From: Eledone cirrhosa | Lineage: Eukaryota | Length of the DNA: 64,000 nt | Direction: 5' to 3' | Assembly (NCBI GenBank): GCA_964016885.1 | Contig: OZ024743.1 | Location: 68,076,001 to 68,140,000, forward strand | In this document: positions 1 through 64,000 of the stretch, piece by piece | How the letters are laid out: the number at the start of each line of letters is the position of its first letter | Position numbering within the stretch: the first letter of the stretch is position 1 | The notes under the pieces: generated by a model | Told to the model about the DNA's origin: nothing | Databases searched by the model: none | What the model saw: only the letters and a program-made list of their open reading frames with translations | Made by a program: the position numbers and the translations under genes

Positions 1-29
1 ATTTGAACATAACTTTGATAAATTGTGTA

Positions 30-185
<156 letters not shown>

Positions 186-186
186 G

Positions 187-377
187 AAGGAGGTGTGGTA
201 ATGTTCCAGATGGATTATAACGCACCAGAGTACTCAATACTTAGGGTAGTAGAGAGGGTAATAGAAAAATGTTTAACACCGACGGCAGATCTCAAGCCGT
301 TTCGACGGCTATTTCAGGTTCAGAAATAGCCGTCGAAACGGCTTGAGCCCTGCCGTCGGGGTTAAACATTTTCCTAT
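187..377 (-). mobile_element. Short non-autonomous PLE/retrozyme-like element (family A) with 5' fold-back; carries the 3' half of a hammerhead
   Basis: Same ~190 nt sequence recurs at 14727-14924, 17588-17727, 42544-42598, 50072-50244 and 50468-50654, nearly always against (TA)n. Contains GAAAC-GGC-loop-GCC-GTC (stem III + GUC site). Inverted arms ~259-377. Confidence 0.65.
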
Positions 378-689
378 ATATATATATATATATATATGGT
401 GGCTGCCAACTCGTTTTCGAGTACGGCCACTACTTTATATCCATGTATGAGAAACTGTACCCATGCGCTGAACGAGTGTGACTTTTTAGTGCAGCCAGCG
501 ACTTGAAAATACTGGTACAAACACTACACTTGTGACAATTATTGACACATAGTGCTAGGCCTATGGTACCATGTCACGACAAGTGCAGAGAGATCTGCAG
601 ATATAAAGCAATACCTGTGCTGTGAAGCTTTTATAGTCACCAAAGGCACTGCACAAAGCCAGTCCATCTCTCTTAACCAAGATGATATT

Positions 690-973
690 TTCCAAAAAGA
701 AGAACAAGTCAACATCATTGGATACCATCAGAGATGCAGGTGTTATATCAGAGTTTTCCTTCTCCTAGAATTCTGCCTTGACAAAGGCTAAGGGGTCATC
801 TCTCCCGGTGATTTTGGCTGGCCATTGACTCTTAAGAGCTCCTTTGCCCTTTGACAGGTTTTGTTTTTAGTCCTGCAGGATGTCCAAAGTCACCCTCCTC
901 ACCAAGAAACCTTGGTGGGATTGCCTGTTTAATCACCAACAACCCGACCATGAGACAGGTTCTACTGGGATAC
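690..973 (-). mobile_element. Probable 5' UTR fragment of an RTE-like LINE
   Basis: Minus strand has ctaggagaaggaaaactctga, which I recall from RTE-type 5' UTRs; abuts (TA)n; no ORF. Confidence 0.3.
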
Positions 974-991
974 ATATATATATATATATAT

Positions 992-1051
<60 letters not shown>

Positions 1052-1094
1052 CGTGTGTGTATGTGCATATATATATATATATATATATGTATGC

Positions 1095-1130
<36 letters not shown>

Positions 1131-1138
1131 GTGTATGC

Positions 1139-1208
<70 letters not shown>

Positions 1209-1219
1209 ATACATACGTG

Positions 1220-1288
<69 letters not shown>

Positions 1289-1404
1289 ATATGTATCTAT
1301 CTATGTATCTATGGATATATAGATATATATGTATATTTGCGTGTGCGTATGTATATGTCTATGGATGTGTATTGTATGCGTAGGCACATGCCTGGACCGT
1401 AACT

Positions 1405-1820
1405 ATTATTTACTTTACTATTTTATTAAACTCTGGATCTGGAAATCACTCGGTTATTCTAAACAGAATATTAGTCTCCATTTATACCATAAATTTGTTT
1501 GCAAGAATTTGTCCTCCCCGCTTCACATAACGACGTAATTATATTCGATTTCTTTCCGTTCATTGCCAGTGAACGTCTTCACGAACCAAAGTATCGTCTA
1601 TCTGTTTTCCTTCGGTTGTAACGTTTTTCTAATTATTTACTTCTGCGCACACAGATTGATTTTTTAAAGTTTCAGACGTGAAAATGGTGAAAGCTGCGAT
1701 TATGTGCTTTAACTTTAATCTGTTCTTATAAAAAATATTTATTTATATATAGATATATATAGATGTAATCCTTATCGAGCCCTCTTCGGATTTTAGTCTT
1801 CACATTTATTATTATTATTA
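1405..1820 (+). mobile_element. Short repeat family B with variant (CAGA-core) hammerhead-like motif, degenerate copy
   Basis: Homologous to 13670-14010 (-), 35870-36118 and 45130-45479. Stem I cagatt..aaagttt / aacttt-aatctg flanks CAGA...GAAAGC...GCTT. Confidence 0.55.
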
Positions 1821-1835
1821 TATATATATATATAT

Positions 1836-2027
1836 GGGTGGTGGATTGGCAGTATCGATAGAGGGTCGGACGCCATGTTTTGACGCATAGAGTTACGGCC
1901 CTTGCCATTCTGAGTTCAAATCTCGCCGAGGTTAACTTTGCCTTTCATCCTTACGGGGTCGATAAAATAAAGTTTCAGTCATGCACTGGGATAATTGCTG
2001 GCCTTGTACCAAAAGTAGTAACAATTA
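1836..2027 (+). mobile_element. tRNA-derived SINE (Octopus-type), full-length copy
   Basis: A-box-like TGGCAGTATCG, B-box GAGTTCAAATC, body tttgcctttcatccttacggggtcgataaaataaag, tail ttgctggccttgt-ccaaaagtag-aacaatta. More than 12 copies in the window. Confidence 0.85.
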
Positions 2028-3010
2028 TTATATCTATATATTAATTTCAACAATGTCAGTATTCCGTGTGTCATAATTCTCGATTATTATTGGTTCATAG
2101 ATTTCAAACGACTCCGCCCACCTCAACGACGCCAAACTTAAATTAATATGCATAATGCCAATGAGGGAGTGAGAGGGTAGAGTAAGAAACAGACAGGCAA
2201 AATGAACGCTGTAACTATTATCATGTGTGCGTGTGTATGTACGTGCGCGTATGTTTATGTGTGTGTGCGTGCAGCGTTCCACAGAAAGTAAAAGCAATTC
2301 GATTTTATCAAACAATTAACTACAGCGGCGGCGGGGTGCTTCGATGGTTGAAGACGAACTGGCTGAGCATCCTCTTTTATATTAATTATCTATATCTATA
2401 TCTACATATAATATAAAAGATTGGAACTTCCATCATCCTTTTGAGAAGCGTGGAACAACCACGTCTATGCAATGATACACGTTTTACACTCAGGCAGAAG
2501 ATGAACCATCTCCTAGAGGTCACTACTGTAGGAGGGAGCACCTAACATTGTTCATATACTATGCACAAATGGAACAGCGAAGAATCTGGTATATCTGGAA
2601 GATTTCTTTTACTGTTTTTTGCATCACACAGACACCAGGGACTCGCCTCATACTGAAACCAGATAAAGATCCAATACAGTCATTTTCTCTTTTACCTGTC
2701 TTCTCTTATCCCCTGTTTACTCAGGCGCAGCTGGGTACGTTAGCTAGTATGTGTGTGTGTGTAAGTATGCACACGTACACACACATATATGTATATATAC
2801 ATACCCAAATACACATATACATATGGATTATATCGAACATTAATAATAATGTTCGATTCGTTTGTAAACAAAAGGCCAGGTTTGAAACTGTGCCGACGGC
2901 GATCGTGACATGTTTGTCAACATTGGCTTTGAACAACGTTTATGGTATCGAGCCCACTTTGGATTTTAGTCTTCAAATTTGTTATTATTACTATATATAT
3001 ATTTAATATA

Positions 3011-3173
3011 GTAGTGGCTTCTACGGGACTAGAACTGTTTCCTTTGAATGAAACTATCCTAGTTCTGTAGAAGCCATTGCTTTATCAAATATTTATGCAC
3101 TACTATGTATTGGGTACCTTACATACTGTGGTTACCCCCGATTGAACCCGGGATACAAATACACGCCCCCACC
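3011..3173 (+). mobile_element. PLE-type 3' terminus with 5' fold-back
   Basis: Inverted arms gtagtggcttctacgggactag / ctagttctgtagaagccattgc, each containing GAAAC..(G)T(C/T) next to the loop; tail ends in (TA)n. Confidence 0.45.
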
Positions 3174-3328
3174 ATATATATATATGTTCGTGTGTGTGTG
3201 TGTAAGTGTGCATACTTACATTTATTTATCAGCTGTGCCAGGTTGAGAAATAACATTCTATATTCATATATATATTTATATGCGTATAAATATATATATA
3301 CATACGTGTACATATATATATATATATT

Positions 3329-3418
<90 letters not shown>

Positions 3419-3719
3419 TATATACACATATATATACATATATATATATTTATAAGTCGTTTGGAAGCCTCGACAATGCAAATGGGTAAATCTCCGGGTA
3501 ACAGGGTCCGGTGTAGGAGTGAGAGGTGAGAGAGATATGTAAGTGGGTGTACGTTGAGATGCGTGGTGTGTATAAGGTGTGTGAGATGTGTAGAATGAAG
3601 GGAAGAGTGAAAGGGCAAAAATAATAATAACAACACAAGAGATAGAGAGTTACCTTGGGAGAGATTTAATAGTCTTTATATATTTCGGATTCACATCCAT
3701 CAACTGGGGTGTTTTTTTT

Positions 3720-4008
3720 CCGGGGTGGGGGAAAAGGTTGTCTGTCGGACAATTCGGAACGCGTCTTTCGCTGTTTAAGATTTGAATATCTGAGGTATTC
3801 GGTCGGGCGCGCGTGCGCGCGAAATGGGGCTGGGTCACAGAAGTCAATGGCCGAATGACTCCCACTCCCTCATTCGGCCATTGACTTCTGTGACCCAGCC
3901 CCATTTCGCGCGCACGCGCGCCCGACCGAATACCTCAGATATTCAAATCTTAAACAGCGAAAGACGCGTTCCGAATTGTCCGACAGACAACCTTTTCCCC
4001 CACCCCGG
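3720..4008. repeat. Apparently perfect ~140 bp-arm inverted repeat inside the PLE
   Basis: 3720-3858 is the reverse complement of 3870-4008; 11 nt spacer ctcccactccc. Confidence 0.95.
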
Positions 4009-4450
4009 GTCGCTAAAACTGTGACAATGGGCCTTCCGTCTTTGTTTCCGCATTTGTCTATGTGTTTCCGGAAAGACGAGGCCCTGGTTTTAATGTGTTC
4101 CTTGATCCTGATGTGCAAAGGTCGAATTGTGCTACCTATGTAGTATTGGTTGCACCTGTCACATTCTATCTTATACACGACGTATGTGCGTAGGCAACAG
4201 TTAGCATGGCGTATCGGGCAGTCTCTGAGGGAGCATGCGTCAGTAGACTTTTCGGTTTTCCTGGAGAGGCATCTTCGCAGGGAGGGGCCCGAGTGGGCCA
4301 GGTGGATGTCGAGGCCCTCCCTCCGTATAGCCTTGCGGATAGCGTTGGTGGTTTTCTCGCCCAGGTGTGGTATTTTATGGAAGCACTTGGCTTGGGTGCT
4401 TCTCTGTCTCTTGCGTCTGGTGTCTCCTATTCTGTCTGTGATCGAGGTAG
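4008..4450 (-). pseudogene. PLE GIY-YIG endonuclease segment, C-terminus replaced by an inverted 3' sequence
   Basis: VVY..YYIG..R..EH motif within ORF 3870..4757; homology stops at the palindrome boundary near 4008. Confidence 0.85.
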
Positions 4451-6039
4451 GGTACCCCGTTCGTCTCCAGCACCTCGAGGAATCGCTTGGTATGAGTGAC
4501 ACTACTCGCGGGATCGCTGCATCTGTCTTTGATTCGCGCGATCTCGTTCGTGATGTATCCTCTTTTGGCACTGTTAGGGAGGGCGGACTTGTAGTGAACG
4601 AATAGGTCCCTGCAGGCTGCCTTTCTGTAGAAGTTGCAGTGGATCCCTCCTTGTTCCGTGATGTTGATTCGGAAGTCGAGGAGGGCAAGTGACCCGTCTT
4701 CGTTGGGGTGTTCAACACTGAAGTCAATGTTCTCATCCGTGTTGTTGAACGTCTCATAGATTCTGTTCGCCGTGTCTTGGGAAGAAGTGAGGATGAGGAT
4801 ATCGTCCACGTATCTTGAGAAAAAGGCTACGGCGTTGGGTTGGCAGGCGTTGAGAGCCTTTCGTTCGAGGTTGTCCATGTAGGAGATCACTAGTACACCT
4901 GATAGACTTGATCCCATGGGCAATCCCGAGGTTTGTTGGTAAATTTGGTCAAGGAATCCGAAGTAGGTGTTGTCGACGACGATGGATAGGAGTTGGTGGA
5001 TGTCAGTGGTGGTGAGCCCGAAGCAGTGTAGGTCGGTGGATTGGACGCGTTCCATCAGTATATTGACGGCCGGGAGTGCCGGGACCGAGGTGTAGAGAGC
5101 GACTACATCAAGGCTGAAGGCATATCTGTTATTCCTTCTGGTGTCGGGATCCATTTGATGCAGGCGCTTCAACACCTCCTCGGAGCTGTTAACGTGTCCC
5201 GGCAAGGTGTCTAAGATGGGTTTGAGTATTCTGGCTAGGAGCCATGAAATTTTGTAGAGTGGTCCCTCCACGCTCGATACGATGGGCCTGATTTTCAGGT
5301 CGGGTCCCTGTTTGTGTGTCTTCACGAGGTGATAGAAGGCGGGTAGTCTGCTGTTCCTCGTGAGGAGGTTGTATCTCAGCTTCTTAGGGAGCTTCCGCCG
5401 GTCGCAGATGTTGGTCCAGGCGGAGTTGATGTGTTCTTCTATCTGCGCGGGAGTGATTCCCGTGACCCTGGAGTAGAGGTTGTCATCGTCAAGGTGTTGG
5501 AGGGCCAGGGTGTTGTAGGCCTCTCTGCTGATGACGCAGAATTCTTTTCCCTTGTCGGAGGGGAGATAGATGAGGTTCTTCGATTTTAGGTTGGAGAGAG
5601 TGGTGAGTTGAGATTTGGTGAGGTTCTGTGCTGTGCGTGTGTGTGTGTGTTTGTGAAGTATATCCGAGATGGAGTGTTTAAGCCTTATGAGTTTGGTGTC
5701 GAGTTTGTGGTTGGTGGGTGGGGGGTGGAGTGGTTTGTCGGGTTGGTAGGTGGGGAACTTGGGGTGGGTTGTGTCGGCGCTGTTATTATCTGTGGCGCTG
5801 TTGATAGCGGTCACCCATTTAAGTTGGTAAGCGGCTCGACAAAAGTTGGCCTCGATGTTGAGTTTGAGTTTGTCGTCGAGACGTTGTGTGACGATGAACT
5901 TAGGTCCGAGGTGTAGGAGTTTCAGCTCGTCGCTCGTGAGAGTGCCGGTTAGGTCGGTAACCAGGTGCGTCGCATCGTTGAGGTATGGCTCGGTGTTGGT
6001 GGCAGCTGCGGTGGCGGTTGTTAAGTTGTTGTTTTCCAC
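4375..6039 (-). pseudogene. PLE reverse transcriptase reading frame (middle segment of a frameshifted ORF running ~6513 to ~4008)
   Basis: 554-aa ORF with PLE RT motifs (PSDKG, IRPIVS, YVDD, LLDF); upstream and downstream parts lie in other frames. Confidence 0.9.
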
Positions 6040-6734
6040 GTGGTTCTGTCCGTCTGTTCGTTAGTGTCGATGTTCTCGTTGTGGCGTTTCAACAAGATCC
6101 ACTCATATGTTCGCTTGAGTCGTTTTTTCTCGTATTTGACTCTGGAGTGGTAGCACCGGTCGATTGCTTTAGTGATATTTAGGAGCAAGTCTCCGGGTGC
6201 TATTGGCAGTCGATGTGTCCGCTCTGAGAGTGTCCGCTTATGGAGGTGTAATTGGCGGTTGAGGTGTCTCAGGATTTGTTTAATACACGTGCGATGTATG
6301 CGGTTAGTGGTGTTTTGGAAGGCTGGTGTACGTAGGCTTACTGATAAGCGGATGTTCTTGATGGTGTTGGGGATGACATCGTTTTTTAGGCAGCGTTTCA
6401 GGAAAATAATTTGGCAGCCAGCGTTGGCCCACTTCTCCGACAGGGGAAACGTATTCTCTATTCTGTCCGCCGCGGCTGTGGGGAGGCCACCAGTATGATT
6501 GACTGACTTGTCATTTTATCAGTCAGATGTTTTTAGACGGCCATAGAAATATATATATATATGAAGATTCTTGCACTAAATCTACTTTACTGCACAGCCT
6601 TCACAATATATTAAATAATAACAATAGTTATGAGACTTTGAATCACCATATGAACCTTAATGACTCTACTATCTATAGTTCATTACTACACACACACACA
6701 CACATCTCTATATATATATGAATATATACATACA

Positions 6735-6825
<91 letters not shown>

Positions 6826-7412
6826 AGTAAGTATGTTTTGAAACAGTGAGCAGGTTTGAAATTAGAAAATATATAGCTTTCACCGTATTTTGACTAAAGG
6901 AATTTTAGATTGATAATGGAGTTTAGAACCCTCAGATAAATGGAAAAAGATGAGTATTGACGTACATATATATATATATATATATGATGACATGGACATG
7001 AGATGTGCGAAATTTAATGTACTTGTTCACGTGACAGTCATAATTTCATTTATAACCAATGAAATTACATTTATTTAAAAAAAACCTTCGTGAGCCACAT
7101 TTTTTTAAGTTAAAAGAAATTCAAACACAAACTGGCGCGAAAGCTGAGCTGATGTGCTTATCACGTGACTGCATCAACCAACCAAACTTCACTCATATAT
7201 GAAAAAACAACCTGAGCCCCTCACCCCCATCCCTATTTGTTTGAAGAACTTTGTAACGCGAACTGGCGCGAAATTTATTATACTTATTCACCAACCAACC
7301 AAATTACTTCTCGAAAAACCTGGCATTTCGAACACTTTTTCCATATAAAACAAGTAACATTCAAAGACCAACCAGATTTGAGAAAAACCACAGACCCTCC
7401 ATCTCAACTCTA

Positions 7413-7448
7413 CTTTTGAAAAGCAGGAGAACTGCGAAACCAGTAAAG
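7413..7448 (+). ncRNA. Minimal type I hammerhead ribozyme, U3-A8 variant (family C)
   Basis: ctt TTGAAAA GCAG-gagaa-CTGC GAAAC ca GTA aag, followed by AATAAA; homologues at 14270-14305 and 14378-14413. Confidence 0.7.
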
Positions 7449-7511
7449 GAACCAAATAAATATATAATTAAAAAAAAAGACTCCAGTTGCATTTTCGATT
7501 TCATCTTCTTT

Positions 7512-7655
<144 letters not shown>

Positions 7656-7883
7656 ATGCGTGTGTGTGTGGGTGTAAATGGTAAACAGAAATAACAACAC
7701 AATCGTTATACATACATACATATATATAAAAAATATATAATATATAATATATATATATATATATATGAATGTATATATAGTGTATTTTGCAATACATTGT
7801 ATGCTTAATTAAAAGCATTTTGAAGACCTTACGCTATTGTTTTAAAGTAGTGACTATGTCACTTACTTAAATTTTCAGAAAAC

Positions 7884-7950
7884 AAAGGGAGATAAGCTGA
7901 CAGATCTCAGTTTCGTACTGTGGTACGCCTCAGAGCTTAGCACTCCCTTT
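7884..7950 (-). ncRNA. Type I hammerhead ribozyme with extended stem I (A9 to C change)
   Basis: aaagggag-tgc-taagct CTGAGGC GTAC-caca-GTAC GAAAC tgagatct GTC agctta-t-ctcccttt. Confidence 0.75.
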
Positions 7951-8170
7951 GCCTGCTGACAATTATGAATGTTGGAATCTTATAGAATTCCAGTAATGAT
8001 CAGGAACATATTATACAGAGCTGTTGCTGGTCCAGCAAAAATTGAAAATTAGAACTGGTGCTCTGAAATAGCGATATATTGTAGTGATGTATTGCAAAAT
8101 ACACTATATACATTCCTATATATATCACTATTTCAGAGCACCAAATCTAATTTTCAATTTTTGCTAAATT

Positions 8171-8560
8171 AATGTGATTTCGAGATGTGAGGTTTTAACA
8201 AGGGATAATTGTTTTAATTATATAGGTGCTACTGCCTATGAATTCAAAACTAGATTCTATGCTCATAATCATATGTTTTAAAAACAAAAAGTTGAAAAAT
8301 ACAACTTTTTGGCAAAATTAATTTGGTCCCTCAAGGAAGATAAGATCAATTATATCATTAAATTTGCTCTAATTAATACTGCAAGGCTATATGGGTGATA
8401 TAGATCCAAGTGTAATATTTGTCTATTGACCTTTGTCTATTAACGTTTGAAATATTAACCTCCAATTTAAACTTACTAAATACTAAATACGATATTATTC
8501 CTTTTTGCCAACAAAAAATACTTAAATTTCTTCATAATAAAATCAAGGAACCTGACTAGA
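8171..8560 (+). pseudogene. Degraded PLE GIY-YIG endonuclease (not in the ORF track)
   Basis: Manual translation: NVISRCEV..NYIGATAYEFKTRFYAHNHMF*..LAKLIWSLKE..Y..CNICL, with in-frame stops. Confidence 0.8.
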
Positions 8561-8594
8561 AATGTATTCTCTTTGGATCCCCCTCCCCCTTTTT

Positions 8595-8628
<34 letters not shown>

Positions 8629-8633
<5 letters not shown>

Positions 8634-10247
8634 AAAATGGAACGGGAACAAAACAGAGAGGCAGTACGATCAAAGGTTTATTAGTTTCACACTCATGAGA
8701 GTGGGGTGTTGGTGGGGAATGACGTTTCGGGCATAAGCCCTTCTTCAGGCGAAAAGTGTGAGGGAAGAGAGTTCCAAGGGTGTGTAGCGGAGTGGGGGAG
8801 AGATATTTAGAAAAAAGGGGGTGAGACGAAACGGTACAAATGAAAATAAATATATAAACATAATAAAAATAAAAATAAATATGAAGATAAACAAGTGCTG
8901 GAAAGGTGTGGGGCGTATCGGGGTGGTGGCGGGTTGAGTGGGGAGAGGGAGGCGAGGTGTCCGAGCGGGGAGGGCTGAAGGTGGTGTGTGTGTGAAAGGT
9001 GTACGTATGTGTGTGTGTGTGTATGCGAATGAGATAGTTGGAGGAAGAACGGGGTTCCATGTTCAGGAAAAGGTGTGTGTGGGGTGGGGTGTAGGTTGGT
9101 GTGTGTGTGTGGACGGGGAGGGGTCAGAGGGGAGGGGAGGGGGGGGGGGGGATTCCGGAGTCTGAGTTTGTAATTATGTGGTGGTACACACGTGTGTGGT
9201 TTTTATACGTATTGAGGATGTAGGTGGCGTGTGGGAAAAACATTTTTTGGGGAGTGTATGTTCGTGTGTAAGTTCCTAAGGTAGTTCCGTAGAGGGTTTG
9301 GTGGATTGCCGGATATTGTCCTTGTGATCGAGTTGATTCGTGGGAGCGATTTCCAATGTGTGTAATCCGTGATTGGGTTGGTCGGAAGAGGGGAGATGTG
9401 GGGTGCGCGCGCAACAGGAATTGGTCAGAGGGTCAAGGCAGGTGATGGTTGTGTGTCTGTGTGTGCGGAGAGGTGGTCAGAGGGTCAGTGCATATCAGCA
9501 GTAGGGGAGAATGGCAGGTGGAGAAAGTCGGTGTGTCAGTGTGTGCGGAGGTGCGGTGGACAGGGGGAGGATGCGTAGGTGTGAACGGTGGTGTGGGGAG
9601 GGGGTGTATTAGTAGAGGTGTTAGTGGGATGTGTGTGAAGGGGTGTGGGTGGAGCGGGGAGATGGAGAGGGAGAGAAAGGTTTGGGGCCGGTGGAGTGAG
9701 TGTAGTGTACCGGTGTGTGTTTAGATGATTGTGTGTGTGGTGAAGGGGGTGTCAGTGGTTGTTAGTATACTGGTGGTGGGGAAAGGGTTGAATGCGGGTG
9801 TGTTAGTGGGGGGTCAGTAGTGGTAGGGTGTGTAGAGTGGGTGGTGTAAGTGGGTGTGGGTGGGTGCGTGTGTTCGTGTGCCTGGGGTCGGGGGTCCGTG
9901 TTAGTGGTATTAGTTGTGGGGTGGTGGGAGTGGATGTGTGGGTGAGGGTTAGTGGTGGTAGTAGGGTGTGTGTTAGTGTGAGTGCGTGTATATATGTAAC
10001 GGTGGGTGTGTGCGTGATAGGGCTGGGGGGGAGAAATGATGTTTGTATTGTTCGTTGGGGAAGGGTGGTCGGGAGTGGGGTGGGGGTGTTAGTATTGTTA
10101 GTTGTGGGGTGGGCGGTGAAAAGGAGGAGTGCGTTAGTGGTGTTAGTGGGGGATATGTGTGTGGGGGGATGAACAGGGCGGTCGAAGGCTAAAGGAATAG
10201 GGGTGGGGAGTTCAGGCCGGGGGGGAGTGTGGGACTGTAGGGTGAAA
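8629..10247 (-). mobile_element. Non-coding, strongly strand-skewed PLE-like element with minimal hammerhead near its 3' end
   Basis: Minus strand CTGAAGA-A-GGGC-ttat-GCCC-GAAACGTC at 8721-8748, then AATAAA; (TA)n on both sides; stem I pairing is poor. Confidence 0.55.
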
Positions 10248-10265
10248 TATATATATATATATATA

Positions 10266-11494
<1,229 letters not shown>

Positions 11495-11982
11495 ATATAT
11501 ATATATATACACATATATATATATATGTGTGTGTGGGTGTGTGTGTATATTTGTATGTGTGTGAGTTTCTATGTTAATATTTGTGTATGCATTTTTCTTC
11601 TGTGTGAGTGTTATTTTTGTATGTATGGGCTTATTTTTTCTATTCTATATACTTTTATTTTATTTTTTATTATTTTTTTATATTTTTATTTGTATGTGTT
11701 TATATATATTTCTATATATATAGTTTTTTATATTTATATGTATTTTCATTTTTTGATGACTGCATGGGTAGTAGTGTGTATCTATATTTGTAGTTTTATA
11801 TGTGGGTGTGTGTATGTATGTATGTGTGTATATGTGCGTTGTATTTTCCGTAGTTCAACAACATCGCTTTTTTTTTATACATAATGGCGTCTTTTCCAGT
11901 TTTTCTCAAAAATATAAACATTCGCTGTAACCGATGGCTGGTGATTGCTTTGCTGAGATTATAATGAGGATTTATTATTGAA

Positions 11983-12347
11983 CTAGCTGAGATACCCGGC
12001 TTTGACCGGGAGAACAGAGAAAACGACTGTATTGGATGTGTTGTCTGGTATGAGGTGAGACCGTAATGTGTGTGTGTATATTTGTGAGAGAGACATAAAA
12101 AAAACAAGCATAACACTTGCTTATAGGCTGGGGTTGTAAATTGCCGATTAAATGGTAGCATTGTCCTTCGATTTTAGATGTTGTGAAATAACCATAATCA
12201 GCATCGTCCATTTCAACTCCGAAGGATGTCATATTAAACACAGCAATATACAGCAAACAGTGTGTGTGTGTAGATTTCGTGTGATTTAACCAACCAGCCA
12301 ACCACCCAACCAACAAATAAACATCTTTCTTCTATATTATGTATAGA
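11983..12347 (-). mobile_element. Non-autonomous Helitron
   Basis: Minus strand A|TCTATAC... start; 3' hairpin cccggtcaaagccggg, then CTAG|T. Confidence 0.7.
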
Positions 12348-12578
12348 TAACTGATTTTGAAAAATTCCAGAAAGGTGATGAGAATTTCGTAAATCAGCAT
12401 TTAATGTATTAATTGTATTTGTGGTCTATTTTAAAGGAATAATTTGCTTCTGGCGTAATTGTTATTTTTAACACGATATCATTTTGTATTCATGTCTTTT
12501 TTGGAAAATTATTTTCAGTTCTGTTTAACTTCACCTATTTTTATAACTTTTCATGTTATTTTTGTAAAAAGAATATAT

Positions 12579-12751
<173 letters not shown>

Positions 12752-12753
12752 TA

Positions 12754-12900
<147 letters not shown>

Positions 12901-13425
12901 TATCTTGGCACTACATGTTATGCAGTAATATTTTAAGACAGTATATTAGATAATAGAATCTTAACCTTAACAGTGCAGTTTATGTAATAAGAGTTTAACA
13001 CGATATATTATGTACTAATATCTTAACAAAATATATTATGTAGTAATATTTTAAAACTATATATTATCTGTCGATATTATACTAGATAATACTTTTAATA
13101 AATGTTTATTGTTTATCCATAGTGTCTGTATTCTCTGGTTTATATTCAGTATTTAATATTTGAGCTGTATCAACATAAATTTCAAGGTTTCATGATACAT
13201 AATACAGCAATAAAGAAACTAAAGTTTTATTGTATTCTATATTTACTGAACATCAAATAGGTAATCGTTTGTATCTGAAGGCTGAAATATATTGCAATAT
13301 TCCAATAACTCGATATTAAATATTTGGTTGCTATTCTATAACCCAAGTCAGACTTGATCGAGTAAGTTTATAGCACGTATATTGTCAGTGAAAAGATGAG
13401 ACATGATTCGTACATCTTATACTCA

Positions 13426-13448
13426 AGTTGTTGTTGTCGTTGCTGTCG

Positions 13449-13480
<32 letters not shown>

Positions 13481-13590
13481 CTTCTTCTTCTTCTTCTTCT
13501 TCTTCTTCTTCTTCTTCTTCTTCTTCTTCTTCTTCTTCTTCTTCTTCTTCTTCTTCTTCTTCTTCTTCTTCTTCTTCTTCTTCTTCTTCA
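13426..13590. repeat. (GTT)n-(CTT)n compound microsatellite
   Basis: Direct inspection. Confidence 0.97.
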
Positions 13591-13669
13591 TGGGAGAGTA
13601 GTGGGGTGAGAATCATCAACAGTCCTTCCAGCGTATATATGTATATATATATATATATGTATTTATTAA

Positions 13670-14010
13670 AATAACAGATTAAAGTTTAAGCAAAGAATCG
13701 CTGCTATCACCCTTTACTGGATCTTCTGAAACTAAAATAATCAATTTGTGAACACAGATGTAAATATTTCGAAAAACGTTGCAACCGAAGGAAGTCAGGA
13801 AGATGAACCTTTGGTTCGTGGAGACTTTCCCTGGCAAAAAAAACGAAAAAAAAAACGAAGATAATACGTCATCATTTGGACCGTTGAGAACAATTACACG
13901 CAAAGACTAAACCACGTTAATGGTATAACTGAAGTCGTAGACTAAAATTCTATTTTTTAAACCGAATGATTCTCGGCTTCAGAGTTAAGGACAATGTAAA
14001 TAAACTACAG
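13670..14010 (-). mobile_element. Family B copy with CAGAAGA hammerhead-like motif (13675-13748)
   Basis: Reverse complement matches 1405-1725 and 45130-45479. Confidence 0.6.
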
Positions 14011-14025
14011 AGGTTATGGAAATCA

Positions 14026-14127
<102 letters not shown>

Positions 14128-14189
14128 AGAAAGGGACGTTTTTTTTTTTTTTAACAAAATGAAAAATAACCGAGATGTCCTACACGATT

Positions 14190-14490
14190 GAATGTATAAA
14201 GAAAAAAATATGAAATCGAAAATGCAACTGGAGTCTTATTTAAAAAAAATATATATATTTATTTGGTTCCTTTACCTGTTTCGCAGTTCTTCTGCTTTTC
14301 AAAAGTAGAGTTGAGATGGAGGGTCTGTGTTTTTTCTCAGATGTGAGAAAAACCACAGACCCTCCATCTCAACTCCACTTCTGAAAAGCAGAAGAACTGC
14401 GAAACAGGTAAAGGAACCAAATAAATATATATATTTTTTTTTATTTAAAACTGCAGTTGCATTTTCGATTTCATCTTTTTTCTTTATATA
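14190..14490. mobile_element. Fold-back of family C with a hammerhead in each arm
   Basis: Inverted arms centred ~14341; cores TTGAAAA (14270-14305, -) and CTGAAAA (14378-14413, +). Confidence 0.8.
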
Positions 14491-14620
14491 TATATGTAAT
14501 AAATGTAATCTGAGTTTTTCGAATATTAATAATAACATTTGATTCGTTTGCAATTATGCAAAGAAGCCTCAATTTTATAGCCATGTCAGTAGAAGAAACC
14601 CTTCATTCCTGCTCTTGTGT

Positions 14621-14698
14621 TGGCATGTGAACAGAACTGCAGACACTAATGTTTCGGGGTATTACCCTTCATCAGTACAGTTCACTGTTCCCCTGCCA
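14621..14698 (-). ncRNA. Canonical type I hammerhead ribozyme with long stem I
   Basis: tggca..gaaca-gt-gaactgta CTGATGA a GGGT-aat-ACCC c GAAA CA-ttag-TG TC tgcagttc-tgttc..tgcca. Confidence 0.9.
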
Positions 14699-14726
14699 CA
14701 CTGTCAGAGCTAGTGAAAATATATGT

Positions 14727-14921
14727 TATAACAAGGGAAGTGTGGTAAGGAACCAGATGGACCATAACGCACCAGAGTACTCAATACTTAGGGTAGTAGA
14801 ATGGGTAATAGGAAAATGTTAAACTCCGACGGCAGAGCTCATCCCGTTTCGACGGCTGGACTTATTCAAGAAATAGCCGTCGAAACGGCTTGAGCTATGC
14901 CGTCGGGCTTTAACATTTACC

Positions 14922-14924
<3 letters not shown>
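14727..14924 (-). mobile_element. Family A copy with 5' fold-back
   Basis: Homologous to 187-377; inversion centre ~14863. Confidence 0.7.
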
Positions 14925-14968
<44 letters not shown>

Positions 14969-15234
14969 ATATGTATCTATCTCTCTCTCTATATATATAT
15001 ATATATGTATGTACACGTACATACATATATGTATACAGACGTACAGTAGTATGTATATATATATATACATACATGCATCCATATATACATGTACGTATGG
15101 ATTCACCGAACATTTATTATAATGCTAGGTGTGTTTGTAAACACTCCTACAAATGGAAGTACAGTATATTCGAAACCATAGCCTCAACAAAGCCGACGAA
15201 TGCTTTCAACAGTGCAGCCAAGCACTCATATATG

Positions 15235-18038
<2,804 letters not shown>

Positions 18039-18099
18039 ATATATATATATATATGTGTATCGTTTCTGAATTTGTTAAGCAAGATTCTTTATCTGAAAT

Positions 18100-18590
18100 C
18101 GTGTGTTGAAACCGATATTGTTAGACTTTGGGAGGGTCATGTTGCCAATAAGAAACACACGCACCAGATGTTTTCACTTCAATTTATTATAATAAGTTTA
18201 TAAATTTAGGAATTTATAAATTTCTGGTTGGTTGGTTGGTTCCACAACCAGGTAGTTATTTTGTCACATATTCTGTGACCTCTTTAGTGACTGGGGATTC
18301 TTTTCTTTGTTTTTGTGCCTCTCCTTTGTTCTGTCCTACGCCATTTTGTTTCTGTCTGTGTGTTGTGTGCTCAGTCTGCGCATGCGCCACATCCGGGTGT
18401 CTGTGTGTGTTTATATTCGTTTATTTATTTGTTTATTTACATGTTACCGGTTGGTTGTTTGTTCTATGTGCGTGTGTGTTTTCATTTTGTCCTTAATTGT
18501 AAGTTGTTATGTTGCTGTTCCACTCATATTTTCTATTTAATTTTGGTTGTAATTCTTTTATGTTTATTGCCTCTGTGATTTGTCTAAACA
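18100..18590. repeat. Dispersed ~480 nt repeat (second copy 49585-50069)
   Basis: High similarity between the two copies; at most a very degenerate hammerhead-like motif on the minus strand. Confidence 0.8.
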
Positions 18591-18734
18591 TTGCGTCTTT
18601 TCTGTGTGTAGATTCTATTTATATTTATATGTTCTCTAATTTACCCTTATGTTCTATTTTAGCATGTTGATAGAGTACAGATGATTCTATATATATAATA
18701 GAAAAAACGAGGGAGTTTCGTTTGCATATGAAAA

Positions 18735-19352
18735 ATATTTAAGGAACGCTTCATGAACCACCAGTCGACCTTTAGGTACCCGCACAGACTTTCATCCACA
18801 AAACTCGCGAGGCACGTATCGTCCCTCAAGGACTCAAGTATAGACTACTCCATTCAATTAAAAGCCATCACTAAGTCTAAGCCATACGCAACTGGAAACC
18901 CGTCGTGTGGACTATGTATTGATGAACAAATAAATATTCTAAAGAGATAATGAAACAGTGATTTCCTAAATACGAGAAATGAATTCTTCATACGTTGTCC
19001 ACACGTCTCGAAACACCTCTTACATAACTACAAAGCTCCGGATTGAATCACAACATCCTAATTTTCTTATCAACTAGAAACTTTTCGGTCTTTCGCTGTT
19101 ATCTCCCTTACACCTCTCGCACGCTTTTCAGTTTTGCCTGTGTGAAGTGACGGTTTCTTCGCATGCGCGTTCGTACGGTTGTCCTTCCTGTTCCGTATAA
19201 CCATATCCATTACGAGCTGAGTATCCTCTAAGGTGAAACAATTGTTCTCGGTATGGTGAACTAACTGTTCTGTAATCACTTCTACCTAACTCGTCCCATG
19301 GACTGAGGGCTCTACCACTACGGATATTACCTTCCAGTGTTCTACCTGCCCC
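18735..19352 (+). mobile_element. 5'-truncated PLE: GIY-YIG C-terminus, 3' UTR and degenerate hammerhead
   Basis: FKERFMNHQSTF..TKLARHVSSLK..PY..CGLCIDE..FLNTRNEFFIRCPH; cgag CTGAGTA..GAAAC aatt GTT ctcg at 19213-19250. Confidence 0.8.
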
Positions 19353-19425
<73 letters not shown>

Positions 19426-19883
19426 AAATAGGAGTTCGCTTCAAGCATAGCTTTATACAATTTGTATAAATATTTCGTATCTCCAAAGAAATACGGTTTT
19501 AGGAAGCCGTGGCTATGCAAACACCGGGGGGGGGGGGGGGGTAACGCCCTCTGGTATATATATATATATATATATGTATATATAATTGGTGTTGGATGCT
19601 GAAAGCGTCCGTATGCGGTAGGCCGTATAAACCCTTGATGCCCTCACAGAGCAGAGTATGATATCACAGATTTTAGAGTCAGGTTTGATCACCACATCGA
19701 TCGTGCCTCAAGCTGGTCGCCCGAGAAACAATTGTAAATTGTTTAAAACTTTAACCAAATTGTAGACAAAAACCCCCTCCTCCTCGTGAGAGGGGTCTTT
19801 CTGCCCGCTATTTGGCTCTTCGGGGTTAAATAACCGCTTATTGGGGTTTTGTCCCCAATATTTATTTTAAACAAAAAAAAAAC

Positions 19884-21960
19884 ATGGCTATGAAAAATGT
19901 TCACAAGTCACTTCCACTCATTCCGTCTTCTTCCTCAATCGTCACTACAGCAGAGAGAAGATTGTCTCTCTCCCTCCATTCTCAAAATGTGTCTATCTCC
20001 CTCCCTTCTCTTTCGCAAGCGACGCCAGTAAAGAAAAATCACGTGCAAAGCATGGAACATTGCTCCACGACGAAAAAGGTGTGCGGTAAATACGAAAACC
20101 CATTTCATTCGTCTGACGTCATGAATAATAGCAGTAGCAGCCGTAATAACAGCAGCAGCAGCAACAGTGACAAGGAAAACAACAGTAGCAGCCGAAACAG
20201 TATCAGCAGCAGCATAAACAACAACAGCATTAGCATCAACAGCAACAACAACAGCAACAGCAGCAACAACAACAACAACCACAGCAACAGCGGCAGCGGC
20301 AGTAGTCGTAGTACCTGCAGCAACAACAAAAGTAACACCAGCTCTGACGACAACAACAACAACAGCAGCAAAGAAAAACCACCTCGTTTGCAGGTATCGC
20401 AAAGAACCTGGAAATCATCCTCATAACAAATGAGAAATTACAGGAAGCGAAGAAGATGGTGACGAAAACCGGACATCGATCAATCTGCAAGGCAGCCGAA
20501 AATTTTTTCGAAACCCAACAGCACTGTACGGTCGCGTAACGTACAGTATGCACAAAATCCCGTAGGGTTGAAAGAGTCACAGAGGCTCAAATACAAAAAA
20601 AGCCTTAGTGTCTGTGTGGCAGCGGAAAACGCATATCACCCGAGGCAAGAAATATGCCACCGTAGACGTGCTTTTTGCCACACCCCAGGAGGCAAAGGCT
20701 CAATCCTTAGTGACCCTAAGGAGCGAGGAAATGGTGTTGGTGCCCTCCTACTGCCGGCAAAAAATTGTGAGGGTCAAACTGACCCCCCCCCCCCCCCGGG
20801 ATGGCCCCTTCTTGGCTGGCCGCGTCTGTCCTCGTCGGAATCGAGGACAAAACAACTGTACTGCAAGTACAGAAAAAACTAAGAGTAGATTGGGTCGGCT
20901 CCTCCATTGAGATGTTAATCCAAACCAACCAGGAGTGCATCGAAGCTATCCCGGATGTGATAGACTTCGATAACGGCACTCAACTGCCCATAAGTGTTGA
21001 GGGCAAACGCCTGAAATGCTTTCGCTGTGGATCGAAGACTCACCTCAGGGCCTTCTGCAACGAGAAGACCCTGAGAAAGGAGAAAACCCCCCTCCTTCCG
21101 AAACCGGCTCCACGACTACCAGCAACAGGACAAGCGGCAACCAGGAACGATAGGTCCGTGGCACCCATACCCACGCCACGGAAATCAAGAACAGCAGCAG
21201 CAGTGGAAGTATTAACAACAACAACAGTAATACCAAATACAGCTGCAACAGAGACTCCACTGCAAACATCGCCAACAACAACAAGTGAAAGAGTGGAGCT
21301 GGTACCCCTCCCCGACCTAACAGAATCAGACATGGAGTGTGAGGTGGGAGAGGGATGGCAAAAGGTCGTAAGAATGCACAAACGCAGAAGCAGCGCATCG
21401 TCGCTTTCGAAAATGGAGGAAAGAAATGAAAAAAGGGTAAAGGCTACTGCAACGAGACTCACAGCAGCAACACCACTAACATCATCACCACCCACACTAG
21501 CACCACCATCACCACCGGCGACAACCCCACCGCCAACAACAACAACACCTTCAACACCGCCACCACAAGCACCAACATCGCAAACACAACAACAAAACAC
21601 ACACACCCAGAAAAAAAATGCACGGCAATAAATACACACAACAAGAAACTAATGACTTACATAATTGAACACACAGACATTTCACAGCACGACTACATAA
21701 TACCAGCACGAATCAAAACGCCAACGAACATAAGACTGGTAAAAATAGCACAGAATCAATATACAAACATTAAAACGAAATTCCCCAACGCAGTTGGTGA
21801 TTTCAGAGACCTAGGAGGGCCTCTCAACCGGAGAGTATATTCGGACATACTCATAGAAGAGACGACGACCAGCCGAATGGACGATTCAACGGTCCCTTCA
21901 CCAGACGATCAAGTGAAAAAGGATGGGGAAACCATCCTTGCTCTACGAAAAGTACGGTAA
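19884..21960 (+). pseudogene. Tx1-like ORF1 (gag-like zinc-knuckle protein), frameshifted
   Basis: ORF pieces 19884-20426, 20801-21631 and 21652-21960 directly upstream of ORF2. Confidence 0.7.
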
Positions 21961-21995
21961 GTGGTCTTTCCCATCTTTTCCACTCCATTTTAAAC

Positions 21996-23625
21996 ATGAC
22001 CTCACTCAGAATAGGCAGCATAAATGCGCGTGGCTTGGGGTCGTCATGGAAGCAGGGTCACCTGCTCAACGGCCTCAGGTCACTAATCATAGATGTAGTG
22101 GCCATCAGCGAGACCAGAATCTCCGTAGCACGGGCCTTCGCACCGATCTTCGGTGGCTACGATGTGTACGCATCTCCCAGCCGTCCGGGATCGGGGGAAG
22201 GAGTTGCTGTGCTTTTTCGGAGAAGTTTGGATCTCGCCATACGGGCCATCTTCCTGGACCTAGAGGGTAAATTGGTGGTGCTGGACGTGACCAGCGTAGA
22301 CGGGCAAGCTTTCAGGCTAGTGGCCGTCTATGCCCCGACAGGAGCAGGGCGGCCTGATTTCTTCCGTCGTCTGGAGACCTTTCTTGGAACGTCCGGCTCT
22401 TTAGTGTTTAGTGAGCGACTGGAACGGGATCTTAGATGCACGCTGGGACTGTGTGGGATTAGCGGATAGGGGTGGAGTGTGCAAGAGACTCACCAACCTG
22501 CTCAGGCGTTTTGAACTGTCTGACAGGTACCGATTGGATTTCCCGAATGTGCCAATGTGGACTTGGACAAATCGCATAGGATCATCCAGATAATATTTAG
22601 ATAGAGTATTTTGTAGGGAAATAGATAGGTCTAGCATAGGCTGTCCACAATTCAAGATAGTCAGCTACACGGACCACAAATTCGTGATCTGTGTGCTTGA
22701 CTTAGATAGGCTTCATAGACGAGGACCCGGAACTGGAAGCTAAACGCGTCAATCCAGCGCGCAAGGCCTACAGAGTTAAATTGCTAGGGGTCTGGGACGA
22801 GGTGAAGAGCAGGGTGACTTCTCTCACCCAGAAATGGGCGGAGAGGAAGCTATCCCTGAAAGGTCGAGCGGAGGTGGCTAACGCGTACATCGCGTCTGTC
22901 ATGTGCTACCGCCTGACCGTCGTACCTTGTCCTAAGCCCCGCCTGTCTGTGCTGGAGCGTTTGCGCTTTCGCTTTTCGTGGAAGGGACGCGCTCCGAAGG
23001 TCAGGCGGTCCATCTGCTGTCAACACCCGCTACGTGGAGGGCTGGGAATGCCGTGGCTGATGATACGCAGACTACGCGCTCAGGCTACATCTCCACCTCT
23101 TCCTCGAAGGTGATCAGGTGTGGTCGCCGTTTGCTAGACACGTATTTCCCCAGCTCGTTACCTTGACGGAGCTGCAGTCCTGGGTCAAGCGAAGACCGAG
23201 AGTGAGCATGTCCGAGATGCGCGCAGGGCAACGAAACCGTCCTGCACGCACTCGTCTAGTGTCCGAAAATTGTTGACTTGTGGGTTTATGTCGAACACCT
23301 GCTGTCGCGTGTAGGACGGATCCGGCCATCATCTGAGTCCATCGTGAGGATTGCCCCGCCCTCTTCCTTTAGCCGGGAAGGGCAGGCAGTTTTTATCTAT
23401 CTGGTGACCATGGTGAAAGAGATAGTATGGTGGCCACGTTTGAAAGGGCTGAAGACGAGCACTTACATCTTCGGTGATGCCCTGATTGACCTTTTCAAAT
23501 TTCATTTGAAAAGGAAAATCAGAGTAGAGAGGGAAGTGGTCTCTTCCCAGCATTTTGTTGAAAGATGGGTGAGAGAAGCAAGAATGGCCCGAGTGAATGG
23601 GCCTACTCTGAGTACGTATATGTAA
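21996..23625 (+). pseudogene. Tx1-like ORF2 remnant (endonuclease + C-terminus, RT core missing)
   Basis: APE motifs to ~22750, then immediately post-RT motifs; no YADD region. Confidence 0.8.
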
Positions 23626-23875
23626 ATTAAAGGTGGAAAACTGGGAGAGGGCACTTGCCTTGGTGGTGAGGGTCACTGTGGCCTTTTACTGGGCTTTCTC
23701 CACAAATGTCCCTCCGAAGTCTCCCCCCTATTGGGGAATCTTTCATTATTATTTTTTGTTACATCCTCTGTTTTTGTTTTTTACACGCAGAAATGCCCAT
23801 TAGTACCGTCCTGTATTGTCCTGCACTGTCCTTAATGTCTACTTTATGTAAACTCTTGTGGTTAATAAAGAAATC

Positions 23876-23934
23876 ATTATTATTATTATTATTAGTAGTA
23901 GTAGTAGTAGAAGTAGTAGTAGTATTATTATTAT

Positions 23935-23966
<32 letters not shown>

Positions 23967-23978
23967 TTGGAAGTGTTG

Positions 23979-24023
<45 letters not shown>

Positions 24024-24112
24024 ATAGTAGTAGTAGTAGTAGTAGTAGTAGAAGTAGTAGTAGCGGCAGTAGTAGCAGTAGTAGTAGTAGTAGTAGTAGT
24101 ACTAATAGTAGC

Positions 24113-24191
<79 letters not shown>

Positions 24192-24328
24192 CCAGCATTA
24201 TTAGTAGTAGGAGTAATATTAGTAGTAATAGTAGTAGTTTCATCAGTAGCAGCAGCAGTAGTAGCATCTGTAGCAGCAGCAGTAGTAGTAGCAGCAGCAA
24301 CAGTAGTAGTAGAAATAGTAGTAGTAGT
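23876..24328. repeat. (ATT)n-(AGT)n/(AGC)n microsatellite at the LINE 3' end
   Basis: Direct inspection. Confidence 0.97.
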
Positions 24329-24554
24329 TATATATCTCTCTGTGTGTCTCTACAAAACGGTCCATCCACCCCGTTTTACTATTCTCTATTTCTATCTTTC
24401 TTTTCCATATCTCTTCTCCCACCCAAAATGTCTCTTCTACTAACTCCATCCCTCTCACGCCTTTTATGCATCCCAATACCTCTCTTCCTCACACTACTAA
24501 CCCTTTATCTCACTCCTTGGCCCTCTCTCATCAATTCTCTCCCGTACACTATTT

Positions 24555-25125
24555 GCCAGTATTGGCAGAGCGTAGGACAATATGCTTTGTGGTATTTAGT
24601 TATGACCCTTTGCACTCTGATTTCAAATCCCGCCGAAGTTGACTTTGTCTTTTATCCTCATGGGGTCGATAAAATAATGATTTCTAGGATAGGCACAAGA
24701 CCAGTAATTTGGGGGGAAGGGAAAGTCGATTAAATCGACACCAGTGCGTGACTGGTACTTTATTTTTTCGAACCCGTAAAGATGAAAGGCAAAGTTAACC
24801 TCGGGCGGGATTTGAACTCAAACCGTAAAGTGCTGTAACTTCATGCTGCAAAGCATGATGTCCGACTCATAACCGATACTGCTAATACACCACCCTAACG
24901 GGATCGATAAAATAATGTACCAGTAATACACTGGAGGCAATGTAATCGACTTTCCCCACCAAAAAAAAATTGCTGGACTTGTGCCTATACCAGAAAACAT
25001 TAGAAGGGTAGTAGTGAGTTCTAATTCTGGCGAGGTTACTTTGCATTTCATCCTTAGGGTTATATCGATTTAATCGACTTTCCCTCCCCCACAATTGCTG
25101 GCCTTGTGCCTAAATTAGAAACCCC
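24555..25125. mobile_element. Cluster of four partial tRNA-derived SINE copies in mixed orientation
   Basis: Repeated tttcatcc..gggtcgataaaa and ttgctggccttgtgcc segments; 24730-24880 is inverted. Confidence 0.75.
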
Positions 25126-25697
25126 TATTTATCTCTGCCACCCATTAATTCATTCCTCACTCCTTCCATATTTCATTAACATCCTCTTGCTCTCTCACTA
25201 CTCTTCCTTTCACTACATTTCTCCCTCATACTACCCCCTCTCCTCTCACTACTCTATTTCATGTCATTACCTCTCCTTGTCTCACTACCTCTCTCACTAT
25301 CATATATGTCACAAACACACATGTACACACATGCGCATATATGCACATATATGCATACAAACACACACACTCACATGTTCACAAACACACACACACTCAT
25401 ATACTTGTACACACATCCATAGTGCAGGCATCAATAGATATTCACACATCGATACACATGCACACACGCATACACATGCGCACACATGCACATATATGCA
25501 CACACATACACATACACATGATCGCACACTGATACACATACACGTATATATATATATATATATACTGTATATATAATATATATATAATATTATAATGTTA
25601 TAAAATTAAATCAAATTATTTAATATTTAACACAAGTGAAGTCATTCTTTTCCTTTTTTTCAAATATACCTAACACTCCCAAGGATCTCACACATCT

Positions 25698-25738
<41 letters not shown>

Positions 25739-25744
25739 TATATA

Positions 25745-27800
25745 AATTGAAAGAGTGAAGAATAACATGGTCAACAGTACACAAAAGGGGTTTTATTTAC
25801 AGTGTAACAACTGTTTCACTGATTAAGTTGTCTAAAAATTGCTGAACACTTGGAGCTGTACCACTCAATTTGAAATACGTTGTTAGCTGAACCTGATCAT
25901 CGAAGAAATTGTTAAAATTCACGAATTCAAATTAAAACATCATCAATAATATTAATAATAAAGATAGAGAGAGAAAAAAAGAAAAGTAATACCGAAAAGA
26001 GTTAGAAAGAGATGAGAAAATGATGAATAAAAAATGAAAAATAAAAGGTAAATAAAAATAAAAATAAAGGGAAAAATAATGATATCAACAATAAATGAAT
26101 AAATGCTAATAAATAAGTTACATCGAGGATGATACAAAATAATACAAACTATTAAAATAAATAAATAAAAAATGTTTATATGTGCGAAGAAAAGTAAACA
26201 TAGTAAGATTATTGAGAGTAGTTGTGGTGTTGGTGGTTAAAACATAGAGATACGAAGGTATAAACATGAAAATGTTAAATATATTCATGTGTGTATTAGT
26301 TATTTTAATGAATTAATTAGATAATTAATTAATTATTATTTGATTAATTAATTATAAATATATATATATATATATATATGTTAATTCGAAATATTAACAA
26401 AATATAGGTATATATAGATATATAGGTATATATAGGTATATAAACATAGATTGTTAACATGATCTCTTGGTTAATATGCATATCATTTAATAGTGTAGAT
26501 ACATTTAATTTGATTGAGATTCTTGTATATATTTTTAAATAAATAGCTTATATGGTTAACAGTTCTAATGAACCGTAAATCATTCATGCATTTATGTACT
26601 TGTGTATTTATTCGTTTGGAGTATGTTAGTTTTACGATGCAGGATGTTTGATTTATATGTTTATATTTATTTATATATATTTATGGTATATACGTCGCAC
26701 ACGATCCTAGTCGACACACTTTTTCCACTTAACTTGATGTAAAACTTCAATTATAACTTTACTAACAATGATTGTATTTATTATTTACTTATTATATGTA
26801 TATGGATCACTAATATCGTTTTGAGTTCCGAACAGAATATTCTATATATATTTGGACAAATGTGTACATCTAGTATAATAACATGCTTCGAGCTACATTT
26901 ATAACTACTTTAGATACTTAAGGACATTCTAGTGTTATAATTGTTAACTATTTTCTAAATTATATAACGATTATTATTTTTTAATTAAATTCGGATTACC
27001 TTCGGGTCAATGGAAATCTTAAGTTTTCTCTTTCTCATGTTTGCAGACACTTTAAATATATTATGCTACAATATAGATCCCTAAACAAATTTTCTTGTAT
27101 TTTAAAATTATATAACTTAAATATTTGGCACTTTTATGATCACAAACAATTTACTTTTTTACATTTAATCTGGTTCTTATCCTTATGATTCACGAAGTTT
27201 GATTTGTATATTTATAGTATATATGTATTACATGATCCTAATATAATAACCTTAATGTTTAACAATATTAACAGTAACTTATTTATTATATTATATTATA
27301 TTATGCTATGTATAACTGACTAATATGGTCTTGAACTTTAGACAATATCCTCTTTGTATATATATTTAGACAAATGCATATATCTAATTTAATAATACCC
27401 TTTTTTTTAGTTTAATTATAAGGCCTTTTTTAAGTTTAATTATAAGGCCTTTAGATACTTTAAGGCATTCTAATTGTTAATTAAAAATGTTTAAGGTTAT
27501 AACTGTAATTATTTTCTAAATTATATAATGTGAATTATTTCAATATATACAAAAAAACTTTTTCAATATAATATAAGATAATATAATTTAATATGGATTA
27601 CCTTCGTGAGGATGAACATATTAAGTATTTCTTCTCATGTTTGCAAATACTTTAAATATGATTTTATAAATTAAATATGATAGTATACTTTAATATTAAT
27701 ATAGATATTTATAAACATTTATAGCCTGAAATATTATACATTTTGATTAATTCATTATTCTAAACTAACATAAATGATTTGAAATTTAAAGGTCAGCCGG
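25745..27800 (-). mobile_element. Very AT-rich, heavily decayed PLE-like element with internal direct duplication
   Basis: 3' end resembles 48757-48900 (GAAAC agtt GTT..AATAAA); faint GIY-YIG-like residues ~26600-26670; 26850-27070 is duplicated at 27350-27670. Confidence 0.35.
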
Positions 27801-27883
27801 ATACGTTTGGATATATATAGTGTATATAATTAGTTGTTAGTATATTTCTAATTGACTAAGGACTCGAAATTAAACCTTCATAT

Positions 27884-27999
27884 AATTGTTTCTACATTTG
27901 GCAGAAGGCCATCAATTACCCAGTGTATTACTGGTACTTTATTTTATGGACCCCGAAAGGATGAAAGGCAAAGTTAACCTCGGCGGGATTTGAACTCAG
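27884..27999 (-). mobile_element. tRNA-derived SINE, partial
   Basis: Reverse complement of the SINE B-box-to-tail region. Confidence 0.8.
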
Positions 28000-28736
28000 A
28001 CTTCATATAATTACACCCAGATATATTTAATATTTAGATTGATGGATACTTCTAGATAATACAATAATTCAAAGATTCGAGTTTAATCTTTCACAAAGCT
28101 ATGCCTAAATGTATATTCATGTGTTTGTACAGATATATATAATTTTTGCATTATCTAATTACACCCTATTTATCCACGACAATACAAACCTCACTCCCTA
28201 TGCTTTATACTATAAAAATTATTCCTCCTTGTCTCTCTATCCTTGATCATTTCTCTTTTGCTTTCTATACATGTAGTAACTATATTTTCTCCTCTCTGTC
28301 TTTCTTCTTTCTTCTTTCTTCAATAACTTAAATTATTGGAATCTCTAACAATTATGTAAATTGCTATTATGTATTTTTAAGCTTCCTCGCACGCACCCTC
28401 TGTATTATATGTAAGTTATTTCATGTCTCAATCTTAAGGTATATAAATATTGAGTTTTGTTGTATCTTATTCACTACCATGACTGAATCTTAACCATCTA
28501 TTATGTCAGGGTATGTCACGCATCATCTTAATTTATTTGATTATGACGTACTGTTCAAGTTAGCTCAGTATCTCTGAAATATGTATAATAAAATATACTT
28601 GATCACACGAATGTCTATTTTTATTAATATTTTGAATTAATATTAATAACTCCGGAAAACCATTTTAATTGTTGAATGCTTCCAATCTATTGTAAAACTC
28701 ATTCTTTGATTTATTCATTGAACCTTGTTTAACCTT

Positions 28737-28781
<45 letters not shown>

Positions 28782-28817
28782 ATATATACTGTATATCTAA
28801 ATTCTAAAGTCTGTCTT

Positions 28818-29065
28818 AAGCCGGTGCTTATCCCGGTTTGATGGCGTGAAGCGACTGAGAGTACAAGACTCCCTCCTGGACAGGACGCCAGTCCATCGCA
28901 GGGTTAAACCCCCAGCTATTGCTGGTACTCATTTTCAGCTGAGTATACTGGAGCAACATGAAATGAAGTGGTTTAGTCAAGAACACAACACGCAACCCAG
29001 GATTCGAGCCCATGACATTATGATCGTAAGTCCAACGCTCTTACCACTAGGCCACGTGCCTCCAC
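28818..29065 (-). mobile_element. Second tRNA-derived SINE family with conserved central domain (other copies 52920-53230, 47505-47620)
   Basis: A-box TGGCCTAGTGG, B-box GGCTCGAATCC, then cctgcgatggactggcgtcctgtccagg..gtcgcttcacgc..aaaccgggataagc. Confidence 0.8.
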
Positions 29066-29075
29066 ACACACTCAA

Positions 29076-29110
<35 letters not shown>

Positions 29111-29112
29111 GA

Positions 29113-29881
29113 TATAAAGAATTAGTATATCTAGTAACATATATATACACAGATGCATACTTATGCTAGCAAATATATAGGTTTTGTCTTAGTAACTTTG
29201 TGGTTCAATGCATGGGGTTGCAGAACAATAATATGAGAGACGTAAAATAAGAAAATTATAAAATTAACTTACTTACTAAAATTTAACTCCAACTAATTAG
29301 TTTCTGAAAGGGAATAAACATAGTTCCGAAGAAACGTACGGAGAAGCCTTTCGTCATCAGGGAAGTCTATTCTCAGCTAAGTTTCCAGGCAATACGTGGA
29401 CACAGGGAACTTATACAAAAATAATTCAGTGGATGGAAAAAAGCAAAGCGTGGACTAAATTCCAAGCCATTGAAAAAATCACTGCCTACTGCGTCGGTGG
29501 CAAATTCAAAAGAATCAGTCACGTGACGTCGAGGTCAATCAGTGAAGAGTGGTTTGTTAAGAAGACAGCAGTCGGACCGTTACTATAGTAGCAGTTTTGG
29601 CCAATTTTTGCTCGACAAAATAATTTGGAGATAATTATAAAGAATTAGTATATCTAGTAACATATATATACACAGATGCATACTTATGCTAGCAAATATA
29701 TAGGTTTTGTCTTAGTAACTTTGTGGTTCAATGCATGGGGTTGCAGAACAATAACATGAGAGACGTAAAATAAGAAAATTATAAAATTAACTTACTTACT
29801 AGAATTTAACTCCAACTAATTAGTTTCTGAAAGGGAATAAACATAGTTCCGAAGAAACGTACGGAGAAGCCTTTCGTCATC
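29113..29881 (-). mobile_element. Retrozyme-like tandem (family E), 523 nt unit x ~1.5
   Basis: Direct repeat 29113/29636; hammerhead at 29286-29366; second hammerhead truncated within CTGATGA. Confidence 0.85.
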
Positions 29882-29886
29882 CTTCT

Positions 29887-29927
<41 letters not shown>

Positions 29928-29935
29928 ATCCTCCT

Positions 29936-29969
<34 letters not shown>

Positions 29970-29971
29970 TA

Positions 29972-30007
<36 letters not shown>

Positions 30008-30032
30008 TAGTATATATTTAACCAGTATATAC

Positions 30033-30103
<71 letters not shown>

Positions 30104-30105
<2 letters not shown>

Positions 30106-31130
30106 TAATTTAATATATCAACTAACATAAGCGCACAGATGCACGCCCATGCTAGCAAATACACAGGTTATGTCATAGTACCTAGGTGGTTCAATGCAGG
30201 AGAATGCAGAACAATAATATAAAAGACGTAAAATAAGAAAATATCTTTTTAAAAAATTTTAATAAATTTTTTACTTACTTACTTAAATTTTCACTCCAAC
30301 TAATTAGTTTCTGCAATGGGATAAAGACAGTTACGTAATCCAACTGTCGAGAATTCATTGCGTCATCAGGGAGTCTATTCTCAGTTAAGTCTCCAGGCAA
30401 TGCGCGGACACTGGCGGCACATATAAAAATAATAATAATTCGATAGATCGAACAGCTGGCGAGGACTGGATTCTATGTACCGAAATTCTCCCTGCTTCAG
30501 GTCAAATGGCCGATTCTAAAGAATCAATCACGTGACACAGAGGCTAGTTAGAAGGAATGGGATGGTAAGATGACTGACGCCTAATAACACCCCAAAAAAA
30601 ATTTTTTTAGAAGTGGTTTTGGCAAGTTTGCTCGACAAATCAGTGATTTGGAGATAAATATAGATAATTTAATATATCAACTAACATAAGCGCACAGATG
30701 CACGCCCATGCTAGCAAATACACAGGTTATGTCATAGTACCTAGGTGGTTCAATGCAGGAGAATGCAGAACAATAATATAAAAGACGTAAAATAAGAAAA
30801 TATCTTTTAAAAAAATTTAAAAAAATTTTTTTTTTTTTTTTTACTTACTTAAATTTTCACTCCAACTAATTAGTTTCTGCAATGGGATAAAGACAGTTAC
30901 GTAATCCAACTGTCGAGAATTCATTGCGTCATCAGGGAGTCTATTCTCAGTTAAGTCTCCAGGCAATGCGCGGACACTGGCGGCTCATATAAAAATAATA
31001 ATAATTCGATAGATCGAACAGCTGGCGAGGACTGGATTCTATGTACCGAAATTCTCACTGCTTTAGGTCAAATGGCCGATTCTAAAGAATCAATCACGTG
31101 ACACAGAGGCTAGTTAGAAGGAATGGGATG
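30104..31130 (-). mobile_element. Retrozyme-like tandem (family F, relative of E), ~560 nt unit x ~1.8
   Basis: Direct repeat 30104/30663; hammerheads at 30293-30374 and 30859-30940: actcc CTGATGA c GCAATG..GACAGTT..AACTGTC..CATTGC a GAAAC taatta GTT ggagt. Confidence 0.88.
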
Positions 31131-31190
<60 letters not shown>

Positions 31191-32340
31191 GTATATACTG
31201 GATAAATATATACTATATTTATATATATATAAATATGGAGGAGGTTATAGTTCACTTGAAGCATTGTGTAATGAGGTATAAACGTTTGTATATGTATAAT
31301 AAAGCCAAAACAATGCAGGTATGGACATAGAATAAAGAATGCAAATGCAAAAGATATTGTTGACAATTAGTCTTTTACCTTAGATTTATTTAAATGTCCT
31401 AAATTTTCGAGATAATATCTCTTCTTCAGAGGGAGTAAAGTTGTCAAACCAGTGTTCGAATAGCTTGCCGAGTCATGCTGACAGGAAATTGTATAGAGTA
31501 TATATTCTATCTCTGATGTCAAAGAGTTAAGATTAGGTGGATAAAGAGTAGTCTCCCTTCAAGAGGGTTTTTTTTTTTGTGTTTTTTGTGTGTGTGTGTG
31601 TGTGTGGGGGGGTTATACAAGCCTGTTTAAGTGTTGTAAGTATGTGAGTGTGTGTGTGTGAGTGTGTGAGTTTGAGAAGATATGTCTATACGTAAATGTG
31701 GGGGATAGATGTTATCTCGTGTTAGAACTGGTTTTGTGTGTGTATGTGTGAAAGAGAATAAGTGGAGGTGTAAGCGTGTGTGTGTGTGTGTGTGCGTGCG
31801 TGTGTGCGTGTGTGTGTGGGGGTTGTGTGTAAATGTGGGGCTAGGAGCTCTATCAAGTTATAAATTGGGTGTTGAGTTCTAGTCTATTATTAATTGGTGG
31901 TTGTGTTTGTCTATAATTAGTGATTCCTTAATTCTAAGATTGCCGAGGTTTCTTTCCTTAGTTTCTATCCTAACTGTTATGGTTTTGTCGGTGTTTTTGT
32001 ATTTAACTAGGTGTTTCTTAAATGAGGAAGCGTAAGTATTGAGGTGTTCTTTTATTCTTATGTGGAGTGGTCTGGTGGTGCTACCTACGTAGAATTTGTT
32101 GCATTTGTCACACTCTAGTCTGTATACGACGTAAGCCTGGTGGCATAGGTATGTGTCGTTGATGGGGCAGTTGGCTAGTCTGCAGCAGTTGTCATGTCTG
32201 GTGGAGTGTCTTTTGGTTAGCTGACCGCGTAGAGAAGGACCTGAGTGGGGCAGTGGATATCTAGTCCCTCTCGTCTGATAGCTCTGCGGATGGCTGTCGT
32301 TGTTTCTTCACTGAACTGTGGGAGCTTCAGGATGCAAGTG

Positions 32341-33480
32341 TTAGTGCCTCGGGTGTGGTGTCCTCTGTTCTTTCTGGCACGGTTTGTGGTGGATATCGTG
32401 TATCCGTTCCAGGAAATGTGTGGTGTGTGTGTCTCGGTCTCTAACGTCTATGCATTTGTTTCGGATACGTGCCAGTTCATTCCTTATGTATCCGAACTTG
32501 GCACCGAGTGGGAGGGCCGATCTGAAATGTACGAACAGGTCCCTGCTGGCGGCTTTTTTATAGAAGCAGGTGTGGATGTTGCCTTCCTCTGTTACCCTGA
32601 GTTGGAAGTCCAGTACGGATAGGGATCCGCGGTCATCGGGGTGTCCCATGCTGAACTTTATACTGGCGTCCATGCTGGAGAATGTTGTGTATATTTTATC
32701 TGCCTCCTCACGAGATGATGTAAGGATGAGTATGTCATCTACATATCGGATGAAGAAGGTATGGGAATGGCAGGTGTTGAGGGCTCGGCATTCGAGCTGG
32801 TTCATGTAGGTGATGGCCAGCTGGCTCGATAGGCTGGATCCCATGGGTAATCCTGTTGTCTGTCTGTATGTGTGGTGGTGGAAGGTGAAGTACGTGTTGT
32901 CTACTGTGAAGGACAAATGCTGGTGTATGTCCGTTGAGTGGAGGCCGTAGCAGTGGATGTCCTCTGCGACCACGCAGTCCGTCAATAAATAGACAGCTGG
33001 ATGAGCGGGGACTGTAGTGTGGGGGGAGACAACGTCGAGGCTAAAGGCGTAACTATTTAGTTTAAGTTGTTCTGGCTGGAATTGGTGTAGTCTACGTTTA
33101 ACTTCGTCGGAGCTACTGACATGCTCGGGAAAGGTGGAGAGTAGAGGCTTGAGGACCTGGGAGAGGGGCCAGGAAATTTTGTATAGGAGTCCTTCTGTGC
33201 TAGAGACGATGGGTCTTATTTGCGTATTAGTGCTATTCTTGTGGGTCTTGATGAGGTGGTAGAAAGTGGGCAGTCTGCTATTTCTAGTGGTGTAGTTGAG
33301 CGTAACTTTATTTGGGAGTTGTCTTCTCCTACATATATCGAACCAGATGGAGTTCGTGTGTTTTTCGATCTGAGCTGCAGTCATGTACGGGATCTCTGTG
33401 TATAATTCATTGTCGCTTAGGTGTTCAAAGGCTAGGTTGTTGTATGTGGCTTGAGAGATGACGCAAAACTCTTTACCTTT
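32341..33480 (-). pseudogene. PLE reverse transcriptase, 5'-truncated
   Basis: 382-aa ORF collinear with the RT at 4375-6039. Confidence 0.9.
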
Positions 33481-34452
33481 GGCCATCACCTACATGAACC
33501 AGCTAGAATGCCGAGTCCTCAACACCTGCCATTCCCATACCTTCTTCACCCGATATGTAGATGACATACTCATCCTTACATCATCCCGTGAGGAGGCAGA
33601 TAAAATATACACAACATTCTCCAGCATGGACGCCAGTATAAAGTTCAGCATGGAACACCCCGATGACCGCGGATCCCTATCCGTACTGGACTTCCAACTC
33701 AGGGTAACAGAGGAAGGCAACATCCACACCTGCTTCTATAAAAAAGCCGCCAGCAGGGACCTGTTCGTACATTTCAGATCGGCCCTCCCACTCGGTGCCA
33801 AGTTCGGATACATAAGGAAAGAACTGGCACGTATCCGGAACAAATGCACCGACGCTAGAGACCGAGACACACACACCACACATTTCCTGGACGTACTCAA
33901 ACTGAACGGATACACGACATCCACCACAAACCGTGCCAGAAAGAACAGAGGACACCACACCCGAGGCACTAACACTTGCTTCCTGAAGCTCCCACACTTC
34001 AGTGAAGAAACAATAACAGCCATCCGCAGAGCTATCAGACGAGAGGGACTAGATATCCACTGGCCCACTCAGGTCCTTCTCTACGCGGTCAGCTAACCAA
34101 AAGACACTCCACCCGACATGACAACTGCTGCAGACTAGCCAACTGCCCCATCAACGACACAGACCTATGCCACCAGGCTTACGTCGTATACAGACTAGAA
34201 TGTGACAAATGCAACAACTTCTACGTAGGTAGCACCACCAGACCAGTCCACATAAAAATAAAATAAAACATCAATACTAACGCTTCCTCATTTAAGAAAC
34301 ACCTAGTTAAATGCAAAAACACCGACAAAACCATAACAGTTAGGATAGAAACTAAGGAAAGAAACCTCGGCAATCTTAGAATTAAGGAAGCACTAATTAT
34401 AGACAAAACACAACCAACAATTAATAATAGACTAGAACTCAACACCCAATTT
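33480..34452 (+). pseudogene. PLE RT C-terminal half + GIY-YIG (inverted copy)
   Basis: 212-aa ORF beginning LAITYMNQLE, followed by a frameshifted endonuclease. Confidence 0.9.
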
Positions 34453-35314
34453 ATAACTTGATAGAGCTCCTAGCCCCCCTCCCCCCACACACATGCACGC
34501 ACGCACACACACACACACACGCTTACACCTCCACTTATTCTCTCTCACACATACACACACAAAACCAGTTCTAACACGAGATAACATCTATCCCCTACAT
34601 TTACGTATAGACATATCTTCTCACACTCACACACTCACACACACACACTCACATACTTACACACACTTAAACAGGCCTGTATAACCCCCCCCCCTAAAAA
34701 AAACAAAAAAACCCTCTTAAAGGGAGACTACTCATTATCCACCTAATCTTAACTCTTTGACATCAGAGATAGAATATATACTCTATACCATTTCCTTTTC
34801 AGCATGACTCGGCAAGCTATTCGAACACTGGTTTGACAACTTTACTCCCTCTGAAGAAGAGATATTATCTCGAAAATTTAGGACATTTAAATAAATCTAA
34901 GGTAAAAGACTAATTGTCAACAATATCTTTTGCATTTGCATTCTTTATTCTATGTCCATACCTGCATTGTTTTGGCATTATTATACATATACAAACGTTT
35001 ATATATATATATGTATATATGTATATATATATATATATATATATTATATTTATATATGTATGTATATATATATATATATATACACACAACCCCCCCCCCC
35101 TCACAGACACACATGATTTTACAAAAAAAACAAACTATACTTATACACGCGATCATGCACATAAATGCACTCGTGCTTGCGTCTACACTTATACATACAC
35201 ACACAGTCACATATAATTAGTATCACAACCATAACCATTAATATCGTGATTAGCATCATCATCATCACCATCATCATCATAATAGTTATCACCATCATCA
35301 TCAACGGCATCATG

Positions 35315-35625
35315 TATATATCTAAAACAGTGAATGTCTGTCTGTCAGCTCACTAAAACTCGAGTACCGCCCGACCGATTAATTTCAAACTTTACACATG
35401 TAATACTTATGGTCGTGTGAGTGGTTTGAGCAACATTTTAAAATAGAAATAAAAAAATAAAAAAATAAAAACATTCAAATTTCCAATTCTCTAGGCGATT
35501 TCATTAGGCGATTTAGCGAACCCTCTCTATCATTCTTAGTCTTTCTTTTTACATAGATATAACGTTGCGCCCTTATAATATCTATGTATCTCTGGCTGTC
35601 TGCATTACGATATTATGACGCGGTG
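35315..35625 (+). mobile_element. Helitron-like 5' fragment related to 56280-57199
   Basis: Shared ctaaaactcgag..accga..ttcaaactttacacatgtaatacttat..gcattacg. Confidence 0.55.
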
Positions 35626-35626
35626 C

Positions 35627-35671
<45 letters not shown>

Positions 35672-35674
<3 letters not shown>

Positions 35675-35858
35675 ATTGTTTCTACTTTTGGCACAAGGCC
35701 AGCAATTAACTAGTACATTACTGGTACTTTATTTTATCGACCCGGTAATGATGAAAGGCAAAGTTGACCTCGGCGGTATTTGAACACACATCGTAAAGGG
35801 ACGTAACTATGCGGGAAAGCATGTCCGACCTTCGACCGATACTGCCAATCCACCGCCA
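35672..35858 (-). mobile_element. tRNA-derived SINE
   Basis: Full reverse-complement match to the SINE at 1836-2027. Confidence 0.85.
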
Positions 35859-35869
35859 TTATATATATA

Positions 35870-36111
35870 TATAGTAATAATAATAAATTTGAAGACTAAA
35901 ATCCAAAGAAGGCTCGATAAGGATAAATATATATCAAATATATATGAACCGTAGAGCAAATATTTATTAAAATAACAGATTAAAGTTTAAGCAAAGAATC
36001 GCTGATTTCACCCTTAACGGGATCTTCTGAGACTGTTTCAGAAGAGTTTCAGAAGATCCCTTTAAGAGGGAAAGCAGCGATTCTTTGCTTAAACTTTAAT
36101 CTGTTATTTTA

Positions 36112-36118
<7 letters not shown>
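35870..36118. mobile_element. Family B 3' end with fold-back (CAGAAGA hammerhead-like motif in both arms)
   Basis: Arms 35960-36034 / 36045-36118. Confidence 0.75.
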
Positions 36119-36139
<21 letters not shown>

Positions 36140-36145
<6 letters not shown>

Positions 36146-38030
36146 GTAAGTATGCATGCATACGTACATACATATATGTATACAGACGTACAGTAGCATG
36201 CACATATATATATATATACATATATACATACATATGCATACAGGTACACATACATATATGCACGTATCAGTTTAGCGGCGCTAACGTCGCTTTGTTCGTT
36301 TGTAAACAAACTGAACAGCCTGAATTTATGCCATACGGTGTTAAGGCAACCACGTCACCTTTTTGTTCAACACTGACACAGGAACGATGTACTAGTTTCA
36401 AGCTTGTTAGCTATCATCAGCACCGTTTACCCATCTGCCAGATAGTTGAACGTTCGAAAGTATATACTTTCCTTATGAAAATTAACGGCTGAGCAGCCTA
36501 ATTTGCATATTGAGTGAGTTAAATCGGTCAGGCATACCGAAAACGATAAATTGAAACAAAATGAAAACGAAATTTCATTTCTCACTCTTAGTATGGCACT
36601 TACTTAAATGTAAGTATGCATGCATACGTACATACATATATGTATACAGACGTACAGTAGCATGCACATATATATATATATATATACATATATACATACA
36701 TATATATATATATATACATATATACATACATATGCATACAGGTACACATACATATATGCACGTATCAGTTTAGTGGCGCTAACGTCGCTTTGTTCGTTTG
36801 TAAACAAACTGAACAGCCTGAATTTATGCCATACGGTGTTAAGGCAACCACGTCACCTTTTTGTTCAACACTGACACAGGAACGATGTACTAGTTTCAAG
36901 CTTGTTAGCTATCATCAGCACCGTTTACCCATCTGCCAGATAGTTGAACGTTCGAAAGTATATACTTTCCTTATGAAAATTAACGGCTGAGCAGCCTAAT
37001 TTGCATATTGAGTGAGTTAAATCGGTCAGGCATACCGAAAACGATAAATTGAAACAAAATGAAAACGAAATTTCATTTCTCACTCTTAGTATGGCACTTA
37101 CTTAAATGTAAGTATGCATGCATACGTACATACATATATGTATACAGACGTACAGTAGCATGCACATATATATATATATACATATATACATACATATGCA
37201 TACAGGTACACATACATATATGCACGTATCAGTTTAGCGGCGCTAACGTCGCTTTGTTCGTTTGTAAACAAACTGAACAGCCTGAATTTATGCCATACGG
37301 TGTTAAGGCAACCACGTCACCTTTTTGTTCAACACTGACACAGGAACGATGTACTAGTTTCAAGCTTGTTAGCTATCATCAGCACCGTTTACCCATCTGC
37401 CAGATAGTTGAACGTTCGAAAGTATATACTTTCCTTATGAAAATTAACGGCTGAGCAGCCTAATTTGCATATTGAGTGAGTTAAATCGGTCAGCCATACC
37501 GAAAACGATAAATTGAAACAAAATGAAAACGAAATTTCATTTCTCACTCTTAGTATGGCACTTACTTAAATGTAAGTATGCATGCATACGTACATACATA
37601 TATGTATACAGACGTACAGTAGCATGCACATATATATATATATATACATATATACATACATATGCATACAGGTACACATACATATATGCACGTATCAGTT
37701 TAGCGGCGCTAACGTCGCTTTGTTCGTTTGTAAACAAACTGAACAGCCTGAATTTATGCCATACGGTGTTAAGGCAACCACGTCACCTTTTTGTTCAACA
37801 CTGACACAGGAACGAACAAAGCGACGTTTGCGCCGCTAAACTGATACGTGCATATATGTATGTGTACCTGTATGCATATGTATGTATATATGTATATATA
37901 TATATATATGTGCATGCTACTGTACGTCTGTATACATATATGTATGTACGTATGCATGCATACTTACATTTAAGTAAGTTCCATACTAAGAGTGAGAAAT
38001 GAAATTTCGTTTTCATTTTGTTTCAATTTG
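36140..38030 (-). mobile_element. Retrozyme-like tandem array (family G): ~3.5 units of 464-498 nt plus terminal inversion
   Basis: Near-identical units, each with aacggtg CTGATGA t AGC-taacaa-GCT t GAAAC ta GTA catcgtt (36383-36427, 36881-36925, 37345-37389); inverted segment 37811-38030. Confidence 0.92.
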
Positions 38031-38229
38031 TCGATAACTGCTGGATAATTGCTGGCCTTGTGCCAAAAGTAGAAACAATTATTACTATCTGCTGGATTGG
38101 CAATATCGGTAGAGAGTCGGGCGCCATGCTTTCCAACATAGTTACGTCCCTTTACAGACTGAGTTCAAATCCCGCCCAGTAATGTAGTGGGTGATTGCTG
38201 GCCTTGTGCTCAAACTAGAAACAATTATT

Positions 38230-38448
38230 ACTATCATCATCATCACTGTCATCATCAACAACACTTTTCATCATCATCATCACCGTCATCATCATTATCA
38301 TCAACATCACCATCATCATCATCATCACCATGATCCCCATCACTATTACTATCATCATTGTCACTGTCATCATCAACCTCACTTTCATCCCCATCATCAC
38401 CATCATCATCACCATCATCATCATCACCACCGTCATCACCACCATCAG

Positions 38449-38507
<59 letters not shown>

Positions 38508-38840
38508 CCATCATCATTATCATCATCATAATCATCATCCCCATCATCATCATTAGCATCACCATCACCATTATCATCATTAGCATCACCATCACCATTA
38601 TCATTCATCATCATCACCATCATCATCACCATTCATCATCATCACCATCATCATCATCAACATCACCATCTTCATCAGTATCATCACTAATACCCATAAT
38701 CATCATCATAATCATCAACATCATCTTCATCATCATCGTTATTACCATCATCACCATCACAATCATGATCCCCGCCATCATCATCATCATCATAATCATA
38801 ATCATCACCATCATTATCCCCCCTCATCACCATCAACATC
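38230..38840. repeat. Degenerate (CAT)n microsatellite
   Basis: Direct inspection. Confidence 0.97.
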
Positions 38841-38854
38841 ATATATTCCCGTTA

Positions 38855-38890
<36 letters not shown>

Positions 38891-39076
38891 ACTGTCTCTC
38901 CAACTATTGACCAGTTATATATCACAGTTATATACAACACTTCATACTCTGTCATCTCAAACCAACAATACTTCATATATCTTCCATAATGTTAACTTTA
39001 TTATCTTCACTATTTCCTTTCTTATTTCCATACTTTACCGCCTTCCTGTCCATCTCCCCCGTTTTCTCTCTCTCTT

Positions 39077-39201
<125 letters not shown>

Positions 39202-39296
39202 CTATCTGTTTGTCTGTTTATCTATTTATTTATCTATCTAACACTCTCTCTCTGCCTGGCTGTCTGTCTGTCTGTCTCTCTTTGAATATATATATA

Positions 39297-42200
39297 TGAG
39301 TAAAATTTCCTACCTGGGAGACTTAGCCATAAGCAATCAAGCACTATGCATGGCACTAAACGAAACGCACCTGACAAGCAGTATAGCAGATGCAGAAATA
39401 CATATACCGAAATATACTGTATTTCGTTCGGACAGGAAGGAGAAAACTCATGGTGGGGTTGCTCTGTATATCCGTGAAGATGTCACACCAATTGTACTGT
39501 TGACACATTCAAACTCAGTCTGTGACACACTGATAATACATATGAAGCAACTACAGACGGTAATATGTGTCACGTATCGGCCGCCCGATGAAGGGTAAAT
39601 TTCGGCCGCCCAGTCATGAGGGTAAATTTGAGCATAGCCTAAGTAGGATAGAAGAGGTCCTTGACAAACTGGACCAGGGTCTCAACATCCTACTGCTGGG
39701 AGACTTCAACCTACCAAAGGTCAAATGGCCTGAGGGCCACCTCCTCCCTGGAATGACGTCAATAGAACAGAGGACAGACAGAATCCCTGCTGGCCCTCAC
39801 ACACAGGCTGTTCATGGAGCAAGCAATACTCCTCCCAACAAGAGGCGAAAATGTCCTGGACCTCTGTTTTACAAACAACAAAGTGCTCATCCACAATGTA
39901 AAGGTGACACCAACAATTCTCTCGGATCATAACTTAGTAAAGCTAATGATATGTGGTCCAAGAGAACCAACAGAGACAAAACCACCAAGAAGCTCCGGGA
40001 CGCTATCCAACCTTAACTTCTACAAGGCTAACTGGAAAAAGATTAAAAGTGAAATCCGGAAGCAGACATGGAGTGAAAACACTGCCACACAAGACACTAA
40101 TACACAATTTCAACACTTCATAACAACGATACACACCATATGCAAAAAGTGTGTCCCGGAGAAAGAGGCCGAGAGACGCAAACATCTTATTCCCAGAGAT
40201 AGGAAAATCCTTATGAGACGTAGAACTAAACTCTCAAACCAGTTGAATAGTCAACAAAACAAGAACAAGAAGGAATCCCATTTGAAACGTGCACTACTTG
40301 ACACCGAGATTGCACTCAAACTTTCACATGAGAATGAGAGGGCAAAGAAAGAGAACAGGGCCATAGAAAACATTAAAACAAACCCTAGGGCCTTCTTTAA
40401 ATTTGCAAAAGAAACTGCCTCAGTACACTGCAAGATTGGACCACTCTTCCACACGGACGGTTCATTAACCGAAAATCCCCAAGAGTTATGTGAAATACTG
40501 AACGAACAGTACAAAAGTGTCTTCACGTGTCCACTGAGGCACATGCAAATAACGAAGCCAGAGGAGTTCTTTGATGCCACAACACTACATCAAGAAATGG
40601 CAACCATCAACCACATAGACATAACGGAGGAGGATGTAGTGTACGCCATTGATGAAATTAGAACAGACTCGGCTGCTGGACCTGATGGATTCCCAGCAGT
40701 TCTCCTAAAAATATGTAAGCGGGCCTTAGCAACTCAACTGAAGATGCTCTTCAGAAGCTCCTTGGCTAGCGGTGTACTACCCAGGGAGCTGAAAGAAGGC
40801 ACAATATGCCCTATCCATAAAGGAGGTAGTAGAGCGGAGGCCAAGAACTATAGGCCAGTCTCCCTGACGTCGCATATCAGTAAGGTCATGGAGCGAGTCG
40901 TCAGAAAGAAACTAATCACTTTCCTCGAAGAAAATGACCGCCTGACTAGCACGCAACATGGCTTCCGCCCAGGAAGAAGCTGCCTTACACAGCTGCTACA
41001 TCACTACGACTGGGTACTGAGACAATTACTAGACAGCTCACATGTGGACGTGATATATCTTGACTTTGCGAAGGCCTTTGACAAGGTCGACCACGGAATG
41101 ATATGTCACAAACTACACGAACTCGGCATAACTGGAAAAGTAGGTGAGTGGCTGCATGGCTTCCTAAGGGACAGAAGCCAGGCAGTTGCAGCAAATGGGG
41201 CCCTCTCAAAGGAAACACCAATAACAAGTGGAGATGCCCCAGGGGACAGTCCTGGGACCACTACTGTTTTTGGTGGCTCTCTCGGACATGCCCTCTGTGG
41301 TGCATGCAACAGCATCCCTCACTAGCTATGCTGATGACACTAAGGTAGCACAGGCAATCAAAAACCCGGCTGACGCTGCCCTTTTACAGCAGGATCTGGA
41401 TGCCATATACAGATGGGCGGAAGAAAACAACATGCAGTTTAATGCTGGCAAATTCCAAGCCCTACAATACAAACCTGCAAACACAAATACAGTGGAACAC
41501 AGCTACACAGGACCAGGAGGGACCGATATCCCCGTGTCAAAATCGATACGAGACCTGGGCATAGACATGAGCGATGATGCATCTTTTTCTTCACACATCA
41601 TGAAGGTGGCAACATGTAGACGATTCGCTGGCTGGATCTTGAGGACTTTCCTTACAAGAGATCGAGACACCATGTTGACACTGTGGAGGACTTTTGTCCT
41701 AAGCCGCCTGGACTACTGCTCCCAGCTGTGGTCACCCCATAGTGTCAAACTAACCACGGAGCTTGAGGAAATCCAGCGAAGCTACACCAAGAGGATTGCC
41801 AAGATGAGGGAGACAAGCTACTGGGAGAGGCTGAAGAAACTGAACCTCTACTCCTTGGAGCGAAGACGGGAGAGATACGCAGTGATCTACATGTGGAAAA
41901 TCCTGGAGGGACTAGCACCAAACTTTGGCATTGGGAGCTGGACCAACCGTCGAACAGGACGTCACTGTGTGGTGCCAAAGGTCCCGTCTTCCACATCTAG
42001 AATAAGGAGCAGGTATTGCAATAGCCTGGGATTCAAGGGCCCTCAACTCTTCAACAGGCTGCCGAGGCATCTGAGAGACTTGCATGACGTGGAGGTGGAT
42101 GTCTTTAAGAAACATCTCGACACCTTGTTATCCAGGATCCCGGATGAGCCCACAGCAAGATATGAGGGAACCTAAGGGCAGCAGCAACAAACTCCCTCCT

Positions 42201-42300
42201 ACACCAGTGGCCAACCTATACAGGCTGGAGATAAAATGTGTAGCAACAAGGGCGGTGCCCCAACATGGCCTCAGCCTGATGGCTGAAACAGGTAAAAGAG
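39297..42300 (+). mobile_element. CR1-group LINE ORF2 (APE + RT), 5'-truncated, frameshifted
   Basis: LNETHL, GGVALY, YRPP, GDFNLP, LDLCFTN, SDH; NYRPVSLTS, QHGFRPGRSC, LDFAKAFDKVDH, PQGTVLGP, YADDTK; LYSLERRRER; 3' stem-loop tcagcc-tgat-ggctga. Confidence 0.92.
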
Positions 42301-42303
42301 TAT

Positions 42304-42384
<81 letters not shown>

Positions 42385-42436
42385 TATATATATAAATGTA
42401 TGTATATATATATTTATATGTATATATATATATATG

Positions 42437-42512
<76 letters not shown>

Positions 42513-42633
42513 TATATATATGTAAATATATATATATATTCGCAGAAATAGCCGTCGAAACGGCTTGAGCTCTGCCGTCGGTGTCTTACCTTTTCCTATA
42601 TATATATAATATATGCAAATATATATAATATAT

Positions 42634-42688
<55 letters not shown>

Positions 42689-42728
42689 GATATATACACA
42701 TATATATATATTTACATATATATATATA

Positions 42729-42789
<61 letters not shown>

Positions 42790-43872
42790 TTGTATATATT
42801 ATATACATTTGTATGTGTGTGTATTCAGAGAGAGATAGAGACAGACGGAGTGTTAGATAAATAGATAAATAGACAGATACATAGATAGACTGAGGGAGAT
42901 GTAATATATATGTGTGTGTGGTGTATATATATTCTTATATTTTGGTTGTTTGGTATTTCACTAGTTTTTCACAGATCAACGGTTGAAGTATTTCTGCTCG
43001 ATTTCCTTCAGTTTTATTTTCTAGCCCAATCAGCTTTTTATCCGTCTCTTTTCGGCTTTAGTCGACTTTACTCGTGCAAACATCATCGGAGAGAGCCAAG
43101 CGAACACTGGACGCCATGGCCTGTGAGATAAGATCTATCCGCTCAATGGTTTTCCTGTCTCCACGCACGAAAGATGTAAGCAAAATAAAGGGAGATAACT
43201 GCAAAAGCTAAACAAGCGTCAGGTCTTTATACAAATTTTAGATCATCTCTTGAAGTTTGGCAATTGCTGAAGCGAATCTTCAAAATTGAATACTATATCT
43301 GTATGCTTGTGCATGTATATATATATATATATATATATATGCATACATACTCGCTTGAATGTATATACATTCATTCACACGCATATACGTATGTATAATA
43401 TATATATTTATATATGCCTGGGTATCTATATATATATGTTTGTGTGTGTGAAAGAGAGTAAGAAAGAGATCGGGAGGGAGAGAGAAAGAAAGAGAGATAT
43501 AGAGTGTGATATTTTAAATGTGTGAAAAATGACACACAGGCAGATATCACATTGTTGCATGAAGACATTTTTGGAATCTTTTAATAAAATACCAGTGTCA
43601 TGATGTGGCATGACATTTATATTTTACACAGGTGCATACTTACAATAACAGCGCCACAATAACCGACAATAATGACAAGCAATATATATACATATAAACA
43701 CACACACACTAACACGCTCTCACACACACTTACACACACATACAAACACCCTCAATCACACACTTATACACACACACATACACACTTACACGCACACACC
43801 GACACGCACGCACCGACAGACACACAGACACGCACATATTCACATATAAATATACATTATATTATATATTAT

Positions 43873-44058
43873 AAGGCGGTAGATTGGCAGTATCGGTAGA
43901 GGGTCGGACGCCATTCTTTGACGCATGGAGTTACGGCCCTTGCCATTCTGAGTTCAAATCCCGCCGAGGTTATCTTTGCCTTTCATCCTTACGGGGTCGA
44001 TAAAATAAAGTAATTTACTGGATAATTGCTGGCCTTGTTTCAATAGTAGAAACAATTA
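43873..44058 (+). mobile_element. tRNA-derived SINE
   Basis: Full-length match to 1836-2027. Confidence 0.88.
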
Positions 44059-44088
44059 TATTATATATTATATTATTATATTACATTA

Positions 44089-44720
44089 CTAGCAGTAAAG
44101 CCCGGCGTTGCTCGGGGCTGCTCAGTAGCTGTGTTCAAGTTACAATGTGAAGTTCCTTTCTTGGCTTAAAAACTGTAGAGTCTACAATGTAGACTTTCCT
44201 GTGGTACTTTTGATTATTATTCCCTCAACCAACAGCATGCCTTATGAAGTTAAGAAAACGTAACCATAACCTGAATGTTAAAACAAAAGAGGATGATGGG
44301 GTTAAAAACGGCACTGGTAATCTATTAACAAAAATCGAAAATGTAAACACTGCAACACTTGTCTCAGAAATAAACATCAGCGTAACCAAACTATCAGTTA
44401 TTTTGAAACAAATAAATTGGATGGACATGAAAAACAAAGGAAAAATGCAATTTCATCGCCTATCACCTCTCTGCACGACTGTCTGTCTGCACAACTTTAT
44501 CGCCTATATCACCTCTCTGCACGACTGTCTGTCTGCACAACTTTATCGCCTATAGCTGTAAAGCCCAGCGTTGCTCGGGGCTGCTCAGTAGCTGTGTTAA
44601 TGTTACAATGTTAAGTTCCTTTCACATTCATCTGTAGAACAAACGTAGCCAATGTGTCAAATTTTGTGAAAATCGGTTGCGAACTCCAGAAGTTATGACA
44701 TTTTGTTGCATTGCATTGCA
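44089..44720 (-). mobile_element. Helitron-like element with duplicated 3' terminus
   Basis: Minus-strand hairpin cccgagcaacgccggg + CTAG|T at 44089, repeated at ~44552-44622; internal 38 nt tandem 44455-44553. Confidence 0.6.
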
Positions 44721-45129
44721 GTGCTTCAGTCGACTCCAAGGAAGTGGTTAAATGGGGTTATCTGCGGAGAGGCCCTATAATCATTATCTGGAAAAATGAA
44801 AGTGCCCATGACCATCCGGAGTACATAAGTAAAGTTTGGTGAAAATACTGTAGAAATGCATAAGGTTTACACACATACACACGCGCTCGCGTGTGTTTGT
44901 GTGTGTGTATGAATTTGTGTGTGCGTATGTATATGTATGTGTATGTCCGTCGGCGCATACGTATGTACTTGCCAAAATCTTCACTATTTACTTTTACTAT
45001 TTTAAGGCAAAGTTAAAATCCCGTCGAGGTTAACTTTTCCTTTCATCCTTACGGGGTTGATAAAATAAAGTACCAGTAATGTACTGGTTAATTGATGGCC
45101 TTGTGCCAAAAGTAGAAACAACTATTTTA

Positions 45130-45479
45130 ATAACCTCTGCCATTTTCGTTTACAATTTTATTTACATCATTCTTAAACTCCGGCGCTGGAAATCATTCGG
45201 TTATTTTAAATAGAATATTAGTTTAACGACTCCATTTATTCCATAAACTTGGTCTTGTCTTTGTATGAAATTGTTCTTCCCGGTCCACATAACGACGTAT
45301 TATCCTCGCTTTTTTTCCGTTTATTACCACGGAACGTCTTCACGACCAAAATATCGTCTTCCTGTTTTCCTTCGGTTGCAACGTTTCTCGAAATATTTAA
45401 TACTGCGTTCACAGATTGAATTTTTTAGTTTCAGAAGATCCCGTTAATGTTGAAAGCAGCGATTCTTTGCTTAAACTTT
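45130..45479 (+). mobile_element. Family B copy with CAGAAGA hammerhead-like motif (45412-45479)
   Basis: Homologous to 1405-1725. Confidence 0.65.
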
Positions 45480-45666
45480 CTTTCTTTCTCAATCCCTCTC
45501 CACTTTTCCTCATACCCTCTCTCTCTCTTTCTCTTTCTCTCTTCCGCTACAGAACGGAGAACAATAAAAACGCGCAGATCTCTCTCTCTCTCTCAGTCTT
45601 TATATATATATGTGTTTCTGTGTGTGTGAACCAGCGTTCGTCGCACTTCTCTCTCTCTCTCTCTCA

Positions 45667-45741
<75 letters not shown>

Positions 45742-45750
45742 ATTCTCACA

Positions 45751-45790
<40 letters not shown>

Positions 45791-46692
45791 GATTATCTTA
45801 TACCTCTCTCTGTATAACGACCTATCTCACTCTCTCTCTCTCTACATCTCCCTTTCTCTCTTTAGATGTATATGTATATGTGTGTGTGTGTGATATATAT
45901 AAATAGAGAGAGTTGCAACATGTATGTAGTTTCATAGATTTTTTTTCTTAGGGTAGTAGTGAGAGGAATTAAGCGTTTAAGAGAGAGGGTTACAGCATGT
46001 TTTATCGATTTTTTTCATAGAAGCAGGAAATCTTTCGCAAAGTTTCTTACGCGTTGACGATCCTTGCTAAATCTGGAGCACATTGGAAAATAAATCATCA
46101 AAATCGGTAGAGAAATGTGGAAATGCATAAAAATCATACACACACACAGACAAACATCTGGTGGGCGGTTTTCTGCTAGCAAATGTAGTCTATATACTGA
46201 TATTGTTGAGATTTGGATGAGAAATGTTTTCGGCACCACATGTTCACCGTCTCTCGGTGTGTCTTTTATGCATGTATAAATATATATCTTACCTATACGG
46301 TGAAATATTTGAAATAAATATATGTTAAAACGAAAAAGGAGAAAAAGAGATTAGTAACGGAAATATAAACGTTATGATACATAAACGTTATGATATAACG
46401 ATGGAAATATATCTTCAAATGGTCCTTGGCATGGTGTTAAGTCAGAACCGCCTCGAACTGGTTACTTCTGGCTTGTGCAAGGTGTCTCTATAGCAACCAA
46501 CGATTCCCTCGGGCTCAGTGACCAAAGTCAGTGGAAAGGGGAAGGTAATGTTTCTATAGCGACAGTGTTTTTCTTGGTAGTACCAAAGTGGAGAAAGGAA
46601 GGGGGAGGTAATATTTCTGTAGCACCTACATTTGAGTTTTAGGGAAGAACAGACAGACAGACAGACAAACAGAGAAATGCCCATATATTTCC

Positions 46693-46748
<56 letters not shown>

Positions 46749-47005
46749 CACACACAGAAATGTATATATATTTATGTGTGTGCGTTTATATATATATATA
46801 TTACACACACAGAAATGTATATATATTTATGTGTGTGCGTTTATATATATATATATTACACACACAGAAATGTATATATATTTCTTAGAACAAAATTATT
46901 ATTAATGTTTTGCTGTTCATAACAATTGGAATCGAAAAATTACTTTTGAAATTATTAGTTATTTTACTAATGTTTAGACATGTAAGAATGAAGCAATGTT
47001 TCTAA

Positions 47006-47196
47006 TAATTGTTTCTACTTTTGGCACAAGGGCAGCAATTACCCAGTACATTACTGGTACTTTATTTTGTCGACCCCGTGAGGATGAAAGGCAAAGTTAA
47101 CCTCGGTGGTATTAGAACTCAGACCGTGAAGGGACGTAACTCCATGATATGAAGCATGGTGTCCGACTCTCTACAGATTCTGCCAATCCACCGCCC
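47006..47196 (-). mobile_element. tRNA-derived SINE
   Basis: Full reverse-complement match. Confidence 0.85.
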
Positions 47197-47893
47197 TAAT
47201 GTATGTACGTAATGAGGGAGTGAGAGGGGAGAGAAAGAAAGGCAGAGGTGAAGTGACGAAGTGACTCTCTCCTCCTCCTCCTCCATCTCCCCATTCGTCA
47301 CAGCGATAGAGGGGAGGAATGTTAGTGTGTTACAAAGAGAAAGAGTGAGAGGGAGAGAAACAGACAGACTAAAAGAGAGGGATAGCTGGAGAGAGAGAGA
47401 GAGACAGCAACCACGCGCGCACGTGTTTCCACTGTCGGAGAGACAGACAGAGAAATTGCTGGTTATATATTATAAGGAGATATTATAACGTCATTTGTGA
47501 AGATGTGTGGCTGTGTGGTTAGTGAGTTGGATTCGCAAAACCTGAGGTTGTGAGTTCGATTCCTAGACCGGCCAAAGCGCTATGTTCTTGAGCAAGACAC
47601 CTTATTTCAGCTTGCTCCTTCTGACTGTATTTGCGACATGTAGATAGTATTAGAAATGTTTAAAACCACAGGAAAGGTTGTTTTTCCGGTTTGATTCGAT
47701 GACCTTCACCCCACACGTTAAGCGAATGAGGTTTACGTTGTTAATGATCGACTGTCGTCATTGTATTATATTATATTAAGTTTCCGTATTGCCTTTTATG
47801 CATACACAAAAACACATACACATTTACACACGACGTATATATATACAGCACAAAAATACACCTTCATACATACATTATAAGCATACATACACG

Positions 47894-47925
<32 letters not shown>

Positions 47926-48106
47926 CTTCTTCTTCTTCTTCTTCTTCTTCTTCTTCTTCTTCTTCTTCTTCTTCTCCTCCTCCTTCTCCCCCCCCCCCCC
48001 CTCCTCCTCCCACTCTTCCCTCCTCCTCCTCCTCCTCCTACTCTTCATCTTCCTCCTCCTATTCATCCTCCCCCTCCTCTTCCTTCTTCTTCTTCTTCTT
48101 CTTCTT

Positions 48107-48136
<30 letters not shown>

Positions 48137-48137
<1 letters not shown>

Positions 48138-48720
48138 GAGTCGTGTGTGTGTGTGTGAAGGGGCGGGAGGGGTTATCCTCAAACACTCCTTCGAGCGCGA
48201 GACCAGCCAAGCTCTTTTCGGGGTCTATACCTGGGCATATCCAACAATCTTGTCGTGGTCTACACCTGGGTCACACCTCGGTTGGATTTGCCCTTAAAAT
48301 CTGTCCATTGATTCGTTTCTGAGACATTCTAAGCACATTCCCCTAGTATACGAGCAATTCCGAGAAGTAGCTGCTCTACCTGGAGTGACACCTTGATCTC
48401 TGAGAAACGCACTCTGCCGAGTAACATAATTCGTTACTTGAAATTGATTCTTCAAATCTCAAAAAAAAGGTTAACTGTTAGTTACTACGATAATAGTATC
48501 ACGAGCATCCACCAATACGCATCAACCACATGACTGTTGTTTGCTGACGCCGATATACCAGTATGAAAGAGAGCAATCACAGCATATCGATCTTTTCATG
48601 CATTCGGTTATACACCGTAATCCCGGAGTCTCGTTCCATATACAGTATATTCATAAAGTGAAAATTATACGGTTCGTGTTTCTCTTTCTATAGGCAATCT
48701 TCTCAAAACGACTATCCACA
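48137..48720 (-). mobile_element. Decayed LINE 3' end (RTE-like) with (AAG)n tail
   Basis: Faint RP.GRPR-like C-terminal coding remnant followed by (GAA)n on the minus strand. Confidence 0.35.
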
Positions 48721-48756
48721 AATATAATAACACACACACATATATATATATATATA

Positions 48757-49352
<596 letters not shown>

Positions 49353-49415
49353 GTAAATATCATAATAATGGAGCTGCGGCGCTGCAAGTGGGTTACATAT
49401 GAAAAAGTTTGTCCT

Positions 49416-49447
<32 letters not shown>

Positions 49448-50071
49448 GGGATAACAAGTTATCGTTATAGGTGTTCCACTTAGAGGTAGTTCAGTTAGAT
49501 TACTCCGTGCTGTGGATAGTTTTAACGTGCGGCTTCGTTTGACTCAACAAGACGTTTATATACTTATATAACGTTTATATATATATTGTTATACTTTGGG
49601 AGGGTCATGTTGCCAATAAGAAACACACGCACAAGTTGCTTTCACTTCAATTTATTATAATAAATTTATAAATTTAGGAATTTATAAATTTCGGTTTGGT
49701 TGGTTGGTTCCACAACCAGATAGTTGTTTATATATTGTCAAAGTTCTTTCGTCACACATTCTGTGACCTCTTCTGTGACTGGGGATTATTTTCTTTGTTT
49801 TTGTGCCTCTCCTTTGTTCTGTCCTACGCCATTTTGTTTCTGTGTGTGTGTTGTGTGCTCAGTCTGCGCATGCGACACATCCGGGTGTCTGTGTGTGTTT
49901 ATATTCGTTTATTTATTTGTTTATTTACATGTTACTAGTTGGTTGTTTGTTCTATGTGCATGTGTGTTTTCATTTTGTCCTTAATTGTAAGTTGCTGTTC
50001 CACTCATATTTTCTATTTAATTTTGGTTGTAATTCTTTTATGTTTATTGCCTCTGTGATTTGTCTAAACAA

Positions 50072-50240
50072 TGGACAGATGGAACATAAGGCACCAGAGT
50101 ACTCAATACTTAGGGTAGTAGAGTGGGTAATAAGAAAATGTTTGACCCCGACGGTGGAGCCGAAGCCGTTTCGACGGTTATTTCTGGACTGAAATAGCGG
50201 TCGAAACAGCTTGCGCTCTGCCGTCGGGGTCAAACATTTT

Positions 50241-50318
<78 letters not shown>

Positions 50319-50396
50319 TCTGACGAGCGATTGCAATACTCTTGGCAGAGTTTGCAGCCATCATATATATATATCAATATATATATATATATTACT

Positions 50397-50462
<66 letters not shown>

Positions 50463-50654
50463 ATATACCAAAGGAAGTGTGGTAAGGTACTAGGTGTACC
50501 ATAACGCAGCAGAGTACTCGATACTTTGGGTTATAGGAAAAGAGTCAGAACCCCGACGGCGGACCTCAAGCCGTTTCGACAGCTATTTCAGTCCAGAAAG
50601 AAAAAGCTCTCAATGCGGCTTGAACTCTGCCGTCGGGGTTCTGACTCTTTTCCT
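50072..50654 (-). mobile_element. Two further family A copies, each with its own fold-back (50072-50244, 50468-50654)
   Basis: Homology to 187-377. Confidence 0.7.
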
Positions 50655-51361
50655 ATATATATATATATGTGTATATATATATATATATATATACACACAC
50701 ATATATGTATGTGTCTGTGTGTGTGTTTGTGTGACTGTGTAAGTGAAATATACATATAAGTATGTATATATATATATATATATATATTCCGAACATTCAG
50801 CACAAACAATTCAATATAAAAGCGCACCAGAAGACACACCACATAAGTTTTCAGATCTTTATTTAGAATTGATGTCAAAGAGTGCATTGTAGTTATGAAC
50901 TGATGTCTCTGATGACACAACTGCTTCTCCACCTACAACTTTCTCACTTTTTATCTATTTAATTAGCTAGAAAACCGGAAACTAATTTTATGGATCTTGC
51001 AGCGTTCTATATATATTTATAAGATGCTGCATTCATACATATTATCATTCTCATGCGTACTGTTACACAAGCATATATATACATACATATACATACATAT
51101 ACATATATAAACACAGATAAACACAGTTAAAGACACATACACTCACACATACTACACACACACTACACAGTACATAGGCAGTCACAAATAGAGAGAAACA
51201 CGCAACCTATGCAGATTGTATTATAACTATATGCATATATATATATAAGTATATATATATATATATATGTAGGAGGTGAGTTTTATTGTAGCACAATAAA
51301 GCAATGCAAATATCGGATCAGTAACACTTAACAGTTTATAGGACTGGAGTATAAAGAATAC

Positions 51362-52346
51362 AAGATCAAAAGATGGTTAAAAGAGTTCCAAGTATTTTAT
51401 TATGCGCATTTCAAAAACAAATATCATCATGGGATGATATTTGCGTTCTCATCAGATAAAATAGGGAGACATGATATGGAGCTTAAAAAACACTTGTGAG
51501 CAGTGAAGTATTAAATCAACATATTCTTGGCCATACAAACTATATTTTTTTAATATACAATAATATTACCATTAGTACATTTTTGTAAACATATATACTT
51601 GTTGACGTTATATATTTTTTCCTCCTTAAATTTTCCCTCTTTCTTCTCTCCTTCCGTGCTCGTATTAAACCTATTATTTACTTGTACATATTACAATACA
51701 TAAAAACAAACTTAAACCCTAACTAATTCCTCTAAGTTCATAATTCATTTAATCTCTCCTTTTTTCACATTGTATCCTGAATATCCTTAATATTTTTATT
51801 TTAATAATACATATTAATAAATTCTTTTTTTCGCACATATTATTAAACCCTTCAATATATAAACCTTAAATAAATACTATTCTTAATTCATTTTTCTTTA
51901 ATCATAAACATCACCATTCATAAACCTCATTAACTTTTAATTTCAAGATCTTTTAAAATTATATATCATCTTTCAACGGTTTTTTAATTTCTTTCTGTCA
52001 GACAATGTTTTCTCAGTTGTAAAGGCTATTTATCTCTGTCTATCACTCATTTCTCCTCCTCTCACATCCTTCCTTCTTATACTCCTCCCCCGTCATCCTT
52101 TATTTTCTTTCTTACTCTTCCTTACCTCCCCCCCCCCTCATTTTTTTCCAACCTCATATATATATCCATCTTACATTATTTCTCATATGTTGATTTAACA
52201 CTTCACTTTTTGCAAGTGATTTTTAAGCTTCATATCATGTCTCCCTATTTTATCTGATGAGAACGCAAAAATCATCCCATGATGATATTTGTTTTTTAAA
52301 TGCGCATAATAACATACTTGGAACTCTTTTAACCATCTTTTGATCT

Positions 52347-52348
<2 letters not shown>
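51362..52348. mobile_element. ~1 kb element with ~160 bp inverted ends, each containing a hammerhead
   Basis: Minus 51393-51463: tattttat CTGATGA gaacg CAAATATCATC-ccat-GATGATATTTG ttttt GAAA tgcgca TA ataaaata. Plus copy 52246-52316 has GAAA mutated to TAAA. Confidence 0.8.
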
Positions 52349-52383
<35 letters not shown>

Positions 52384-52398
52384 CATACATACACACCC

Positions 52399-52437
<39 letters not shown>

Positions 52438-52452
52438 CATACATACACACCC

Positions 52453-52505
<53 letters not shown>

Positions 52506-52526
52506 CATACATACACACCCGTGTAT

Positions 52527-52586
<60 letters not shown>

Positions 52587-53544
52587 TCATATATATACAG
52601 TGACTTACGTAATTTTACATATTCTATTTTCTTGTGTTTTATTTTCTCTTTTTCACATTCTCTTCCTCTTCACACTCTGATGCAACCACACATATACACA
52701 AACACACTCACACAGAAATGATCACACACACGCACTCAGACACACTTACACACACACACATACTCTCACATAAAGCCAGTGTTCTCATTTTAGTACAACG
52801 TTAATTGTAATTGCTCTCCATTAGATTTTTACCAGGGGTGAAACAGCAGGTAAGAGCAGGAAGTATTATTGATAGTGTACTTGTAATAAATGGACAAAGG
52901 TAAAATAAAGGGAAATAAATGGAGGCGTGTGATCTAGTGTTAGAGTATTAGACATCAGATTTTAAAGACATCAGAATATTAAGTATTAGATATCAGATCA
53001 TAATGCCGTGGGTTCGATTCTCAGCAGGGTTGTGTGTTGTGTTTTTGAGAGAAAAAAACAAACATTTTATTTCACGTTGCTCCAGTATATGAAAATGGCT
53101 GCCAGCAATAGTTGGAGAGGGGCTGGTTAACCATGCGAGTTAGAGTTTCATCCTGGCGTCTTGTCCAGAGGGAACTCTTGTACTCTAAGTCACTTCACGC
53201 CTAAAAACGGGGATAAACACCTGGCTTGACACAGACTTAGGACATACACTACTGACTTTAACCAGTTTTACAGCAATATATATAAAATAGACACATTGAG
53301 TATATAGACAATTCATATTTGCCTAAATCCCTGTAAATTATTGAAATTATGTAGCTTATCATTCGATTTTAGACCCTAAAAAAGTGTTACCCTCACAAAA
53401 TAGGGATGGAAATTTGATAACTATTTCATGCATGGGGGCCTACTAAGCAGTTGCTTTCTGTCTCAGTCAATGATTCCTTTAACAAATTATTATTTTGGAA
53501 CAATGCTGGCAATCTGAAGCTAGAAAGTAAGTAGATGGAACAAA

Positions 53545-53654
53545 TAATTGTTTCTACTTTTTGGCGGGATTTGAACTCAGTCCGTAAAGGGAAGTAACTC
53601 TTTGCTGCAAAACATGGCGTCCGACCCTCTACTGATACTGCCAATCCACCGCCC
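53545..53654 (-). mobile_element. tRNA-derived SINE with internal deletion
   Basis: Head joined directly to tail. Confidence 0.75.
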
Positions 53655-54216
53655 TAAATAATGCTAGGCATTTATATGACTCTACCATTACTCTTCCCCT
53701 TACTTTAACAAAATTATATTGTTCTAATTTAGTGACGAGTCCTACAATATACAACGAAGAGAATTTGCGATTATATCGACACCACTTTTTGATATATTCT
53801 ATATTTTATCAACCACAAAGTATGAAATGCAATGTTATACCGTCAGCAGAAACTGAACTGAGAATGTAAAGTTCTGAAACGACGCACTAATATCTCTGCT
53901 AATCGAAATATATATGCTGTATGATTCGGGAGTGTTGTTGTTGTTTCAATTATACCAGTCACGGAGTACAATAAACCATCCATATTTATCTGTTCCGGTT
54001 CGTTCGGTATTTCATGAACATAAGGCCCTAAATTTTCTCTTGTTTATAGAAAGAATGTCATGTGAAATAAGCTATGTGTTGGCAGAATATTGAGTTAATT
54101 ACTAAAAAAAAACATGTTGCTTGTAATACAGTCTAAATTTATGAGAAATGAATGAAAGAAGCGTATGCATTACTCTGAATCCTTTATTGTTATATTCTAA
54201 AGACTCATGGACAGAT

Positions 54217-54248
<32 letters not shown>

Positions 54249-54269
54249 TTATATGATGCCATCACTTGA

Positions 54270-56150
54270 TATTTAAACATGAGCATCGTGTGGTTTTTTA
54301 GTCCTGCTAGGGACTTGCCTATGGCCAGCAATACCATGCTTCGCAAAAAATGTCACAATTTTTTTTTAAGGGAGGAAAAGCTTATCATTGTGGCGCCTGC
54401 ATTCTTTTTCCGCAAGGCACTCACTTTTCCCACCTTCTTTCTAGAGAGTCTACATGTCCGAGTGTCAGAAGTTTTGTAGATATGATACTTCGGCTAAACC
54501 GGCTTTAATTAGTTCGCTTTAAATCATTTTGATTAAGCCGTGTCCTTCATGTTTTATCTTTGAAGATTTATGTATTACTTTCAAACTGCCCGTGCCTTCC
54601 CATTTCGAGAATATCTTATTTTCTCTTCTATTCAAATATTTGGTCAAACACTTCCTTGCCAACCATTTCATCAACATTTACACCCATGTTTGTGCTGCAT
54701 TTTGCAACAACACTTCCTCATCATTAATCAAATATTATGCATGCATCTTTCTCCTTTCACTCATTATACAATAAGCCACACTGATGAGATTTCTGCCACC
54801 ATTCTTTCTCTTCATGTACATCCTGTTTGTATTTGCTTTAAGATGTGAATCTCCGTACTATGTAATTAAATTGCTTGTCTTCCTATCCGACTTAGCTATT
54901 TCTTCTTCAGACTACCTGGAAATAAACACACTATGTCTAACGAGTGCGACCGCTCAGATATTCATTGCAGTGGCAAGATTTCTCGCATTCAGGATTTATT
55001 TTAAAATCACTTTTCCTGTTTTAAATATGCGTCTAAACGTTTCCTTCATTTCTGCATAAAAAAGATCATCCAATTGTAACATTCCCAAAGTCTTGTATAC
55101 ACAATCCTCCGGTTTTACTATAGTTTCTGCCACTGGCAGCCTTATTCCACTACGTGGTGCCTTTTCCCTCTTTTCATTTTGATAACAGAACATCTGGAGA
55201 TCCCAAATTCTATAACAATATCACTGCTACATATCTGCAGTTTTATCCAAATAATCTATCTGGTCTTCAGACTTCCCAAACAGCTTAAGATAATCCATAT
55301 TATAAACCCAATTACATTTCCTAAGTGCCAGGGATATAGGTAATAGTGCAATGACAAATAGTAATAGCTTCCAATGAGTCACCTTCGAAGATACACCTTT
55401 TAATTTCTACTTCTCCAAGGAATACACTGTTGGATAACAACTTGGTTGTCTCCTCTAGCCTACTATGGATATGAAAGTTATTTATGTTTGATGCAGTACC
55501 AAACATCTGCAGGCATTCAACAATACAAAAATAAGGCACCGAAACATAAGCTTTCTTAAAATCAATCCAGGCCATAAATATGTTGGTATGATGCTTTTTA
55601 TATTACTTCAAAATTGTGTTATCGATCACCAGGTGATCGTTGGTACCCTGAGATACATCCTTTTATTTTCCTTGCTAATGTTTCTTTCTGTTAAAGTAAA
55701 GTATATGCGCCCTCTGCAAATATTGCATTAAGAATTATGGTCAGATATGCTATAGGGCGGTAGTTTCTTCCATCATTCCCCAGAATTCTATATTTTATTA
55801 TAAACGTTCCTCTTCACGTCTTCACACAGTGATTCAATTGCGTTGCCAGTCTTTCATGAACCACATTGCATTTATTCAACAATAGTCATATATCCGGTCT
55901 GGATCGGGCGCTTTCCTTGTTATTACCTTCGCCACTTGAACCTCCACATTAACGTTACTTATGGTAATGATTCTCTCTCTATTTTCTCCCCTGAACCCTG
56001 CCTTGATCGTTTCTAGCTGCTTGATTCCGTTTCAATTTGTTTCCATTTTCCGGTAAACCATTGTTCAATTTTACTTAGATGTTGCCCTAACCTCATTATG
56101 TCCTGTTCCCATCGGCATTTCTACCACCGTTCCAACACATTTCTCCCGAA
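54270..56150 (-). mobile_element. Highly decayed R4/Dong-like non-LTR retrotransposon
   Basis: KAPDPD, NYRPIA, GTNDHLVID, MAWIDFKKAYVSVP, IFEGDSL, YMD, YKTLG remnants with many frameshifts. Confidence 0.65.
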
Positions 56151-56279
56151 TTTAGAGAACATGATCAAGTTAGCCAGCAACATTTCGACCGACCTTTAAT
56201 GACGTCACACTAGTGCAGGTTACTGTTGTAACCATTGCACAACAGTTCGTTGCCGGTGTCACAGGAATACGTATAATAT

Positions 56280-57199
56280 ATATATATAAAACTGAGGATG
56301 TCTATCTGTGTGTGTGAGTTTGAATCCCTAAAACTCGAGAACCACCCAACCGACTGTTTTCAAACTTTACACATGTAATACTTATATTGCAGGGAGTGTT
56401 CTGAGCAAAAAGCATTTCAAATTTTCAATGCCCTAGGGACGGCATTAGGCAATTTAGCGATCTCTCTCTATAAATATTAGTCTTTCTCTTTGTAGATTGA
56501 TACATACATATAACGTCGCTCCCTTATAATATCTGTCTGTATGTCTAGCTGACTGCATTACGTCACTTCCCTGAGGATGTCCGTCTGTGTGTGTGTGTGT
56601 CTGTGAGTTCGAATCCCTAAAACGCGAGAAGTACCCAACCGATGTTTTTCAAACTTTAAATGTGTATTACTTCTGGTTCAGGGAGTGTTATGCACATAAA
56701 GAAATTCAACATTTTGATCTCCTAGGGCCCGCATTAGGTGAAAAATTGCATTTAAAAAGCTTTTTAGGGATTTTTTGAGGCCTTACGTCAGACCGATTTC
56801 CCTGAAATTGTAACTATGTATTAGATAGTCATTTCTTCATACTGTGAGCAAAGAAAATCCAACTTTTTTATGGCCTAGGGCCCGCATTAGGTGAAAAACT
56901 TCATTTGTTCAGCTTTTTAGGGCTTTTTGGAGGCGTTACATCTAGCCGATTTTAGAGAAATTTCAAAGCATATTATGCACATACAAAAATTCCTTTTCTT
57001 GATACCCTAGGTGCATTAGGTGAAAACCTGCATTTGTCCTGCTTCATCGAGGAAAATCTCAAAGATTATCCAGCCATCAGAGTATTCGGTTTATTTTCTT
57101 AACATATTGTCCAGGCATGCAGTTTTTTCACGATTAGATCTGTTGGCGGCCCGCGTTCCAAAATACCTTATTCCGTGCAACGCCGGCTAGCACTGCTAG
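56280..57199 (+). mobile_element. Non-autonomous Helitron with internal tandem duplications
   Basis: 3' ccgtgcaacgccgg..actgCTAG|T; 56292-56570 is partly repeated from 56572; recurring cctagggcccgcattaggtgaaaa. Confidence 0.7.
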
Positions 57200-57245
57200 T
57201 ATTAAATATAATCAAGTAACTTATGTCTGAACGTTAATTTCACCC

Positions 57246-57273
<28 letters not shown>

Positions 57274-57277
<4 letters not shown>

Positions 57278-60200
57278 CCTGGGTATGACATTAAACTACA
57301 TCCAGTGGCAAGGCTCCAGTTCGGGAGTTCAGGAGTTGTGGGGAATGTGGAGTTACCCCTTAGTTGTCATGACTCCCAGGTCTGCCCTGGTCTGGGGTGG
57401 TAGTACCTGTTAGGGCTCCATTTATGGGTTAAACAACTACCTTATTCCAGTTCGCCGGCAAGGTATTGTCAGCCATTGAAAAGAAATATGGAGAGTCGAT
57501 CTAACAGCACTAGGGTTAGAGCCCCTAATTACACTGTCAAGGAGCAGCCTAGTCGTTATGACTCTGCTGGCTTAGAGCCACAGAGAGGGCCAGTGGATGA
57601 TGGATCAGCTGTCTCTGAGACAAATATAAAGAATGCAGTTTTGTCCTGCAGAAGAGCCATCAAAATGGGCACCTTCAATGTGAGGACTATTCGGACGCTG
57701 GAGAAGAGAGAGGAGTTGGGACATCTGTTCGAGGAGAGTGGTATACAGATACTTGCGATCCAAGAACACAGGATCCTACACGATGAACTCATGAGGAGTG
57801 TGATGATCGGCAGTGAAGAACACAACAAATGCTGCAGTAGGAGGAGTGGGTTTTGTATTCAGTGCAAAAACCAATCTGTTGGTGAGGGAAATAATGCCTA
57901 TCTCCCCGCGAGTGTTGAGGGTGACCTTCAATGGAAACCCAAGACTGACAGTCATCTCAGCCTATAGTCCAACCGAGGGGGACAGTGATGTGTGTGCGGA
58001 AGTGTTCCATGAGGAGGTGTGTAGAGCTGTCAACACCACTCAGGCACACAATATCCTGCTTGTTTTGGGGGACTTCAATGCACATCTGAGTAAGGAGGGC
58101 AGTGAAGATCCTTGCTGGTACTTCCATAACAACACCAGCCGAAACGGAAGACTACTGAGAGACACCCTGCTGGAGGCGAACTTGATGGCGACCAACCTAA
58201 GGTTTAGGAAGAATCTGGGGAAGATGTGGAAATACATCTCAGATATGCACCTGTCCAAGTCCCAGATTGATTTCATTCTGGTGAGGAAAAAGTGGCGGAA
58301 TAGTGTTCTGAACACAGAGCCATACAACTATTTCAGTACACTGGGTAGTGACCACCGGCTTGTTATGAGTGAGGTCCGGGTGAGCTTAAGAAAGAGCAAG
58401 GCTCGGCACCGGAGAGCAATCTATGACTGGGGAGCTTTCAAGGAAGATGATAAGCTACAGGATAGGTTCACAGTGGAAATGAGAAACAGGTTTAATGCTC
58501 TGTGTGGAGAGTCAGAAGTGAGAGAGATTGGATGGACTGAAGAGAGTGTGACGAGGAGGTACGGGCACTTCACCAATGCAGTGGCGGAAGCAAGTGAAAC
58601 CCTGGTGCCGAGGAAAAAGCACAAAAGGAAGCACGTCAGCTCTGCAAACCCAAAAGTGTGTGCAGCCAGAGAACACATGAAAACTGCTAAGGACCAATTC
58701 TATGCTGATCCTACGGAGGAGAGGATGGAGACTGTGGAGGTGATGAGGGAAGAACTCTGTACCGCTTACACTGAAGTCAGAGAGGAGGCACTGATAGAGA
58801 AGATCAGAAGTGTGGAGAGAGCGGTTGACAGATCTGCATGTAAGGAGAGATGGATGATCATCAACGAGATCACAGGGAGGAAGAGAAGGTGTTCGAGTCA
58901 GATCCAGGGAACGGGGCCCGAGGATAGGAAGAGGAAATGGCTAGACCATTTTAGGATCCTACTAGGAGAGCCACCGTCCACAGCCCAGAGCACTGGGGAG
59001 ATCAGGCGGCTGTTTGAGGAACTGGATGTTGAGACAGCCCTTCACCAGAGAGGAGCTTCAGAGAGCCAAGAAGAGGATCAAGGAGGGCAAGGCTCATGGA
59101 GAAGATGGAGTGGCATCAGAGGTGATGAAGAGGTGTGATTTTGATGATATCATTCTGGGGTTCTGTATCAGGGCACTGGAGAAAGGAGTTACCCCGAATC
59201 AGTGGAGGATCAGTAACATCGTCCCAGTGCCAAAGAAGGGAGATCTCTCTAACACCAACAACTACAGGGGGATCTCACTGACGTCACTTGTGGCAAAGAC
59301 CCTCAACAGGATGATTCTTAACAGGATCCAGCCTGAGATGGAGAAGAAGCTCAGGGACAACCAGAACGGCTTCAGATAGGGTAGATCAACCACCAGTCAC
59401 ATCCTGATGCTGAGGAGGATATTAGAGGGAGCTAGAGCAAGGTGCCTTCCTGCGGTCATGGTTTTCATTGACTTTAGGAAGGCCTTTGATTCTGTGGACT
59501 GTTACTGACTCATGAAGATCTTACAGGCTTATGGAATCCCCAAGAGGATAGTGGACCTGATATCACTGCTCTACACCAACACCAAAGCCCAAATCATTAC
59601 ACCTGATGGGATGACAGAGTTCTTTGAGATACTGGCTGGAGTGCTCCAGGGAGATACATTGGCTCCCTACCTTTTTATCATCGTAGTGGACTATTGTATG
59701 GGCCTTGCAATGGAGAAACACCAGGACTCTGGCTTTACTGTGGCACCGGCTCAGAGCAGGAGAGTTAGGGCGAAAAGGGTATCGGATGCTGAATTTGCCG
59801 ACGACATAGTTTTGGTGACAAATACAGTGAAGGAGGCAGAGGATTTGATGCGGGAGGTTGAGACTGTGTCGTTGAGTATGGGCTGAGAATGAATGAGACT
59901 AAAACAAAATATATGGTAGAGAATGTTGAGAAGCCAGAGGGGATCACTAATGTAGGTGGGAAGCCGCTAGAATTGGTTCGGGGCTTCCTGTATTTGGGAG
60001 CAAAGTTTGAGAATACGGAAGATGATGTGGTTGAGAAGAAGAGCAAGGCCTGGGCGGCGTGCTACAGCTTGTGATCGGTGTGGAAGTCGGACCTTCGTAG
60101 AGACCTGAAAATCCGCCTCTTCATTGCTGTAGTGGAGTCTGTGCTGCTGTATGGGTCTGAGACTTGGACACTGACCATGAAACTCACTCAGATGGTGGAT

Positions 60201-60553
60201 GGGTGCTACACAAGAATTCTGAGGATGGCTCTGAACATTAATCAGTATACACTGAGGATGAAAAACTCAGAGCTGTATGGGAGCATCCCAAAAGTCAGCG
60301 CAAAAGTGACACAGAGGAGACTGAGGTTACCTGGACATGCTCACCGACATCCAGAGTTGACATTGCACTCAGTGCTCCTTTGGGGTCCCCTACATGGACA
60401 CACTAGAAGAGTAAGACCAAGGTTAACGTATGTTGATGCCCCAAGGACAGACACTGGTCTGTTGGAAACGCAGGACATGGCAGCGATAATGAGGGACAGA
60501 GACCGCTGGAGAGAACTCGTCCATGGATCTCGGGAAAATTACCCGCCTTAGAA
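57274..60553 (+). mobile_element. RTE-clade LINE, near full length, with stops and frameshifts
   Basis: GTFNVRT, AIQEHR, GGVGF, AYSPT, GDFNAH, IDFIL, SDHRLV; NYRGISLTS, NQNGFR, FIDFRKAFDSV, GVLQGDTLAP, FADDIVL, LLYGSETW; (TA)n on both sides. Confidence 0.92.
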
Positions 60554-60597
60554 ATATATATATATATATATATACAATAATATTAAATAAATGGAAA

Positions 60598-60903
60598 CTA
60601 TATTTATAAAACCATATTTATTCTATTATATATATTTCAAGGGTACCAAAGATTTGGTACGCTCTCATCGGATAAAATAAAAAGTTTGTTTTATAAATAT
60701 TGACATAACCAGGAAATAATAACTTAATAGTTCAAGTTTTTCCTGGATAATCTAGCCAGGAAAGACTTGAACTGTTAAGTTATTATTTCCTGGTTATGTC
60801 AATATTTATAAAACAAAGTTTGTATTTTATCTGATGAGGGCGTACCAATGTTTTGGCACCCTTGAAATATATATAATAGAATAAATATGATGTTATAAAT
60901 ATA
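60598..60903. mobile_element. Fold-back element with a hammerhead in each arm
   Basis: Centre ~60750. Plus 60823-60883: tattttat CTGATGA..GTACCAA..TTGGCAC..GAAA tatata TA atagaata. Minus 60619-60679 has CCGATGA. Confidence 0.82.
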
Positions 60904-60949
60904 TATATTTGTTGAATTACCAAAAAATTCAATATCCCATTTGCTTATA

Positions 60950-60980
<31 letters not shown>

Positions 60981-61029
60981 CCGCCCACACACATACACCC
61001 ACACATACACACACACACACAACACACAG

Positions 61030-61111
<82 letters not shown>

Positions 61112-61278
61112 ATCTTTAAGTCGTTTGGAAGCCTCGACAATGCAAATGGCTTCCAAACGACATAAAGATATTTACTTATTATTCCACAATGTTTCAAGCA
61201 AACTTCAATACTCTCATATATATATATATATATAATGCAATAAACAAATCCGGTGATTTAATCCGGCTTAACTACCAT

Positions 61279-61408
61279 TGGCCCTTGCCATTCTGAGTTC
61301 AAATCCTTCCGAGGTTTACTTTGCCTTTCATCATTACGGGGTCGATAAAATAAAATACCATTAATATACTGGGTAATTGCTGGCCTTGTGCCAAATGTAG
61401 AAACAATT
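61279..61408 (+). mobile_element. tRNA-derived SINE, 5'-truncated
   Basis: B-box-to-tail match. Confidence 0.8.
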
Positions 61409-61427
61409 ATTTGATATATATATATAT

Positions 61428-61558
<131 letters not shown>

Positions 61559-61730
61559 GGGAGAGAGAGAGAGAGAGATAATAAGCAGTCGACGGACCCA
61601 GCGTATTTATCAGTGCCAGGACCGGTTGTATCTCAACGTACTCAATAAGTAATGTAGTATACATTCCCTGAGTATACACATAGTTATTCGCTTCAATACA
61701 ACACACGTAAAACGGGTGCCTATAATAGTT

Positions 61731-61843
61731 ACCGGACTCGAGTTTCGGCCACACTTAATGCAGCAGTAGGGTGCACTGCACCCTCTGTCTGCATATATTA
61801 TACAACAATGCGTATAATCGGCGTATGTGGCTTCATCAGCGGT
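61731..61843 (-). ncRNA. Type I hammerhead ribozyme with branched stem II, within a ~500 nt element (61580-62075)
   Basis: accg CTGATGA a GCCACA..[two hairpins]..TGTGGC c GAAAC tcga GTC cggt. Confidence 0.88.
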
Positions 61844-62307
61844 TATCGCCTAATAAATAACCAATCGATTGACAGAATCCAAACACCAGCCCATGCCAGC
61901 TATTGTGGTTTGTGACGGCCGACACAGTAAAGTGATTAGCAACTGAAATGTGATACAATTCCCTCCACCGACCAGCCACCGATTTACAAACTTTACGTGG
62001 TTGCGGGAGAATAGAAAACAATATTTTCATTCCCGTCAAAACACTCAGCCAACGTGTCTCAAACACAAATTAATATTTATATCTATATATATATATAAAA
62101 ACAATGATTGCATAACTGCATCAATAATTGCGTAAATATCTAACGAAGTCACATGTATAACCATGTAACATAAATATATATAACGCAATGAAAGATTCAG
62201 GTGACTTCGTCAGATGTTTACGCAATTATTGGTGCACTTATGCAATCTTTGTTATATGTGTAACAACTAAAATAAACAACACTCTTGTACAATATATGTA
62301 TATATAC

Positions 62308-62380
<73 letters not shown>

Positions 62381-62401
62381 TATACATATATATATATACA
62401 C

Positions 62402-62507
<106 letters not shown>

Positions 62508-63895
62508 CGACTGGGCTACAGTCGTTTCGACAGCTAGATCCTGTGTTATTTGACAGCTATAAAGATGTTATTTGAGAGATACTTGGCTGTTATTTCTGTT
62601 ACGTCAGTCTAGCAGACTTATGAAAAAAGGACGTTCAATCAGTGATCGTCTCATCTTTTATCTAGATATAGATTGTCTGTTATCACATTATCCAATTTAT
62701 CGTTCCATCTTTTTTGACAGTAATATCTGATTAGAGATTGATTTGTCTCTACTTCCAGTTCGTCTAGCAACTACTAGCAACTACTAAAATCTCTTTTTTT
62801 GGTTCCCCGATATTATGTATGTTTATTCCAATTGAAACATATATCTAAATTTTACTTAATATATGTCATGTGTATGTTGGTTGACTGGCACTCGGGTTTC
62901 GCCAAGCCAGCGGCTAATTCGTCCGTAAAGAATGAATGAACCATATGACATATAATAAATATAACCGTGCTACATGTTTCTGTCCCCGTAACAGTAAATC
63001 ATTGATGCTATTTCTATACCAATAAATCCTAAATCCATAACACAACATTAATAAAGTTTACTTCAAAATTTCCTTTTTCTGTTCTTCTACAACTATCTGT
63101 ACCTTTTGAATCTGCTCGGTATATGTTGGAAAATATTTTCTTTTCCTTGTAGATTCAATCCATGTCTTCCTAACATTTATGGAAATAAAGTAAAAAGCAA
63201 ACTAAAGGATTATAGCTTCATATAACCATACAAAATAAAAATAACATTTTTGCTTTAGCCCAAATATATTCTCATTATTTATTAATAAGAACGTTATGTT
63301 ATATAAATGTATGAAAATGTGTCTCTCAGTGTATGTGAGATTGAATGAGCATGTGTGCGTTTGATCGTGTAGGTGTGAGTGCATGGTTTTATGGATACAC
63401 ACATATACATGGATACACATACACATACACATGGAAGCACTCAAACACCCACCCACGCCATATTACATCAGTCAATCAGTGTGTTATTGAAGTCAATAAA
63501 GCTAGTGAGTATTTTCATCCCACAATTTAACCGTCCATGTGTTGGCTGACATAGCTCTAGATTTGGAGGATTCAATCTGATTGCCAAGTTCAGTGAGATA
63601 GCAGGCTATCATAAATGTCACTATATGTATGAATGCGTGTATCTATGCATACGCGCGCGCGCGCGCGTGTGTGTCTGTGTGTGTATGTGTGTGTGTGTGA
63701 AAGTAAGTAGCTTCTGCGGTGAAAAGCTACATCAATTCATGGTTTAATTACATAATAGACGGTTATCACGTGCCAATAAACCCTGGAGTCTGGAAATGGA
63801 ACCAAATATATGCCTCATGTCGCGCAGCCAGACAATAGACTTTGCATTTACTACTTACAAATAGAGAGATAAATCGACACGTCAAAGAGGTAATT

Positions 63896-63959
<64 letters not shown>

Positions 63960-64000
63960 TATATTTAGAGTTATAAACTCAAACAGTCCTTTACAATTAA

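Follow-up and report, generated by a model that had tools for sequence, protein, structure and literature searches.

A type I hammerhead motif with a covarying long stem II in an abundant tandem repeat family of Eledone cirrhosa

The window analysed here, a stretch of 64,000 nucleotides, contains two adjacent tandem elements, E and F, with hammerhead ribozyme (HHR) motifs in which stem II differs in sequence and is nevertheless paired, and in which a C and an A occupy the positions of the canonical G10.1-C11.1 pair. This raises the question of whether the pairing has been maintained by selection on RNA structure, and what kind of element would carry such a hammerhead. We consider it probable that E and F are subfamilies of a non-coding repeat of about 10,000 copies, having a type I HHR motif with a long covarying stem II and a fixed mismatch at its base, and that the repeat is likely to be a retrozyme which Penelope-like elements (PLEs) mobilise, with a predicted pseudoknot as a brace.

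The E and F insertions and their repeat family

The features of the two insertions are as follows.

29106..29881, minus strand: subfamily E insertion, about 1.5 units of 523 nt; the second HHR core is the point of 5' truncation; 3' end in (TA)n
29286..29374, minus strand: E type I HHR, complete
29374-29370, minus strand: E predicted pseudoknot strand GAGAA
29366-29361 with 29290-29286, minus strand: E stem I
29360-29354, minus strand: E core C3-A9, followed by C10.1 at 29353
29352-29347 with 29311-29306, minus strand: E outer stem II
29345-29341, minus strand: E internal-loop strand UUCUC
29305, minus strand: E A11.1, then GAAA (29304-29301) and the palindromic stem III
29291, minus strand: E U17, with the predicted cleavage site 3' of it
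29809..29881, minus strand: incomplete second E HHR (motif remnant 29814-29881), without C3, U4, 5' stem I and pseudoknot strand
30092..31132, minus strand: subfamily F insertion, two complete HHRs in about 1.85 units of 559-566 nt; 3' end in (TC)n/(TA)n
30293..30382, minus strand: F HHR 1; core 30369-30363, C10.1 30362, A11.1 30312, U17 30298; stem I ACUCC/GGAGU, outer stem II GCAAUG/CAUUGC, inner stem GACAGUU/AACUGUC
30382-30377 and 30354-30349, minus strand: complementary strands GAGAAU and AUUCUC of F HHR 1
30859..30948, minus strand: F HHR 2, identical in sequence to F HHR 1; C3 at 30935, U17 at 30864
29987..30079: AT-rich flank, with an inverted duplicate (98%, 93 nt) at 31144-31236 on the opposite side of the F insertion

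The sequence-only reading had described tandem units of 523 and about 560 nt, and the measured spacings (523 for E, 566/559 for F) agree. It had also claimed that E and F share an identical core and stem III, and in a loose descriptor search every minus-strand motif of the two did have the same form, CUGAUGA-C...A-GAAA-CUAAUUAG-UU. The window holds a single full HHR of E because the second copy is cut within its core, at a junction where GTCATC is common to the element and the nearby flank. The pseudoknot strand of F HHR 2 (30948-30943) lies just beyond the interval delimited in the sequence-only reading. The units have a G + C content of 36%, and those of E and F are 69% identical (392/570 columns). 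The 93-nt inverted duplication around the F insertion is possibly a by-product of 5' joining. A tRNA-like fragment (28 bits, window 28800-29060), at the end of an apparent SINE, directly adjoins the E insertion.

At least eight subfamilies, E and F among them, make up a non-coding repeat family with units of 520-590 nt, which is represented by approximately 10,000 copies in the 3.0-Gb genome, dispersed over many contigs. The stem III motif had 9,628 genome matches and its reversed control 0. With the full motif, 8,608 copies carried C·A and U7 (CUGAUGA), 1,474 carried C·A and a base other than U at position 7 (C in 99 of the first 100 listed), and 440 had a base other than C at 10.1. Among the first 100 of these 440, a hand count gave 67 A, 30 U and 3 G; the A belonged mostly to one A·A subfamily, while the U was spread over several subfamilies, as CpG decay would predict. 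This CpG-type change to U-A is frequent and founded no subfamily, whereas C to A founded one. Position 11.1 was A in nearly all copies: a pyrimidine at 10.1 with 11.1 other than A was found in 45 scattered copies, and R10.1 with Y11.1 in only 3 copies genome-wide, none of them G-C (45+3 exceptions in about 10,500). G10.1-C11.1 is absent from every subfamily. The C and A noted in place of that pair do flank the outer stem II of both E and F, and the mismatch is real and fixed in these two; across the subfamilies, however, it is not strictly C·A, as one is A·A.

Core, stems and covariation

The E/F hammerhead has the type I layout, with three helices and an open helix I, and the type I core CUGANGA...GAAA...UH, in which N7 is U or C depending on the subfamily; the predicted cleavage site is GUU. 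It departs from the type I consensus at R10.1-Y11.1, which was paired in none of 30 copies, and the G-C next to this mismatch was invariant (30/30). These 30 copies were picked by hand to span the subfamilies, and include one with a foreign 5' flank and one misaligned by a column, both retained. The outer stem II was paired in 99.4% of cells, helix I in 96% and helix III in 100%, compared with 37-50% in slid-register controls. One outer stem II position showed all four Watson-Crick types (AU13/UA9/GC5/CG3) and another GC19/UA10. The states GAAAGG/CCUUUC of E and GCAAUG/CAUUGC of F, which the sequence-only reading had contrasted, differ by two double changes with pairing kept, and they are accompanied in the family by GUAAGG/CCUUAC, GUAAUG/CAUUAC, GAAAUG/CAUUUC, GGAAUG/CAUUCC and GGGAUG/CAUUCC. 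E and F alone supply only two events; the genome-wide set raises the pattern above chance, the covariation score being reached by 0 of 500 shuffles. Helix III never varies and therefore lacks covariation support in the E/F family, and a genome search for a changed stem III gave 1 sporadic copy.

Since related sequences can beat shuffles, more weight was given to events counted on trees. On a tree built from flanks only (40 copies, 391 columns outside the ribozyme), with the order F-H-G-(E,K)-(I,J), the outer stem II underwent five compensatory steps and one wobble. In a second tree of 50 tips, from which 8 long ones of 58 had been dropped, the outer stem II changed no more slowly than the flanks (14 internal changes over its 12 columns, against 0.8 per column for the flanks), but its pairing was kept. 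One minor subfamily departs from this with a bulge or mismatch in the outer stem. The proposed selection on stem II pairing is hence supported, on comparative grounds, by both the genome-wide copies and the flank-only tree.

The invariance of the core in the tree counts is partly inherent in the search patterns. Because these patterns required the core, the family was resampled by a downstream motif (8,722 matches; the first 30 loci and 20 picked by hand for novelty). The whole HHR region was present in 38 of 60 rows, 29 of them intact and 9 with scattered single lesions; A11.1 was present in all 38, and N7 was the only subfamily-level core change in the resample and the trees. The core lesion A6G recurs in three copies of different subfamilies (L208, L222 and L239). 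No A-to-I editing signature was detected on the HHR strand of 50 of 58 copies (A>G 7.6 versus T>C 7.2 per 1000).

Beyond the outer stem, the inner stem GACAGUU/AACUGUC of F was reproduced by RNAfold. The inner hairpin UCCG/CGGA that had been assigned to E was replaced in the RNAfold structure by CGUA(C)GUUUC paired with GGAACUAUG, in register with the inner stem of F. Over 30 copies this homologous register was 89% paired, with double changes in 5/5 pairs; the UCCG/CGGA register was 60% paired, with one pair broken in 20/30. The inner stem is capped by a cUUCGg tetraloop in subfamilies E, I, J and L, and by unrelated loops in others. The expectation that the variant would probably escape standard descriptors is borne out for the Rfam models, which gave zero hammerhead matches in 29000-31200 at E values up to 10; among the 150 matches listed for the window and the 32 for the region there was none.

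A predicted pseudoknot and a second hammerhead family

The sequence GAGAA, located just 5' of the 5-bp stem I, is complementary to UUCUC, the 5' strand of the stem II internal loop that follows position 7. The first five pairs of this putative pseudoknot can form in 28-30 of 30 copies, and a G-C has become A-U in subfamily I. In the first 100 of the 1,474 rows mentioned above, counted by hand with the loop left free, flank A faced loop U in 18 of 21 cases (the remainder 3 A·C) and flank G faced loop C in 76 of 79 (the remainder 2 G·U and 1 G·A). This covariation is probably a single event within the E/F family, as L222 and subfamily I are sisters. Counting at least two positions in the second family described below, approximately three compensatory events are independent. 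We infer that the complementarity and its compensatory changes likely represent a tertiary contact between helices I and II. The predicted contact would explain the length of stem II, and this covarying pairing with the strand 5' of stem I, missed in the sequence-only reading, is likely the reason for the long stem. In a literature search covering titles, abstract openings and passages, no type I HHR with a pseudoknot to an internal loop of helix II was found, nor, within the same scope, an HHR with C·A at 10.1·11.1.

Further hammerheads and PLEs are present in the window.

10342..11300: second HHR repeat family; copies at 10418 (minus), 10741 (plus) and 11228 (plus); unit about 487 nt
36390-37382, minus strand: tandem HHR repeat; unit 464-498 nt; U·U at the stem II base, as in axolotl HHR_Amex2
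61735-61839, minus strand: type I HHR whose stem II is branched and 85 nt long; A·C at 10.1·11.1
14642-14675 (minus), 51401-51455 (minus) and 60831-60875 (plus): three type I HHR motifs of different families
31277-35003 and 3870-6515: Penelope-like elements, with reverse transcriptase (RT) by Pfam and C-terminal GIY-YIG by eye
8748, minus strand: further minimal HHR

The second family, with at least 1,545 genome matches, has a CUGACGA core, a GUA site, a two-tier stem II and a stem III loop that varies among copies. It contains a perfect 8-bp pseudoknot complement, UGAAAAGA/UCUUUUCA. Pairing of this helix reached 95.8% in 24 copies, two of its positions varying as AU11/GC10/GU3 and GC16/AU6 (events counted by position, without a tree), and one subfamily (7 copies) has an A·G mismatch within it. 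At 10.1·11.1, the 76 rows retained (78 minus one E/F-type copy and one wrong-GAAA row) comprised A-U 24, G·U 22, G-C 18 and A·G 6, with a few U·U, C·A, C·U, U·G and A·C, suggesting that this position is relaxed wherever the architecture occurs. Short motifs common to the second family and E/F can be seen by eye. Homology between the two was not significant, the local score being 169 against a shuffle maximum of 179.5 and the nhmmer E values 0.2-8, no better than reversed controls; the second family is therefore either independent or very old.

As to the remaining hammerheads, the flank GGCG of the HHR at 61735-61839 (minus strand) complements CGCC past its outer stem, over 4 bp only. The motifs at 51401-51455 and 60831-60875 have a common stem I flank and G·U at 10.1·11.1. 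A fragment of the 36390-37382 repeat family is inserted in L227.

Mobilisation, mechanism and relation to known systems

The E/F units are tandem and non-coding (longest Met ORF 27-51 aa) with one type I HHR each, as in a non-LTR retrozyme. Of 101 pairs of neighbouring copies, 63 were tandem, 35 diverging and 3 converging, and 55 of the 63 tandem pairs were spaced at 508-594 nt. The last copies reached (TA)5+ within 260 nt in 129 of 150 cases, with the (TA)n junctions clustered approximately 56 and 175 nt beyond the cleavage site rather than at it. The insertion anatomy (5' truncation, partial tandems, an inverted 5' copy and a microsatellite target) is of the PLE type, and the same arrangement appears in the available part of a description of PLEs (10.1101/2021.04.23.441226). 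These tandems and outward-facing inverted pairs in (TA)n, as in PLEs, indicate that the E/F element is likely a retrozyme mobilised by PLEs. A tblastn search with the window PLE RT as query found no match near copies in 190 loci of 2-4 kb, a search that distant RTs may escape, and the E/F profile matched no PLE within the 64-kb window that would point to pLTR homology. The PLE at 31277-35003 forms an inverted pair facing outwards, and carries a minimal HHR of its own at 31429 (minus) and 34851 (plus). The HHRs of the window PLEs are minimal, unlike that of E/F, and have an extra A after A9. The window RT was placed among eukaryotic RT clusters in an atlas search.

On the core, stems, covariation, copy numbers and arrangement, all of which are observed, the following mechanism may be built. 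In the tandem transcript, the purine strand that precedes the 5-bp stem I would pair with the pyrimidine internal-loop strand past seven stem II positions. This pseudoknot would replace the usual loop 1-loop 2 contact and hold stems I and II parallel, a step in which we have good confidence. We propose that stem II is long because the inner hairpin keeps the internal loop closed. A GUU site and a 10.1·11.1 mismatch are each expected to slow cleavage. With the brace in place, both the GUU site and a C·A or A·A at 10.1·11.1 might be accommodated by the core, probably yielding a slow ribozyme; this step we favour by a small measure. U·U is named the best-tolerated 10.1·11.1 mismatch in the available text of PMC3088659. 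The 12-nt palindrome would let two HHRs share a stem III, with a lone copy trapped with its core paired to loop III, a step that seems somewhat better than evenly balanced. The predicted monomer fold with this pairing lies 2.5-3 kcal/mol below the active fold, and two copies are predicted to form a 10-bp stem III duplex (-9.0 kcal/mol), in agreement with the known dimer mode of animal type I HHRs. A nicked (TA)n would then prime the unit RNA, probably circularised, at internal AU-rich sites, and the PLE RT would read through the cleavage junction, which would account for the tandems, the truncated 5' ends and the inverted 5' copies. Mobilisation of the PLE type is, in our judgement, very likely. 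Copies span the cleavage site, so the template must have been either re-ligated (circular) or uncleaved; a circular template is an even call. Folded as circles, the units gave -139 for F against -110 ± 6 for shuffles, and -102 for E against -92 ± 5.

The alternatives differ in which of these steps they dispute. An active HHR retrozyme might dispense with the pseudoknot, GAGAA pairing instead with the U-tract 3' of stem I and thereby extending it, with UUCUC kept for, e.g., protein binding or non-canonical loop contacts. RNAfold pairs this local extension in E, 85.8% of its cells are paired, and in subfamily I both the A tract and the U tract are longer; however, the local helix is rich in G·U, shows 0 double changes and scores equally when slid by one column, while in two families the loop strand follows the flank strand base for base, and we regard this explanation as unlikely. 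A stronger contender, compatible with the pseudoknot and possible though not favoured, takes the C and A as two insertions, i.e., the known extra base of PLE HHRs after A9 and a new extra A before G12, so that the true G10.1-C11.1 lies one step out. It accords with the invariant G-C adjoining the mismatch (30/30), with the near-invariance of A11.1 where 10.1 is C or A, and with the extra A in the HHRs of the window PLEs; PLE HHRs keep an extra nucleotide after A9 along with G10.1-C11.1 in the available text of PMC4209133. Against it, the base of the seven-position stem is occupied in the second family by G-C, G·U, A-U, A·G, U·U or C·A, which fits substitution, although the homology of that family to E/F is not significant.

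More radically, the motif may no longer cleave, its fold serving the PLE RT for recognition or packaging, with uncleaved read-through RNA as the template. The GUU site, the base mismatch, the predicted inactive monomer fold and the integrated 3' ends downstream of the cleavage site could all be so explained, and 8/9 Xenopus retrozymes were inactive in vitro according to the part of 10.64898/2026.07.22.740005 that describes them. Yet across subfamilies down to 69% identity the core varies only at N7, the sole position free in catalysis, and the UH site is retained, which makes a non-cleaving motif improbable. Chance complementarity, or spread as a DNA-level satellite without an RNA stage, is very improbable indeed: nothing specific favours it except that kinship of copies inflates shuffle tests, and it conflicts with the repeated compensatory steps on an independent tree, the strand-polar 3' ends, the 35:3 ratio of diverging to converging pairs and the dispersal of copies over many contigs.

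The proposed braced, PLE-mobilised retrozyme can be compared with published systems through the available portions of the papers cited, the literature consulted also including PMC13725137, PMC6155905 and PMC6765202. Non-LTR animal retrozymes (PMC7229834; 10.64898/2026.07.22.740005) similarly have short non-coding tandem units of <45% GC with one type I HHR each, thousands of copies and PLEs in the same genome, and retrozymes are treated as PLE derivatives in the latter source, in which only 1/9 Xenopus retrozyme dimers was cleaved in vitro. Unit sizes are 170-400 nt (PMC7229834) or 51-972 (10.64898/2026.07.22.740005), as against 520-590 nt for the E/F family. Unlike those retrozymes, E/F copies lie in (TA)n, mostly as short arrays and as inverted pairs, and E/F has a two-tier stem II with an internal loop, C·A/A·A, a GUU site and a predicted pseudoknot (the Mytilus HHR figure in the supplement of PMC7229834 lies outside this comparison). 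Axolotl HHR_Amex2 has U·U at the helix II base (PMC7229834), a further point of resemblance, and a natural U10.1·U11.1 mismatch has already been published (PMC3088659, PMC7229834). The pLTR HHRs of PLEs (PMC4209133) resemble E/F in a helix II of 7-8 bp, a helix I of 4-5 bp, an unpaired base after A9, a palindromic stem III, covariation-rich families and pairs on opposite strands separated by 100-700 bp; families of PLE HHRs that covary and have a large helix II are on record there. They differ in that G10.1-C11.1 sits directly on G12, where E/F has an A also before G12; in being mostly without helix III, where E/F has a 3-bp helix III plus loop; and in being described, in the portion available, without tertiary contacts, where E/F has a predicted pseudoknot and no RT attached.

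Pseudoknots occur in ~40% of the HHRs considered in PMC3088659, and the pseudoknotted HHRs of that paper and of PMC7936874, like the E/F prediction, join the arms of stems I and II by a Watson-Crick pseudoknot; in the published cases, as far as the available text goes, the partner is a terminal loop or tail, and in E/F an internal loop. HDV-like type III HHRs have a 5-bp helix I and a 6-bp helix II (PMC7936874), and in them a helix I internal loop pairs with the helix II capping loop, whereas type I E/F would have the mirror arrangement, with a helix II internal loop. In the PK hammerhead crystal structure (PMC11300833) the pseudoknot is a tertiary brace, as predicted for E/F, but takes the place of helix II, which in E/F is intact and extended. 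Retrozymes, pseudoknotted HHRs, stem II base mismatches and family-level covariation were thus known before, and E/F is not a new class. From its testable sequence features, the E/F system is likely a PLE-mobilised non-LTR retrozyme, whose HHR lacks the consensus 10.1-11.1 pair and would be compensated by the predicted pseudoknot. Only tentatively, and with some doubt, may all of this be joined into one reading: a new HHR architecture in which an internal-loop pseudoknot on an extended helix II permits the loss of the most conserved helix II pair, with the mismatch actively kept, and which, together with GUU and a dimer-gated stem III, tunes a deliberately slow ribozyme, present in more than 10,000 copies that Rfam models do not see, so that circular or multimeric RNA survives for PLE copying.

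The absence of Rfam matches (0) indicates that very abundant ribozyme families can escape its models. Whether retrozymes are copied from a circle or from an uncleaved multimer becomes testable through the 3' ends, which lie at fixed distances of 56 and 175 nt past the cleavage site. If the E/F HHR cleaves, the fold space of natural hammerheads would be widened, and its eight subfamilies would provide a natural series for a tertiary brace that offsets core-proximal defects, a series to which the second family adds members having G-C, G·U, A-U, A·G and C·A at 10.1·11.1.
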